This document shows, piece after piece, positions 1 through 64,000 of a DNA stretch of 64,000 nt (the stretch's first letter is position 1; each line of letters opens with the position of its first letter). Below the pieces are notes generated by a model, which saw only the letters and a list, made by a program, of their open reading frames with translations, was not told the DNA's origin and ran no database searches. A program made the position numbers and the translations under genes. This DNA is from Myxococcota bacterium (lineage in GTDB: Bacteria; Myxococcota_A; UBA9160; UBA6930): contig OZ245002.1 of NCBI GenBank assembly GCA_965223415.1, positions 4,960,001 through 5,024,000 of the forward strand. The letters run 5' to 3'.

Positions 1-346
1 GGCGTTCGATCGAGACGATGTGGGCCGCCAGCCTGGCGAGGATCGCCGCCTGGTAGCCGGAGCCGGTGCCGACCTCGAGAACCGTCTCCTCGCCGCCGAG
101 CTCGAGGGCCTCGGACATGGCGGCGACGATGCCCGGGGCCGAGATGGTCTGACGCTCGCCGATCGGCAGGGCCACGTCCTGATAGGCGCGCTCGCGAAGG
201 GCCTCGTCCACGAGCAGGTGGCGCGGTACCGAAGCCACTGCATCGAGCACCCGCGTATCGCGCACCCCGTGCTCCCGTAGACGCTCGCGCAGCCGGCGCC
301 GCGCACCGGCCCAGTCGCCCGCTCCCTCACGGCGCGCCGCCCCCAT
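1..346 (-). CDS. pcm: Protein-L-isoaspartate O-methyltransferase, runs off the window edge
   Basis: Manual translation from ATG 346: ...[19 protein letters not shown]...[25 protein letters not shown]...[18 protein letters not shown], typical PIMT motifs. Not in the ORF track. Confidence 0.92.
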
Positions 347-417
347 CGCGGCAGGCTAGCGAAGTGGGCACCGGCGGGCCGAGGCGGGCTCACGGCGGTT
401 CGCGTAGGCTCGGCGGC

Positions 418-2406
418 GTGTCGAGGGGCAGCGGCGCGAGGAAGCGGAGTCGTCAGGGGGAGCGGCTCGCAGCGGCGCTCGCCTGCGTGTGGGCGCTTGC
501 CTGCTCGCCCCCGCTCCCGCCGCCGCCCGCGCCCGGCCCCGCGGCCGGCTGGCCGACCTGGGGCGGGCCGCCGGGGGGCACCCGCTACTCGCCCCTCGAC
601 CAGATCCGTCCCGAGAACGTGCACCGGCTCGAGCTCGCCTGGAGCGTGCGCACCGGCGACTACGATCCCAGCGGCACCGTGCGCAGCTCCTTCCAGGCCA
701 CGCCGATCCTCATGGACGACGCCCTCCTCCTCTGCACCCCCTTCAACCGGGTGCTGGCCGTGGATGCGGAGACCGGCGAGATCCGGTGGAGCTTCGACCC
801 GGAGGTCTCGCGGGAGGGTCGCTCCGGTCGCACCTGCCGCGGCGTCGCGGCATGGAGCGGCGAAGGTGCTTCCGGCGCCTGCACGAGGCGCGTCTTCACG
901 GGAACCATGGACGCGCGACTCATCGCCCTGGACGTCGCCACCGGGAAGCCCTGCCGGGATTTCGGGCGGGACGGAGAGATCGACCTCACGGGACACCTGG
1001 GCGACGTTCGTCCCTGGGAGGTGCAGGTGACCTCGCCGCCGGCGGTCCTGGGAGACGTGGTGGCGGTGGGCACCGCCGTCGCCGACAACCGGCGCGCCGA
1101 CGCTCCCGGCGGCGTGGTCCGCGGCTATGACGTGCGCAGCGGCGCCTTGCGCTGGGCCTTCGATCCGGCGCCTCCCGGCGCCGCCCCTCCACCGCGGGAC
1201 GACGGTGCCCGCTACCACCGTGGCACGCCGAACGCGTGGAGCGTCCTCTCGGCCGATCCGGAGCGCGGGCTCCTGTACGTGCCGACGGGCAACCCCAGCA
1301 ACGACTTCCATCGCGGAGGCCGCGGCGCCATCGACCACTATGGAAGCTCCGTCGTCGCCCTGGACGCCGCGACCGGAACCGTCCGCTGGCACTTCCAGAC
1401 CGTGCACCACGACCTCTGGGACTACGACGTCGCCTCCCAGCCGAGCCTGGTGGGCCTGCGGAGCGCAGGAGAGACCCGCGCGGCGGTCGTGCAGCCCACG
1501 AAGGTCGGCCACCTGTTCCTGCTCGATCCCGCCACCGGCGAGCCGCTCTACCCGGTGGAGGAGCGGCCGGTCGCGCGCTCCGACGTTCCGGGCGAGGAGA
1601 GCGCTGCCACCCAGCCGTTCCCGACGCATCCCCCGCCGCTCCACCCCTCGGGCCTCGACCCCGCGGACGTCTGGGGGCTTACGCCCTTCGACCGCGCGGC
1701 CTGCCGCCGGCAGCTCGACGGCCTGCGCAACGAGGGCCCGTTCACGCCGCCGAGCCTCCAGGGCTCGATCCAATACCCGAGCGTGGCCGGCGGCGCGAAC
1801 TGGGGAAGCGGCGCCTTCGATCCGGCGTCGCAGCTCTTCGTCCTGCTGCAGACCCGCCTGGCGAACGTCCAGCGCCTGATTCCCGCGGACGAGCTGGCCA
1901 CCACCGCGTCCCGCCCGCCGCGGGAGATCCTCTTTCCCCAACGCGGCGCGCCTTACGGCCTGCTGCAGGGGGTGTTCGTCTCACCTCTCGGCATCCCCTG
2001 CACACCGCCTCCCTGGGCCACCCTCACGGCGGTGGACCTCGTGAGCGGCGAGACCCGTTGGGAGATCCCGTTCGGCACGACGCGGACCCAGGCGCCGTGG
2101 CCGTTCTGGCTCGGCTGGGGCATCCCGGGTATGGGCGGACCGATCGTGACCGGCGGAGGCCTGGTCTTCATCGGCGCCGCCATGGACGGTGGCTTCCGCG
2201 CCCTCGATCTGGCCACCGGCCGGGAGCTCTGGCGAACCTGGCTCCCCGCTGGCGGCCAGGCGACGCCCATGACCTATCGGGTGCGCGACGGAGGCCGCCA
2301 GCGGGTCGTGATTGCCGCCGGGGGGCACAGCACGCTGGGCACGAAGCGGGGCGACTGGCTGTTGGCGTTCGCGCTGCCGGAGCCCGCCTCGTCGGACGGC
2401 CCCTAG
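418..2406 (+). CDS. PQQ-dependent dehydrogenase (glucose/quinate/shikimate family), probable lipoprotein
   Basis: RYSPLDQI, FQATP, WHFQTVHHDLWDYDVASQP, GGANWG and GGQATPMTY motifs; WALAC lipobox-like. Start uncertain (ORF opens at 364; GTG 418 chosen). Confidence 0.88.
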   Translation: MSRGSGARKRSRQGERLAAALACVWALACSPPLPPPPAPGPAAGWPTWGGPPGGTRYSPLDQIRPENVHRLELAWSVRTGDYDPSGTVRSSFQATPILMDDALLLCTPFNRVLAVDAETGEIRWSFDPEVSREGRSGRTCRGVAAWSGEGASGACTRRVFTGTMDARLIALDVATGKPCRDFGRDGEIDLTGHLGDVRPWEVQVTSPPAVLGDVVAVGTAVADNRRADAPGGVVRGYDVRSGALRWAFDPAPPGAAPPPRDDGARYHRGTPNAWSVLSADPERGLLYVPTGNPSNDFHRGGRGAIDHYGSSVVALDAATGTVRWHFQTVHHDLWDYDVASQPSLVGLRSAGETRAAVVQPTKVGHLFLLDPATGEPLYPVEERPVARSDVPGEESAATQPFPTHPPPLHPSGLDPADVWGLTPFDRAACRRQLDGLRNEGPFTPPSLQGSIQYPSVAGGANWGSGAFDPASQLFVLLQTRLANVQRLIPADELATTASRPPREILFPQRGAPYGLLQGVFVSPLGIPCTPPPWATLTAVDLVSGETRWEIPFGTTRTQAPWPFWLGWGIPGMGGPIVTGGGLVFIGAAMDGGFRALDLATGRELWRTWLPAGGQATPMTYRVRDGGRQRVVIAAGGHSTLGTKRGDWLLAFALPEPASSDGP

Positions 2407-2410
2407 CTTA

Positions 2411-4069
2411 CTTCCCGTCCGAGAAGAGCCGTTCGTCGGCCTCTTAGTGGATCGTTGGCGGTCTTCGCGGGCGTTGAGAGTAGCGATGTCACAGCAGTCC
2501 CGGAGCCGTCGGGGTGAGTGAGCGACCGTGTTCCGATGCGCGGGCGCACGTGTCCACCGACCGAACCACTCTCAGGGGTTCAGGCGAACTCGCGAGTCAG
2601 CAGGTGGCGGGCCAAGGCGACGAGGTTGAAGCTCGTCACACTGGCCCAGACATAGGCCTTGAAGGACGCCAGGCCCCGCCAGGTGCATCGGTCCATCTGG
2701 AACGCTCGCTTGAGCGTCGAGATCACGCCCTCGATCCCCGAGCGGAAGTCACGAAGGCGCCGGAAGACCCAGGCGCTGCGCACCATCTCGTGGACCTCGA
2801 GTCCGCTCTTCTTGTTGAAGGCCATGTCTTCCACGCCGAGCGCCTTGGCCTTGGCAACGTTGTCCATGGACGCGAAGCCTCCGTCCATCGCCACTTGGCG
2901 GGGTGCCTTGCCGAAGAGATCTGCATGGCGCTCGAGCGTACGTTCGACCAGCGTCGAGTCCGTAGGGTTTCCTTCCTCGATGACACAGTCGAGGACGAGT
3001 GACGACCTGCCGCCAGTCAGACAGACCTTGTGACCGTAGTAGGTGCCTCGATTGTCCTTCACGAGGATGTCCGAGTGCGGCTCGAAGATCGACACGATCT
3101 TCTCGGCTGCAGGGACGCGCTCGCCTTCGAGGACACGGCGACGGCTCTGATCGATGACGCGCTCGACGAGGGGAAGCACCGCGAGGAGCTCTTCGCGAAG
3201 CGGCGTCGTGTCTTCGACTCGGGCGACCCTCTCCGCGACGCTACGGGCCGCTTGGCAGACCTCTTCCGTGGCCCGGATCATGCACCGATAGCTCGCGACC
3301 AGGTTGATCGACCGCCGGTGGAACTTGATCGCGTAGGCGCGTCGCTTCACGCAACGACGACGATCCGGGAACATCTTGCGCAGCGAAGGGCGTTGCTTCG
3401 CCATCCTTCGCAAAATCCGCGTCATCACCCGAACGCTGTCCCAGAGCAGGGCCGAGTCGGCGGGCTCGTGGATGTTCGCCTCGACGACCGTCGTATCCGC
3501 CCGAATCGTCTCGCCTCGTTCGATTCCTTCCCGGCGAGCCAGGCCGATCAACGCACGGTGGATGGCTTCCCACGTCTCGGGCCGGATCCGTTTGACGTTG
3601 TCCTGAAGGGTCTGGAAGCGGGGCCAGTCACCGAGCCCGAGTCCTACGAAGCTGCGGAAGGCGGCCGAGTCCTGGAGGTGAAACTCCAACTCCCGGTAGC
3701 TCAGCCCGTGGATCTGCTTGAGTAGGGCGATTCGAAGGACCTGATCGCCGCTGAGGCCCCGACGGCCGGTATCGGCGCGACGTTCCCCGATCAGATCTCC
3801 GTGCACAACAGCACCCAAGCGCGGATCCGCCCCGAGGATCCTGGCGATCATCTGCAGCTCTCGGGTATGTTGATGCGGACCCCATGTGGGCGTGAGTGAG
3901 AGCTGAGTTTCTCGGAATCGGCGCATCGCTTCACCCCCCGGTTGGCGAATTGCTGTGTATGTTCGGTAGGTTGGCACCACCTAACATACACCAATCGAAA
4001 CTCGATCGGGAGGCGCGTTTGCGCCAATTCCTTTTCTTCTCAGTGACTTACGAGTTCTTGGACGGGAAG
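2411..4069 (-). mobile_element. Complete IS element, 1659 bp, ISNCY (ISDol1-like)
   Basis: Terminal IRs CTTCCCGTCCGAGAA (from 2411) and TTCTTGGACGGGAAG (to 4069); 7-bp direct repeat TAGCTTA at 2404-2410 and 4070-4076. Confidence 0.9.
2580..3980 (-). CDS. DDE transposase (ISNCY/IS5-like)
   Basis: IRADTTVVEANI, VAMDGGF and FRSGIEGVISTLKR supply D-D-E; KIVSIFEPHSDI motif. The real start may be the downstream ATG (MRRFRETQ). Confidence 0.9.
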   Translation of the reverse strand: MVPTYRTYTAIRQPGGEAMRRFRETQLSLTPTWGPHQHTRELQMIARILGADPRLGAVVHGDLIGERRADTGRRGLSGDQVLRIALLKQIHGLSYRELEFHLQDSAAFRSFVGLGLGDWPRFQTLQDNVKRIRPETWEAIHRALIGLARREGIERGETIRADTTVVEANIHEPADSALLWDSVRVMTRILRRMAKQRPSLRKMFPDRRRCVKRRAYAIKFHRRSINLVASYRCMIRATEEVCQAARSVAERVARVEDTTPLREELLAVLPLVERVIDQSRRRVLEGERVPAAEKIVSIFEPHSDILVKDNRGTYYGHKVCLTGGRSSLVLDCVIEEGNPTDSTLVERTLERHADLFGKAPRQVAMDGGFASMDNVAKAKALGVEDMAFNKKSGLEVHEMVRSAWVFRRLRDFRSGIEGVISTLKRAFQMDRCTWRGLASFKAYVWASVTSFNLVALARHLLTREFA

Positions 4070-4096
4070 TAGCTTAGGGACGCCCGACCCCGCCGG

Positions 4097-4126
4097 TTGA
4101 CACCCGTTCTCCGCCGCCGATACGCT
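4097..4126 (+). promoter_or_regulatory. Sigma70-type promoter for the hydantoinase operon
   Basis: TTGACA (4097-4102), 18-nt spacer, TACGCT (4121-4126). Confidence 0.6.
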
Positions 4127-4132
4127 CGGCGG

Positions 4133-4155
4133 GGATCTGACGGACCGTCAGATCC
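4133..4155. promoter_or_regulatory. Perfect inverted repeat, probable repressor operator
   Basis: GGATCTGACGG-A-CCGTCAGATCC at the predicted TSS, upstream of the RBS AGGAG. Confidence 0.65.
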
Positions 4156-4170
4156 ATTCCAGGAGCCGCC

Positions 4171-5991
4171 GTGAGCTACGAGGTGAACCGCCGCCTGGTG
4201 GCGCCGCGCCCGCCGCTGCCGACGGGCGCCGAGCTGGACCCGGTGACCGCCGGCATCGTCCGCGGCGCCCTGGAGACGACGTGCTACGAGGTGGCGACCC
4301 ACCTCGGGCGCTGCGCGTCGTCGGCCATCATCAATCAGTCGAACGAGCGCAACGGCAGCGTGATCGACGGCCACGGGCGCCTGGCCGCCGTGTCCGTCGG
4401 CATTCCCCAGCTCCTGTTCATCTCTCCGCTCACCGTTCGCTACGGGCTCGAGAACCGGGTGCCGGACGACTGGGGGCCGGGCGACGTCTTCGTCGGCAAC
4501 GACCCGGAGCACGGCGGCGGCCATCTTCCGGACTACAACGTCTACGCCCCCTGTTTCGACGCCGACGGCGAGATCGTCGCCATCCAGGCGCTGCAGGCTC
4601 ACCAGGGCGACACCGGCGGCAAGGACCCGGGTGGCTTCTCGGTGGACGCCACGGAGCTGTACGCCGAGGGCTTGATCGTTCCCTGCGTGAAGCTCGTCCA
4701 CCGCGGCGAGCGTCGGCGGGACATCCTCGAGCTGCTGGTCCGCAACAATCGCATGCCGTCCTTTGCCGGGGACCTGGCGGCGATGATCTCGGCGGTCGAG
4801 CTCGGCGTGGCGCGGATCGGCGAGCTCGTGGACTGGCACGGCGCCGACGGCGTCCGGGCGGCGCTCAACTGGAACATCGCGGAGGCCGAGCGCCGCTTCC
4901 GCGCCGAGGTGGAGCGCTGGCCAGACGGGGTCTACGAAGCCGACGTCTTCATCGACCACGACACGGTCGGCCACCGCGATGTGCGCGTGCACGTGAGCTG
5001 CCGGGTCGAGGGCGATCGCCTCACCGTCGACATGACCGGGAGCGACGAACGCCCGGAGCTGGTCTGTGTCTGGAACACCTTCTCCAACACCCGCGGCTAT
5101 GCCATGGCCCAGCTCGCCTCGATGGTGGATCCGACCATCCCGAAGAACGAGGGGCTCTTCGACGCGGTGGAGATGATCATTCCCGAGGGCTCGATCCTGC
5201 AACCGCCGCCGGGCAAGCCGGTGGCCCTGGGTGCGTTCCATCCGGCGGTGGAGGTGGGCGAGGCCATCTGTGTGGCGCTCTCGAAGATCCTGCCGGAGCG
5301 CTCCTCGCCCCAGGTCTACAAGCTCGGGATGCCGCCGGCGGTGGTGGGCTTCGACGACGATGGCCAGATGTGGATGGACCAGGGCGTCGACGTGCGCGCC
5401 TCGGATGCCTCGGCCGCCCAGGGCGTCGACGGCTGGGGCGCCCTGTGCAGCGGGCTCGGCAACCTCATCTTGGCCACCGCCGAGGAGGCGGAGAGCCGCT
5501 TCCCGGTGCTGAACCTCTCCCGGGAGCTTACGCCGGACACCGGCGGTGCCGGCCGTTGGCGGGGGCAGCCGGGCACCGAGAACGTGAAGCAAGTGCACGA
5601 GCCCTCGAACGCCGCCGCGTGGATGGTGTCCCAGCGCCATCCGCTCCGCGGCCTGTGCGGCGGAGACGACGCCGCGCCCTACCGCAACCGCTTCCTCGTC
5701 GGTACGCCCGACGAGTACGAGATCGAGGGCTCGGTCCAGGCCCAGCTGCCCGCAGACGCGGTGATCGCCTACCAGTACGGAGGGGGCGGAGGCTTCGGCC
5801 CCGCCCTCGAGCGGGATCCCGGTGCGGTGCGGGAGGACGTGCTCGACGAGTACGTGAGCCGCGAGGCGGCCCGGGATCGCTACGGCGTCGTGTTCACCGG
5901 CGAGGTGGAGGACGAGAGCCTGGCCGTCGACGAAGCCGCCACCCGGGCGCTGCGCGAGCGCCTCCGCACCGAGCGGGAGCGGACGGCTTGA
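4171..5991 (+). CDS. Hydantoinase B/5-oxoprolinase family subunit
   Basis: NDPEHGGGHLPD, AHQGDTGG, DTGGAGRWRG, GGGGGFGPALERDP and DVLDEYVSREAA motifs. Confidence 0.9.
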   Translation: MSYEVNRRLVAPRPPLPTGAELDPVTAGIVRGALETTCYEVATHLGRCASSAIINQSNERNGSVIDGHGRLAAVSVGIPQLLFISPLTVRYGLENRVPDDWGPGDVFVGNDPEHGGGHLPDYNVYAPCFDADGEIVAIQALQAHQGDTGGKDPGGFSVDATELYAEGLIVPCVKLVHRGERRRDILELLVRNNRMPSFAGDLAAMISAVELGVARIGELVDWHGADGVRAALNWNIAEAERRFRAEVERWPDGVYEADVFIDHDTVGHRDVRVHVSCRVEGDRLTVDMTGSDERPELVCVWNTFSNTRGYAMAQLASMVDPTIPKNEGLFDAVEMIIPEGSILQPPPGKPVALGAFHPAVEVGEAICVALSKILPERSSPQVYKLGMPPAVVGFDDDGQMWMDQGVDVRASDASAAQGVDGWGALCSGLGNLILATAEEAESRFPVLNLSRELTPDTGGAGRWRGQPGTENVKQVHEPSNAAAWMVSQRHPLRGLCGGDDAAPYRNRFLVGTPDEYEIEGSVQAQLPADAVIAYQYGGGGGFGPALERDPGAVREDVLDEYVSREAARDRYGVVFTGEVEDESLAVDEAATRALRERLRTERERTA

Positions 5992-8072
5992 GCTGGCGGC
6001 TCGGCATCGACATCGGCGGCACCTTCACGGACTTCGCGCTGCTGAAGGACGACGGTGTCGTGGTGCTCGACAAGACCCTCTCCACCCCCGACGACCGATC
6101 GCTGGCCGTGATGGAGGGCATCGAAAGCCTCGCCGCACACGAGGGCCTCGAGGTGCGCGGCCTGCTCGCGCGCCTCGATGCGATCGTCCACGGCACGACC
6201 GTCGCCGACAACACCCTGATCGAGATGAACGGCGCCCGCACGGGCCTGCTCACGACCGAGGGCTTTCGCGACGAGCTCGAGCTGCGCCGCGGCTACAAGG
6301 AGGACATCTGGGACGTACGGCTCCCGCCGCCGCCGGCCATCGTGCCGCGCCGCCGCCGCCGCACCGTCCCCGAGCGCATCCGCTTCGACGGGAGCGTGCA
6401 CCGGCCCCTCGACGAGACCGCTGCTCGGGAGGCCATCGAGCGGCTGCGCCGCCAGGGCGTGGAGTCGGTGGCGGTCTGCACCCTCTTCTCCTTCGTGAAC
6501 CCGGTCCACGAGCTGCGCCTGGCCGAGCTACTGGCTGAGGCCTTGCCCGGCATCCCGGTCTCCCTCTCCCACCAGGTCCTTCCCAAGGCGCCGGAGTTCG
6601 AGCGCACCAGCACCACCGTGGTGAACGCCTATGTGGGGCCGCGGGTCACCGGGTACCTGGACCGCCTGAATGAGCGGCTCCGGGAAGCGGGCTACGCCCG
6701 GGAGCTCCTGGTGATGCAGTCGAGCGGTGGCGTCATGACCCGCGCCTACCTTCGCCAGGCGCCGGTGCGGGTGCTGGCCTCGGGCCCCGCCGGCGGTGTG
6801 ATCGGCAGCGCCCGGGCTGGCGTCGCGAAGGGGGAGCCCGACCTCCTGTGCGTCGACATGGGCGGGACCAGCTACGACGTGTCGCTCGTGCGCGGTGGCA
6901 CGGCGCCGGCGGAGACCGGCTGGAACTGGCACCACCGTTACGTGATCGGGCTCCCGATGGTCAACGTCGAGACGCTCGGGGCCGGCGGGGGCTCCCTGTG
7001 CCACGTGCACGAGGGTCGGCTGGTGGTGGGCCCGGAGAGCGCCGGCGCCGACCCGGGCCCGGTCTGCTACGGCCGCGGCGGCGACCGACCCACGGTGACC
7101 GACGCGAACCTCGTGCTGGGCCTTCTCTCGGAGGAGAGCCTCTTCGCCGGCGGCCGATTCGCCCTGACCCGCGACGGAGTCGACGAGGCCTTTCGCCGAC
7201 ACGTGGCCGAGCCCCTGGGCTGCAGCGTCGAGGAGGCGGCCTTCGACGGCTGGCGCGTGGTGAACGCGAACATGACCCAGGCGGTGCGCCGCCTCACCGC
7301 CGAGCGCGGCACGGATCCGCGCGGCCTCACCCTTCTGGCCTACGGCGGCAACGGGCCGCTGTTCGCCGCCGCCCAGGCCCGGGAGCTGGGCATCACGCAG
7401 GTGCTGGTGCCGCGCAGCTCGCCGGCGTTCTCGGCACTCGGCGCCCTGGCCGCGCGGCCGGGGCTCGACGAGGAACGGTCCTTCCTCGTCCCCGCCGGCC
7501 AGGCGGATCCCGCACGCCTGCGCACGCTCTGGGAGGAGCTCCACGTCGAGGCCCTCCGCCAGCTCGAGGCCGCCGGCTTCGGCCCGGACGCCTGCCTCTC
7601 GCGCCTGCAGCTGAACCTCCGCTATCCGGGGCAGAACTGGTCGCTCACCGTCGACGCCCACGAGGCCCAGGGCCCGGTCGATTGGCGCTTCGCGGACGAG
7701 GGCCTCCTGCCCGAGACGATCGAGCGCTTCCATCGCCGGCACGAAGCGGAGTACGGCCATCGCCGTGCGGCGGAGGAGCCGGAGATCACGGGCGTGCGGT
7801 TGCTCACCAGCGCGCCGGTTCGAGAGCCTCCCTTCGCCGGGGGCTTCGAGGCGGCGCTCCGGGACGCAAAGCCCGCCGGGCGACGCCGCGCCCATCTCGG
7901 CCGCGGCTTCGAGGACACCGACGTCTTCCATGGGCCCGATCTCCGCCCCGGAGATCGCATTGCGGGCCCCGCGCTGGTCGAGGAGAGCTTCACGACGGTG
8001 GCGATCCCTCCGGGCTGGCAGGTACGGGTCGACGACGCCGGAGATCTGCAGCTCTCCGCCGTGCCGTCCTAG
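5988..8072 (+). CDS. Hydantoinase A/5-oxoprolinase family subunit
   Basis: TTG start overlaps the upstream TGA; GIDIGGTFTD, HGTTVADN, SGPAGG, DMGGTSYD, GAGGGS and PTVTDAN motifs. Confidence 0.92.
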   Translation: MSWRLGIDIGGTFTDFALLKDDGVVVLDKTLSTPDDRSLAVMEGIESLAAHEGLEVRGLLARLDAIVHGTTVADNTLIEMNGARTGLLTTEGFRDELELRRGYKEDIWDVRLPPPPAIVPRRRRRTVPERIRFDGSVHRPLDETAAREAIERLRRQGVESVAVCTLFSFVNPVHELRLAELLAEALPGIPVSLSHQVLPKAPEFERTSTTVVNAYVGPRVTGYLDRLNERLREAGYARELLVMQSSGGVMTRAYLRQAPVRVLASGPAGGVIGSARAGVAKGEPDLLCVDMGGTSYDVSLVRGGTAPAETGWNWHHRYVIGLPMVNVETLGAGGGSLCHVHEGRLVVGPESAGADPGPVCYGRGGDRPTVTDANLVLGLLSEESLFAGGRFALTRDGVDEAFRRHVAEPLGCSVEEAAFDGWRVVNANMTQAVRRLTAERGTDPRGLTLLAYGGNGPLFAAAQARELGITQVLVPRSSPAFSALGALAARPGLDEERSFLVPAGQADPARLRTLWEELHVEALRQLEAAGFGPDACLSRLQLNLRYPGQNWSLTVDAHEAQGPVDWRFADEGLLPETIERFHRRHEAEYGHRRAAEEPEITGVRLLTSAPVREPPFAGGFEAALRDAKPAGRRRAHLGRGFEDTDVFHGPDLRPGDRIAGPALVEESFTTVAIPPGWQVRVDDAGDLQLSAVPS

Positions 8073-8233
8073 TGGACTAGACTCGCCGCCAACCGGGACG
8101 CGAGGGGCACCGCCGCCGCCGTTCGACCTCGAGCGACTTCGAGAGAAGGCTGGGAATCGCTCGAAAAAGAGAGGAAAAGTGGCTGCGGCCGCGCTGCCGC
8201 CACAATAGGGCCGGCACCGGCCCGGGGGGATCG

Positions 8234-9688
8234 ATGGGCGACGAGCAACGAGCGGGTGTGCAGTTCCGGGGCGGGCGCGGCGGTGCCGCCCTCCTCTACC
8301 GCCAGCTGCGCGGCCAGGCCGAGCGGGATCCCGCCGCCTACGCCGGCGCGCTTCCCGAGGAGCTGCGGCCGTTCCGGCGCGGCTATGGCGAAGCGTTGGT
8401 TCGCTTCGAGGCGGCCCGCGCTGCTCACCCGCAGCGCGGCCAGCACGCGGTCGCGCTGGCGGCGGCGACCGCCGCGGACATGGCGTTCGTGGACGATGCG
8501 GGCGAGCGCCCGCTGGCCGAGGCGCTTGCGGGGGCGAGCCCGCTCGTGCTCGAGCACCGGCGCTTTGCCGGAGCGGGCGGCCTGGCCCCCGCGCTTCCGG
8601 AGCCCGTGCCCGCAGAGGGGCCCGGCTCCTTCGACGCGGCGACGGGGAGACTCCTCGCGGACGGTCGGCTCACCGCCGCCGCCGCCCGGGCACTCGGCTG
8701 GATCTGCGAGCGGGCCCGCCGCGAGGGCGGAGAGATCGACCTGCGCGGCACGTCGTTCGCCATCCTCGGTGCCGCCGCCGAGCTGGCTCCCACCCTGCTC
8801 CTGCTGGAAGCCGGTGCCCGGGTGCTGTGGATCGATCGCGTTCCGCCGCCGGAAGGGCTCGAGAAGCAGAGCGAGCTGTCCGGCGAGCTGTGGTGGGCGC
8901 CGGAAGGCGCCGACCTCCTGGCGCGGCCCGGGGAGATCGCCGCCACCCTCGAGGCCTTCGCCGGCACCGGGCCCCTGCACCTCGGGCTGTACGCCTACGC
9001 GCCCGGCGCCGCCCGCGAGTGGCGCCTGACCCACGCCATGAACGCGATTGCCCGGGCGGTCGCCTCCCGGCTCGCATCGGTCTCGCTGCTCGTCTCGCCC
9101 ACCACACCCGTGGTGCTGGAGCCCGAGGATCGGGAGGCTTCGACGCGGCGGCGCGAGAGGCGGCCGGCCTGGCAGGCCGCCCTCGACCGCCTGGCGCGCT
9201 TCCCGGCCGGTGCGGTGGAGCACGGCCCGGCGGCGGTCGCCCGTTCGATCGTCTCGATCCAGGGCGCCTCCTACCAGGCGGCCCAGTACCTGGGCAAGCG
9301 CATCACCGCCGAGGCCTGGCTCGCGGAGGGGATCGAAGGCCAGCGGGTCACGGTCTCGGCCAACGTCGCCCCGATCAGCCGCACCCGCTCCCTCTCCCAT
9401 CCGGTGTTCGAGGCGGCCTTCGGTGGCGCCCGGGCCTTCGGCGTGGAGACCTACCCCCCGCCCTTCACCCGCTCGCTGATGGGCTGGCTGATGCTCCACG
9501 ACCTCCTGAACCCCGAAGCCCCCGGCGCCGCCGCTCCCGTCGCCGAGCGCGCCCCCCTGGCGGGGGCCCAGCAGGTCCACGGTGGCCTCCTCAGCCTGCC
9601 CTACGCGCTGGATCCCGCCCTTCGCTTCGCCGCGATCATCGGCTTCGCCCGCCGTCCCGGACTGGCCATGCGCCTCCTGCGCCGCTGA
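8234..9688 (+). CDS. Conserved hypothetical protein with a degenerate Rossmann/SDR-like region
   Basis: ILGAAAELAP, QGASYQAAQY, VSANVAPISRTRS and LMGWLMLHDL resemble an uncharacterised family recalled from Actinobacteria. Confidence 0.6.
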   Translation: MGDEQRAGVQFRGGRGGAALLYRQLRGQAERDPAAYAGALPEELRPFRRGYGEALVRFEAARAAHPQRGQHAVALAAATAADMAFVDDAGERPLAEALAGASPLVLEHRRFAGAGGLAPALPEPVPAEGPGSFDAATGRLLADGRLTAAAARALGWICERARREGGEIDLRGTSFAILGAAAELAPTLLLLEAGARVLWIDRVPPPEGLEKQSELSGELWWAPEGADLLARPGEIAATLEAFAGTGPLHLGLYAYAPGAAREWRLTHAMNAIARAVASRLASVSLLVSPTTPVVLEPEDREASTRRRERRPAWQAALDRLARFPAGAVEHGPAAVARSIVSIQGASYQAAQYLGKRITAEAWLAEGIEGQRVTVSANVAPISRTRSLSHPVFEAAFGGARAFGVETYPPPFTRSLMGWLMLHDLLNPEAPGAAAPVAERAPLAGAQQVHGGLLSLPYALDPALRFAAIIGFARRPGLAMRLLRR

Positions 9689-9725
9689 GTCCGGTATCCT
9701 GCCCACCCCGCGACAAGGAGACGCC

Positions 9726-10184
9726 ATGATCCTCGGAGTCCACCACCCCGCCCTCGCCGTCCCGGACATCGAAGCCGCCCTTCGCTTCTACTGCGATGTG
9801 GTGGGCTTCCAGGTGGTGATGGACGCCGAGATCCCCTCCGGCATCCCGCCCATGGACCAGGCCTTCGGCGTGGACGACGCCGGCTGCAAGGTACGCATGA
9901 TCCGCAAGGGCAACTCCTGCATCGAGCTCTTCGAGTTCAACACGCCGGAGGGGGGCGATACCAAGCGGCCCGTGAACCGGGCCGGGATCACTCACATCTG
10001 CCTCGCCACGGACGACTACGCTGCTGACTACGACCACCTCGCGGGCCACGGCGTCGTCTTCAACACGCCGGCGATGGGCGAGCCGGGCACGCGCTGGGCC
10101 TATGGTCGGGATCCGTTCGGAAACGTCCTGGAGCTGCTGGAGCACGCGCCGGAGGGTCCCACCTCCCTCCGCTTCGACGAATAG
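9726..10184 (+). CDS. VOC/glyoxalase family protein
   Basis: GVHHPALAVPD, IELFEF, THICL and YGRDPFGNVLELLE; RBS AAGGAG. Confidence 0.88.
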   Translation: MILGVHHPALAVPDIEAALRFYCDVVGFQVVMDAEIPSGIPPMDQAFGVDDAGCKVRMIRKGNSCIELFEFNTPEGGDTKRPVNRAGITHICLATDDYAADYDHLAGHGVVFNTPAMGEPGTRWAYGRDPFGNVLELLEHAPEGPTSLRFDE

Positions 10185-10226
10185 GCTGGGCCGAATCCTC
10201 GCCGGCGCACCGGCATCCCCCCCACG

Positions 10227-10856
10227 ATGTCCCGTCCCCTCTCCCTCGCCCTGCTCCTGCTCGCGATCGGGGCGGCCCTCTCGGCCGCTGCCCGCCCGCG
10301 CTCCGGCGCCGTGATCGCGCGCCCGGCCCCGGCCATCGCTTCGGAGGTGTGGCTCAACAGCGAGCCGCTGTCCGCCGAAGACCTGCGCGGCAAGGTGGTG
10401 CTCGTCGAGTTCTGGACCTTCGGCTGCTGGAACTGCCACAACGTCGAGCCGTACGTGAAGGCCTGGCACGAGCGCTATGCCGGCGACGGCCTGGTCATCA
10501 TCGCGGTCCACACGCCCGAGTTCGAGAGCGAGAAGCGCGTCGAGCGCGTGCGCGACTACCTCGCGAAGAAGGGCATCCGCTACGCGGTCCCGATCGACAA
10601 CGACCATGCGATCTGGAAATCGTTCGGCAACCGCTACTGGCCCGCCTTCTACCTGATCGACAGGCGGGGCCAGATCCGCCACGTGCGGGTCGGCGAGGGC
10701 GGCCATGCCGCGACGGAAAGCGCGATCCAGCGGCTTCTCGCCGAGCCCGCCGGCGGCCCCTCGGATCCGGAGCCTCGTGGACCGCGGCCCGGTCGTTCTC
10801 CCGGTGGGGCGTCTGCGGTCTTCCCCGGTGAGGCGGAACTCCGGGCGGGCTCCTAG
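10227..10856 (+). CDS. Exported thioredoxin-like redoxin (DipZ/TlpA-like)
   Basis: Signal peptide; LRGKVVLVEFWTFGCWNC, VHTPEF and NRYWPAFYLID. Confidence 0.88.
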   Translation: MSRPLSLALLLLAIGAALSAAARPRSGAVIARPAPAIASEVWLNSEPLSAEDLRGKVVLVEFWTFGCWNCHNVEPYVKAWHERYAGDGLVIIAVHTPEFESEKRVERVRDYLAKKGIRYAVPIDNDHAIWKSFGNRYWPAFYLIDRRGQIRHVRVGEGGHAATESAIQRLLAEPAGGPSDPEPRGPRPGRSPGGASAVFPGEAELRAGS

Positions 10857-10919
10857 GAGGTCGCCACCCGTTCGCGCTGCAGGGCTCGCACTTCGCCCAG
10901 GAAGGGGCCCAACCCCGTG

Positions 10920-12284
10920 TCAGCGGGAGATGTGCTTCTCCAGCAGCGTGTGGAAGTGGCGGATCTTGGTCTCCTGGTAGAGGCCGTAGACCGCTTCCTC
11001 GTGCTGCGCCGCGCGCAGGCCCGCCTGCACCTGGCCCAGGTTGAAGACGTCTTGGTTGAACACCTTGGTCAGGAAGCCCAGCTCCGGCGCCTTCGTCCAG
11101 TCCTCGTCGTCGCCGAGCCAGTGCACCGGCGCCGGCGGCGGACGCCGCCCCCGGAAGGGGGAGAGGTAGATCACCTCCATGATGCAGTGGTGCGGATCGT
11201 TGCCGTGGGGCCGGAAGCGGTAGACGATGCGGTTGTAGGCGCCCCAGGGATGGAAGTTGGGGAAGACCGTGTAGTAGATGGAGTCGGCCAGCTCCGCATC
11301 CGACACCTCGCTCACGCTCGGCACGGCGCCCTGCAGGCCCATGCGTGACATCTGGGCCAGCATCTGCCGGGCCGTCATGCCCTCGGGCACGGCCATCACG
11401 GGCGGACCGTCGATGTCCCGCGTCATCATCGAGTCGAGCATGTCCTGCTCGGTCGGCTCGCTTTCCATGTGCGGGCTCGGTGTCATCTGGGGCGTGAGCG
11501 CGCGGCTGAAGGTGTCCCAGGCGTCGTACTGGGAGTTCGCGTCGCCGATGCCCGGCAGCAGCTGGGGGTGGGTGCCCACCACGTGGTAGGCCTCCATGAA
11601 GGCCTCCTGGGCCACCTTCCAGTTGCAGGGCAGCACCTTGGCGACGTGGGCCTCCTTGTAGCGCTCTTCGAGGGGCCAGGGCACGAAGTGCTCGGGCAAC
11701 TCGCCCAGGTGGTCTTCGAGGGGGCCGGCGTCCGGGTCCGGATTGATGAACACGAAGCCGCCCCAGGTGCCGACCTGGAGCTCCGGAAGCGAGTACTCGC
11801 CGCGTTCGACGTGGGGGAAGTCCCAGCGGCAGGGGATCTTCTTCAACGAGCCATCGAGGTTCCAGCTCCAGCGGTGGAAGGGGCAGCGCAGCTCGTCGGC
11901 CCGGCCGTCCTCGTCCCGGAGCCTTCGGCCCCGGTGGAGGCAGACGTTGTGGAAGGCCTTGATCTCGCTCTCGCTGGCCCGCACGACGAGGACCGAGAGA
12001 TCGGCGACGTCGTAGACGACGTGATCGCCGATCTTCACGAGCTCCTCTTCCCGGCAGGCGAACTGCCAGACCCTCTTCCACACCTTCTCGACCTCGAGGT
12101 CGTGGAAGGCCTGGCTCGTGTAGCGCTCGATGGGAACGCGCACGACCGGGAGCTCCCGGGCCGATTGGCGCCGGAGCACCTCCGGAACCGAACGCGTGTC
12201 CTCGTCGAGGAGCTCCTGGTAGCTCTGGCCCTTCGAACGGGCGCCCTGCCTGGGATCGGCGGGTGCGAGGGGTTCCACGGCCAT
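10920..12284 (-). CDS. Rieske aromatic ring-hydroxylating oxygenase, alpha subunit
   Basis: CLHRG...CPFHRW Rieske ligands; NWKVAQEAFMEAYHVVGTH iron site. Confidence 0.92.
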   Translation of the reverse strand: MAVEPLAPADPRQGARSKGQSYQELLDEDTRSVPEVLRRQSARELPVVRVPIERYTSQAFHDLEVEKVWKRVWQFACREEELVKIGDHVVYDVADLSVLVVRASESEIKAFHNVCLHRGRRLRDEDGRADELRCPFHRWSWNLDGSLKKIPCRWDFPHVERGEYSLPELQVGTWGGFVFINPDPDAGPLEDHLGELPEHFVPWPLEERYKEAHVAKVLPCNWKVAQEAFMEAYHVVGTHPQLLPGIGDANSQYDAWDTFSRALTPQMTPSPHMESEPTEQDMLDSMMTRDIDGPPVMAVPEGMTARQMLAQMSRMGLQGAVPSVSEVSDAELADSIYYTVFPNFHPWGAYNRIVYRFRPHGNDPHHCIMEVIYLSPFRGRRPPPAPVHWLGDDEDWTKAPELGFLTKVFNQDVFNLGQVQAGLRAAQHEEAVYGLYQETKIRHFHTLLEKHISR

Positions 12285-12305
12285 CGGGGGTCCTCCGCGC
12301 GCCGA

Positions 12306-13064
12306 TCAGAAGGCGGCGCGCTTGGTGAAGCCGCCGTCCACGACCAGGTTCGCACCGGTGACGAGGCTCGCAGCCGGGCTCGCCAGGAAGACGACGGCGC
12401 GTGCGACTTCCTCGGGCGTGCCCATGCGGCCGATGGCGCACTGGGCGAGGGCGCCCTCGTACATCGCCGGCATCGCCTGCTTGATCATCTCCCAGTTGCC
12501 GCCCTCGAAGTAGATCGGTCCGGGGGACACCACGTTCACGCGCACCCCCTGCTTGGCCAGGGCCTGGGAGAGGTCCGAAGCGTGGGTAATCAGCGCGGCC
12601 TTCATGGCGTTGTAGGGCTGCGGCACGCCCAGGAACTCCAGGGCGGCGGTGCTGCTGATGAAGATGATGCTGGCGGCCTCGCTCTGGCCCAGGTGCGGCA
12701 TGGCCGCCTCGACGCCGCGGGCGGCGCCCATCACGTCGATGTCGAAGGTGGCCTGCCAGGCGTCCTCGCCCATGCCGCCGCCGGCGGAGGCATTGCTGAC
12801 GAAGACGTCGAGGCCGCCCAGGGCGTCCGCCGCCTCGCCGACGAAGGCCTTGACCGCGTCGCCGTCGGCCACGTCGACCGACTTCGTGAACACCTTGGCG
12901 CCGCGCGCCTCCAGATCCTTGCGCGCCGTCTCGAGGCCGGCTTCCGCCCGTGCGCAGATCGCCACGTCTGCGCCCTCGTCGGCCAGGGTCTGCGCGATCG
13001 CCAGGCCGATGCCCCGGCTGGCGGCGGTGACCAGTGCCTTGCGTCCGTTGAGTCCGAGATCCAT
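12306..13064 (-). CDS. SDR family oxidoreductase
   Basis: TAASRGIG, YNAMK and VNVVSPG motifs; own RBS AAGGAG before ATG 13064. Confidence 0.9.
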   Translation of the reverse strand: MDLGLNGRKALVTAASRGIGLAIAQTLADEGADVAICARAEAGLETARKDLEARGAKVFTKSVDVADGDAVKAFVGEAADALGGLDVFVSNASAGGGMGEDAWQATFDIDVMGAARGVEAAMPHLGQSEAASIIFISSTAALEFLGVPQPYNAMKAALITHASDLSQALAKQGVRVNVVSPGPIYFEGGNWEMIKQAMPAMYEGALAQCAIGRMGTPEEVARAVVFLASPAASLVTGANLVVDGGFTKRAAF

Positions 13065-13358
13065 GCCCTTGCTCCTTCGCGTGGGATCCGAGTCGAGCTC
13101 TGCGCGACTCGCGAGTTCGGGGACGGCGACGCCGCCCGTCTGGCGCGGGGGCCGGGGCCCGCCCATGCCGCTTCGCGGCTCCGGGGCGGGCCCGCCGATC
13201 CACCCCAGCAGGTGGGGATCGGCGTCCTTCAGCTCTCCGGAGCGGTGGTGGCCCTTTGCATCGAAGACCCCGGACAGGCCGTCGGGGCGCTCGACGCGGA
13301 TCAGCCCGTCGTCCTGCAGGTGGTAGGTGGCGCCAGTGAGCGGGTGGCGGAGCTTCAT
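13065..13358 (-). CDS. Small conserved domain (MKLRHPLTGATYHLQDDGLIRVE...) reading in frame into the SDR
   Basis: ATG 13358 overlaps the TetR stop (ATGA); no stop codon before the SDR ATG. Confidence 0.6.
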
Positions 13359-14056
13359 CGCCGGGCTCCGGAGGCGCGCCGGCCGCGCGGCTGCGGGCCA
13401 GCGAGACGCGCCTGGGCCTTGCGGGCCGCGGCCTCGAGAGTCGCCCGCGCCTTGCCGCGAACCAGGCCGAGCAGGGCCAGCGAGGTCTCGAGGCGCGCGA
13501 CCGCGTGGAACGCATCGTCGTCGAGCTCGCCGGACGCCCACTGTAGGGAGGCCATCCCCAGGTGCGCCGCGATCCGCAGGCGCAGGACGTCGGAATCGGC
13601 CCAGCTGGCGAGCAGGCCCTCGCTCTCCATGGCCGTCAGCGCCTTGCCGAGCTCGCGGCTCAGGGCGGCACCCACCTCGCGCTGGACTTCCGCTGCGCCC
13701 TCGGCGGTGAAGATCCAGGCGAGGAGCGGCCGATAGTAGGCGGGACGGCGGAGCAGCTCGCCGGTGCAGGAATCGGCCACCGAGAGCACCCGTTCGACCG
13801 GCGCAGCCTCCGGTGCGGCGGCAATGCCCGCGACGAACCGCGCCGTCTGCTCACGGACGGCCTCGAGCAGGACCCGGTCGCGACCGCCGACCAGGTTGTA
13901 GACGGTCGGCACGGTCACCCGGCTGGCCCGGGCCAGCTCGCGCATGGTGAGGGCCTCGATGCCCCTCGCGGCGATCAGGTCGCGTGCGGCGGCGAGGATG
14001 CGCTCGCGCCGCTCGGCCATGCGCCCCCGCCGGACGGGCTGCTCCAGGGACTCCAC
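13355..14056 (-). CDS. TetR/AcrR family regulator
   Basis: RRERILAAARDLIAARGIEALTMRELARASRVTVPTVYNLVG HTH. GTG 14056 lies 7 nt after TAAAGT; alternative ATG at 14020. Confidence 0.88.
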   Translation of the reverse strand: MESLEQPVRRGRMAERRERILAAARDLIAARGIEALTMRELARASRVTVPTVYNLVGGRDRVLLEAVREQTARFVAGIAAAPEAAPVERVLSVADSCTGELLRRPAYYRPLLAWIFTAEGAAEVQREVGAALSRELGKALTAMESEGLLASWADSDVLRLRIAAHLGMASLQWASGELDDDAFHAVARLETSLALLGLVRGKARATLEAAARKAQARLAGPQPRGRRASGARR

Positions 14057-14132
14057 GAGCCGGACTTTAACACGTTCAATTGGCTCGGAACACGGCTGGC
14101 GCGACCCGGCGCGACCGGTACCGTGCGCCCTC

Positions 14133-14588
14133 GTGAGGGGCCCCCGACTGCCGATCGTCGCGCTCCGGGGATGCCTCGGCCTCGTCGTGATCGGCGTGTA
14201 CCTGCTGGCAGCGGTGGCGCCCTGCCCGCCCGGCCTCTCGGCGGCCGCGGCCACCGGGGCGGCCCGGGTCGACGCTGCAGGTCCTAGCGCGCCGGCGCAC
14301 CCCGGTTTCGGCCACGCGCCGCACCACGCCGCCCACGGATCCCGGTCCTCCGCCCCCGCAGCCTCCGCGGCGGCTCCCCATGCCCAGCCGCCCCGCCTTC
14401 GCGCGCCCTGCACCTGCGGCTGCGATACCCGACCGACGCCGGGTGTCGTCGCGTTGGCCGTCCACGGACCCGCGACCTCCGCGGCGCTCGCCCCGCCGCC
14501 GCGGGCCATCGCCGCTCCTCGCCGGGAGCCCCTCCGCGCTCCGGACCGCCCCCGGCGGCCACCTGCCCCCGTCCCCCTCGTCGGCTGA
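14133..14588 (+). CDS. His-rich, CxCxC-containing, Pro-rich C-terminal small protein (DUF2946/CutF-like leader candidate)
   Basis: Hydrophobic N-terminus, HPGFGHAPHHAAH, CTCGC, C-terminus RAPDRPRRPPAPVPLVG. Start uncertain. Confidence 0.5.
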   Translation: MRGPRLPIVALRGCLGLVVIGVYLLAAVAPCPPGLSAAAATGAARVDAAGPSAPAHPGFGHAPHHAAHGSRSSAPAASAAAPHAQPPRLRAPCTCGCDTRPTPGVVALAVHGPATSAALAPPPRAIAAPRREPLRAPDRPRRPPAPVPLVG

Positions 14589-14660
14589 CGTCGCCCGGCC
14601 CCGCCGGGCCTGCCCGTACTCATCGCGACGAAGGCCGAAACCCACGGACGAGGAGATGGC

Positions 14661-15731
14661 ATGCCCATCCGCCGACCCCTGCTCGGGGTCCTGCTTCTGC
14701 TCTCGATACCCGGAGCGGCGCGGAGCGACGCGCCGCCCCATCCCAGCCACCATCACGCCGACGAGGCGACCGACCACGCGACCGTTCACGAGGCCGCCCA
14801 CGGTGCGTCGGCCCGTGCCGACGATCACGCGCCGATCGGGGTGATGGGCGACCACCTGCACCACGCCGGTGGCTTCATGCTCTCCTACCGCTTCATGCGC
14901 ATGGAGATGGACGGAAACCGCGATGGATCCAGCCGCGTCAGCACGAACGCGGTGCACCGCCGCTTTCCGGTCGCGCCGACGGACATGGACATGGAGATGC
15001 ACATGCTGGGTGCCATGTGGGCGCCGAGCGACGCGGTGACGCTGATGGGCATGGTGCCGTTCACGCGTCTGGACATGACCCACCGCACCCGCACGGGACG
15101 TCGCTTCCGCACCCGGTCCAAGGGCATCGGTGATGTTCGGTTCTCGGCCCTCGTCCGGCTCTTCGAGCAGGAAGCGCATCGTCTCCACCTGAACGCCGGG
15201 ATCAGTGCGCCCACCGGCCGCACCTCGGCGAAGGACGACACGCCGATGGGACGGGTGCGGCTCCCGTACCCGATGCAGCTGGGCTCCGGCACCTGGGATC
15301 TCCTGCCCGCGATCACCTACAACGCCCGGAGCGGCGACCTCTCCTGGGGTTCCCGGCTCGAAGCCACGTACCGGACCGGCCTCGGCAACAAGGGCTACCG
15401 CTGGGGCCATCGCTGGGGCGCATCGGGTTGGCTCGGCTTCCAGCTCGCGCCCTGGGTGTCGAGTTCGTTGCGGCTCGCCTACACGGACTGGCGGGGCGTT
15501 CGCGGCGACGACGACGACCTGCTTCGCGGCCTCGTGCCGACGGCCGATCCGGACCTGCGGGCGGGACGTCGGCTCGATCTGCTGTGGGGGGTCAACCTCC
15601 TCGCCCAGGGCGGCTTCCTTCGCGGCCATCGGCTGGCCCTGGAAGTGGGCCGCCCGATCGTCCAGCGCCTCGACGGCCCCCAGCTCGAGACCGATTGGCA
15701 GCTCACCCTCGGCTGGCAGAAGGCGTTCTAG
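14661..15731 (+). CDS. Putative outer-membrane beta-barrel transporter with His-rich N-terminus
   Basis: Signal peptide, HPSHHH, RADDHAPIGVMGDH, Met-rich MDMEMHM, YPMQLGSGTWD, C-terminal WQKAF. Confidence 0.75.
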   Translation: MPIRRPLLGVLLLLSIPGAARSDAPPHPSHHHADEATDHATVHEAAHGASARADDHAPIGVMGDHLHHAGGFMLSYRFMRMEMDGNRDGSSRVSTNAVHRRFPVAPTDMDMEMHMLGAMWAPSDAVTLMGMVPFTRLDMTHRTRTGRRFRTRSKGIGDVRFSALVRLFEQEAHRLHLNAGISAPTGRTSAKDDTPMGRVRLPYPMQLGSGTWDLLPAITYNARSGDLSWGSRLEATYRTGLGNKGYRWGHRWGASGWLGFQLAPWVSSSLRLAYTDWRGVRGDDDDLLRGLVPTADPDLRAGRRLDLLWGVNLLAQGGFLRGHRLALEVGRPIVQRLDGPQLETDWQLTLGWQKAF

Positions 15732-17251
15732 CCGCTGCCGGAGGCTTCCAACGGCGGGCGTCCCTTGGGGCGCCCGCCGCGCGGGAGACACCCGAGCAGG
15801 GCGAGGGCGACGAGCACCTCGTCGAGGTAGCGGCCGCCGCGCGCGTAGAGCGTCTCGATGCTGCTCGGATCGAACCGCACCACCCGGGCCTCCCGGACGT
15901 CGCGACCGACTCGCGCGAGCTCCCGTCCCAGGCCGTCGACCACGAAGCCCTCGCCCCGGTTGGCCACCCGCACGAGGGGCCGCCCGAGCTCCACACTGCG
16001 CAGGCGAGCCATCACGCCGTGCTGGGCGGCTCCGCGATCGGGGAAGAAGGCGTCGTTCGAGAGGTTGACGAGCACGTCCGCGCCCGCAGCCACGGCTCGC
16101 TCCGGGAGCTCCGGGAACATCGCCTCGTAGCACACGAGCGCCCCCAGGCGATGGCCCGCCACCTCGATGGGCGCCGAGCTCTCACCGCGGGCGTAGGAGC
16201 TGGCCGCGGCCAGGCGCCGGAGGCTGCGGCGGAGCCGCGGGCGCTGCTCGATCCACGCGGGGATCTCCTCGACCAGGGGGAACAGGGCGATCTTGTCGTA
16301 ACGGGCGACCTGCCCGCCGTCCGGGTCGAAGCCGGCGATGCTGTTCGTGAGGCGGCCGTCGGGGCGCTGGAGGAGCAGGCCCGTCACGAGCGGCGCCCGG
16401 AGACGGGAGAGCTTCGGGGCGAGCGCGCCGATCTCGTCCGGCGCCGCATCGATGGCGGTCTCGCTCCAGAAGAGGAGCTCCGCGCCGTCGGCCAGTGCGC
16501 CTTCCGCCAAGGCGAGCTGGCGCTCCAGGTTCGGTCGCCAGCTGTCCGACTGCCAGCGCTCCTGCTGGGGCGTCGCCGCCTGCACCAGGCCGACAGAGAG
16601 AGTAGCCGGGCCCGGGGGATGCATGGCGAGGCGGGCGGCGCCAAAGGCGGCCCATAGGACGACCACGGCCACCGCCCAGGCGAGCGGCCCGCGCCGCCGC
16701 TCGCTTCCCGCCTGGAGGAGCAGCGCGCCGACGAGGGCGATGCCGAAGGAGAGCAGCGGAACGCCGCCGACCGCCGCAGGCTGGAGCCAGAGCGTCTGCG
16801 CGAAGAGCGCGTCGCCGAGCCGCAGCCACGGAAAGGGACCGGCGAGCCGGAGCCACTCGGCGCTGACCCAGGCGAGGGCCTGCCCCAGCGCGAAGGGCAG
16901 TCGTCCCCGCCTCAGGAGGATGGCGAGCGCGCCGAAGACGACGAAGGCCGACGCGCCGGAGACGGCCACCGCCAGAGCGGCCGCCAGCGCCACACGGCGG
17001 GCGACGTCGAACTCCTGCGCAGCCGGGTAGAGCCAGTTCGCGACGGCGACCGACCAGCCCGCGGCGAAGAGCAGGCCCACGAGAGCACCGCCGAGGGGCC
17101 CTCGCATGCGCTGGAGCAGTGCGAGGATCGGAAGGAGCGCCAGGGGCGCTGCCCACCACAGGCCGTAGGGAGGGAACGGCAGCGCCGCGATGACGCCCGA
17201 GGCGACGGCAGCCAGGCCGATGCGGAGAGGGCCGGTCCAGCGGGTGCGCAT
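15728..17251 (-). CDS. lnt: Apolipoprotein N-acyltransferase homologue
   Basis: N-terminal TM helices, FPWLRLG, catalytic E (WSETA), K (YDKIAL) and C (VCYEA), NLSNDAFF, RSVELGRPLVRVANRG. Alternative ATG at 17332. Confidence 0.85.
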   Translation of the reverse strand: MRTRWTGPLRIGLAAVASGVIAALPFPPYGLWWAAPLALLPILALLQRMRGPLGGALVGLLFAAGWSVAVANWLYPAAQEFDVARRVALAAALAVAVSGASAFVVFGALAILLRRGRLPFALGQALAWVSAEWLRLAGPFPWLRLGDALFAQTLWLQPAAVGGVPLLSFGIALVGALLLQAGSERRRGPLAWAVAVVVLWAAFGAARLAMHPPGPATLSVGLVQAATPQQERWQSDSWRPNLERQLALAEGALADGAELLFWSETAIDAAPDEIGALAPKLSRLRAPLVTGLLLQRPDGRLTNSIAGFDPDGGQVARYDKIALFPLVEEIPAWIEQRPRLRRSLRRLAAASSYARGESSAPIEVAGHRLGALVCYEAMFPELPERAVAAGADVLVNLSNDAFFPDRGAAQHGVMARLRSVELGRPLVRVANRGEGFVVDGLGRELARVGRDVREARVVRFDPSSIETLYARGGRYLDEVLVALALLGCLPRGGRPKGRPPLEASGSG

Positions 17252-17368
17252 CAGCCTCCGGAGCCCTGATGCGCGGGGAGGGTCGCGAGGAGAACCGCTC
17301 GAAGACCTGCCAAACCGGCGCGTCTCCCCCATCGGGAGACCCGCCGGATCAACGCGCTGTGGCTTGCG

Positions 17369-17560
17369 CTACTTGCGGCGCCTGCGCAGGGAGACCATCA
17401 CGATCGCCGCACCCGCGGCGAACACCGCAGCGCTGGCCGGCTCGGGCACACCGGGCACGATGGCCCCGGTTCCCTTCGGCGGTGCCGTGAGGGCCCACGC
17501 CGAAGCCGGTGCGAGGGCGAGCGCGGCGAAGACGGCCTTGTGGATCAGCTTGTTCAACAT
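17369..17560 (-). CDS. Minimal PEP-CTERM protein (63 aa)
   Basis: MLNKLIHKAVFAALALAPASAWA-LTAPPKGTGAIVPG-VPEPASAAVFAAGAAIVMVSL-RRRRK; RBS GGAGA. Confidence 0.8.
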   Translation of the reverse strand: MLNKLIHKAVFAALALAPASAWALTAPPKGTGAIVPGVPEPASAAVFAAGAAIVMVSLRRRRK

Positions 17561-17606
17561 GGTTCTCCGGTTGGCCTGAGGTGGCCGGAACAGCGGCCCG
17601 ACGGAC

Positions 17607-17635
17607 ATCATGCCCATAGGGGAGTGCCTCGTCAA
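17607..17635 (-). promoter_or_regulatory. Sigma70-type promoter for the mini PEP-CTERM gene
   Basis: TTGACG, 17-nt spacer, CATGAT on the minus strand. Confidence 0.55.
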
Positions 17636-17677
17636 CCGTGTCCTGGGTCACAATTTTCTCGGAAATCCCTGTGGGGA

Positions 17678-18478
17678 TCAGCCGATCCGGGCGCTCTGGC
17701 CGCCGTCCACCGGCAGCACGGCGCCCGTAATGAAGCGGGCCTCCTCCGAGGCCAGGAACAGGGCGGCATGGGCCACGTCCCAGGCCGTGCCCATCTTCGC
17801 CCCGAGGGGAACCTGGGCGTCCCGGGCCCGGATCAGATCGTCCTTCGGAATGCCCCGCTCCGAGGAGATGCCCTCGATCGCCATGGGAGTGTTCATGAGG
17901 CCGGGCATGATCACGTTGGCTCGGATGCCGTACTGGGCGTTGCCCACGGCCAGGGCCTGGGTGTAGGCGTTGAGGCCGGCCTTGGACGTCTTGTAGGCGA
18001 CGATGCCGGTGGCGCACACGGCGGCGATCGAGGAGATGTTCACGATCGCGCCGCCGCCCTGCCCGCGCATCACCGGCAGCACGTGCTTGCAGGGGATGAC
18101 CGCGCTCTTCAGGTTGACGGCGAGGATTCGGTCCCAGGCCTCCTCGGTGATATGGGCCGGCCCGGCGTCGGCGCCGCCAATGCCGACGTTGTTGTGGAGC
18201 ACGTCGATCCGGCCATGAGCTTCGCGGCACGCTGCGACGAGCGCTTCGACCTCGGCCTCCATCGTCGCGTCGGCCCGATGGGCCGTGGCGCGGCCGCCCT
18301 CCTCGCGGATGCTCGCCACCGTCGCCGCCGCCGACGCCTCGTCGCGATCGACCGCGATCACGGTGGCGCCCTCCCGGGCGAACAGGATCGCGGTGGCGCG
18401 GCCGTTTCCGATCGTGTCGCCCGGCGTCTGTCCGGCACCGACCACCACCGCGATCTTGCCGGCGAGCCTCCCGCTCAC
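17678..18478 (-). CDS. SDR family oxidoreductase
   Basis: [24 protein letters not shown] and LPVDGG motifs; GTGA overlap with the upstream stop. Confidence 0.9.
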
Positions 18479-19017
18479 GACGGAAGCTTGGGGAGGCCCG
18501 CCTCGGGCTGGACGCCCAGGGTGTTCAGGGCCATGGACACCAGGTTGTACTGCCCGACGGCGAAGACCAGGTCCATGAGCTGCTGGGTATCGAGGTGTTT
18601 CGACAGGGTCTTCCAGGTCGGGTCCGAGACGAAGGCGTCCCCGTGGAGCTCGTCGGTGGCCTGGAGGAGCGCGCGGTCGAGCTCGCCCCAGCTCCCGGCC
18701 TCCGGGCCCTCGGCGATGGCGGCGATCTCCTCCTCGGTGAGCCCGGTCTGCTTGCCGATCACCACGTGCTGGCCCCACTCGTAGCCGGCGCGGCACAGGT
18801 AGCCGATGCGGAGGATGACCAGCTCCCGCTCGCGGGCGGGAAGCGTCGATTTGCCCAGCACGTGGTTGCCGAACACGAGCCAGCGCCGCATCAGGTCCGG
18901 ATGATGGGCCAGGGTCCGGAAGATGTTCAGGAGCGGTCCGTCTCCGAAGCGGACCTTGAGCTCCTCGTCCATCTGCTCCGGATCGAGGGGCGGGACGCGG
19001 GGCGTATCGAGGCGCAC
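18475..19017 (-). CDS. Carboxymuconolactone decarboxylase/AhpD-like protein
   Basis: [10 protein letters not shown] and [32 protein letters not shown]. Confidence 0.85.
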
Positions 19018-19031
19018 GGGGCCCCTCCTTC

Positions 19032-20279
19032 CTAGTTGCCGAAGTCCCAGGATTCGCCGGAGTGGTACTGCTTGAGCACGTTCTTCGCGATCAGGATCTT
19101 GTGCACCTCGTCCGGGCCGTCCGCGAGGCGCAGCGTGCGGGCGCCCTGGTACATGCCCGCCAGGGGCAGATCCCCGGAGACGCCCGCCGCGCCCCACACC
19201 TGGATGGCGCGATCGAAGACCTGGCTGGCCACGTGGGGCACGAAGATCTTCAGGGCCGAGATGTCCGTGCGCGCGTCTCCGCCGCCGTCCATCTTCTCGG
19301 CGCAGTTGATCGTCATCAGCCGCGCCGCCTGGATGTCGATCCAGGACTCGGCGATCCAGCCCTGCACGAACTGCTTCGTCTCGAGGAGGCCGCCGTGCAC
19401 CTCGCGGGTCATGGCGCGCTCGACCATCAGGTCGAAGGCCCGCCACATCTGGCCCACCGAGTTCATGCAGTGGTAGACCCGGCCGGCACCCAGGCGATCC
19501 TGGGCGGCCGCGTGGCCCGAGCCGGTCTGGCCGAGCTGGTTCTCGACGGGCACTCGCACGTCGTCGTAGATGATCTCGCAGTGGTCGCTGGGCCGGCCCC
19601 ACACCTCGACGCCGCGGATGAGGTTCACGCCGGGGGTGTCCGTCGGCACGATGATCTGGGTCATCTTCGCGTTGCGGTCGCCCGGCGCGTCCGGGTCCTC
19701 GGTGCGGCACATGACGATCAGGAAGTCCGCCCGCTTGCCGTTCGAGGTGAACCACTTGTGGCCGTTGATCACCCACTGGTCGCCCTCCTTGCGGGCGGTG
19801 GTCTTGATCGAGCGGGGATCGGAGCCGGCGTTGTCCGGCTCGGTCATCGAGAAGCCGCTCTCCATCTTTCCCTCGGTGAGCGGGACGAGCCACTTCTGCC
19901 GCTGCTCCTCGGTACCGTATTTGAGCAGGATCTTCTGGTTGCCGGAGTTCGGCGCCACGACGCCGAACAGGGACGCGGCGCCGATGCTGTAGGCGAGCAC
20001 CTCGTTCATGTAGGCGTGCTCCATGAACCCGAGCCCGCAGCCGCCGTACTCCTCCGGAAGGTGCGGCGCCCAGAGCCCCGCCTGCTTCACCTTCGCCTGG
20101 ATCTCGTGCCGGAGCTCCCGCGCGCGAGTGCGGTCGCTCTCCTGGAAACCCTCCTGGTTCCAGCGCCAGAGTGCATTCTCGTTGGGCAGGATCTCCTCGT
20201 TGACGATCTTGGCGGTCAGCAGCCGCACCTCGTTGATGCGATCGGAGACGTTGGGAATGACCTGGACGTTCATGGGCAT
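19032..20279 (-). CDS. Acyl-CoA dehydrogenase
   Basis: FSMTEPDNAGSD, INGHKWFTSNG, QVWGAAGVS and RLADGPDEVH. Confidence 0.93.
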   Translation of the reverse strand: MPMNVQVIPNVSDRINEVRLLTAKIVNEEILPNENALWRWNQEGFQESDRTRARELRHEIQAKVKQAGLWAPHLPEEYGGCGLGFMEHAYMNEVLAYSIGAASLFGVVAPNSGNQKILLKYGTEEQRQKWLVPLTEGKMESGFSMTEPDNAGSDPRSIKTTARKEGDQWVINGHKWFTSNGKRADFLIVMCRTEDPDAPGDRNAKMTQIIVPTDTPGVNLIRGVEVWGRPSDHCEIIYDDVRVPVENQLGQTGSGHAAAQDRLGAGRVYHCMNSVGQMWRAFDLMVERAMTREVHGGLLETKQFVQGWIAESWIDIQAARLMTINCAEKMDGGGDARTDISALKIFVPHVASQVFDRAIQVWGAAGVSGDLPLAGMYQGARTLRLADGPDEVHKILIAKNVLKQYHSGESWDFGN

Positions 20280-20300
20280 GGTGGGTTCTCCCTCGCCTTG

Positions 20301-20327
20301 AAAGATGGCATGGACCGTGCCATTTTT
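20301..20327. promoter_or_regulatory. Near-perfect palindrome between divergent genes, probable operator
   Basis: AAAGATGGCATGG-A-CCGTGCCATTTTT within a 53-bp divergent spacer. Confidence 0.55.
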
Positions 20328-20332
20328 CGACC

Positions 20333-21094
20333 GTGAATTGGCGACTCGACGGAAAGGTGGCGCTCGTCACCGGCGGCTCGCGAGGCATCGGCAAGGGCAT
20401 CGCGCGCGCCTTTTCCGAGGCGGGCGCCCAGGTGATGATCACCTCGCGAAAGGCCGAGAGCTGCGAGCAAGCGGCGAAGGAGATCGGCGAGAACGCCCAC
20501 TGGGAAGCGGGGCACATTGGGCGTACCGACGACGCGGAGCGGGTCATCGATACCACCCTCGAGCGGCTGGGCGGCCTCGACATCCTGGTGAACAACGCCG
20601 CCACCAACCCCTACGCCGGTCCCACCATCGACGTCGACCTGCCCCGCTGGCAGAAGACGCTGGATGTGAACCTCACGGCCCCACTCCTCTGGACCCAGCT
20701 GGCCTGGCAGCGGCGGATGCAGGAGCACGGTGGGGCGATCGTCAACATCTCCAGCGTCGGCGGCCTCGGCACGAACCCGATCCTCGGCGTCTACGACGTC
20801 ACGAAGGCCGCCCTGATCCACCTGACGAAGCAGCTCGCCGCGGAGCTGGGGCCGGGCGTGCGGGTGAACGCGATCGCCCCCGGCCTCATCAAGACCGATT
20901 TCGCCCGGGTGCTGTGGGAGGGGGACCGGGGCGATCAGGTGGCGAAGGCCTACCCCGTGCAGCGACTCGGCGAGCCGGAGGACGTGGCGGCGGCCGCCCT
21001 CTACCTCGCCCACGATGGCGCCAGCGGCTGGGTCACGGGCCACACCCTGGTACTGGACGGCGGCGGGCTGGTCGGCTTTCAGCGGGTCGGCTGA
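20333..21094 (+). CDS. SDR family oxidoreductase
   Basis: TGGSRGIG, NNAATNP and YDVTK. Confidence 0.92.
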   Translation: MNWRLDGKVALVTGGSRGIGKGIARAFSEAGAQVMITSRKAESCEQAAKEIGENAHWEAGHIGRTDDAERVIDTTLERLGGLDILVNNAATNPYAGPTIDVDLPRWQKTLDVNLTAPLLWTQLAWQRRMQEHGGAIVNISSVGGLGTNPILGVYDVTKAALIHLTKQLAAELGPGVRVNAIAPGLIKTDFARVLWEGDRGDQVAKAYPVQRLGEPEDVAAAALYLAHDGASGWVTGHTLVLDGGGLVGFQRVG

Positions 21095-21101
21095 GCGACC
21101 G

Positions 21102-21648
21102 GTGGGCGAGGCGGGCTACGTCCTCTACGGCACGTCGCGGAGCCTCTTCACCCGCAAGCTCGAGGCGGCCCTGCGCTTCTACGGCGCCCGGTTCGAGATG
21201 CGTCCCCCGGGAGGGAACGAGCCCGGCTCGGCTCAGCAGCGGGCGGCCACCCACCAGATTCCGGTCCTCGAGACTCCGGAGAACTGGATGTTGGCGGACA
21301 CGACGCCCATCCTCGAGCTGCTCGATGCCCGCTTCCCTGCCCGCCGGCTCTTCCCGGCCGGCCCCCTCGGCGTGCTGGTGCACGTGGTGGAAGAGGTGCT
21401 CGACGAGTGGGTCGCCCGGGTGATGGTCCACTACCGCCGCCCGCGCGCTGGCCGCCGGGGACAAGCCCTTCGTGATCCCGACCTACGGCGAGGAGACGAG
21501 CTACCTCGCCCGCCCGTACCCGGAGCAGTCGCGGCGCATGATCCAGCGGCGCATCGAGGATCAGCTCGGCGTAGAGGAGCGCGCGGCGGTCACGAGCTGG
21601 CTCGAGCAGGCCGGACTCACCGAGGCCTTCCTCAGAACGTCTCCTTGA
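21102..21648 (+). pseudogene. GST-family gene with internal deletion and frameshift
   Basis: N-terminus SLFTRKL...QIPVL...DTTPIL...DEWVARVMVHYR breaks near 21438; the C-terminal part (ARALAAGDKPFVIPTYGEETSYLARPYPEQSRR...) continues in another frame to TGA 21648. Confidence 0.75.
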
Positions 21649-22357
21649 ACGGCCGCAGGTCGAGCTCGAGGGTCCAGGTGGTCTTCGGCTGGGTGTGGAG
21701 CATCCAGAAGGCGCCAGCGATGTCGTCGGGCTGCAGCATGCCGTCGCTGCCAAGCCGCTCCTTGATCTGCGGGAAGCGCTCGTTGACGATGTCACCGTCG
21801 ATCGCGCCGTCGATCACCACGTGGCCGACGTGAAGCCCCTTCTTGCCGAACTCCCGCGCCATGCCGTGGGCCACGGCGCGGAGGGCCGCCTTGGCGGAAG
21901 CAAAGGCCGTAAAGGGCGGCCGGGCGCGGAGGGAGGCCGTGGCGCCGGTGAACAGCAAGCTGCCGCCTCCGGCCGGGACCATCCTCCGCGCGGCCTCCCG
22001 CCCGGTCAGGAAGCCGCCAAAGCAGCACACCCGCCAGACGTCCTCGAAGAACGCGTCGGTCATGTCGAGGAGCGAGCTGAAGGCGTTGTTCCCGGCGTTG
22101 TAGACGACGAGCTCCGGCACGCCTCCCGCCGCTTCCGCGGCGTCGAAGAGCCGGGCGACGTCCTCGGCCCGGGTCGCGTCCACGGCGACGGGCGTCGCCT
22201 CTCCGCCGCTGCTGTGAATGCCCTTCGCCACCGCCTCGATCTTCGTCGGCGTGCGCCCGGCGACGAGCACGTGCAGCCCTTCCTTCGCGAAGCGCCGGCA
22301 CAGGGCGCCGCCGACGCCGGTCTCCGCGCCCACGCCCACCACGATGGCCGTCGCCAT
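21632..22357 (-). CDS. SDR family oxidoreductase
   Basis: GVGAETGVG, YNAG, TGATASLR, FASAK and ELDLRPFKETF. Confidence 0.9.
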   Translation of the reverse strand: MATAIVVGVGAETGVGGALCRRFAKEGLHVLVAGRTPTKIEAVAKGIHSSGGEATPVAVDATRAEDVARLFDAAEAAGGVPELVVYNAGNNAFSSLLDMTDAFFEDVWRVCCFGGFLTGREAARRMVPAGGGSLLFTGATASLRARPPFTAFASAKAALRAVAHGMAREFGKKGLHVGHVVIDGAIDGDIVNERFPQIKERLGSDGMLQPDDIAGAFWMLHTQPKTTWTLELDLRPFKETF

Positions 22358-22359
22358 CG

Positions 22360-23357
22360 CTAGGCGTCCCGGAGCCAGCGCAGGCAGCCGGTGCGCTCCA
22401 GCACCGGATCGAGCTCGCGCTTGTCGGGCACCGCGGCGTAGCGCTCGCGAAGCTTGCCGAGCGAGCGCGCGTGGTACTTCTGGGGCTTCTGCGTCCAGGT
22501 CCCGGACGCGAGCTCGACGCTGAACTCCTCCTGACCGCCCTCGATGGCTCCGCGGTTCGCCTCGGACCAGGGAAGGAAGAGCCCGCCGACCTGCGTCTCG
22601 AGGAGCCGCAGGAGGGTCGGCTCGAGGGCCGACCAGGGCTCGAACTCGCCCTCGCTCTTCGGGTCGAGCATGCGCTGCACCCAGGCGAGGAGGTTCGGGT
22701 GGCGCTCGACGATCTCCTTGCCGGTGGGGTCGGTCCACGCGTTGTAGATCTGGCCCCAGAGGCCGAAGTCGGCGAAGGCCGGCCGCCCGCCGAACAGGTA
22801 GGGCCGCCCGCTCAGATGGGCCTTGAGGAGGGCTGCCGCGTCCTGGAAGGACTGCTCGATCTGGGGCGCGGTCTGCTCGCTCGAGCCGACGAACCACACC
22901 CGGTTCACCATGCGGTCCTTCACGCCCTGTACGATGCCCTGGAGCTGCTCGCCTTCCACGCCCGGCGCCATGGTCGCAGCGATGCGCTCCGCGGCGCTGT
23001 TCTGGTCCGCCTCCCGCGCCCAGCGGTAGTGGAACATCCACTTGTTGCCCCACTCGTCGCCGAACTCCTCCAGGAGCGCGGAGACGAAGCAGGAGACCGG
23101 ATCGCTCGGGTGGATGGAGGGCTCCGGGTTGCGCGCCTCCAGGGTCTCGAGGATCGGCGTCGAGTCCTGGAGAGCCTCGCCGTCCGGTGTCGCGACCACC
23201 GGGACCAGGGGGAGCTTCGCGTACTTCTGGTACTCCTCCATGTTGTCGGGCCCGCGCACGATCCACTCGTGGGGGATGCCCTTGTAGCGGAAGTAGGAGC
23301 GGACCTTCACCGAGTACGGCGAGATCTCCGCGCCCCAGATGCGGTGCACGTCGGCCA

Positions 23358-23358
<1 letters not shown>
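22360..23358 (-). CDS. Glutathione S-transferase family protein
   Basis: SPYSVKVRSYFRYK, QDSTPI, EFGDEWGNKWMFHYRW and YLFGGRPAFADF. Confidence 0.88.
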
Positions 23359-24398
<1,040 letters not shown>

Positions 24399-24517
24399 GG
24401 GAGGGCTCCTCCTTGGAGGGTGGGCAGAAAGCGCAGGCGCGCCGAGGCATGCTGACACAATCCCTGCCAATAGACGAGGGCATCGCGCGCCTCCGCTCGC
24501 GAGGGCATCATGCGGCC

Positions 24518-25645
24518 ATGCACGCCCTCACCCGTCGCCTGTCCCCGATCCTCGTGGCCCTGCTCTGCAGCGGCTGCCTCACGAACCGCCTCGACGGACC
24601 GATCCACAGCGCCGACGGCATGCCCTGGATCGCCAACGGCGCCGGGGTGCGCGCGCCGGCCCTCGCCCTCGACCACCGGGTGCTGCTGGTCGGCGACGCG
24701 GGCCTCTGGCTCGAAGAAGACCCGACCCTCGCCGCTCTGGGCGAATGGGCGGAGACGGCTCCCGCGAGCACGACCCTCTTCCTCGGCGACAACCTCTACA
24801 ACGAGGGCCTGCGCGACGACGACCGCGAGCGGGGCGAGAAGATCCTGAAGCAGCAGCTCGCCGCGACGGGGGGCCGCAAGATCTTCGTGCCCGGCAACCA
24901 CGACTGGGGGCTCTTCCCGAGCAGCTACAGCGTGCGCGCGATCCGCAACCAGCAGGAGCTCGTCGACGGCTGGCCCGACGGCAGCGCCGCCTTCCTGCCG
25001 AAGGACGGGTGCATGGGACCCGTGGCCCGCGAGCTCGCACCGGCGGCGCCGGGCCGCCGCGCCCTGGTCGCCGTGCTCGCCGATCCCACGCCCTGGCTGA
25101 ACGAGAACGTCCTCGGCGAGTGCCCCGAGGAGGAGAGCTACGAGAGCCACGTGGCACGGCTCGACGAGGTGCTCACCGCCCACGCGGACGACTGGGTGAT
25201 CCTGGCCACCCACTATCCGATCCTGACCGGCGGCCCCCACGGAGGCCTCACCTACGGCTTCTTCATCGACCTCCTGCTGGGCATCCTCACCGTCCCCACC
25301 GGCGGACGCCTCGCGAACACCTACGAGCCCGGCTATGCGGACTGGATCGAGGCCATCGAGCCGGTGCTCCGCGCCCACCCGCCCATCGTCTATGCCGCGG
25401 GCCACGACCACAACCTCCAGGTGCTCGACGCCGACGGCCGCGCCGGCGCCTTCGTCGTGAGCGGCGCGGGCGCGGTGGAGCGCGTCTCGACCGTCACCCA
25501 CCTTCCGGAGACCCTCTTCGCCCACGCCCACCCGGGCTTCGTCGTCCTCGACTTCGGCCGCCGGGACGGCCGCGAAGTGGTGCTGCTGCGGGTCGTCGAG
25601 GCCGGGAAGGACGCGCCGGTCTTCGAGCGGGAGCTGGTTCGCTAG
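24518..25645 (+). CDS. Metallophosphoesterase, probable lipoprotein
   Basis: VGDAG, LGDNLY, PGNHDW and AGHDHNLQ motifs; LLCSGC lipobox-like. Confidence 0.85.
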   Translation: MHALTRRLSPILVALLCSGCLTNRLDGPIHSADGMPWIANGAGVRAPALALDHRVLLVGDAGLWLEEDPTLAALGEWAETAPASTTLFLGDNLYNEGLRDDDRERGEKILKQQLAATGGRKIFVPGNHDWGLFPSSYSVRAIRNQQELVDGWPDGSAAFLPKDGCMGPVARELAPAAPGRRALVAVLADPTPWLNENVLGECPEEESYESHVARLDEVLTAHADDWVILATHYPILTGGPHGGLTYGFFIDLLLGILTVPTGGRLANTYEPGYADWIEAIEPVLRAHPPIVYAAGHDHNLQVLDADGRAGAFVVSGAGAVERVSTVTHLPETLFAHAHPGFVVLDFGRRDGREVVLLRVVEAGKDAPVFERELVR

Positions 25646-26013
25646 GCCTCAGCCTTCGAGGCGCCGAAGAGGAGGATGGCCGTCATGACCACCTCCGCGA
25701 CGATGAAGCCGGTGGCGAACTCGGCGCCGTGAGCCGCCCAGGCGAGGGTGCGGATCACCGCTGCGCCGCCCAGGAGCATGGCGCCGCACAAGAGCCAGGT
25801 GCGCTTCCGGGTCCAGGCGCCGAGCAGGATCGTGGCGGCGGCGGTGGCGAAGAAGGCGCCCAGGTCGCCGACCTGGGTGCTGCGGGCCATCCCATCGAGG
25901 AGCGGCATGGCGAGCCCCTCCGCCGTCGGCCCCGGACGAACCAACCAGCCGATGGCGTTGCCCAGCATCATGAGCCCCGGCAGGGCGACGAGGATCCGGA
26001 TGGGTGTGCTCAC
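25642..26013 (-). CDS. Small multi-TM membrane protein
   Basis: Hydrophobic helices; ARSTQVGDLGAFF; RBS AGGAG before GTG. Confidence 0.65.
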   Translation of the reverse strand: MSTPIRILVALPGLMMLGNAIGWLVRPGPTAEGLAMPLLDGMARSTQVGDLGAFFATAAATILLGAWTRKRTWLLCGAMLLGGAAVIRTLAWAAHGAEFATGFIVAEVVMTAILLFGASKAEA

Positions 26014-26060
26014 GGGGGCTCCTGGGAGGGATCGCGCGGAGCCTACCATGGCCGGGCCGG

Positions 26061-26486
26061 TCATCGGAACAGCAGCCACTTGCGCACGCCGAAGTTCCAG
26101 CCGAAGACCACGATGGCGGCGATCGCCTTCGAGAGCGTGTAGTGGAAGGACAGGCCGTCGGTGAGGCCCCACATCACGGCCTCATTCAGGGCCAGGCCGG
26201 CCGCACCGATCGCGGCGAACACGCCGAACTCGGCACGGGCGCTGTCGAGGCTGCGGCGCGCGAACACCCAGCGGATGCTGAGTGCGTAGTTCACCACGAG
26301 CCCAATGCCGAAGCCGGCGGCGGCGGCGACCAGGTAGTGCCAACCCGCCCATTCGGTGAGCGCTACGAGGGTGCCGAAGTCCGCGGCGAGGGCCACGCCG
26401 CCCACCATGCCGTAGCGAACGAGCTGGCCGAACGTGTCGTCGCGCCGCCCGGCGAAGAGCCTCCTTGCGGCATGCCACGTCGCCAA
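26061..26486 (-). CDS. GtrA family flippase-like protein
   Basis: QLVRYGMVGG, NYALSIRWVF and WNFGVRKWLLF. Confidence 0.85.
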   Translation of the reverse strand: MATWHAARRLFAGRRDDTFGQLVRYGMVGGVALAADFGTLVALTEWAGWHYLVAAAAGFGIGLVVNYALSIRWVFARRSLDSARAEFGVFAAIGAAGLALNEAVMWGLTDGLSFHYTLSKAIAAIVVFGWNFGVRKWLLFR

Positions 26487-26549
26487 CGATCGTCTCCCCG
26501 GCGAACTCTAGCGTGGCGGCCGCGAGAGGGGTTTCCCACTCTCCGGTCC

Positions 26550-27881
26550 ATGAGCAGGTCGAACGCGACAGCACTTCCGGATCGGGTCCTGCGGCTCGGG
26601 GCCTGGGTGCTCCTCGCGGCGGGCAGCGCGTTTCGCCTCTACTGGGCCTTCGCGAGCCGGGAGAGCTTCGGCCGCGACGGCAACCGGCACGGCACCCTGC
26701 TGGCGCTCGCGCGCAACCTGCAAGAGCGTGGCTTCTACTCCGCCGACGGCATGTTCGCGAACGTCAGCGAAGAGCCGCTCTTCCCGTTCCTGATCGCCCT
26801 GGCCGATGCGCTCCCGGGGCCGCACTGGCTGGGCTTCACCGTCGTGCAGCTCGTCATCACCGCCATCGGCGCCCGGTGCGTCCACCGCTTCTGCACCGCG
26901 TGCGCCCTGCCCCGCTCCCAGGCGCTCCTGGCAACGGCGCTCTTCGTGGCCCATCCCTACCTGGCCAGCCAGGCCGTGGTGATCGCCGATACGCAGCTCT
27001 TCGCGAGCGTCCTGGCGGCGAACGCCGCCGCCTGGGCGGTGCTCCTCGAGCGAAACCGACGATCCGCCGCCATCGCAGCGGGCCTCTGCCTGGCCCTGGG
27101 ATTCGCCACCCGCGGCACGGCCCTGCTCCTGCTGCCGACCCTCGCCGTGTTCTTCGGGCTGCCCCTCTGGATGGAAGGTTGGACCTCTGCACGCCGGCGG
27201 CTTCCTCAACTGGCACTCGCGGCCAGCGTGACACTGGCGGCCCTCTCTCCCTGGCTTCTGCGCAACTGGCTCCTCACCGACCAGCTCTTCATCGCCACAC
27301 ACGGCCGCGCCGAGTTCGCCATCGGAAACAACTCGGTCCTGCGGCAGGCTCTCGAGCTGGGCGTGAGCCTGGACAGCATCGACATCGATCCCGGGGGACA
27401 CATCGCCACGGCCGCCCGGCGCCGCGCCCCCGTGGGCTCCCCGCACTACGAGCTCACCTACGCGAACCTCGCTCGCCAGAAGGGCATCGACTGGATTGGT
27501 GAGCACCCAACCGAGTTCCTGGGCTTGATCCCGCTGCGCTTGCACAGCACCTGGAGCTGGAACCTGACCCCGATCTTTGCCACCGAGGGGACGTTCCGGC
27601 CTAACTACGACCGCCGCGCCACGGTGCTCCGGCTCTACCTCGTCCCGGTCACCCTGCTGGCCCTGCTCGGCTTCCTCCACCCGGGCCTGTGGAGCCGCGG
27701 CACCCTCTTCTGCTCCGCTCTGCTGCTCGCGTTCAGCTGTGCCGTGGCCGTGCTCTACGGCTACACGCGGCTCCGGGCTCCCTTCGACACCTTTCTCGTG
27801 GTTCCGGCGGTGCAGGCGGCGGGGTGGATCCTGGCGACGGGACACCGCGCGGTCCTGGGGGCACGCACCGAGGCTGACTGA
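26550..27881 (+). CDS. GT-C-like (ArnT/GT39-like) integral membrane protein
   Basis: Many TM segments, EEPLFP, PWLLRNW, GNN loop and YGYTRLRAP; divergent from GtrA. Confidence 0.65.
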   Translation: MSRSNATALPDRVLRLGAWVLLAAGSAFRLYWAFASRESFGRDGNRHGTLLALARNLQERGFYSADGMFANVSEEPLFPFLIALADALPGPHWLGFTVVQLVITAIGARCVHRFCTACALPRSQALLATALFVAHPYLASQAVVIADTQLFASVLAANAAAWAVLLERNRRSAAIAAGLCLALGFATRGTALLLLPTLAVFFGLPLWMEGWTSARRRLPQLALAASVTLAALSPWLLRNWLLTDQLFIATHGRAEFAIGNNSVLRQALELGVSLDSIDIDPGGHIATAARRRAPVGSPHYELTYANLARQKGIDWIGEHPTEFLGLIPLRLHSTWSWNLTPIFATEGTFRPNYDRRATVLRLYLVPVTLLALLGFLHPGLWSRGTLFCSALLLAFSCAVAVLYGYTRLRAPFDTFLVVPAVQAAGWILATGHRAVLGARTEAD

Positions 27882-27916
27882 CGGGTACACCAGGGCCCCG
27901 GCGTGTGCTGCCGTTC

Positions 27917-28111
27917 TCAGGCGGCCTTCGACGCAGGTGCGCCGGCAGAGAAGTCCTCGAGCGCATCCGTGGCGCGGCGATCGCTGGCCGCCACGACCCG
28001 GAGGTCGGCGACGCCGACGAAGAACGCGCGGGGAATCCCCTCGAAGCCGAGCAGGAACGGGGCCGCCAGGAGCGCAACGCCCGCCAAGGTGTCGAGCGCC
28101 CGATGGACGCA
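27917..28111 (-). pseudogene. Probable C-terminal remnant of a small membrane protein (SPW-repeat-like)
   Basis: VHRALDTLAGVALLAAPFLLGFEG with no credible start. Confidence 0.35.
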
Positions 28112-28232
28112 CCAGGGGCTCGTGGGAGCGGAAGGTCGGGGATCCGGTTCCCCTGCGCGGGCGGGGTGGCGGCAGCGGCGCTCCGTGGCGAAGATCTGTT
28201 GCGGGGCCTCGGCGGGCGCCAAGAGGAGCGAC

Positions 28233-30975
28233 GTGAGCGGCGAGCGGCTGGCCTTCGGCGACTTCGAGCTGGACACCGGCGCGCTCTCTCTCGAGCGGCG
28301 GCGAGCCGATCGACCTTCAGTCGCGCACCTTCGACCTGCTGGCCTACCTGGCTCGCCACCCGGGCCAGGTGCTGTCGCGGGAGCACCTCCTGGCCCAGGT
28401 GTGGGAGGACGTCCACGTGAGCGACGGTGCGCTCAGCACCGCCGTCTACGAGGTGCGGCGTGCCCTCGACGATGCGTCTCGCGAGCCGCCGTGGATCCGC
28501 ACACTGCGTGGCCGGGGCTTCCGCTTCGACGCCGATGTCCGTCGTGTCCTGATCGAGCCTGGCCGTGTCCAGCTGCGCCAAGGGCCACCCTACCTCGGGC
28601 GGGCCCCCCTGCTGCGCGAGCTGTGCGCTTCGCGCGCGGGCCGCGGGCAGCTCGTGCTCCTCGAGGGCGAGGCGGGGATGGGCAAGACCCGCACGGCCCT
28701 CGAGGTGGCTGCGATGGCCGAGGGCTGCGTGGTAGCGCGTGGCTGGTGCGACGAACGCCGGGCGGCTCCAGCCTTCTGGCCGTGGACCCAGGTGCTGCGC
28801 GAGCTCCCGCGCGTCCCGATCTCCGAGGGCGTGGCCGAGGCGCTGGGCCTCGGCGGTGGCGAGGCGGAAGACGCCGGCCTGGCCTGGGACGCGCCGATCC
28901 TCGGCTCGCGCGTCGACGTGCTGGATGGAATCGTCTCGAGCCTGAGGGCCGCAGCATCCGCGCAACCCCTGCTCGTCGTCCTCGAGGACCTCCACGACGC
29001 GGACGGTCCGAGCTTCGCCGCGCTGGAGTTCGTCGCCCGGCGCATGGCCGAGTGGCCGCTGTTCGTGCTCGCAACCTATCGGCCCGACGATCTGGCCGAC
29101 TTGGGCGCCTCGATCGGTGGTGTCGTCTCGCTGCCCCACGTCCGTCAGATGGAGCTCGAGCCCCTCGACCCTGCCCCGATCTTCGCGCTCCTGCACTCCG
29201 CCCTCGGGCGCGCGCCGGCCCAGTGGATCGGTCGCGAGATCTTCGAGCGCTCGGGCGGCAACCCCTTCTTCGCGTGGGCCCTGGCTGGCGAGGTGGACCC
29301 GGTCGAGGGACTCCGGTCCGATCTCCCTCGCGGCGTGCGCGCCGTCTTGAACCGGAGCTTGAACCGGCTTCGCCCCGCGACGCGGGATGCGGTTCGGCTT
29401 GCGGCCGCCCAGGGCGAGGGCTTCGAGGTCGCCGTCGTGGAGGCCCTGGCCGACCCGGGCCTCGCGCCCGATTGGTGCGAGGAGGCACAGCGCCACGGCG
29501 TGCTCGAGCCGGATCGGGGCGATGCCTCGGTCGCTGGGCGTCTCCGCTTCCGGCACGCGTTGCTACGGGAGACGGCGGAGGCCGAGCTCGACGTCAGCCG
29601 CCGTGCCGTGCTCCATCGCCAGCTTGCGGACATTCGCCTGGCCCGGGCCGGGAGGCCTCGCGGGAGGGAGCTCACCGAGATCGCGCACCATCTCGTGCAG
29701 GCGATGCCGGCTTCCAAGGACGGCGCCGAAGCCCTGCGCTATGCGCGTGCGGCTGCCGAAGAGGCGCTACGCGCGTCGGCCTGGGAGACCTGCGACCAGC
29801 ACAGCGCAGCCGCCTTGCAGATCCTGGAGGGCGAGCCCGACCGCCACTCGCCTCACGACCTGCTCGAGGTGCTCGCGCTGCGTTGCGTGGCGCTCAACTC
29901 TCGCGGCGGTCGCGAGCAGGAGACCAGCGACCTGCTCGCGAAGGCGGCTACCTGGCTCGATCAGGCGGGGAACGACGAAGAAGACCTCCGGGTCGTGTTC
30001 GCGGGCCTCGAGTTCGTCCACGCGGGGAACCTGGGCCACTACGAGCGGGCGCGGCGCGGTGTCGAGGCCCTGCGACGAGCCGCCACCGCGCCTCCCGGCA
30101 TGGCCGAGGTGTGGGCAGCCACCCTCCGCGCCATCGGCGGCGAGTTCGCGCCCGCCCGCGCGGTCGATCCCGAGGCGCTCCTCGAGGAGCGAAGCCCGGC
30201 CTTCTCCCGCCATCTCCTCCAGGATCCGGAGGTGGTCGGGCTGGCCATCGGCGCCGTGGCCTGCCTGGCCTACGGGGACGAACGCGGTGCGCTCCGGCGG
30301 CTGCCGGCCTCGGTCGCCAAGGCCCAGGAGCGGCGGGACCCGTACAGCGAGGCGATGGCCCACTTCGTGGCCTGCATCGTCCATGACCTGCGCGGAGATG
30401 CGGACGCCCTCGAGGCCTCGGCCGCCCGCGTCGACCCGCTCTGCACGGACCACGGGATCGCGCGTTTCCTGGGTGCGGGCTTCATGTTCGATGCCTGGGC
30501 GGCGGAGCTTCGCGGTGAGCCGAAGCTCCCCCTGACCAACCTGGCGAGCGTCCTCGCGCCGCGCTTCGAGCGACCGGAAGGCGGCGGCTATCGGGGCTAC
30601 ATCCAGGACCTGGTCGCGCGGATCTTCGAGCGCACCGGCAACCTCGACGAAGCGAGCCGCCACGCCGCTGCGGTCAGGGCCTGGGCCGAACAGCACGGCG
30701 AGCGTTGGGTCCTTTGCGAGACCTGGCGGTTGGTCGGGCGGCTGGCCCAGAAGGGAGGCCAGGCGTCGGAAGCGCGCGACGCGTGGCGCGCCGCCGTGGA
30801 TCTGGCCCGCCTTCAGGATGCGGCGCTCTTCGAGCTGCGCGCCTGGCTCGACCTCCACGCCCACGGCGATCCGGGCGCCGCCGCCGAAGTCGAGCGACTG
30901 CTCCGGGCCGGGCGTGAGCTGACGGTGGCGGACCGTACGGCCGCGTCACGCCGCCTGAAGGAGGCTTCCGAATAG
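28233..30975 (+). pseudogene. wHTH (OmpR/CadC-type) + AAA ATPase + helical repeat regulator, frameshifted near the 5' end
   Basis: RBS GAGGAG, then GTG 28233 VSGERLAFGDFELDTGALSL; EPIDLQSRTFDLLAYLARHPGQVLSREHLL lies in another frame; Walker A GEAGMGKT, LEDLHDAD, SGGNPFF. Confidence 0.75.
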
Positions 30976-31012
30976 TCGGCCACCACAAGGAAGGCCCGGT
31001 TCGGGCCCGGGC

Positions 31013-32176
31013 TCAGTCGATCAACGAGGCGTGCACCAGGTCCGACAGGCGCTGGTGCCGCTCGGTGGAGCGCGTCTCCTCCATCAGTCCCGTCGACAGG
31101 AACGCGTAGCTGAGCTCCTTCTCGGGATCGACGTGGAAGGCGGTGGACCCTGCGCCGACGCCGCCGAAGCTGCGCGGGCTCGCCAGCGAGCCCAGAGGGG
31201 TGGGATGGGTCCCCTCGCCGCGGAGGAAGAAACCCAGGCCGAGGTAGGCCGGGAAGACCGGCCATCCCCGCGCACCCACCGCGTAGTCCCAGATGTCGTT
31301 GGGCATGTCTCCCGTCTGGTTCCGGGTGGCGAACTCGAGGGTCGCGGGTGAGAGGACGCGCGCGCCGTCCAGCTCCCCGCCGTTGCGGAGCATCTCCGCG
31401 AAGCGCGCGAAGTCGGAGATCGTGGTCACGTAGCCGCCCGCCGGGATCTCGGTCTCGGGCTGGAGCATGACGTTCCAGGCCTCGAGCATGACCGGATCGA
31501 GGAGCCCATCGGAGCGATCGCGCACGACGATCCGGCAGAACCGCTTGCGCAGGTCGTCCGGCAGCCCCAGCGCGGTCTCCGTCATGCCGATCGGGTCGAA
31601 GACCTCCTCCTTCACGATCTGCCGGAACGGGCGGTGCCCGCCGTCCACCCGCCGCACCATCTCCGCCATCACCGCGTGGCCGGGAAGGATCGAGTAGCGC
31701 ACGCGGTCGCCCGGAATCGACTCCGGTGCCGTCGCGCACATGGCGGCCACGAACGCCTGGAGATCGCCCATCGACTGGGGCGGCAGCGTGGGAGGCGGCA
31801 GCGCGGCGATCCCGCTGGTGTGGCTCAGCAGCTGGCCGAGGTTCAAGCGGCCCTTGCCGTTGGCGCCAAACTCCGGGATCACCTCCGCCACCGGCGTGTG
31901 CAGCTGGAGCAGGCCCTTCTCGATGCACTGGAGTACCGCCACGGCGGTCATCTGCTTGCCGGAGGAGAAGGTCGCGAAGACGGCATCGCGCGCGAGCGGG
32001 AGCCCTGCCTCCCGATCGGCGAAGCCTTCGACCACTTCGAGAACAGGCACGCCCCGCCTGTGGATGATCAGGGCGGCGCCGTCGTAGCGCTCCCCCTCGA
32101 TGTCCCGGAGGATCGCCTCACGAACCCGGGCCAGGCGACCCTCGTCGACACCAAGCGAAGCGAGCTGCGCCGTCAC
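31013..32176 (-). CDS. Serine hydrolase, beta-lactamase family
   Basis: FSSGK (SxxK), LLSHTSG and RYS motifs; RBS GAGGAG before GTG. Confidence 0.88.
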   Translation of the reverse strand: MTAQLASLGVDEGRLARVREAILRDIEGERYDGAALIIHRRGVPVLEVVEGFADREAGLPLARDAVFATFSSGKQMTAVAVLQCIEKGLLQLHTPVAEVIPEFGANGKGRLNLGQLLSHTSGIAALPPPTLPPQSMGDLQAFVAAMCATAPESIPGDRVRYSILPGHAVMAEMVRRVDGGHRPFRQIVKEEVFDPIGMTETALGLPDDLRKRFCRIVVRDRSDGLLDPVMLEAWNVMLQPETEIPAGGYVTTISDFARFAEMLRNGGELDGARVLSPATLEFATRNQTGDMPNDIWDYAVGARGWPVFPAYLGLGFFLRGEGTHPTPLGSLASPRSFGGVGAGSTAFHVDPEKELSYAFLSTGLMEETRSTERHQRLSDLVHASLID

Positions 32177-32386
32177 GGTCTCTCCTCTTGTGCGACCCGC
32201 TACAAGGTAGCGGGAACGCCTGGCCTCCGATCCGAATGGGGCGAAACGGTCCATCGGCGCTCGCGCGCACTCGAGAGCCTGCGGTCAGGCGTCGCTAGGC
32301 GTGGTGGCCGCGCCCCGTTGCCATTTCCGAGCCTCCGAGGCCACGTATCCACGGAGGGAGGGGATCTCGCGATCGGAGGGATCCGC

Positions 32387-32923
32387 ATGAAGCCCCTGCT
32401 GCTCGTCGTGCTGGCGGGGGTCGTCGCGTCCTCGGCAGCGGCCGTTCCGCTGAACGTGGTCGAGACGACCGACTTCAACGGCAACCAGCTCTCCCCGACC
32501 GCTGTGGGGACCTTCGACGTGGGTGTGAACACGGTGAGCGGAAGCGTGACCGGCGGCGGCTCCGGCGACTCGATATCGATCCTGCTGCCCAGCGGGCTAC
32601 AGATCACGGCGATCAGTCTCCAGATCTCGAACTTCGTGGCGCCGAGCGGCACCGCCGCGTCTACCGTCTTCTTGGTGTCGCCCTTCACTTTCGTTGAGCA
32701 GCAGCTGCCCAGCGGAAACGGGAGCTTCGCCTTCGCGATGGGTCTGCCCTTCACGGCACCGGACAACTATGGATTCAGCAACCAGAAGACCACCGGGGGG
32801 ATCAGCTTCGACTGGACGTGGAGTGTGACCGTCGTCCCGGAGCCGGCCGGCCGTTGGCTCTTCGCAGTGACGGTGGCGGCGCTCATGGCACTCGCGTGGT
32901 GTCGCCGCGAAGGGTTCTCGTAG
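32387..32923 (+). CDS. Secreted PEP-CTERM protein
   Basis: Signal peptide, Ser/Thr/Gly-rich body, C-terminal VPEPAGRWLFAVTVAALMALAWCRR. Confidence 0.8.
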   Translation: MKPLLLVVLAGVVASSAAAVPLNVVETTDFNGNQLSPTAVGTFDVGVNTVSGSVTGGGSGDSISILLPSGLQITAISLQISNFVAPSGTAASTVFLVSPFTFVEQQLPSGNGSFAFAMGLPFTAPDNYGFSNQKTTGGISFDWTWSVTVVPEPAGRWLFAVTVAALMALAWCRREGFS

Positions 32924-33026
32924 CCCACCTGGCCCGCTCCGTCCGTACGCCGAGACGCCACCGCCGCGAACCCGCCGCTCCGGTACCGTCGAGACCCGGC
33001 GCGCAGTGACCCATCGACAGGACCGC

Positions 33027-33359
33027 ATGCGCTACCTGACCCTACTCGCCCTCACGGTCGGCCTGCTCGCCGGCCCGGCACCCATCCATGCGGACGCTGC
33101 CACTCCGAAGGCCCGCTCCGCCCCCGCGGCCGCCAAGACCGCACCCGCGCGGGCCATCCAGAAGCCGAAGGCAAACACAAGGAAGCTCGTTCCGGCCACC
33201 GCCGTGAAGTCCGCTCAGGAGCAGGACGAGATCGAGGACAAGATCAACTTCGAGATCGAGAGCGGTCAGTCCACGGGCAGTGGGGAACAGAGGCTCCGTG
33301 GAGCCGCGAGCAAGAAGCAGGAGGACTCGGAGAAAGCCACTCTCCAGAGGATCAAATGA
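33027..33359 (+). CDS. Small secreted hypothetical protein
   Basis: Signal peptide, Ala/Pro/Lys linker, C-terminal helix EDKINFEIE...SKKQEDSEKATLQRIK. Confidence 0.6.
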   Translation: MRYLTLLALTVGLLAGPAPIHADAATPKARSAPAAAKTAPARAIQKPKANTRKLVPATAVKSAQEQDEIEDKINFEIESGQSTGSGEQRLRGAASKKQEDSEKATLQRIK

Positions 33360-33445
33360 GGTGGTAGCGCCTCGAACGATACCGCGTCCCCCTTTGCTGG
33401 GTTGACACATTCGGGTTAGGAAATCCCCTTCGCAGAGAGGGGAAG

Positions 33446-33856
33446 ATGAGCAGGAAGCAGAGCAGGAGTCGAAGGGGTTCGGGGTCGCCGAGGGGCGGAG
33501 CCGAGCGGAGCGAGGCGGAGGCCCTCGGCGACCCCGTGCGCGGCCGGCCGGGTCGTCGTAGCACCGAGGAGCGGACAGAGGCGGTGCTGGAGCTCTTGAG
33601 CGGCAAGGCCAGCGTGGACCAGATTGCCCGGCGTTTCGGCGTTCGCGCGAGCACGGTGGAGGGCTGGCGGGAGCAGGCGATGGAGGGCATCGGCCAGGCG
33701 CTGCGCCAGGGCTCGGGCAAGTCGGCCCGGGAGCTGCAGCTGGAGAAGGAGCTCGGGAGCCTGGAGAAGGCCTTCACGCACCTGGCGATCAAGCACGAGC
33801 TGGTGGATCGGGCGCTCAAGGACCGCCCTTCACGGCCCGGGAGGTCTCGACGATGA
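33446..33856 (+). CDS. IS3-type OrfA (HTH)
   Basis: EERTEAVLELLSGKASVDQIARRFGVRASTVEGWR followed by a coiled coil. Confidence 0.82.
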   Translation: MSRKQSRSRRGSGSPRGGAERSEAEALGDPVRGRPGRRSTEERTEAVLELLSGKASVDQIARRFGVRASTVEGWREQAMEGIGQALRQGSGKSARELQLEKELGSLEKAFTHLAIKHELVDRALKDRPSRPGRSRR

Positions 33857-34740
33857 GCCTCACCACGTCCCGGGGTGAGGCCAGGGTGGGGCAGCTGTGC
33901 GAGGCCTTCGGGATCTCGCGCCAGGCGTACTACACGGCGCGCAAGGCGCCGTCCTCGGCGCAGGAGCCGGAAGCCCTCCGGCGTCCGGAGCGCCGGGGGC
34001 CGTGGGTCTCGGATGCGACGCTGATCGAGAAGATCAAGGACGTGGTGGCCGAGTTTCCGGCCTGGGGCGTTCGCAAGGTCTGGGCGTACCTGCGGCGGCT
34101 GGGGACGGTCGTGTCGCGCAAGCGGGTCTGGAAGCGGATGAAGGCCTTGGGGCTTTGCCTGCCGCCGATCTCGGAGCGGGCCCAGCCGCTCCAGGGAGGG
34201 CATGTGGCGGTGCCGGAATCGAACCGGCGCTGGGCCACGGACCTGACGACGACCTGGACGGCCCAGGAGGGCACCGTAGCCTTGGTCCCGGTCATCGACT
34301 GCGGCGACCGGGTGGTGTTCGACGTCGAGGTGACGAAGTCCCAGGAGTCGCCCGCCGTCCTGGCGCCGGTCGAACGGAGCCTCGAAGAGGCCTTCGGGTC
34401 GCGCGCGTCGGTGCCCGAGGGGCTGGAGCTTCGCAGCGACCACGGGCCGCAGTACACGGGCTCGGACTGCGAGGCCCTCTGCAAGGCCTGGCGCCTCGAC
34501 CACACGTTCGCGCCCGTGGGCCGACCCACGGGCAACGCCGTCGCCGAGCGCTTCATCCAGACGCTGAAGGTGGAGCTGATCTGGACGCAAGACTGGCAGA
34601 CCGTCGCCGAGCTTCGCGAGGCCGTGAAGCAGTGGCTGCACGTCTACAACCACGTCCGGCCTCACCAAGCTCTCGGCTGGATGACGCCTGCCGAGAAACG
34701 AGCCGAGAACCTCGGTATCGAGTTCAACCAGGCCGCTTGA
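33853..34740 (+). CDS. IS3-type OrfB (rve DDE transposase)
   Basis: WATDLT, LRSDHGPQY, NAVAERFIQTLK and YNHVRPHQALG. Confidence 0.9.
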   Translation: MSLTTSRGEARVGQLCEAFGISRQAYYTARKAPSSAQEPEALRRPERRGPWVSDATLIEKIKDVVAEFPAWGVRKVWAYLRRLGTVVSRKRVWKRMKALGLCLPPISERAQPLQGGHVAVPESNRRWATDLTTTWTAQEGTVALVPVIDCGDRVVFDVEVTKSQESPAVLAPVERSLEEAFGSRASVPEGLELRSDHGPQYTGSDCEALCKAWRLDHTFAPVGRPTGNAVAERFIQTLKVELIWTQDWQTVAELREAVKQWLHVYNHVRPHQALGWMTPAEKRAENLGIEFNQAA

Positions 34741-35266
34741 GGCCGCAACCAGGAGGGGATTCCCAGCTCAGATCGTGTCAACCGCCAGGGGGGACAGGGC
34801 AAGGTCGACATTCTACTCGGATGAACCCAACCAAGGAACGGCCTGTCCTCCACCCGCCCCCCGCAAACGGGGTGGTGAACCGCCAGGGTTTGCCGATGGC
34901 TCCATTCGTTCAGAGGACGGAGTGATGGAAAGAACGAGCGGGTTTTCAAGGGATGTCCGCGAGCGACGACTACCTGGATTTGAATGCGATACAGCTGAGC
35001 CAAAGACCTCCTGTTGAACGCACTCACCTCTGAGAAAGCACCAGGGAAGCGCCGGAAAGGGTTGAGCGGGTCCTCGCGGGCGATCTGCGAGGGCTGCCCT
35101 GCGCTGTCAACGCCCGCCCGTGTGGACCAGCGTTGGTCGGGCGGTCTATGCGAGTATGCGGGTCCTGATGTCCGAGAGGCCCCGCCACGAGCTGCTTCAT
35201 TCGGGCCAGATCGCGCAGGGCGAACAGCCGGGGCCCTCCCCGATCAGAGGTGTACCGTGTTGGTCC

Positions 35267-37657
35267 ATGCGGGGGATGCTCAGACGGAAGCCCGTAGCCC
35301 TCACGGTCGCCCTCGCCTTCGCAGCCTGCACGCCGGCCCAAGAGCGCTCCCAGCAGTCGCGCGATGCCGTCGGCGAGGCCATCGAGCGGGGCGACCGAGA
35401 GGCTGCGCTCGACGCCATTAGCGATCTGCGTGCCTGGGCCCCCGACACCGCGGACGCTCAGCTCGAGATTGCACTGCTCCTCGTGCAGGCCGGCAATGCA
35501 CCGGAGGCCGGCTGGCTTCTGGAGGACGCCGTCCGCCGCCACCCGGACCGAGCCGACCTGGCATTGGTCCTCGCCCGCGTCTCGCTACTGCTCGGCAACC
35601 CGACCCGCGCGCGCGCGATGGCGGGCGGCATCGACCCCGGCGCCCCGGAGCACGGGGCCGCCCTGATCGTGCGCGGCCAGGCCGAGCTGCATCTCGGCGA
35701 CCTGGAGCAGGCGCTCGACACCCTCGGCGAGGCCGAGCGCCTCTATCCCGACCAGCCGGAGGCGCGGCTGGTGCGCATCGCCACCTTGCTCTCCGAGCAC
35801 CGCCAGGACGAGGCCCGTACCGCCATCGCGGAGGCCCGGGCCGGCCTCGAAGGCCACGACGAGGAGACCGTGGCGCTACGCCGTCACCTCGACCTGACCC
35901 TCGCCCAGATCCAGGCACAGCAGGGCGAGGCCGAGGTCGCCCTCACCAGCCTGGAAGGCCTCCTCGCATCCGACCCCAGCGACCTGCTGGCCTGGCGAGC
36001 CCTCGTCCAGGTGCTGGCGCAGCAGGAGCGAGCCGAGGAGGCGCTTAGCCGGCTCGAGGCAGCCCTCGCCGCGGAGGAGCCCCTCGCGGACCTCTACGCC
36101 CTGGCGGCCCAGATGTACGCGATGCTCGGTCACGACGAGGAAGCCGAGGCGGCACTGCGTACCTTCATGGCGCGTTCGGAGTCGGCCGCGGCGGTGCTCC
36201 CCCTCTTGCAGTTCCACTCTGCGCGCCGGGACGCTGAGGCCGCACGCCAGGTGCTCGACGAGGCGATCGCCCGCACCCCCGACGCGTCCACGCTGAGGCT
36301 GCTGCGCACCGAGACGCTGCTCGCACAGGACGAGGACGCCGAGGCCCGTGCCGAGTTCGCCCGCTTCCGCGACGCCACCTTCGAGGACGACCCGCAGATC
36401 GAGTACCTGCGCGCCCGCTTCGAGCTGGCCGATGGGGACGCCGACGGCGCCGCGAACCGGCTCCGCAACCTCGCCCCCCGCCTGGACCGAGCCCCCACCC
36501 ACTTCTGGCTTGGCCGGGCCCTGGAGGAGCGGGGCGACATCGAGGGGGCACGCCGCCGCTACGCGCTCGCCCAGCGCCGCGACCCCCACTGGGCCGCTCC
36601 CGGGGCGGCCCTCATCGCCCTGGAGCAGCGCCGGGGCGACTGGCGGGCCGTGGCCGGCCAGGCCCGGCTGCACGTGCAGCACAGCCCGCAGGAGATAGGC
36701 GTCTGGATCGCGCTGGTCGAGGCGCTGGAGAACCTCGGTGAAGGAGCGGCGGCCGAGCAGGTGGCGCGCCGATTCCTGGAGCAGTCCCCGGACCGAGCCG
36801 AGCCCCATGTGCTGCTGGCGAAGGCGCTGCGCGCCCAGGGCAAGACCGACGAGGCGCTGGCTGCGCTCGACGAAGCTGAGCGCATCGAGGCGAGCCCCGA
36901 GCTGGCCGCCGAGCGCATCCTCACGCTGGGCATGGGCGGGCGGGTGGAGGACGGGGTCGCCGTAGCCCGTACGGCGCTCGCCGCCGACTCCGACTCCGCG
37001 GACCTCCACGCAGCGCTCGCGGCGCTGCTCTTCGCGTCGGAGGCAGCGCAGGAGGGCGCAGAAGCCACCGACCGCGCTCTCGCACTCGACCCCGACGAGC
37101 CCGGCCCGCTCCGCATCCGCTGCGAGTTCCGCGTGGCTACCGGGGATTGGCGGGGCGCCCGGGACGACTGCACCCGCTACCTCGCGGCGCGCCCCGACGG
37201 CACCAGGGCCCACTTCATGCTGGGGCTCGCCCATGCCGGGCTCGGCGACGCCGACGCAGCGATCGCCGCCTACCGACGCGCGGCCCAGCTCGACGAGCGC
37301 GATGCGCGGTCCCGCAACAACCTGGCGGAGCTGCTCGCGGCCCAGGGGGACCTCGACGGGGCGCTGGCCGCGGCGCAGGAGGCGTACCGTCTCGACGAGC
37401 AGAACCCCTACGTGAAGGACACCCTGGGCGCGCTCTACCTGCGCAAGAGGCTGCCCGGCCGCGCCGTCTCGCTACTGGAGGAGGCGCACGCCAGGCTGCC
37501 CGAGATGGGAGAAGTGACGCTCAACCTGGCGCTCGCGTACCGCGACGCGGGGCGCAGGGAGGAGGCCCGAGCGCTCCTGACGGATCTCCAGCCAAGCGTC
37601 GCCGGGAACGCGGCGCTGGAGCCGCAGGTCGAGGAGGCGCTCCGCTCGCTGCAATGA
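35267..37657 (+). CDS. Long TPR-repeat lipoprotein
   Basis: LAFAAC lipobox-like; many TPRs; C-terminal RNNLA...DTLG pattern as in PrsT-like proteins. Confidence 0.75.
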   Translation: MRGMLRRKPVALTVALAFAACTPAQERSQQSRDAVGEAIERGDREAALDAISDLRAWAPDTADAQLEIALLLVQAGNAPEAGWLLEDAVRRHPDRADLALVLARVSLLLGNPTRARAMAGGIDPGAPEHGAALIVRGQAELHLGDLEQALDTLGEAERLYPDQPEARLVRIATLLSEHRQDEARTAIAEARAGLEGHDEETVALRRHLDLTLAQIQAQQGEAEVALTSLEGLLASDPSDLLAWRALVQVLAQQERAEEALSRLEAALAAEEPLADLYALAAQMYAMLGHDEEAEAALRTFMARSESAAAVLPLLQFHSARRDAEAARQVLDEAIARTPDASTLRLLRTETLLAQDEDAEARAEFARFRDATFEDDPQIEYLRARFELADGDADGAANRLRNLAPRLDRAPTHFWLGRALEERGDIEGARRRYALAQRRDPHWAAPGAALIALEQRRGDWRAVAGQARLHVQHSPQEIGVWIALVEALENLGEGAAAEQVARRFLEQSPDRAEPHVLLAKALRAQGKTDEALAALDEAERIEASPELAAERILTLGMGGRVEDGVAVARTALAADSDSADLHAALAALLFASEAAQEGAEATDRALALDPDEPGPLRIRCEFRVATGDWRGARDDCTRYLAARPDGTRAHFMLGLAHAGLGDADAAIAAYRRAAQLDERDARSRNNLAELLAAQGDLDGALAAAQEAYRLDEQNPYVKDTLGALYLRKRLPGRAVSLLEEAHARLPEMGEVTLNLALAYRDAGRREEARALLTDLQPSVAGNAALEPQVEEALRSLQ

Positions 37658-39024
37658 GCCGCGGTCCCATGGCACTCCTGAAGGCGCTTCTCCTCCCGGT
37701 GGCCCTGGCCCTCGTTCTCGCCTGCGGTCGGCCGGTGGCGCCGTCCGAGATCCCCGAACGGCTCGGCGCGCTCGGCCAGCCGAACCTCGTCCTGATCGTC
37801 GTGGACACGCTACGCGCCGACTACACCACGCCCTACGGCTTCGAGCAGGACACCTCCCCCGAGCTGGCCGCCTGGGCCTCGCGCGGGGTGCTCTTCGAGC
37901 GCGCCCGCTCCCAGTCCTCCTGGACCAAGATCTCGATGGCCTCGCTCATGACCTCGCTCTGGCCGCGCAGCCACGGCATCCGGGAGACGCAGGACGGCTT
38001 GGCGGAGGAGGCGCTTACATTGGCCGAGGTGCTCCGGGACGCCGGCTACGCGACCTTTGGCGTCCAGACCAACGGCTGGCTTCACCAGAGCTTCGGATTC
38101 CACCAGGGCTTCGACCGCTACATGTTCCCCGCCACCGGCGGCGATCCACGCCTCGGGCGGGCCTCCCTCTGGCCCCACGCGAACCGCGTGATCGAGGAAT
38201 CGCAGCGCCTGCTCGACGCCCATGATCCGAGTCGGCCCTTCTTCCTGTACCTCCACTTCATGGACGTGCACGAGTACGCGGCCCCACCCAACCGAAAGGC
38301 ATTCGGAACCGACAACCGGGGCGCCTACCTGGCAGCGATCCGCTGGGTGGACGACGCGGTGGAGCGCGTCCGCGGTCAGCTGGACGATGAGGGGCTCCTG
38401 GACCGCACGGTGATCGTGCTCGGGTCCGACCACGGCGAGACCTTCGGCGAGCACGGCGTCCACGGCCACGCGCGCAACGTCCTGACGCCCGTGGTGTCGG
38501 TGCCGCTCGTGCTCCGCCTCCCGTTCCGGGTGGAGCCCCCGGTTCGCGTGACGACGCAGGTGCGCAACGTCGATGTGGCGCCCACGCTCCTGGAGCTTGC
38601 GGGAGTGCCAGTGCCGGCGGGCTACGAGGGTCGATCCCTGGTCCCGCTGATGACGAGCGCGGCCGCAGAGCCCGACCGCACGACGTACGCGGCGCTGGGC
38701 GTCCCGCTGTTTCCCGATGCCTCGGTGCAGACCGCCCTCTCCGATGGTAGGTGGACCTACGCGCGCAACATGATCGCCCCCGATGGCGATCCGGACGCCT
38801 ACGAGGCCAAGGCGGTCACGCCGGGCGCCGAGTTCCTGTTCGATCGGCGCGTAGATCCCGGCGAGAACGTCAACCTGATGAAGCGCGAGGGAGACGAGGC
38901 GCAGCGCATGCGCACGCGGATGGATGCCCACCTAGTCGCGCGGGACGGAGGCGTCGTCGAGAAGGGGGTCCGCATCGACCCGTCGATCGCCGAGCGACTG
39001 CGTGCCATGGGCTATCTCCGCTAG
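37654..39024 (+). CDS. Sulfatase-family protein, probable lipoprotein
   Basis: PNLVLIVVDTLRAD, SSWTKISMASLMT, FFLYLHFMDVH, SDHGE and LRAMGY; ATGA overlap with the TPR gene. Confidence 0.88.
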   Translation: MSRGPMALLKALLLPVALALVLACGRPVAPSEIPERLGALGQPNLVLIVVDTLRADYTTPYGFEQDTSPELAAWASRGVLFERARSQSSWTKISMASLMTSLWPRSHGIRETQDGLAEEALTLAEVLRDAGYATFGVQTNGWLHQSFGFHQGFDRYMFPATGGDPRLGRASLWPHANRVIEESQRLLDAHDPSRPFFLYLHFMDVHEYAAPPNRKAFGTDNRGAYLAAIRWVDDAVERVRGQLDDEGLLDRTVIVLGSDHGETFGEHGVHGHARNVLTPVVSVPLVLRLPFRVEPPVRVTTQVRNVDVAPTLLELAGVPVPAGYEGRSLVPLMTSAAAEPDRTTYAALGVPLFPDASVQTALSDGRWTYARNMIAPDGDPDAYEAKAVTPGAEFLFDRRVDPGENVNLMKREGDEAQRMRTRMDAHLVARDGGVVEKGVRIDPSIAERLRAMGYLR

Positions 39025-39153
39025 GCCTCGGACCGCGCCGTTCTGGCGTCCCTACGGCGGCGGCCGGAGGTACCAGACTCCCCAAGCCTGGGAAGCGTTT
39101 TCACAGCACCGACATGCGGGAGCCGCCCCGTCGGCGCCGCGCGTCCGTCGCCC

Positions 39154-39963
39154 CTACGTCCGCGAGCTTGTGATGCGGCAACGGAGACTGGACGCAATCT
39201 TCCGGAGAGGGGCGCCACGGCGCGTAAGCGCGCCAAAGCCGAGCAATCCAAGAAGGGCCGTGGCAAACAAGGGAGTCCGGGTGGGCTCCGGCACGTTGAT
39301 CTCCATTCCCGTGACGTTCACTGCCCCGCCTCCAGCAAGCGCAACGCCCAGGGATGCTCCGCCTGTGAAGGACGATCCGATGATGGAGTTGAGGAAGCCC
39401 CGGCTGGTTGCTGTCGAAACGGCGTTATGCGCGAATCCAGTGAGCGGAGTGCCTGCCAGCGTCGGGCCGCTTGCGACACTCGCATTCTGCGCAGTGGCGT
39501 TGTGGCGCGTTATATGGTGCCAGCTGGACCTGTATGCTTGCCGTCTGCTTTGGTGAAACAGAGTTCCGAAGCTGGCCGTTACTCCCGAAAGCAACCGGAG
39601 CACGAACGGCTGCGAAACGAATAGGGAAGACTGGCTCCCCACGGCAGTCACGTGCCCGGCGAGACTGATGGTGGTAAGCCGTGGCGTACACCCCGACGGA
39701 CACGAAAAGATCCTTGAATGATCTCCGACAAGTGGATTCGGCGCTGGTCCGGTGTTGTGGTCGACAAGTCTTCTCTCGGCTCCGAAGTAGCGGACCTTCC
39801 AAGTACCTGTCGAGAGAGTTCCGGAGGTTCCGTCGCCCAGAGCGAAGGTCCCACCTGTGATCTGATACTGCGCGCCGATATCCGCGCCTTCGGACGGCTG
39901 TCCAAGCACGGCGACCACAAGAAGCACGAGAGTCGATCGACACTTCTTGGCTTTCGGACTCAT
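39154..39963 (-). CDS. Secreted PEP-CTERM protein, lower GC than its neighbours
   Basis: Signal peptide; C-terminal VPEPTRTPLFATALLGLLGFGALTRR. Confidence 0.7.
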   Translation of the reverse strand: MSPKAKKCRSTLVLLVVAVLGQPSEGADIGAQYQITGGTFALGDGTSGTLSTGTWKVRYFGAERRLVDHNTGPAPNPLVGDHSRIFSCPSGCTPRLTTISLAGHVTAVGSQSSLFVSQPFVLRLLSGVTASFGTLFHQSRRQAYRSSWHHITRHNATAQNASVASGPTLAGTPLTGFAHNAVSTATSRGFLNSIIGSSFTGGASLGVALAGGGAVNVTGMEINVPEPTRTPLFATALLGLLGFGALTRRGAPLRKIASSLRCRITSSRT

Positions 39964-40239
39964 GTTTCTCCCTTCCCAGGCAGCGTCGATTCTGCCACAC
40001 GAATCCGCGACGAGGCAAACCGATGGGGAATGAGGGAGCGACTGACGGCGCACGCCCTCCACTTCACCCCCCGAGTTACAACCTCCCCTGCGGGCTCGGT
40101 CTCCCGGCTCTCAGAGGGCCGAGGAAGCGCTGAGGAAGCAGTAGCAGGGGAATGCGTGGGAACACGCGGGACGTCTAGGGAACTGCGGTAGCTGCATACC
40201 CTTGCGAGGATGGGCTCTTACGGCCTCTCCGCTAAGTGC

Positions 40240-40316
40240 TGGTCGGGCCGGGGAGATTCGAACTCCCGACCTCCTGAACCCCATTCAGGCGCGCTACCAA
40301 GCTGCGCTACGGCCCG
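40240..40316 (-). tRNA. tRNA-Pro(GGG)
   Basis: CGGGCCGTAGCGCAGCTTGGTAGCGCGCCTGAATGGGGTTCAGGAGGTCGGGAGTTCGAATCTCCCCGGCCCGACCA; anticodon GGG. Confidence 0.96.
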
Positions 40317-40360
40317 ACCGGAGGAGGAGTAGCCCCCCGCCCAGGGTCTGTCGACCGCGG

Positions 40361-42121
40361 CTACTCGCGGAGCGAGAAGCGCAGCTCCCGGTGGGTGGCG
40401 TCGACGAGCTTCTCCCGCTGGATGCGGGTCCCGTCCGGGAAGCGCAGCTCGAAGCGGTGGTGACCGGAGGCCAGGGTGACACCGGCGACCGGTGTGGTGC
40501 CGTGGTCGCGACCGTTGATCCAGAGGCGCGCCGGCGGCAGTGCGTCGATGCGCACGTCCACGAGCGGACCGTCGGCCGAGGAGGCGAAGGGGACCGGCGG
40601 AGGAAGCTCCGCCTGGGCCTCAACGGCCGCCACGCTCTCCGCGGGCTCCGTCTCCTGCGGCTCCCGGGAAGGAGCGGCCGGCGACGGTTCGGCCGTCGCC
40701 GGGTCGGCTCCCGGGGCCTCCGCTGAAGGCGGCTTCCGCTCCGGCATCTCCGCCGTGGGGGACTCGAGCTGGAGCGGTGACTCGTCGCCGAGGACTGCGG
40801 CTGCCGGCGGCGGCGCGGCTTCGGCCGCCGGGTCCGGCTCCAGCACGGGCCCGGGCCCGACCGCCTCCGTGACATCCCCGCCTTGCTCGGATCGCATCTC
40901 GACGAGGGGCTCTGCCGCAGGCGTTTCTGCCACCTCGAGGGCGGCCTCCAGAGGCTCCTCGGGGAGATCGGCCGGCTCCGGGGCTGTCGTCCCCGGCGGC
41001 ACGCGGACCTCGGGCTCGGAGATGGAAGCCGCAGCCGGTGCCTCGGCGGCGCGTTCGGGTGGGCGCGGGTCCGAGGGCCCCGAGCGCAGGGCGAAGATGA
41101 GCCCGAAGCCCAGGAGCATCGATCCCAGCAGGAGCGGCAGATGGCGGCGCAGCCCGCCCCGCTGCGTGGTGGGCGGGCTGGGCCGGGTCGGGGGAGGCCC
41201 GGGGACACGAGGCGCCGAGGGCGCGACGACGCGCTCGGCCCGCCACTCGAACGCGGCGGTCTCGGAAGGCGGTGCCGCGGCCAGGGCCTCCCCCGGAGGC
41301 TCGACGAGAGGTGCCTCCTCCTCGGCGGCCCTCCCCGTCTCCTCCACCTCGAGCCACTGCTCCCGCCGGGCGAAGCGGTCGCGGTCCGCCTCCGGGCGAC
41401 CGCGCAAGAACTGGACCGCGAGGGCGTGCAGCTCGCGGGGGAGCCCGCCCGACTCGCGGTGGAGCCAGGAGACCACGGGCTCCGCGAACCGCTCGCGCAC
41501 GACGGCGGTGGCGCCGCTCGCCCGCAGGCGCTCCGCCACGTAGGCGTGGGTTTCCTCCTCGGTCATCGGGGCGTTGAAGCGCACCAGGGCGACCTCGGCG
41601 CCCAGAGCCGCGAGGACGCGGCCGGCGCGGGAATCGTCGATCGGCACCGCGAGCACGCGCAGGGCGCCTTCCGACTGGCGCGCCAGGTCGCCGATCGCCC
41701 GGGCCGTCTCGATCGGGAGCCCGCTCGCGTCGTCGATGGCAAGCAGGAGGCCGCGGCCGGTCTCGGCACGGGCATGGGCGGCCTCCAGTAGCGCGCCGCC
41801 GGGGTCCGAGTAGGGCCCCTGGTCCTCCCCCAGGAGGCCCAAGACCCAATGACAGAGATCGTCCAGCTCCACCGCCGCATAGGGCAGGACGAGCACCTCG
41901 GCCTCGTTCTCGAGCCGCGACGCCAGGACCCGCAGGAGCTGGGTCTTCCCGATCCCATTGGGTCCGACCAGCGCGATGCACGGAGCGCCGCGCCGATGGG
42001 CGGCCTGGAGCTCTTCGAGGGCACGCTCGCAGGCCGGCCGCGGGATGTAGCCCTCGGCGCCGGTCGTGAGGGCGAAGGGGTCGGCGCCCGCCGGGAGCGC
42101 GGGCTCGTCGCTCGTCGTCAT
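40361..42121 (-). CDS. ExeA/GspA-like AAA ATPase with TM helix, Pro/Glu-rich linker and C-terminal PEGA-like domain
   Basis: DPF start, Walker A GPNGIGKT, LLLAIDDA, SGGLPREL, TM segment, LWINGRDHGTTP. Confidence 0.75.
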   Translation of the reverse strand: MTTSDEPALPAGADPFALTTGAEGYIPRPACERALEELQAAHRRGAPCIALVGPNGIGKTQLLRVLASRLENEAEVLVLPYAAVELDDLCHWVLGLLGEDQGPYSDPGGALLEAAHARAETGRGLLLAIDDASGLPIETARAIGDLARQSEGALRVLAVPIDDSRAGRVLAALGAEVALVRFNAPMTEEETHAYVAERLRASGATAVVRERFAEPVVSWLHRESGGLPRELHALAVQFLRGRPEADRDRFARREQWLEVEETGRAAEEEAPLVEPPGEALAAAPPSETAAFEWRAERVVAPSAPRVPGPPPTRPSPPTTQRGGLRRHLPLLLGSMLLGFGLIFALRSGPSDPRPPERAAEAPAAASISEPEVRVPPGTTAPEPADLPEEPLEAALEVAETPAAEPLVEMRSEQGGDVTEAVGPGPVLEPDPAAEAAPPPAAAVLGDESPLQLESPTAEMPERKPPSAEAPGADPATAEPSPAAPSREPQETEPAESVAAVEAQAELPPPVPFASSADGPLVDVRIDALPPARLWINGRDHGTTPVAGVTLASGHHRFELRFPDGTRIQREKLVDATHRELRFSLRE

Positions 42122-42139
42122 GGGGAGATGCGCCGCCGC

Positions 42140-42526
42140 CTACAGGAGCGCACGGATCTCCTGGAGCTCGCCGCGGATCCGCTTCAGCTCCGCCCGCGGA
42201 TCGGCTTCCAGGGCCATCTCGAGCTGCGGTGTGTCGAGGGCCCGGCCGACGCCGAGCTCCCGCAGCTTCTTGCGCGCCCCGGCGATGGTGAAGCGCTCCT
42301 CGTAGAGCAGGCGCTTGATCAGCTGGATGATCTCGATGTCGCGCTTGCGATAGAGCCGCTGCTTCGAGCGCGATTTCGCCGGCGCCATCCAGCGGAACTC
42401 GGATTCCCAGTAGCGGAGCACGTAGGGCTTCACGTCGGTGATCCGGCTGACCTCGCCGATGCGGTAGTAGAGCTTCTCGCCGCTCTCTCCGCCGTCGCCC
42501 TTCGCACTGCCGTGCTTCTTCGCCAC
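42140..42526 (-). CDS. MerR-family regulator (ihfA-linked)
   Basis: KLYYRIGEVS...YVLRYWESEF...RLY...FTIAGARKKL. Confidence 0.92.
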   Translation of the reverse strand: MAKKHGSAKGDGGESGEKLYYRIGEVSRITDVKPYVLRYWESEFRWMAPAKSRSKQRLYRKRDIEIIQLIKRLLYEERFTIAGARKKLRELGVGRALDTPQLEMALEADPRAELKRIRGELQEIRALL

Positions 42527-42571
42527 GCTCCCCCCTTCTTCCCGGCCGGTCGACCGGGAAAGACGCGTTGG

Positions 42572-42886
42572 CTAGACCTCGCCGCCCTGGGCCGTCTCGC
42601 TCCGGGCGCCGTCCTCGTTCAGCACATTCTTTAGCACGAGGCTGGGCTTGAAGGTGAGCACCCGCCGCGCGGCCAGGCGGATCTCCTCGCCGGTCTGCGG
42701 GTTGCGCCCCTTGCGGGCGTTCTTCTGGCGAACCACGAAGTTCCCGAAGCCCGAGATCTTGACCTTCTCCCCCTCCGCGAGGGTCTCCTTGATGATGTCG
42801 AAGACCTTCTCCACCAGCTCCGCGGACTCCTTCTTCGAGAAGCCCACGCGCTCGTAGATGTGCTCGACGATGTCGGCTTTGGTCAC
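42572..42886 (-). CDS. ihfA: Integration host factor alpha
   Basis: VKISGFGNF, GRNPQTGEEI and RRVLTFKPS; follows pheT. Confidence 0.95.
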   Translation of the reverse strand: MTKADIVEHIYERVGFSKKESAELVEKVFDIIKETLAEGEKVKISGFGNFVVRQKNARKGRNPQTGEEIRLAARRVLTFKPSLVLKNVLNEDGARSETAQGGEV

Positions 42887-42953
42887 GCTCTCTCCCCCTT
42901 CCCTGCGTCCCCGAGCCTAACGGAGCCGGATCCGGAGACCCATCGCCTCCGGG

Positions 42954-45362
42954 TCACCGGAGCTCCGCCCCGAAACGCTCGGACAGGACCTGAACGACGC
43001 GCTCGATGGCCTGGGCCACCTCGGCGTCCGTGAGTGTGCGGTCGGTGCGCTGGAAGTGCATCCGGAAGGCCAGGCTGAGCTTGCCCTCGGGGACGCCGCG
43101 TCCCTCGTAGCGATCGAACAGATGCACCGAGTGCAGGGAGGCGCCGGCCTTCTTGCGCACGGCCTGGAGCAGCTCGCCCGCCGGCGTGCCGGCATCGACC
43201 AGCAGGGCCAGGTCGCGCCGGACCCGCGGGTGCCGGGACACCTCCTGGTAGCGCCGGGGCTCCGGGGCCAGGCCGTCCAGGGCGTCGAGATCCACCACGA
43301 GCACCGCCGTCGGCACATCGATCTCGAAGTGGGCGGCGGTCTCCGGGTGGAGCTCGCCCACGCAGGCCACGAGGCGGCCCTGGACGCGGAGCTCGCCGGC
43401 GGCGCCCGGGTGCAGGAAGGGCTCGTCCGAGCCGGCGCGGAACTCCGGGCGCCGTCCGAGCTCGGCCAGGAGCCGCTCGCCCGTGCCCTTGGCCCGGAAG
43501 AAGACGGGGACGTCGCCGCTTCCCCACAGATCGTCGCCGCCGCTATCGGAGATCGCAGCGACGGCCTGGAGGGGCTCGCGTTCGTGCCAGGCCTCCGGGC
43601 GATCGGTGCCACCCTGGAAGACGCGGCTTACCTCGTAGAGCGCCACCCGCTCGGCCTGGCGGGCCCGGTTGGCGCGAACGGCGCGGAGGACCGAGGGCAG
43701 GAGATGGGTGCGCAGCACCGAATCGCCGGCCTGGATCGGGTTCACTAGGGGGACGTGCGCGCGCCGCGGATCGTCCGGGGCCAGGCGCAGGCCGTCGTCG
43801 TCGGCGGGCGGGCAGCCCGGGAAGGTCATGACCTCGGCCAGACCCGCGCCGACCAGGGCGTCCCGGACGGCCTCACGGGTGCGCCGGCGCGGAGCGACGC
43901 GGACGCCGGCTAGGGGGCCGCTCGGAAGCGTGGGCTCGATGGCGTCGTAGCCGAAGACCCGCGCCACCTCCTCGACCAGGTCGGCCGGCAGGTGCAGGTC
44001 GCTCCGCCAGCTCGGCGGCTGGCAGCGGAGGGCGTCCCCCGCTGGCTCGCAGGCGACGTCGACCTGGGCGAGCAGCCCGGCGATCTCGTCCCGTCCCAGG
44101 GCGGTGCCGAGCAGGCGGTTCACCCCCTCTGGCGAGAGATCGATGGCGCCGGCCCGCGGCGCGGGATCACCCAGCGCCTCCACCGGGCCGCGGGAGACCT
44201 CCCCGCCGGCCAGCTCCACGATTAGCCGCGCCGCCCGATCGGCGGCGCGCCCCTGCCCCTCCGGGTCGACGCCGCGCTCGAAGCGGTAGGAGGCGTCGCT
44301 CCGCAGGGCCAGGCGCTTGGCCGTCCGGCGCACCCGGGAGGGATCGAAGTGGGCGCTCTCGAGCAGCAGGCTCGTCGTCTCGTCGCCGACCTCGCTCTCG
44401 GCACTACCCATCACCCCGGCGATGGCGATGGCGCCCTCCCCATCGGCGATCACCAGGTCCTCCCGGCGCAGCTCCCGATCCTCGCCGTCGAGAGTGAGGA
44501 TCTTCTCGCCGTCGTCGGCGGCGCGCACGCACACGGCGCCGCCCCGCAGCTTGTCCAGGTCGAAGGCGTGGAGCGGTTGGCCGAGCTCCAGCATCACGAG
44601 GTTCGTCGCGTCGACGACGTTGTTGACCGAGCGGAGGCCGGCGGCCTCGAGCCGCTGCTGCAGCCATTCCGGCGACGGGCCCACTCGCACGCCCCGGACC
44701 ACGCGCCCGACGTAGCGGTGGCAGCCAGCGGCGTCCTCGATGGCAATGGCCACGTCCTCGCTGGCTTCCCGGTCGCCCTCGCTCACGTCGCAGGGCGGCA
44801 GGGTGAGCTCCCCGCCGAAGTGGGTCTGCACCTCGCGGGCCATGCCGAGCATCGACACCCAGTCGCCGCGGTTCGGTGTGATCTCCACGTCGAGCACGGT
44901 CTCGCCGCTGGGCAGCACCTGGTCGAGAGGTGCTCCGATCGGTGCCTCGGCGTCGAGCACGAGGATGCCTTCGTGCCCGTCGCCCAGGCCGAGCTCGCTC
45001 TCGGAGCAGATCATGCCGTGGGACTTCACGCCGCGGATCTTCGAGCGCTTGATCTTGAGGCCGCCCGGCAGGACGGTGCCGTGGGTGGCCACCGCCACCC
45101 GCTGGCCGGCGGCGACGTTCGGCGCGCCACACACGATCTCGAGGGGCTCGCCCTCGCCCACGTCCACCGCGCAGACCGAGAGACGATCTGCGTCCGGGTG
45201 CTGGGCCCGCTCGAGGACGTGGCCGACGCGGAGGGCCGACAGGTCGGCTCCGGTCAGGGTCACGTCCTCGATCTCGAGCCCGCCGACGGTGAGGCGCTCT
45301 TCGAGGGCCCCGCGCTCCGGCAGCGGGATCCACTCGGCGAGCCAGCCCAAGGGAACCTTCAT
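42954..45362 (-). CDS. pheT: Phenylalanyl-tRNA synthetase beta subunit
   Basis: HPDADRL, VCGAPN, TPNRGD, RFERGVD and DRTLTD. Confidence 0.96.
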   Translation of the reverse strand: MKVPLGWLAEWIPLPERGALEERLTVGGLEIEDVTLTGADLSALRVGHVLERAQHPDADRLSVCAVDVGEGEPLEIVCGAPNVAAGQRVAVATHGTVLPGGLKIKRSKIRGVKSHGMICSESELGLGDGHEGILVLDAEAPIGAPLDQVLPSGETVLDVEITPNRGDWVSMLGMAREVQTHFGGELTLPPCDVSEGDREASEDVAIAIEDAAGCHRYVGRVVRGVRVGPSPEWLQQRLEAAGLRSVNNVVDATNLVMLELGQPLHAFDLDKLRGGAVCVRAADDGEKILTLDGEDRELRREDLVIADGEGAIAIAGVMGSAESEVGDETTSLLLESAHFDPSRVRRTAKRLALRSDASYRFERGVDPEGQGRAADRAARLIVELAGGEVSRGPVEALGDPAPRAGAIDLSPEGVNRLLGTALGRDEIAGLLAQVDVACEPAGDALRCQPPSWRSDLHLPADLVEEVARVFGYDAIEPTLPSGPLAGVRVAPRRRTREAVRDALVGAGLAEVMTFPGCPPADDDGLRLAPDDPRRAHVPLVNPIQAGDSVLRTHLLPSVLRAVRANRARQAERVALYEVSRVFQGGTDRPEAWHEREPLQAVAAISDSGGDDLWGSGDVPVFFRAKGTGERLLAELGRRPEFRAGSDEPFLHPGAAGELRVQGRLVACVGELHPETAAHFEIDVPTAVLVVDLDALDGLAPEPRRYQEVSRHPRVRRDLALLVDAGTPAGELLQAVRKKAGASLHSVHLFDRYEGRGVPEGKLSLAFRMHFQRTDRTLTDAEVAQAIERVVQVLSERFGAELR

Positions 45363-46351
45363 CAGAACTGCTCGACGGTCCGGACGTCGCCGTCGAAGAA
45401 GAGCTGGATGTTGGGGATGTCCCAACGGATCATCGCCGTGCGGTCGATGCCCATGCCGAAGGCGAAGCCCTGGTAGCGCTCGGGATCGATGCCGCAGTTC
45501 AGCAGCACCCGCGGGTGGATCATCCCGCAGCCGCCCCACTCGAGCCATCGCCCGCCCCAGCCGATGTCGATCTCGGCCGAGGGCTCGGTGAAGGGGAAGA
45601 AGTGGGCGCGAAAGCGCATCTCGGTGCTATCGCCGAACAGGTGCCGGGCGAAGGCGAAGAGCGTGCCCTTCAGATCGGCGAAGGTCGTGCGCTCGTCGAC
45701 GCAGACCGCCTCGATCTGGTGGAACATCGGGTAGTGGGTGCCGTCGAGGTCGTGGCGGTAGACCCGCCCCGGCGAGACGAAGCGGAACGGGGGCTTGCGG
45801 CCGCTCATGGCCCGGATCTGCACGTTCGAAGTGTGGGTGCGCAGGACGTTGCCGCCGGGCACGAAGAAGGTGTCCTGCATGTCGCGGGCGGGATGGTCCT
45901 CGGGGAAGTTCAGGCCGCCGAAATTGTTCCAGTCCGTCTCGAGCTCGGGGCCGTCCTCGATGCCGTAGCCGAGCTCGGCGAAGAAGGCGCACATCTCCCG
46001 CTCGATCTGGGTGGTCGGGTGCAGGTGGCCCCTCGGCGGGGCGAAGCCCGGGAGCGTCACGTCGAGCTTGTGCTCGACGATCTCCCGCTCACGGTCCGCG
46101 CTCTCGAGGGCCTCCTTGCGGGCCGCCGCCCAGGCCTCGATCCGCTCCTTGGCCCGATTGGCCGCCTGCCCGACGGCGGCTCGCTCCGCTCCGGAGAGGC
46201 TGCCGATGCTGCGCAGCACCGCCGAGACCGAACCCTTCTTGCCGAGGAAGCTCGCCCGCACCTCGGCCAGGGCCTGGACGGAGCTCGCCTCGCCGAGGGC
46301 CTGCTCGGCAAGGGCGACCACGCGCTCCAGGTTCTCCTCGGCGGCGGACAA
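45362..46351 (-). CDS. pheS: Phenylalanyl-tRNA synthetase alpha subunit
   Basis: HPARDMQDTF, LRTHTS, FPFTEPS and GFAFGMGIDR; TTG start inferred. Confidence 0.95.
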   Translation of the reverse strand: MSAAEENLERVVALAEQALGEASSVQALAEVRASFLGKKGSVSAVLRSIGSLSGAERAAVGQAANRAKERIEAWAAARKEALESADREREIVEHKLDVTLPGFAPPRGHLHPTTQIEREMCAFFAELGYGIEDGPELETDWNNFGGLNFPEDHPARDMQDTFFVPGGNVLRTHTSNVQIRAMSGRKPPFRFVSPGRVYRHDLDGTHYPMFHQIEAVCVDERTTFADLKGTLFAFARHLFGDSTEMRFRAHFFPFTEPSAEIDIGWGGRWLEWGGCGMIHPRVLLNCGIDPERYQGFAFGMGIDRTAMIRWDIPNIQLFFDGDVRTVEQF

Positions 46352-46355
46352 GGCG

Positions 46356-46712
46356 CTAGGCGACCTGGGACTTCGCCAGCTTCGCCAGCTCCGCGAAGGC
46401 CGCCGGATCGGAGACGGCCAGGTCGGCCAGGTTCTTGCGATCGATCTCCACGCCGGCCAGGCCGAGGCCGTGGATGAGGCGGCTGTAGGAGAGGTCGTTC
46501 TCGCGGGCCGCCGCATTGATGCGGGCGATCCACAGCGAGCGGAACTCGCGCTTCTTCGCCTTGCGGTCGCGGTAGCCGTACTTCCAGCCCTTCTCCACCG
46601 CCTCGCGGGCGGTCTTGATCAGCCGGTGGCGGGTGCCCTGGTATCCCTTGGCGGCCCGCAGCACCCGCTTGTGTCGGGCGTGGGAGGCCTTGCCTCGCTT
46701 CACTCGCGGCAT
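46356..46712 (-). CDS. rplT: 50S ribosomal protein L20
   Basis: [29 protein letters not shown]. Confidence 0.97.
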
Positions 46713-46736
46713 CGTTCTTCTCCCTCTGCCCGTTCC

Positions 46737-46934
46737 CTAGAGGTAGGGGACGAGCTGCTTCACGCGCTTCTTGTCGGCAGCGGAGATCTCGCCCACCTCG
46801 CGCAGGTGGCGCTTCCGCTTCGTCCGCATCTTGGTGAGGATGTGGCGCTTGTTGCGTTTCTGGTGCCGGAGCTTTCCGGTCCCTGACTTCTTGAGGCGCT
46901 TGGCGGCGCCCCGGTGGGATTTCATCTTGGGCAT
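46737..46934 (-). CDS. rpmI: 50S ribosomal protein L35
   Basis: [13 protein letters not shown]...HILTK. Confidence 0.97.
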
Positions 46935-47548
46935 CAGCCCTCTCCTCCTGCTTCGCTCTGGGCGGCCTCTGCCTCCTTGGCGCGGGCCTCGGCGGCCTCC
47001 ATCTCCTTGCGGGCGACCTCGACAGCCTCCCGGTTCGGAACCAGCACCATGGAGAGGAAGCGCCCCGTCATCTGGGGCGGGTTCTCCACCGTCACCAGCT
47101 CGCCGAGCAGCTCCTTCACCCGATCGAGCTTGGCGAAGCCGACCTTGCGATGGGCCATCTCCCGGCCGCGGAACATGACGGTGATCTTCACCTTGTCGCC
47201 GTCGATCAGGAAGCGCCGAGCGTTGTTCACCTTGAACTCGAGGTCGTGGTCGTCCGTGTTGGGACGCATCTTCACTTCCTTGAGTGCGGCAGCCCGGCCC
47301 TTCCCCTTGGCCTTGGCGGCGGCCGCCTTCTTCTTCTGCTCGTACTTGTACTTCCCGTAATCCATGATCCGGCAGACCGGCGGCCGGGCGTTGGGTGCGA
47401 CCTCGACCAGGTCGTAACCCTCTTCCTCGGCCCGGGCGCGCGCCTCGTCGGCGGCGACCACCCCCAGCTGCTCTCCGTCCGCTCCGATCAGCATGACCTC
47501 GCGGACGCGGATCTTCTCGTTGATCCTGACGGCGTCTTTCTCAGCGAT
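46934..47548 (-). CDS. infC: Translation initiation factor IF-3, non-canonical ATC start
   Basis: GGAGG-N8-ATC GCT GAG...[25 protein letters not shown] and FRGRE motifs. Confidence 0.93.
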
Positions 47549-47568
47549 ACGAGTACCCTCCGGGCGTC

Positions 47569-49506
47569 TCAGACCTGGCGGCGAGCGACTTGCTCGGCCA
47601 GATCCGTGACGAATGCATCGACGGACACCGCGTCTCCGCCGCGCTCGGCATCACGCCGGAAGCGCGGGGTAACGGTGCCCTGCTGCACCTCCTGATCGCC
47701 GATCACGGCCATCACGGGGATCTTCTGCAGCTCCGCCTCGCGGATCTTAAAGCCGAGCTTCTCGGACCGCTCGTCGAGGTGGGCGCGCAGGCCGGCGGCC
47801 TCGAGGGCCGCCCGGACCTTGTGGGCGTACTCGGCATGGCGATCGGTGATCGGCAGCAGCGCCACCTGCACCGGGGCCAGCCAGAGCGGGAAGTCCCCAC
47901 CGGTGTGCTCGATGTAGAGCGCGAGGAAGCGCTCGATCGAGCCGAGCACGGCCCGGTGCAGCATCGCGGGCTGGTGGTCGCCGCCGTCGCGGCCGACGTA
48001 GCGGAGGCCGAAGCGACCGGGCATGCCCATGTCGACCTGGAGCGTGCCGAGGGTCCAGGAGCGGCCCAGCACGTCCTTGAAGTCGCAGGCGATCTTGGGA
48101 CCGTAGAAGGCGGCCTCGCCGGGCTTGATGCCGCACGCGTAGCCCGCCGAGCGCACCGCCTCCTCGAGCTGGCGCTCGCCCCGCTCCCAGTCGGCCACCT
48201 CGCCGATGAATCCCTCCTCAGGGCGCGTCTCCAGGTTGATCTCCACGCCCTCGAGGCCGAGGGCGCCGTACACCTCGCTCATCATCTCGAAGAAGCGGTG
48301 GATCTCGTTCTCGACCTGGTCGGGCTCGCAGTAGATATGGGCGTCGTCCTGGGCGAAGGAGCGCACCCGCGCGAGGCCCGTCAGCGTGCCGCTGCGCTCG
48401 TTGCGGTGGAGGCGCGAGAACTCCGCCAGCCGAAGGGGCAGCTCGCGGTAGGAACGCTTCTTCGCGTTGAACAGCCGGCAATGTCCCGGGCAGTTCATGG
48501 CCTTGACGCCGAGCTCCTCGCCCTCGTCGGCCCCTTCGAACCAGAACATGTCGTCGCGGAAGTTGTCGTAGTGGCCGGAGGTCTTGAAGATCTCGGAGCG
48601 GAAGAGCTGAGGGAGCATTACCTCCTGGTAGCCGTACTTCGGGTAGAGGGATTTCACGAAGTCGACCAGCCCGTTGTAAACGACCATGCCCTTCGGCAGC
48701 CAGAAGGGCGAGCCGGGCGAGAGGGGATCGAGGTGGAAGAGCTCGAGCTGGGCGCCGACGCGCCGGTGGTCGCGCTCCTTCGCCTCCTCGAGGCGCTGAA
48801 GGTGCTCCGCCAGCTCCTGCTTCGTGGCGAAGGCGGTGCCGTAGATGCGCTGGAGCATCTCGTTGCGCTCGTCGCCCCGCCAGTAGGCGCCGGCGGCCTC
48901 GAGCAGGGTGACGGCGCCGATCTGCTTGGTGGTCTGGACGTGGGGGCCGCGGCACAGGTCCACGAAGTCGCCGTGGCGGAAGAGCGTGATGGTCTCGCCC
49001 TCGGGGATGTCGTCGAGGCGCGAGACCTTGAGGTGCTCGCCGGCCTCCAGGAACAGCCGCTTCGCCTCCTCGCGGCTCACCTCCTCCCGCACGAACTCGC
49101 TCTTCTCCTTCACGATCTTGCGCATCTCGGCCTCGATGCGCTCCAGGTCCTCCGGCGTGAAGGGCTCGGCGACCTTGAAGTCGTACTGGAACTTCTCGCT
49201 GTGGTCGGCCCGGCCCGCGTCCACCTGGGCCGCGGGGAAGAGCCGCTTCACCGCGTCGGCCATGACGTGCTCGGCGGAGTGGCGGATCACGAGGGCGCCC
49301 TGGGGGTCCTTCGCCGTCACGATCTCGAGCCGCGCCACGTCGTCGCGGAGAGGGGCCCGCAGGTCGACCAACTCGCCTTCGATCCGGCCGGCCAGGGCCG
49401 CCCGGGCGAGCCCCGCTCCGATCTCCCGCGCGACGTCCAGCACCGTGGCACCCGTGGGCACGGAGAGCGTCCGACCGTCGGGAAGCCCGACTGCCAGGTT
49501 GCTCAT
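47569..49506 (-). CDS. thrS: Threonyl-tRNA synthetase
   Basis: RHSAEH, DLCRGPH, QRIYG, RDHR, MNCPGH, FYGPK and HRAVLGSIERF. Confidence 0.97.
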   Translation of the reverse strand: MSNLAVGLPDGRTLSVPTGATVLDVAREIGAGLARAALAGRIEGELVDLRAPLRDDVARLEIVTAKDPQGALVIRHSAEHVMADAVKRLFPAAQVDAGRADHSEKFQYDFKVAEPFTPEDLERIEAEMRKIVKEKSEFVREEVSREEAKRLFLEAGEHLKVSRLDDIPEGETITLFRHGDFVDLCRGPHVQTTKQIGAVTLLEAAGAYWRGDERNEMLQRIYGTAFATKQELAEHLQRLEEAKERDHRRVGAQLELFHLDPLSPGSPFWLPKGMVVYNGLVDFVKSLYPKYGYQEVMLPQLFRSEIFKTSGHYDNFRDDMFWFEGADEGEELGVKAMNCPGHCRLFNAKKRSYRELPLRLAEFSRLHRNERSGTLTGLARVRSFAQDDAHIYCEPDQVENEIHRFFEMMSEVYGALGLEGVEINLETRPEEGFIGEVADWERGERQLEEAVRSAGYACGIKPGEAAFYGPKIACDFKDVLGRSWTLGTLQVDMGMPGRFGLRYVGRDGGDHQPAMLHRAVLGSIERFLALYIEHTGGDFPLWLAPVQVALLPITDRHAEYAHKVRAALEAAGLRAHLDERSEKLGFKIREAELQKIPVMAVIGDQEVQQGTVTPRFRRDAERGGDAVSVDAFVTDLAEQVARRQV

Positions 49507-49516
49507 GTGCGCGGGT

Positions 49517-49582
49517 AGAGGCGGGAATGCATGATGGATCGGTTCGGAGGATCCCCGCAGAGGCGGGAATGCATGATGGATC
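49517..49582. repeat. Two-copy 24-bp direct repeat (42-bp period) between tRNA-Val and thrS
   Basis: AGAGGCGGGAATGCATGATGGATC at 49517-49540 and 49559-49582. Confidence 0.9.
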
Positions 49583-49593
49583 AGCTCGCAGGA

Positions 49594-49669
49594 TGGTAGG
49601 CACGGGCGGGGTCGAACCGCCGACCTCCGCCGTGTCAAGGCGGCGCTCTAGCCACTGAGCTACGTGCCT
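49594..49669 (-). tRNA. tRNA-Val(GAC)
   Basis: AGGCACGTAGCTCAGTGGCTAGAGCGCCGCCTTGACACGGCGGAGGTCGGCGGTTCGACCCCGCCCGTGCCTACCA. Confidence 0.96.
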
Positions 49670-49692
49670 ATCGGCCAGCTAAGAGCTCGAAA

Positions 49693-49721
49693 TCAGTACC
49701 GATTCACCGATTCCGTGTCAA
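49693..49721 (-). promoter_or_regulatory. Sigma70 promoter of the tRNA-Val/thrS operon
   Basis: TTGACA, 17-nt spacer, TACTGA. Confidence 0.6.
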
Positions 49722-50548
49722 TCGGACGGCGCCCGGACCGGTCCGCCCGCGCCGGATGCCGCGGCGGGGGCGAGAAGCCGCACCCGGACGCGGAGCTCGC
49801 CCGGGCCCTGGGAGAGCGGGATCAGCTCGAGGCGGCCCTCCGGATCGCCGGCCAGCCGGTCCAGGAGCTGTCCCGGGCGGCCCGGGGCCTCGACCCGCAG
49901 CACGACCCGGCCCGCCTCGAAGCGCTCGGGCACCGCCAGGCGCGCCTCGCCGCGTCGGCGGAGCTGGTCGACGAAGGCGGCGTAGGCCGCCCAGTCGGTG
50001 GTCTCGACGATCACCCGATGGGCGTGGGAGGGGATCTGGCCGGGCACGGTCCGGATCCAACCGGCGCTGCGCAGGCCCCGGGCGACCCGGTCCACGTCGA
50101 CCTGCACCTCGATCTCGACGGCGTACTCGACGGAGACTGCCGGATCCCGGAGCACCCGGGCGGCCCGCTCGCCATGCTCCGTCAGTACCCGGTAGCGGAC
50201 GGCGTAGTCGGCGGGGGCGCCCCCCAGCGCCGCCAGGACGTCCAGGTCCTGCGGCACCGCGCCCCGATCGGCGGCCACGAGATCCTCGCCCACCTGGCGG
50301 ACCGCCTCGCCGATGCCCTGGCGAAGGGCCGCCTGCCGGGGCGAACGACCTGCCGGCGCCTGGTCGCCGGCCGGGCTCACCCCTTCCACGACCAGCCGGG
50401 CCGGCGCCACGGCCGGGGCCGCTCCAGCGATGAGCAGGAGGAGCCCCGCCGTGACGAGGGCGACCCCGCCCCAAAGGGGCCCGTTGCCGTTGGCCCCGTG
50501 CCCCCGCCTCACGGGCCTGTTGCTGTTGCCCACGCCCCCGCCCCTCAC
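49718..50548 (-). CDS. Hypothetical exported or membrane protein
   Basis: GTGA overlap with the dnaE stop; N-terminal hydrophobic helix. Confidence 0.55.
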   Translation of the reverse strand: MRGGGVGNSNRPVRRGHGANGNGPLWGGVALVTAGLLLLIAGAAPAVAPARLVVEGVSPAGDQAPAGRSPRQAALRQGIGEAVRQVGEDLVAADRGAVPQDLDVLAALGGAPADYAVRYRVLTEHGERAARVLRDPAVSVEYAVEIEVQVDVDRVARGLRSAGWIRTVPGQIPSHAHRVIVETTDWAAYAAFVDQLRRRGEARLAVPERFEAGRVVLRVEAPGRPGQLLDRLAGDPEGRLELIPLSQGPGELRVRVRLLAPAAASGAGGPVRAPSD

Positions 50549-53500
50549 AGGCCGACGTCCGTCACCGAGTGGCCGAACAGGCCATCGACCGCCCTGCGGA
50601 GCGCCGGCGAGGGGTCGACCGCTCGGCTGTCCGGCAGGGCCATCACGGTCTCACTCTCCCCGGGAATCATCAGGTGGAGGAGGACGCTGCAGTCGCCCGC
50701 GTGGTCGCTCAGGACGTCGCCCAGGGCGGTGAGCCGATCGCGACTCGCCTCCTCGGCCCGGATGCGGATGTGCACGCGGGCGGCCAGCCGCTCCTCCGCC
50801 TGGGCCAGCTCGAACACGTCCCGCAGCAGCAGCTTCGGCGGGTCGGCGCTCTCGAGGGTCCCGGTGACGATCAACGGGAGGGCGGCCTGGCTGGCATCGG
50901 CTCCGGACGCGAGCGCCCCTCGCAAGAGCTCCCGGTGGGTGGCGTAGGGCTCGGAGAAGATCACGAGCTCGAAGCCGCCCTCCAGGTCCTCGATCGTGCC
51001 GAAGGCCATGGTCTGGCCGCGCCGGGTGCGGGTCTCTCGCAGCCCGGTGATCAGGCCGCCCACCCGCACCTCGCGCCCCACCCACTCGGCGGCGGTCGTG
51101 GCGCTCGTGTCCGTGAAGCGGCCCAGGGCGGGCAGGTGCTGCTCCAACGGGTGCCCGGTGACGTAGAAGCCGAGTACTTCCTTCTCGTAGCCGAGCCGCT
51201 CCTGGTCGGTCCAGGGGGCTGCCGCCGGCAGCTCCGTCGGCCCGATCAGCTCGTCGGCGGCGTCGCCGAACAGGCTCTCCTGACCGATCTCGCGATCGCG
51301 CTGGGCGGCGGCCCCGGTCTCGAGGGCCGCATCGAGGCCGGCCCACAGGGCGGCCCGGTTCTCGTGGAAGGAATCGAAGGCGCCGCACTTCACCAGGCTC
51401 TCCGCCACGCGCCGGTTGACCCGGCGACCGTCGATGCGCCGGGTGAAGTCGTGGAGCCCCTGGAAGGGGCCTTCGGCCCTGCGCGCCGCCAGGATCGACT
51501 CGATGGCGCCCTCGCCGACGTTCTTCACGCCGGCCAGCCCGAAACGGATGCCCTCGGCCACGGGCGTGAAGTCCCGTTCGGACTCGTTCACGTCGGGCGG
51601 CAGCACCTCGATCTTGCGCTCCTTCGAGTGCGCGATGTAGCGCGAGAGCTTGTCGTGGTTGCCGGCCTCGATCGAGAGCAGGGCCGCCAGGAACTCGCGC
51701 GGGTGGTTCGCCTTCAGGTAGGCGGTCTGGTAGGTGAGGTAGGCGTAGGCGGTCGAGTGGGCCTTCGGGAAGCCGTAGCCGGCGAACTCGGCCATCAGGG
51801 TGAAGAGCTCGTCGGCCTTCTTCGGGTCGATGCCGTTCTGCCGCGCGCCGCCTACGAACTTGTCCCGGTGCTTGGCCATCTCCTCGGGCTTCTTCTTGCC
51901 CATGGCCCGCCTCAGCAGGTCCGCCTCGCCGAGCGTGTAGCCGCCCAGACGGTTGGCGATCTGCAGCACCTGGTCCTGGTAGACGATGACGCCGAGGGTC
52001 TCCTCCAGCAGCTCCTCGAGCTCCGGGACGAGGTACTCCACCTTCGTCACGCCGTGCTTGCGGGAGACGTAGTCGTCCACCATCCCGGAGCCGAGCGGTC
52101 CGGGGCGGTAGAGGGCGATGAGCGGGATCACCTCCTTGAAGCTCCGGGGCTTGAGCTTCGAGACCAGGTCGGTCATGCCCGAGGACTCCATCTGGAAGAC
52201 GCCCTCGGTATCGCCCTGGCACAAGAGGTCATAGCTGGGCTCGTCGTCCAGCGGGATCGTCTCGATGGAGAAGTCCGGGAAACCGCCGGCGCGGATGTGC
52301 TTCTCGGCGCCCGCGATGATCGTGAGCGTGCGCAGGCCCAGGAAGTCGAACTTGATCAGGCCGACCTTCTCGACGCATCGCATGTCGTACTGGGTCATCA
52401 CGTCGCCGGTCTTCGAGTCCCGGTAGAGCGGGACCATCTCGATCAGCGGTCGCGTCCCGATCACGACCCCGGCGGCGTGGGTGGAGGCGTGGCGGGTCAG
52501 TCCCTCGAGCTTGCGAGCCGTCGCGAGGAGCTTCGCCACCTGGCCGTCCGCCTCGCCGCGGGTGCGCAGCTCCGGGCTCTGCTCGAGGGCCTGGTCCAGG
52601 CTGATGCCGAGGGTCTCGGGGACGAGCTTGGCGATCCGGTCCACGTCGCCGTAGGGGATGCCGAGCACCCGGCCCACGTCCCGGATCGCGGCCCGGGCCT
52701 GCAGGGTCCCGAAGGTGATGATCTGGGAGACCCGGCGGCCGTCGTCGCCCCGATCCGGCTCGTCGTACTTGTTCGAGACGTAGCGGATCACCTCCTCGCG
52801 CCCGCGCATGCAGAAGTCCACGTCGATGTCCGGCATGGAGACCCGCTCGGGGTTCAGGAAACGCTCGAAGATGATGTCGTACTCGATCGGATCGACACCG
52901 GTAATGTCGAGGCTGTAGGCTGCCAGGCTGCCTGCCGAGGAGCCCCGCCCCGGGCCCACCGGGATGCCGTGGCGCTTCGCGTAGCCGATGAAGTCCGCGA
53001 CGATCAGGAAGTAGCCGGCGAAGCCCATCTGCTGGATCACGCCCAGCTCGTACTCGAGGCGCTTGGTGTAGCCCTCGTGCTTGCCCTCGAAGGGTTGGTC
53101 GGGCTCCATGCCGAGGCGCCGCCGCAGCCCCTCCCAGGCGTCCCGCTCCAAGACCTCCTCGCGGGTCAGGCCGGCGGGCACCTGGAACTCGGGCATGTGG
53201 TAGGTGTCCATCGACAGCTCGAGATCGCAGCGCTCGGCGATCTCCATGGCGTTGTGCACCGCCTGGGGGTGGTCGTGGAAGACCTCGAGCATCTCCTCGC
53301 CGCTCTTGACGAAGAAGCCCTGGCCGTCGAAGCGGAGCCGGTTCGTGTCGTCCAGGTTCGACGCGGTGCCGATACAGAGCAGCGCGTCGTGGTGGTCGTG
53401 GTCGTGCTCCTCCAGGTAGTGGGCGTCGTTGGTGGCGAGGAGCGGGAGGCGCAGGTCGGAGTGCATCTTCAGCAGCTCCGCGTTGACCCGATCCTGGTCC

Positions 53501-54057
53501 GGGATGCCGTGGCGCTGGAGCTCCAGGTAGTAGCGGTCCTTGAAGGTCTCCGAGAGCTCCTCCACGAGCCGCCAGGCCGTGTCCATCTCGCCGCCCAGGA
53601 TGCGGCGGCACACGAGGGACGAGAGGCAGCCGCTGGTCGTGATCAGCCCCTCGCTGTGCTTCTTCAGCAGGTCGAGGTCGATGCGGGGCTTGTAGTAGAA
53701 GCCCTCCAGGTAGGCCTTCGAGATCAGGAACATCAGGTTGTGGTACCCGGTCTCGTTCATGGCCAGGAGCAGCTGGTGGCTGATGGCGTCGAAGCCGCTG
53801 GCGTCGCGCTCGCGCTTCTCCTTGTCGAAGCGCGAGCCGGCGGCGATGTAGGCTTCACAGCCGATGATGGGCTTCACGCCGTTCGCCCGCGCCTTCTCGT
53901 AGAACTCCACGGCCCCGAACAGGTTGCCGTGGTCGGTCATGGCGATGGCTTCCTGGCCGAGCGCCTTCACCCGCTCGAAGAGCGGGTTGTGCTTGATGGC
54001 GCCGTCGAGGAGCGAGTACTGGGTGTGGAGGTGGAGGTGCGCGAAGGGAACGGTCAT
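50545..54057 (-). CDS. dnaE: DNA polymerase III alpha subunit
   Basis: HLHLHTQYSLLDG PHP domain, GPGRGS, MPDIDVDF, KFDFLGL and C-terminal OB fold; no intein-sized insert. Confidence 0.97.
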   Translation of the reverse strand: MTVPFAHLHLHTQYSLLDGAIKHNPLFERVKALGQEAIAMTDHGNLFGAVEFYEKARANGVKPIIGCEAYIAAGSRFDKEKRERDASGFDAISHQLLLAMNETGYHNLMFLISKAYLEGFYYKPRIDLDLLKKHSEGLITTSGCLSSLVCRRILGGEMDTAWRLVEELSETFKDRYYLELQRHGIPDQDRVNAELLKMHSDLRLPLLATNDAHYLEEHDHDHHDALLCIGTASNLDDTNRLRFDGQGFFVKSGEEMLEVFHDHPQAVHNAMEIAERCDLELSMDTYHMPEFQVPAGLTREEVLERDAWEGLRRRLGMEPDQPFEGKHEGYTKRLEYELGVIQQMGFAGYFLIVADFIGYAKRHGIPVGPGRGSSAGSLAAYSLDITGVDPIEYDIIFERFLNPERVSMPDIDVDFCMRGREEVIRYVSNKYDEPDRGDDGRRVSQIITFGTLQARAAIRDVGRVLGIPYGDVDRIAKLVPETLGISLDQALEQSPELRTRGEADGQVAKLLATARKLEGLTRHASTHAAGVVIGTRPLIEMVPLYRDSKTGDVMTQYDMRCVEKVGLIKFDFLGLRTLTIIAGAEKHIRAGGFPDFSIETIPLDDEPSYDLLCQGDTEGVFQMESSGMTDLVSKLKPRSFKEVIPLIALYRPGPLGSGMVDDYVSRKHGVTKVEYLVPELEELLEETLGVIVYQDQVLQIANRLGGYTLGEADLLRRAMGKKKPEEMAKHRDKFVGGARQNGIDPKKADELFTLMAEFAGYGFPKAHSTAYAYLTYQTAYLKANHPREFLAALLSIEAGNHDKLSRYIAHSKERKIEVLPPDVNESERDFTPVAEGIRFGLAGVKNVGEGAIESILAARRAEGPFQGLHDFTRRIDGRRVNRRVAESLVKCGAFDSFHENRAALWAGLDAALETGAAAQRDREIGQESLFGDAADELIGPTELPAAAPWTDQERLGYEKEVLGFYVTGHPLEQHLPALGRFTDTSATTAAEWVGREVRVGGLITGLRETRTRRGQTMAFGTIEDLEGGFELVIFSEPYATHRELLRGALASGADASQAALPLIVTGTLESADPPKLLLRDVFELAQAEERLAARVHIRIRAEEASRDRLTALGDVLSDHAGDCSVLLHLMIPGESETVMALPDSRAVDPSPALRRAVDGLFGHSVTDVGL

Positions 54058-54064
54058 CCGCGCG

Positions 54065-55660
54065 CTACTCCCACTCGATGGTGGCGGGAGGCTTCGAGGA
54101 GATGTCGTACACGACGCGGTTGACCCCCTGGACCTCGTTCGTGATGCGGTTCGAGACCGCGGCCAGCATGTCGTCCGGCAGCCGGGACCAATCGGCCGTC
54201 ATCGCGTCGATGGAGCTGACACAGCGGAGCGCGATGCAGTTCTCGTAGGTACGCGCGTCGCCCATCACGCCGACGCTCTGGATCGGGAGGAACACCGCGA
54301 AGGCCTGCCAGATGGCGTCGTAGAGGCCGGCCCGCCGGATCTCCTCGATCAGGATCGCGTCGGCCTGGCGCAGGATGGCCAGGCGCTCCCGGGTGACCTC
54401 CCCCATGATGCGGATGGCCAGGCCCGGCCCGGGGAACGGGTGGCGCCCGACAATCTCCTCCGGCAGGCCGAGGGTCCGCCCCGCCTCCCGGACCTCGTCC
54501 TTGAAGAGCTCGCGCAGCGGCTCGACCAGCTCGAGGTGCATGCGCTCGGGCAGGCCGCCCACGTTGTGGTGGGTCTTGATCGTCGCCGAGGGCCCGCGCA
54601 CCGAGACGCTCTCGATCACGTCCGGGTACAGGGTGCCCTGGACCAGGAAGTCCGCTCCGCCGAGCTTCCTGGCCTGCTCCTCGAAGACGTCGATGAAGAG
54701 GTGGCCGATGATCCGGCGCTTCCGCTCCGGGTCGGTGACATCGGTGAGCAGCCGCAGGAAGCGCTCGCTGGCATCCACGGTAACGAGGGGGATGCCCAGG
54801 TGCTCGCCGAAGGCGCGCTCCACCTCCTCCCGCTCGCCCTGCCGCAGGAGCCCGTGGTCGACGAAGATGCAGGTCTGCCGCTCGCCGATGGCGCGGTGCA
54901 CGAGCGCCGCGGCGACGGAGGAGTCGACGCCGCCCGAGAGGCCGCAGATCACCCTGCCCTCGCCCACCTGGGTGCGCACCGCGTCGCAGGCCTCTTCGAC
55001 GAAGGCATCCATGGTCCAGCTGCACTCGCAGCCGCAGATGCCGTGGACGAAGTTGCGGAGGATCCGGTCCCCCTCCTCGGTGTGGACCACCTCCGGGTGG
55101 AACTGGAGGCCGAAGATCGGCCGGTCCCGGTGCCCCACCGCGGCGAAGGGCGAGCTCTCGCTGGTCGCCAGCACCTCGAAGCCCTCCGGGAGCCGCAGCA
55201 CCCGGTCGCCGTGGCTCATCCAGACCGTCCGCTCCGCGCCGCCGTTCAGCCCCGCGAACAGCGGGTGCTCCGCGCTCTTCAGCTTGAGGAGCGCCCGGCC
55301 GTATTCGTGGTCGTCGGCGCTCTCGACCAGCCCGCCGAGCTGGTGGGCCAGGAGCTGGAGGCCGTAGCAGATCCCGAGGGTCGGAAGACCCAGCTCGAGC
55401 ACCGCCGGGGCGATCCGCGGGGCGTCCTCCGCCAGGACACTCGCCGGCCCGCCGGAGAGCACGAGCCCGGCAGGGCGCCAGGCACGGACCTCCTCCGCCG
55501 AGAGCGTCGGCGGATGGATCTCGCAGTACACCTGCTGCTCCCGGATGCGGCGGGCGATCAGCTGGGTGTACTGGGAGCCGAAGTCCAGAATCAGGATGCG
55601 GTCGCGGTGTGAGCCGGACGGTGCGCTCTCGGTGCGGTCTCGGTGGGCGTCGGTCGACAA
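54065..55660 (-). CDS. guaA: GMP synthase
   Basis: [31 protein letters not shown] and KPPATIEWE. Confidence 0.97.
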
Positions 55661-55736
55661 GGGGGAATCCCTGCTGGGCCCACCGGGAGGACGGCGGGCG
55701 GTGGTGCGGGGCGTCGGGCGGGGGGCCGGCGGAGAC

Positions 55737-57330
<1,594 letters not shown>

Positions 57331-57383
57331 GCCGGGGGCCCCATTCGCTTCCTCGATCGGGCCGGCTCGGCGTGGAGCGCCCG

Positions 57384-57806
57384 CTAGATCAGGCGGTCGA
57401 GCCCGCTGCGGAGGGTGCTGGCGAGATCGCGGAGGATCGCCTCCAGGATTCGCGTCGCGGCGCGCGGTGCGTCGTCGGACAGGCGCAGGAAGGCGCTGCG
57501 AGGGAAGAGCAGCACCCGGGAGGCCTCGGCCGCCGCCGCGGTGAGCTCCCGGCGACCGAGGGCGGCCAGAGAGGTACCGCCCAGGTGCCGGCCGGCGGGC
57601 AGCGTGACGAGCTCGCCCACCCGGGCGCTCGAGAGCAGCAGCGAGCCCAGGGCCACCAGCACCAGCCCGTCGGCCTCGTCGCCCTCCTCCACCACGATCT
57701 CACCCATGCCGAGCTCCCGCGCCTCGACGAGATCGCTCACCATGGCGAGCTCCTCCTCGCTCAGCTCCGCGAAGGGCGCGAAGCGCTTGAGATCGGCGCC
57801 GTTCAT
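57384..57806 (-). CDS. Stand-alone cyclic-nucleotide-binding domain protein
   Basis: LKRFAPFAELSEEEL...IVVEEGDEADGL...LGGTSL...RELTAAA; no HTH. Confidence 0.8.
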   Translation of the reverse strand: MNGADLKRFAPFAELSEEELAMVSDLVEARELGMGEIVVEEGDEADGLVLVALGSLLLSSARVGELVTLPAGRHLGGTSLAALGRRELTAAAAEASRVLLFPRSAFLRLSDDAPRAATRILEAILRDLASTLRSGLDRLI

Positions 57807-59344
57807 GGCAGGACCCGTCCCAGCATGGTGCCCAGCAAGGCGACCGGGTCGCGCTCGCCCTCCAGCGGCAGCAGGAAGACCGAGGCCTGATCGAGGAGGC
57901 CGAGGCTTGGCTCCAGCTCCGCCCGCGCGAGCTTCTCGCCCTTCGGCAGCACGATCACGTGGAAGACCCGGGCTTCCGGGCCCCGGCTGCGGATCTGCTC
58001 GACCAACGGCCGCAGCCGCTCCTCGTCCTCGTGATGGGGCCAGCGCATGAGCAGCAGGGTGCCGAGGGCACCGTGGGTCAGGGCGGGCCAGCAGGCGGCG
58101 TAGCGCGGGTCGCTCGGCACCTGAAGGAGCTGGACCATCAGGCCCTCGCCGACCTCGATGCGTCCCAGCACCGCCACGTCTTCCGGGCGGTACTCGCCCG
58201 AGCCACCGGGCTCCATGCGCACGCCCGGCAGGGCCGCGAGCACGCGGACGAAGTCCCGGGTCCCCGCCGGGTCCGCCGCCGCCAGCAGCAGCTTGGCCTC
58301 CTTGGCCGCGCTGCCTCGGGGCCGACCCGCCTGCAGCCACTCCCGCAGGCGCCGCTTCTGGGCGGTATCGAAGAGGCCCTCGAGGCTGCCCGCCTCGCCT
58401 TGCTCGGCCTCGCGGCGCAGCTGGACGAGCCCGCGCTCGCAGAGGGTCTGGAGGGTGCGGAGCACCTGGTAGTCCGGGAAGCTGGTCCGGTCGAGCAGGT
58501 CGCCGACCCGCTCGTCGCGCTCGAGCAGGCCCAAGAGCTCCTGGGTCACCGGGTGGAGCGCGGAGGGCAGCTCCTCGCGCGGCACGGCCAGGCTCACCCG
58601 AGCGGAGGTCGGCGGCAGGGACTCGCGCAGCTGGTCCCACTCGTCGAGCTGGCGCAGCGCCTCCATCAGGAGGGCCCGTGTCGGCGTGGTGATCCGCGGC
58701 GCCATGGTCACCGTGCCCGGCGTGAAGGCGAAGCGGCCCTCCCGCCAGGAGAGCATGCGGAAGAGCGCCTTCTCGCCCTCCACCCGGCCCGCGGTCGCCT
58801 GCACCAGGTTGCCGTCGCGCAGGATCAGGGCGCCCTGCTCGTCCTGGTGGCCGCCCTCCTCCCGGGCCAGCTCGATCGTCCCGGTCCGTCGGTTCATGTG
58901 GAAGAGCTGGAGCAGATCGGTGAGCGGGATCTGGGCGAGCTTGCCCTGGACCTCCTGCTGGGCTTCCGCTTCGCGCTCCACCGCGTCGATGCGCTCGCGC
59001 TGGGCCAGGATCGCTTCGATTCGCAGGGCCACGTCCTCCGCCGAAGCGGACGGCGGCAGGGCGTCGTCGAAGAAGCCGCCGTTGATCGGGTCGTCGCCGA
59101 GGAAGAGGAAGCGAACCCCTTGGGTCCGCGGGTTGGCCCTTAGGATCTTCGCGAGGGTGCCGGCATCGATCAGCTCCAGATCGACCGGCGCCACCAGGAC
59201 GTCGGGCACGTCCGCCAGCGCGGCCTCGAGGGCGGCCGCGCCGGTCCGCACGCAGCTCGTCGCGTAGCCGCGGGCGGCGCAGGCGTCCGCGAGCTGGCGC
59301 GCCCGGCTGGGCAGGCTCTCGGCGATGAGGATCGCGCTACTCAC
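57803..59344 (-). CDS. Pseudo-receiver + DUF4388-like + degenerate small-GTPase-like domain protein
   Basis: GKLAQIPLTDLLQLFHMNRRTG...WREGRFAF...LLMEALRQLDE; C-terminal QVPSDPRYAACWPALTHGALGTLLL. Confidence 0.75.
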   Translation of the reverse strand: MSSAILIAESLPSRARQLADACAARGYATSCVRTGAAALEAALADVPDVLVAPVDLELIDAGTLAKILRANPRTQGVRFLFLGDDPINGGFFDDALPPSASAEDVALRIEAILAQRERIDAVEREAEAQQEVQGKLAQIPLTDLLQLFHMNRRTGTIELAREEGGHQDEQGALILRDGNLVQATAGRVEGEKALFRMLSWREGRFAFTPGTVTMAPRITTPTRALLMEALRQLDEWDQLRESLPPTSARVSLAVPREELPSALHPVTQELLGLLERDERVGDLLDRTSFPDYQVLRTLQTLCERGLVQLRREAEQGEAGSLEGLFDTAQKRRLREWLQAGRPRGSAAKEAKLLLAAADPAGTRDFVRVLAALPGVRMEPGGSGEYRPEDVAVLGRIEVGEGLMVQLLQVPSDPRYAACWPALTHGALGTLLLMRWPHHEDEERLRPLVEQIRSRGPEARVFHVIVLPKGEKLARAELEPSLGLLDQASVFLLPLEGERDPVALLGTMLGRVLP

Positions 59345-59388
59345 CGATCGGGTTCTCCATCTCCCGGCTCGCGCTACTCACCGATCGG
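59332..59388. repeat. 20-bp direct repeat at a gene junction
   Basis: TCGCGCTACTCACCGATCGG at 59332-59351 and 59369-59388. Confidence 0.9.
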
Positions 59389-61293
59389 AATCCCAAGGTC
59401 GTGGCCCAGCTGGAAGGCCAGCTGCTCGACCACCACCGGATCGGAGGTGTGGAAGGTGGTGGCGTCGTCGGCGCTGCCGTCTTGCAGGAACGCATACGAG
59501 GCTCCCTCGCCCATGTAGACGAGGAAGGGCTGCTCGCGGGTGCCGGAGCTCGGCGCCACCCACGTGACCGGAACGCCCGGCATCAGCTGCTCGTCGCGCT
59601 CGGCGAAGAGGAAGACGTCCGTGTGGGGCGTGGTGCCGCGCAGCTGCTCCAGGCCCCCGCGCAGGGAGCCGGCCTCGCCGCCGGGCGGCGCCAGGAAGAG
59701 CAGCCCCCGCTGATGGGGATTGCGGCTCACCTCGTCGAGAAGGAAGCGCGCCATCTGGTCGCCGAGCTCCCCGCGCCCTTCGTCGCCTTCGGCCAGGAGG
59801 CTCTCCAGGAGCCGCCGGAAGGGGACCTCCTCCAGCTCGTAGCGGCGGAGCAGGCTCTTGCGGTCCTCCTCGATGCGCCGCTCGAGGCAGGCGTGCAGGG
59901 AGGTCCGGTCGACACCGTTCGACGGGAAGGTGGCCATGGCGGAAAGGACCACGGGCCGGTCGTCGCCCAGCTCCCGGAGCGCCGGACTGCGCTCCACCGC
60001 CGTCCGCAGCCGCCGCTTCGCCACCGCCGAGCCCAGGCTGTCGCACTCGGGCAGCATGACCAGGTACTCGTGGTCGCTCTGGGTCGCCAGCAGGTCGGTG
60101 ACCCGCACCGCCTTCTCCAGATCGGCCACCACCGCCTGGATCCAGGCGCTGAACTCCCGCAGCGAGAGGCGCTCGCGCACGGGGCCGATCGGGTCCAGCT
60201 GCATGCGCACGAGCGAGACACTGCGGCCGAAGCGCTTGGCCTTCTGGAGCTCGTGGTGGAGCACGTCGTCGAGGTAGGCGCCGGTGTAGGCGCGAGTGGT
60301 CGGGTCCTTGAAGGAGCGTCGCTCGAGGGACTGGAACTCGATCGCGTTGGCCAGCGCCTGGCTCGCGAACAGCGCGAAGCGCTCGGCCACCTCCCGGTCG
60401 GCCGCGTCGAATTCGGCGCCGTCGAGCCGGTCGGTCAGGCGCAGCACACCCAGCAAGCGGCCGTCGTGGCGAAGGGAGACGTAGAGCGGGGCCCGGGACG
60501 CACCGGTGCCCTCCGGCTGCAGCGAGCGGCAGCCCGGGTCCCGGAGTGGCTGGAGCGCTTCGGGCAGGCGATCCAGGACGAGCTGCGTCTCCTCCTCGTC
60601 GACCCGCACCAGGCCGCCCACGCCGCACAGCTCGAGTGCCCGCGGCGGGTCCCCGTCCGCGAGCCAGGCGACCCCGGCGTGGGCGTTCGTCTCCAGGCAG
60701 AGCACCTCGACCACGCGATCGGCCAGGGGCTCCAGCGAAAGCGTCGAGAACAAGCTCAGCGCTCGCTCGTACTGGGCGAAGTGGCCCATGAAGGACAGAT
60801 TCTCGGCGACCAGGCGGTCGTGCTCGGCGTGCATGGCCCGGCGTTCGAGCACGCCGTCGATCGCGCGCAGCAGCGAGGTGCGGTCGATGGGCTTGAGCAG
60901 GTAGTCCGTCGCACCGAGCCGCATCGCTTCCACGGCGGTCTTCACGTCGCCCACGCTGGTGACCACCACCACGTCCTGCTCCGGCCAGCGCTCCTTCACC
61001 TGGCGGACGAGCTCGCGGCCGTCCATCTCGGGCATCACCAGATCCGTGAGGACCAGGTCGACCGGCTCCTCCTCCATCAGGGCGAGGGCCTCGGCGCCGC
61101 TTCCGGCCGTGACGACCTCGAAGTCTTCCTGCTGAAGGAGGTCCTCGAGGAACACCCGGAAGTAGAGCTGGTCGTCGACCGCGAGGATGCGCGCCTGGTT
61201 CAAGGCTCTTGCCTCGCGTGATGGGTCCGGGCCTGGTTCAAGGATCACCCCTCCCGGATCCTGTCCGGGCATGGTTCGTAGGCCCTTCCTCAC
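59374..61293 (-). CDS. Response regulator: receiver + GAF-like + degenerate GGDEF + extra C-terminal domain
   Basis: AVDD, LTDLVMP, TS and LLKP; DPTTRAYT; RVTD-LLATQ-SDHEY. Confidence 0.82.
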   Translation of the reverse strand: MRKGLRTMPGQDPGGVILEPGPDPSREARALNQARILAVDDQLYFRVFLEDLLQQEDFEVVTAGSGAEALALMEEEPVDLVLTDLVMPEMDGRELVRQVKERWPEQDVVVVTSVGDVKTAVEAMRLGATDYLLKPIDRTSLLRAIDGVLERRAMHAEHDRLVAENLSFMGHFAQYERALSLFSTLSLEPLADRVVEVLCLETNAHAGVAWLADGDPPRALELCGVGGLVRVDEEETQLVLDRLPEALQPLRDPGCRSLQPEGTGASRAPLYVSLRHDGRLLGVLRLTDRLDGAEFDAADREVAERFALFASQALANAIEFQSLERRSFKDPTTRAYTGAYLDDVLHHELQKAKRFGRSVSLVRMQLDPIGPVRERLSLREFSAWIQAVVADLEKAVRVTDLLATQSDHEYLVMLPECDSLGSAVAKRRLRTAVERSPALRELGDDRPVVLSAMATFPSNGVDRTSLHACLERRIEEDRKSLLRRYELEEVPFRRLLESLLAEGDEGRGELGDQMARFLLDEVSRNPHQRGLLFLAPPGGEAGSLRGGLEQLRGTTPHTDVFLFAERDEQLMPGVPVTWVAPSSGTREQPFLVYMGEGASYAFLQDGSADDATTFHTSDPVVVEQLAFQLGHDLGIPIGE

Positions 61294-62708
61294 GACGGGG
61301 TCGGAAAGGCGCCCTCTTCATCGGCGGATCGTCCTGGCTCCGTGAGTGTGCCGCGAAGCGGGACCGGGCGGCCGATCAAGGAGTGCGGGGTCGCGTCGAC
61401 GATCTCCACCTCCAACAGGCTGCCCCCGGGGGCTCGGTGGTGGACGTTCACGACCCGGTGCTGGGGGTCCCGGCCCCGGAGCTGGCCCGGCGATCTCCCG
61501 GTCGCGCCCTCTACGAGGATCTCGGCGCGCTCCCCGACCCGGGCCCGGTGGGCCTGGAGCGTCAGGCGGCGCTGGAGGGCCTGGAGCCGCTCCAGGCGCT
61601 CCTGGGCGACCTCCGGCGGCACCCGGGCCTCCCGGCGCGCGGCCGCGGCCGTGCCAGGCCGCGGCGAGTATTTGAAGGAGTACGCGTCCACGAAGCCCAC
61701 CTCCTCCACCAGGGCGAGGGTGGCCTGGAAGTCCGCTTCGGTCTCACCGGGGAAGCCGACGATCAGGTCGGTGGTGAGGACCAGGTCCGGCCGGGCCGCC
61801 TGGAGCGCACGGGCCCAGTCGCGGAAGTCGTCGGCGGTGTAGCGCCGACGCATGGCCTCGAGGACGCGATCCGAGCCGCTCTGGAGCGGCAGGTGGACGT
61901 GAGGGCAGAGCTCCGGGATCTCGGCGTGGGCCCGCACCAGGGCCTCGTCGAAGAAGCTCGGGTGGGGGCTCGTGTAGCGGATGCGATCCAGGCCCGGGAT
62001 CGCCGCCAGCCGCCCCAGCAGCTCGGCGAACGCCAGCGTTCCGGCGGCCTCGGCCCGGCCCCGGCGCAGGTCGTGCCGGCCGTAGGCATTCACGGTCTGA
62101 CCGAGCAGGGTCACCTCCCGCACGCCGCCCCCGGCCAGGGCCCGGGCCTCGGCGAGGATCCGCTCGGCGGGCCGACTGATCTCCCGCCCCCGGGTAGTCG
62201 GGACGATGCAGAAGCTGCAGAACAGGTCGCAACCTTCCATGACGGTCAGGAAGGCCCGCCCGGGGGTCCGGTCCCGAAACGCCGGGTGCCGCTCGGGCAG
62301 ATCGAATCGCTCGAGGGACGCGACCACTCCGGTGCGGGCCACCCGTCGGCCGGTCCGGGCGGCCTCGATCATCTCTGGGACGTAGCGCAGGTTGTGGGTA
62401 CCGAACACGAAGTCGACGTGGCCAAAGCGCCCGAGCAGCGCGTCACCCTCCTGCTGGGCGACGCAGCCCCCGACCCCGAGCACCCGCTCCGGCGCCGCGC
62501 GCTTCCACTCGCGCAGCGCTCCCAGGTCGCTGTAGAGCTTGTGCTCGGCCTTCTCCCGGATCGAGCAGGTATTGATGATGAGGAGCTCGCTCGTCTCCTC
62601 GTCGTCCGCGGAGCCCCAGCCGGCGTGGTGGAGCAGGTTCGCCAGCTTGTCCGAATCGTGGACGTTCATCTGGCAGCCGTAGGTGCGGAGGGCGAAGCGG
62701 CGCGGCAC
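61290..62708 (-). CDS. miaB: tRNA methylthiotransferase MiaB
   Basis: TYGCQMNVHDS, NTCSIREKAE, GCDLFCSFC, QSGS, YSPRPGT and TRAM domain. Confidence 0.95.
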   Translation of the reverse strand: MPRRFALRTYGCQMNVHDSDKLANLLHHAGWGSADDEETSELLIINTCSIREKAEHKLYSDLGALREWKRAAPERVLGVGGCVAQQEGDALLGRFGHVDFVFGTHNLRYVPEMIEAARTGRRVARTGVVASLERFDLPERHPAFRDRTPGRAFLTVMEGCDLFCSFCIVPTTRGREISRPAERILAEARALAGGGVREVTLLGQTVNAYGRHDLRRGRAEAAGTLAFAELLGRLAAIPGLDRIRYTSPHPSFFDEALVRAHAEIPELCPHVHLPLQSGSDRVLEAMRRRYTADDFRDWARALQAARPDLVLTTDLIVGFPGETEADFQATLALVEEVGFVDAYSFKYSPRPGTAAAARREARVPPEVAQERLERLQALQRRLTLQAHRARVGERAEILVEGATGRSPGQLRGRDPQHRVVNVHHRAPGGSLLEVEIVDATPHSLIGRPVPLRGTLTEPGRSADEEGAFPTPS

Positions 62709-62714
62709 GGCGGC

Positions 62715-62744
62715 AGCCTACCCGAGAGCGCCGGCGAGCGTCAA
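62715..62744 (-). promoter_or_regulatory. miaB promoter, probably leaderless
   Basis: TTGACG, 18-nt spacer, TAGGCT, then 6 nt to GTG; no SD. Confidence 0.55.
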
Positions 62745-62853
62745 AGTGTCCGGATTTCCTGGAAAAACCTGAACTTCACGCTCAAGGAACAGGGGCAACC
62801 TACGGAAGTTGCTGGCCTTTGCGGATCACCAACCGTGTTCTGCGAAATGATGT

Positions 62854-62883
62854 TTGACAACGCGGGCCGGCCTGGCACATACT
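62854..62883 (+). promoter_or_regulatory. Sigma70 promoter with no credible downstream CDS
   Basis: TTGACA (62854-62859), 18-nt spacer, CATACT (62878-62883). Confidence 0.65.
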
Positions 62884-62888
62884 CGGCT

Positions 62889-63034
62889 TCACCGACTCCA
62901 ACAGGTTCATGGAGCGGCGGTGGATAAGGCATTTCTCACCGAAATGTCCAACCTCTCACCCCCCATCATCTATCCACCGCCTCTCCGCCCTGAACGAAGC
63001 CCCGCCCGGCGCGAGCCTGGCGGGGCTTCTCGTT
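62889..63034 (+). ncRNA. Candidate structured small RNA
   Basis: Promoter, long stem 62911-62926/62971-62986, inner hairpin, C-rich loops and a terminal hairpin. Confidence 0.6.
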
Positions 63035-64000
63035 GGAGGCGAAGAGCACGGGGCCGACCGCATCCGCGAGCATCCGTCCCACCTCGCGCTCGCCCTCCGG
63101 CGTGAAGTGGCAGTCGTCCATCAGCCAGCGTTCTCGGTCGAGGCGGTAGAGGTCCACCAGCGGAGCGGCCAGCTCGGCGGCGACTTCGCGCGTCGCCGCG
63201 TTGTTGGCTCGCGCCCGGGCCTCGAGGCTCGGGAGCAGCTCGGGCCGATGGGTGAGCACGCTCGACGCGTAGCCCTCGGTCCGGAACGGGACGGTAGCGA
63301 GGACCGGGACCGCTCCGAGGGCCCGTCCACCGGCGACGAAGCGGCGCAGGTTCGCCTCGAAGGTGGCGCCGATCCCCGGCCGTTCCAGGTTCGCGGCGAG
63401 CTCGTCGACGGTCGGCCGGTTGTCGTAGCGGATCGAGCCGTAGAGGGGGTGCTCGGCACCGGCCGAGAACCCGAGGCGCCCGCGGCCGCTGGCCAGTACG
63501 AGCATCGCCAGATGGGAGACCCGGAACAGCCGCTTGAAGGGCCGATTGCTCGCCCGTAGGTCGTAGTCGAATCGGCGGTAGTGGCTGTAATCGTCCCGGT
63601 AGTCGTTCCAGAGCTGGGGGAAGATCTCGTTGCGGCCGTCGGTCATCACCACCACGTCGGGCTCGAGCCCGGCGACGTGGGCGTTCAGGTGGAGCAGGGT
63701 CTCGCGGGAGGTCCAGCCGGGCACGCCGGCGTTCACGACCTCGACCGGGCGCCCCGGGTAGCGGCGGGCCAGCTCCTCGCCGAGGCGCACGGCGCCGGTC
63801 TCGTCGTCCTCCACCCCGATCCCGTAGACCGTCGAGGCGCCCATCAGCACGACGCGGCGCACGCCCGCGGGCTTGGGGACGCGAAACGGCGGGCTCCGGA
63901 AGCCCCTCTCGTCATGGCGAAAGCCCGGGGCCTCGAAGTCCGGCGTGAGGCGGTAGCCCAGCGCCTCGTCCCACGTGAAGCGTCCCCGGGTCTCGGTCTC
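62966..64000 (-). CDS. SGNH/GDSL hydrolase family protein, 5' end outside the window
   Basis: RVVLMGASTVYG, VVNAGVPG, DGRNE and DDCHFTPEG. Confidence 0.8.
   Translation of the reverse strand, partial: ETETRGRFTWDEALGYRLTPDFEAPGFRHDERGFRSPPFRVPKPAGVRRVVLMGASTVYGIGVEDDETGAVRLGEELARRYPGRPVEVVNAGVPGWTSRETLLHLNAHVAGLEPDVVVMTDGRNEIFPQLWNDYRDDYSHYRRFDYDLRASNRPFKRLFRVSHLAMLVLASGRGRLGFSAGAEHPLYGSIRYDNRPTVDELAANLERPGIGATFEANLRRFVAGGRALGAVPVLATVPFRTEGYASSVLTHRPELLPSLEARARANNAATREVAAELAAPLVDLYRLDRERWLMDDCHFTPEGEREVGRMLADAVGPVLFASNEKPRQARAGRGFVQGGEAVDR
62996..63034 (+). terminator. Intrinsic terminator-like hairpin, possibly bidirectional
   Basis: GAAGCCCCGCC-C-GGC[GCGA]GCC-T-GGCGGGGCTTC-TCGTT; weak U-tract. 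Confidence 0.65.

Follow-up and report, generated by a model that had tools for sequence, protein, structure and literature searches.

What is encoded on the plus strand beside the divergent gene miaB, in the 64,000-nt stretch of Myxococcota-labelled DNA analyzed here (the window), and what would its product do? The original prediction placed an independent small RNA (sRNA) gene at this locus. We find that positions ~62890 to 63036 (plus strand) hold a real RNA gene, a previously undescribed sRNA gene of an uncultured myxobacterial lineage, with a predicted transcript of ~145 nt. It represents a new sRNA family of an already known kind, and its regulon is testable. In the best reading of the data, the gene is independently transcribed and its product acts in trans without Hfq, in a manner like that of 6C or of DicF and DinR, by occluding G-rich Shine-Dalgarno sites. 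We place moderate confidence in this explanation taken as a whole, mechanism included.

Anatomy, strand, and conservation of the element

Three parts make up the element (62854 to 63036, plus strand): a promoter, a 15-bp stem that holds within it a small hairpin and 22 nt of unpaired, C-rich sequence, and, at the end, an intrinsic terminator. Its sigma-70-type promoter (62854 to 62883), identified from the sequence, shuffles, and relatives, is made up of TTGACA (62854 to 62859), an 18-nt spacer, and CATACT (62878 to 62883). It is the sole sigma-70-like site between 62000 and 64000, where shuffled sequences have a mean of 0.1. An A-rich GCGAAA tract lies directly upstream. Among relatives, we scored a promoter of the same type as a TTGACA-like box with at least five of six matches, a spacer of 16 to 19 nt, and NATAMT, at most 110 nt upstream of the first stem (P1). 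By this measure it is present on the sRNA strand in 85 of 106 relatives, compared with 7 of 2,120 shuffles and none of the 106 reverse complements; between 6 and 82 nt separate the -10 box from P1. Judging from the position of the -10 box, transcription would start at about 62890, giving a predicted 5' leader at 62890 to 62910.

The folded domain that follows (~76 nt, with a one-sided bubble) is closed by P1, the two strands of which, GGAGCGGCGGUGGAUA (DNA GGAGCGGCGGTGGATA; 62911 to 62926) and UAUCCACCGCCUCUCC (DNA TATCCACCGCCTCTCC; 62971 to 62986), pair both in the minimum free energy (MFE) fold and in the consensus structure. P1 encloses the P2 hairpin at 62928 to 62948 (GGCAUUUC, loop UCACC, GAAAUGUC; DNA GGCATTTC-TCACC-GAAATGTC), which is likewise found in the fold and the consensus, and an unpaired C-rich segment at 62949 to 62970. 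The intrinsic terminator at 62996 to 63036 (GAAGCCCCGCC...GGCGGGGCUUC and then UUCUCGUU) is recognized from the fold and from changes on both sides across relatives; its GC-rich hairpin with a GCGA loop occupies 62996 to 63029 and is followed by TTCTCGTT. All of the positions given by the original prediction for promoter, stem, stem extension, hairpin, C-rich stretch, and terminator are correct. Two of the details it described are features of this window rather than of the family: GTTCA (62905 to 62909) and TGAAC (62991 to 62995) extend the stem here but lie outside the consensus structure, and the GCGA terminator loop is variable among relatives.

The plus strand folds with an MFE of -74.6 kcal/mol (z = -8.45), a value equaled by none of 200 shuffles, and the minus strand reaches z = -4.42. 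A test for covariation among relatives, as had been proposed, revealed a structure conserved with covariation. Across the alignment, 99.1% of 3,094 cells are paired, compared with 43 to 51% when the partners are slid, and both partners vary at 11 of the 29 pairs; no measure was matched by any of 500 shuffles. Much of the two-sided change falls in the main helix of the terminator (7 of 10 pairs), which is followed in relatives by a T-rich tail on the plus strand. P1 and P2 are conserved as sequence and show little covariation. In P1, 99.8% of cells are paired and three of nine pairs change on both sides, with one pair passing from U-A to C-G in 12 of 107 sequences, and in P2 none of the seven pairs does so. 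Single-sided changes in these helices are informative about strand: at one P1 pair, 75 sequences have U-A and 30 have U-G, a combination compatible with the plus strand only, and at one P2 pair, 53 have G-U and 44 have A-U, where the minus strand would have C-A. Since G-U and U-G pairs become mismatches on the minus strand, the structure fits the plus strand only.

The element is single copy in its own genome, and of 41 genomes from its order, its own among them, 37 have BLAST matches to it. When 151 genomes sampled across the phylum were searched with a covariance model, 28 gave matches: 23 within the order, all four sampled genomes of a sister-order family, and one elsewhere, a weak match limited to a short stem plus the terminator. 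This search placed the element in no other class among the genomes sampled. In one family (f10), either a divergent form of the sRNA or none was found. The pattern of the loop is present in 106 species-level MAG contigs, the titles of which are mostly Myxococcota or Deltaproteobacteria MAGs, with several other labels that are probably wrong. The divergent arrangement with miaB noted in the original prediction is seen at all 111 loci that reach miaB, at distances of 184 to 591 nt; the neighbor on the other side varies, and miaB is the only conserved one.

Computationally, the element thus has what is expected of a stand-alone sRNA gene, namely, its own promoter and intrinsic terminator, one strand, a conserved structure, and no conserved reading frame, and its candidacy as an independent plus-strand gene is upheld by the covarying structure together with the promoter and terminator retained in relatives. 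Its novelty also held when checked with Rfam: a cmscan of 60000 to 64000 against Rfam 15 at E ≤ 10 gave no family match at the element, and the five chance-level matches that it returned, to microRNA, Y RNA, int-alpA, and snoRNA models, all scored far below the gathering scores. A full-text literature search for the loop sequence matched a single, unrelated paper on a herpesvirus.

The sequence of the element is also present in four metatranscriptome studies. Six contigs from RNA libraries cover it (79 to 193 nt, depth 2 to 9, four libraries of four studies). These contigs are strandless; two extend upstream past the -10 box, and one continues 147 nt past 62981, beyond the terminator site. We rejected them as proof of expression because strand and ends are absent and some overrun the predicted start or terminator.

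Complementarity of the invariant loop to ftsA, ftsZ, and nrdJ

Within the C-rich segment, CAACCTCTCACCCCCCATC (62949 to 62967) is unpaired, and AACCUCUCACCCCCCAU (62950 to 62966) is invariant in all 107 sequences. The probability of being unpaired is 0.96 to 1.0 along the loop and ~1 in the CCCCCC run. The proposed seed, CUCUCACCCCCC (62953 to 62964), is fully Watson-Crick complementary to GGGGGGUGAGAG, a rare, extended form of the Shine-Dalgarno sequence. It resembles the anti-Shine-Dalgarno tail of the 16S rRNA of this organism, GAUCACCUCCUUUCU, and copies its UCACC core. In the main order, GGGGGGUGAGAG occurs at three places: the ribosome binding site (RBS) of ftsA, the RBS of ftsZ, and, within the 3' untranslated region (UTR) of nrdJ, which encodes a class II ribonucleotide reductase, the loop of a covarying hairpin. 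The suggestion in the original prediction of an anti-Shine-Dalgarno RNA is supported by the complementarity of the loop to conserved G-rich ftsA and ftsZ sites, but the seed is CUCUCACCCCCC and not the repeated UCUCACC. The motif TCTCACC does occur twice in this window; its first copy lies in the P2 loop, which is variable among relatives.

The identities of the three genes rest on domains (FtsA, FtsZ/Tubulin, and RNR barrel plus TSCPD). The ftsA region from -30 to +3 has Watson-Crick runs of at least 9 nt to the loop in 16 of 30 genomes, the region upstream of ftsZ has them in 20 of 29, and the nrdJ 3' UTR has them in 23 of 30; of 300 shuffled loops, two, one, and two, respectively, reach these counts. 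With runs of at least 11 nt, the counts are 9 of 30, 9 of 29, and 17 of 30, and none of the 300 shuffles reaches them. Since the genomes compared are related, counts across them are not independent. Counts of Watson-Crick runs replaced an earlier version that permitted G-U pairs, which was dropped because shuffled C/U-rich loops reach runs of at least 9 in about a third of loci. Two other approaches were abandoned as well: a genome-wide duplexfold ranking, which allowed long interior loops and placed nearly every seed above the cutoff, and RNAcofold of the whole sRNA with its targets, which cannot pair inside a closed loop and gave ΔΔG values of -2 to -5, no better than those of shuffled targets. 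Hybrid and opening energies were used in place of RNAcofold.

Outside the sRNA gene, GGGGGGTGAGA occurs 108 times in 41 genomes, compared with 28 times for the backwards control, and 40 of the 108 sites are at ftsA (10), ftsZ (12), or the nrdJ 3' UTR (18). The shifted 11-mer GGGGTGAGAGG is without overall enrichment (~84 occurrences outside the sRNA gene, compared with 69 for its backwards control); the enriched word is the one shifted towards the G run. The window's own genome contains GGGGGGTGA 53 times, with 8 of these copies in RBS-like positions. In the same genome, GGGGGGUGA stands 2 nt before the ATG of ftsZ, and the loop would form a hybrid of -21.3 kcal/mol there at an opening cost of +2.0, compared with -16.8 for the 16S tail at the same site. 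For the nrdJ 3' UTR, the corresponding hybrid and opening energies are -28.7 and +10.4. Members of the genus to which the window belongs have only GGGGGG(A) at ftsA. The word GGGGGGUGA doubles as an extended Shine-Dalgarno sequence, capable of pairing with the 16S tail, and part of its conservation may serve translation. No compensatory covariation is seen between loop and motif because both are invariant.

The nrdJ hairpin, which covaries and carries the G run in its loop, is found in 24 of 30 genomes. It is absent from all four phylum genomes without the sRNA that were examined. In 14 genomes of the phylum that do not carry the sRNA, the sites at ftsA are of the ordinary GGAGG type, and so are those at ftsZ in the 12 of them in which its start region was recovered. 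In the sister order, the loop is identical, the ftsA sites have at most runs of G6-7, no motif is found upstream of ftsZ in the recovered stretches (with a G7 run in one of four), and the hairpin is absent from three of three nrdJ 3' UTRs. Because the sister order keeps the loop without these sites, the three targets alone cannot explain the invariance of the loop. One lead to a target shared by both orders is an Ala/Lys-rich small protein, seen in two of four genomes.

Taken from the sequences, these matches suggest that the sRNA probably helps to control cell division through pairing of its loop with the ftsA and ftsZ RBSs and the nrdJ hairpin. The RNA would pair, without Hfq, with GGGGGGUGAGAG at ftsZ, ftsA, and the start regions of a few other mRNAs, where it would outcompete the ribosome and lower the synthesis of division proteins. 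It would also pair loop to loop with the hairpin in the nrdJ 3' UTR, and this contact would either alter the fate of the nrdJ mRNA or titrate the sRNA. A search for the Hfq domain (PF17209) found none in the window's own single-contig genome, which is 97% complete. A long trans-antisense target was considered and rejected, since this genome contains no complement of at least 14 nt to the 35-nt loop region; the longest are one 13-mer and six 12-mers.

Alternative explanations

The alternative that survives best, although we consider it unlikely, is that the conserved RNA acts through a protein, as a housekeeping RNA that sequesters or scaffolds it in the style of 6S, CsrB, or Y RNA, and that the matches to ftsA, ftsZ, and nrdJ are secondary or coincidental. 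Sequence is conserved over nearly the full length of the element, and the near invariance of P1 and P2, with few or no pairs changing on both sides, would fit a protein partner as well. The promoter, strong and constitutive looking with its A-rich upstream tract, is kept in most relatives, and an identical loop is found in the sister order, where the ftsZ and nrdJ sites are absent. 6S RNA is a rod of ~180 nt with a central two-sided bubble, which the short domain and one-sided bubble described above do not resemble. RF00013 found no 6S RNA at the locus or elsewhere in this genome, but the same control was positive in only 5 of 14 genomes, so that its silence says little. The SRP RNA is located elsewhere in the genome. 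No candidate gene for a partner is linked to the element, miaB being the only conserved neighbor, and three independent conserved sites match the loop exactly, far above the expectation from shuffled loops.

A bolder form of the pairing mechanism, an RNA-only checkpoint, appears to us unlikely. Here the nrdJ 3' UTR hairpin would kiss and titrate the sRNA and so free the ftsA and ftsZ RBSs. The trigger would be strong nrdJ transcription during ongoing replication, with its demand for deoxynucleoside triphosphates (dNTPs), and the outcome would be a coupling of division-protein synthesis to DNA-precursor synthesis without a protein chaperone. The loop would mimic the 16S anti-Shine-Dalgarno tail and yet bind its special sites more tightly than the ribosome.

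The strict linkage to miaB raises the question of whether the element acts in cis on that gene, through its divergent promoter (transcription interference or coregulation) or by pairing with the miaB message; we regard this as improbable. There is a precedent for the latter in the IsrR sRNA of Staphylococcus, described as repressing miaB (PMC11448259). The gene (61290 to 62708, minus strand), identified as a tRNA methylthiotransferase by the Pfam domains UPF0004, Radical_SAM, and TRAM, is preceded by a putative promoter at 62715 to 62744 (minus strand; TTGACG, an 18-nt spacer, TAGGCT), read from the sequence, that lies 6 nt from the GTG start. This spacing suggests that the miaB mRNA is leaderless in this genome, and a TTGAC...GGTAGG(C/T)T layout can also be discerned in several relatives. 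However, the sRNA and miaB promoters are ~110 nt apart, the transcripts would not overlap, and a leaderless-looking miaB offers no Shine-Dalgarno site that could be covered. Across 98 miaB 5' regions, the mean energy of the duplex with the loop is -17.4 kcal/mol, compared with -16.4 to -19.7 for 20 shuffled loops, and the best sites are scattered. Watson-Crick runs of at least 9 nt occur in none of 98 miaB upstream regions and in 4 of 104 coding fragments. With energies at the shuffled level and such runs nearly absent, miaB was rejected as a loop target and is probably not regulated by pairing with this sRNA.

The original prediction also regarded the 3' half of the RNA as antisense to the end of an SGNH hydrolase gene. 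This overlap is real here: the convergent GDSL/SGNH hydrolase open reading frame (ORF) (62966 to 63862, minus strand) ends 71 nt inside the sRNA, so that its last 71 nt (62966 to 63036) are antisense to the 3' part, and the palindromic terminator hairpin folds on the minus strand too. Nevertheless, the hydrolase adjoins the element at none of 135 loci although the element itself is conserved, and this absence of synteny contradicts a cis-antisense role as a general function. The overlapped tail also lies outside the Pfam domain (Lipase_GDSL_2, residues 7 to 259 of 298), which stops 39 residues before the stop codon, and the G-U pairs and T tract match the plus strand. A cis-antisense regulator of the hydrolase gene, or a mere bidirectional terminator, is therefore very unlikely.

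Least probable of all, to the point of being negligible, is a small protein gene or the leader of a plus-strand gene: ORFs do start at 62854 (83 amino acids) and 62909 (216 amino acids, ATG), but the start ATG becomes CTG, ACG, or GGG in many relatives, 1-nt insertions or deletions fall in the P2 loop and the P1 3' strand, conservation tracks helices rather than codons, and the terminator follows with no conserved plus-strand gene downstream, all of which agrees with the absence of a credible coding sequence in the original prediction.

Comparison with known RNAs and significance

The favored reading, a trans-acting RNA that occludes Shine-Dalgarno sites without Hfq, has one of its closest analogs in 6C. 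Mycobacterial 6C is described as binding mRNAs through multiple G-C pairs formed by its C-rich loops, needing neither Hfq nor ProQ, and as regulating DNA replication genes, including the validated target dnaB (PMC6486639). In Corynebacterium, 6C is reported to be abundant and stable, with a strong promoter, and has been linked to the DNA damage response and the control of cell division (PMC5014011). Like 6C (Mycobacterium B11/6C, Corynebacterium cgb_03605), the RNA described here is small, highly conserved, and exposes a run of six cytosines in a high-GC lineage in which, in this case, no Hfq was found, and it is predicted to act on genes for division and DNA precursors. The two are not homologues, as the Rfam scan gave no 6C match at E ≤ 10 and the phylum is a different one (Myxococcota-labelled, as opposed to Actinobacteria). 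Unlike 6C, which has two hairpins with C-rich loops, it carries one C-rich segment inside a closed stem, its seed CUCUCACCCCCC is longer and invariant, and its gene is fixed beside miaB.

Control of ftsZ by sRNAs is known from enterobacteria. DinR of Klebsiella, derived from the 3' end of dinI, is reported to repress ftsZ translation by occupying its RBS (PMC10907235), and DicF, an E. coli prophage sRNA, is described as controlling metabolism and cell division (PMC5069750). The complementarity found here at the ftsZ RBS, present in 20 of 29 genomes, is, computationally, of the same type. However, DicF and DinR are Hfq dependent, narrow in distribution, and prophage borne or derived from a 3' UTR, whereas this RNA is encoded by a core stand-alone gene across a class-level lineage with no Hfq found, matches ftsA and the nrdJ 3' UTR hairpin as well, and has no sequence or Rfam similarity to them.

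The comparison with Pxr of Myxococcus xanthus made in the original prediction holds as an analogy only. Both are small myxobacterial regulatory RNAs with stem-loops and a terminator-like last stem. Pxr is placed directly downstream of pxrR, which encodes an NtrC-like regulator, and is confined to the Cystobacterineae according to PMC5684412, the main text of which contains the term "C-rich" 0 times. The element described here is divergent from miaB and was found by the model search of 151 sampled genomes in no other class of the phylum, features that differ from those described for Pxr. It also differs from RsaE/RoxS, IsrR, and the "cuckoo" RNAs in having no Rfam match, one long seed that reproduces the 16S tail's UCACC core, and a different predicted regulon. 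Those RNAs, from Firmicutes and alphaproteobacteria, use unpaired C-rich motifs that pair with G-rich RBSs.

To our knowledge, hardly any regulatory RNAs of Myxococcota have been described beyond Pxr, and none from this uncultured lineage. The gene reported here is conserved like a housekeeping gene in more than 100 species-level genomes and comes with a falsifiable predicted regulon of ftsA, ftsZ, and nrdJ. If the pairing is true, sRNA control of FtsZ synthesis would reach beyond enterobacterial prophage or SOS add-ons and could be a core, ancient trait of a whole bacterial lineage, and Hfq-free, G-C-rich pairing in the style of 6C would have arisen independently outside the Actinobacteria. 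The three-way motif at ftsA, ftsZ, and nrdJ provides a simple handle on the coupling of replication and division in bacteria that have not as yet been grown.

Structure, strand, and promoter of the miaB-linked RNA

The candidate small RNA (sRNA) gene lies on the plus strand at about 62890 to 63036, divergent from miaB. Its promoter consists of a −35 box (TTGACA, 62854 to 62859) and a −10 box (CATACT, 62878 to 62883) separated by an 18-nt spacer and is the only sigma-70-like site in 62000 to 64000 (shuffle mean, 0.1). Folding places a 15-bp stem, P1 (62911 to 62926 paired with 62971 to 62986), around a small hairpin, P2 (62928 to 62948), and an unpaired C-rich stretch, the loop (62949 to 62970); a GC-rich hairpin (62996 to 63029) and then UUCUCGUU follow. 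All are on the plus strand, and the original prediction's description of these parts matches the window sequence exactly. The plus-strand fold has an energy of −74.6 kcal/mol (z = −8.45, versus −4.42 for the minus strand), and the computed unpaired probability of the loop in the source genome is 0.96 to 1.0. The Rfam scan that had been proposed as a check returned only chance-level matches at E ≤ 10 and no known family.

In an alignment of 107 distinct sequences, AACCUCUCACCCCCCAU is unchanged in all 107, and the RNAalifold consensus recovers P1, P2, and the terminator, bearing out the claim of a structured RNA. Eleven of 29 consensus pairs stay paired despite changes on both sides. Overall, 99.1% of 3,094 cells are paired, versus 43 to 51% when partners are slid by 1 to 3 columns, and none of 500 shuffles attains any of the measures. 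The terminator accounts for most of the compensatory changes; sequence is largely kept in P1 and P2. Two pairs settle the plus strand: 75 sequences have U-A and 30 have U-G at the first, 53 have G-U and 44 have A-U at the second, and the U-G and G-U forms would be mismatches if read on the minus strand. In relatives, the terminator is followed by a plus-strand tail rich in T.

A plus-strand promoter, defined as at least five of six matches to TTGACA, a 16- to 19-nt spacer, and then CATAAT, CATACT, or GATAAT, lies no more than 110 nt upstream of P1 in 85 of the 106 sequences (controls: shuffles, 7 of 2,120; reverse complement, 0 of 106), and the −10 box stands 6 to 82 nt from P1 among relatives. 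At one relative's locus (L027, genome G032), a tandem 7-nt repeat (CAAGATT/CCAAGAT, about 10 copies, locus positions of about 1600 to 1680) stands upstream of P1 in place of the usual promoter region. The prediction of no credible coding sequence held up: plus-strand open reading frames (ORFs) over the element are not conserved, with ATG frequently replaced and 1-nt insertions or deletions present.

RNA-labelled runs contain a small fraction of the words sampled from the stretch. Over the conserved core, four metatranscriptome runs, each from a different study, yielded six short contigs (79 to 193 nt, depth 2 to 9), between one and three per run. One stops 3 nt past the terminator tail, two others contain the −10 box, and one extends 147 nt beyond 62981, past the terminator position of this window. 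These contigs, which carry no strand and no true ends, establish presence in RNA libraries and are not proof of a transcript.

Distribution and gene neighborhood

The element is single copy in the 5.83-Mb single-contig source genome, and BLAST recovers it, counting the source genome, from 37 of 41 genomes in its order (the main order), with 73 to 95% identity in the core and unalignable flanks. A loop-pattern search of a one-genome-per-species collection returned 106 contigs, mostly titled as Myxococcota or Deltaproteobacteria metagenome-assembled genomes; the other labels on several are probably erroneous. A covariance model trained on 65 diverse copies and searched against 151 genomes drawn from across the phylum gave matches in 28: 23 in the main order, the source genome included (one weak, 43 bits), all 4 of one family in a sister order (72 to 92 bits), and one, at 37 bits, spanning just a short stem and the terminator. 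Within this 151-genome search, the sRNA is thus seen in one class-level lineage and in none of the other classes sampled. Two sRNA copies in a genome with 7% contamination (G037, contigs C569 and C53) and two oppositely oriented ftsA copies, each with a G-rich site, on contig C100 of another (G029) are probably strain mixtures or assembly artifacts.

The miaB gene (61290 to 62708, minus strand; UPF0004, Radical_SAM, and TRAM domains) starts 146 nt from the −35 box of the sRNA promoter. It adjoins the element in 111 of 135 loci, a set that was not de-duplicated and includes 28 repeats of a species genome; in 23 of the 24 loci without a match the flank is just about 300 nt long, and the other stops 348 nt from the loop. 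The orientation of miaB is divergent in every one of the 111, at a distance of 184 to 591 nt (median, 274). The predicted antisense overlap with an SGNH hydrolase gene does exist in this window, where a minus-strand GDSL/SGNH ORF (Pfam) ends at 62966, within the element, its domain stopping 39 residues short of the ORF stop. However, it is not conserved: no SGNH protein lies beside the element in any of the 135 loci, and the overlap is therefore local to the source genome.

Upstream of miaB (62709 to 62744, minus strand), TTGACG and TAGGCT are followed after 6 nt directly by the GTG start, and miaB appears to be leaderless in the source genome. Several relatives have a TTGAC...GGTAGG(C/T)T layout, and others a 40- to 60-nt leader with a GAGG site. 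Between the sRNA and miaB promoters, a terminator-like minus-strand hairpin with a T-run (CTTGAGCGTGAAGTTCAGG TTTTTCC, 62768 to 62786) might keep transcription of the hydrolase gene from running on into miaB.

Complementarity of the loop to ftsA, ftsZ, and nrdJ

No long complement of the loop occurs elsewhere in the source genome. We read 83 of about 84 sites of the complement word GGGGTGAGAGG outside the sRNA gene in the 41 genomes, and the recurrent contexts include a noncoding hairpin and the ribosome-binding site of FtsA, whose gene starts MARKDELIVGLDIGTTK. An FtsA protein search of the 41 genomes gave 30 loci. GGGGGGUGAGAG-like sites lie immediately upstream of the start codons of both ftsA and the adjoining ftsZ (Pfam FtsA/SHS2 and Tubulin/FtsZ). 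The hairpin lies 30 to 80 nt past the stop codon of a gene designated nrdJ here, a class II-type ribonucleotide reductase by Pfam (RNR barrel and TSCPD); in the source genome it is at about 637200 to 637310 of the single contig, minus strand, outside the window. Its stem pairs GGCGUCUC with GAGACGCC around a loop of about 14 nt with a G-run, and a terminator comes next. It is present in 24 of 30 main-order genomes, with compensatory changes, and at E ≤ 1 Rfam gives only chance microRNA matches.

Counting Watson-Crick pairs only, runs of at least 9 occur at ftsA (−30 to +3) in 16 of 30 genomes, upstream of ftsZ in 20 of 29, and in the nrdJ 3′ UTR in 23 of 30, and runs of at least 11 in 9, 9, and 17, respectively; the control, upstream of miaB, has 0 of 98 at either length. 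Shuffling the loop 300 times gives mean counts below 1; 2, 1, and 2 of the shuffles attain the observed counts for runs of at least 9 at ftsA, ftsZ, and nrdJ, and none attains those for runs of at least 11. In the source genome GGGGGGTGA is rare (53 occurrences), and ftsZ is among the 8 at RBS-like places. There are 145 copies of GGGGGGTGAGA across the 41 genomes, which are related, so that motif counts are not independent events: 37 are the sRNA gene, and the other 108 (versus 28 for the backwards word) include 10 at ftsA, 12 at ftsZ, and 18 in the nrdJ 3′ UTR, with 4 ftsZ and some nrdJ sites assigned by coordinates alone. A solute-binding protein gene accounts for seven more, all within the genus of the window.

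RBS-like loop-complementary sites in the source genome lie at 4115244, 3361660, 4162141, 1446853, and 1978194. The genes that start there encode a family-5 solute-binding protein, with such a site in 6 of 6 genomes of the genus, a serine hydrolase of the beta-lactamase family, a DksA homologue (likewise in G013, a relative), RmuC, and DapA (likewise in G005, another), and are possible further regulon members. The FtsZ gene itself (3979740 to 3981098, minus strand, locus L238) encodes, as elsewhere in the main order, an N-terminal extension that is acidic and about 40 residues long (MGKDRDPRD...LLEVGPEDG...LLEFE), the tubulin-type GTPase domain beginning at residue 40 in Pfam. A conserved TCGCAACTTT...TTAGGAT-like stretch in the ftsA-ftsZ spacer looks like a promoter.

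The sites are weak or absent in some lineages. The sister-order loop is identical to that of the main order; its ftsA sites have G6-7 runs at most, no motif precedes ftsZ in the stretches recovered (a G7 run in one of four genomes), and the nrdJ hairpin is absent in three of three 3′ UTRs. The sole target lead in that order comes from two of four genomes, a small protein rich in Ala and Lys. In family f10 of the main order, G097 has a divergent copy of the sRNA and lacks the ftsA, ftsZ, and nrdJ motifs, and G033, where the sRNA was not found, has weak sites at ftsA and ftsZ. Within the genus of the window, GGGGGG(A) is all that is left of the ftsA site. Of 14 phylum genomes without the sRNA, all have ordinary GGAGG-type ftsA sites, and the 12 with the ftsZ start region recovered have such sites there too; one has GGGUGGGUGAGAUG before ftsZ, and the nrdJ hairpin is absent in four of four. 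Since loop and motif never vary, no covariation between them is possible.

Relation to the ribosome and to known sRNAs

The 16S rRNA 3′ end (GGAUCACCUCCUUUCU) and the loop have a UCACC core in common, and the loop goes on with CCCCC, which makes the G-rich sites extended Shine-Dalgarno sequences, with a GAGAG extension that matches the sRNA and not the rRNA. In the source genome, loop hybrids are −21.3 kcal/mol at ftsZ, −28.7 at the nrdJ 3′ UTR, and −15.0 at ftsA, with target opening costs of +2.0, +10.4, and +4.1, whereas 16S tail hybrids are −16.8, −15.9, and −11.3, respectively. For the main-order consensus site, the values are −28.7 (loop) versus −15.4 (16S tail). No Hfq gene was found in the source genome.

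The nearest functional parallels include 6C RNA, DinR, DicF, StsR, and Pxr, with no homology to any of them by Rfam scan. The actinobacterial 6C RNA has C-rich loops, pairs through chaperone-free G-C contacts, and regulates genes of DNA replication, dnaB being a validated target (PMC6486639), and it is stable, has a strong promoter, and is tied to the DNA damage response and cell division (PMC5014011). DinR occupies the ftsZ ribosome-binding site (PMC10907235), DicF controls division through ftsZ (PMC5069750), and StsR of Rhodobacter is division linked (PMC8266604). The known myxobacterial Pxr differs from the miaB-linked sRNA in neighbor and distribution (PMC5684412). Open-access papers and preprints searched for the loop sequence, or for Myxococcota with sRNA, miaB, or ftsZ, gave no description of this RNA. 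We take the element to represent a genuine new sRNA family, of a kind already known. Because of the conserved complementarity to ftsA, ftsZ, and the nrdJ 3′ UTR, control of cell division is its best-supported mechanism and, on these sequence comparisons, a somewhat probable one.
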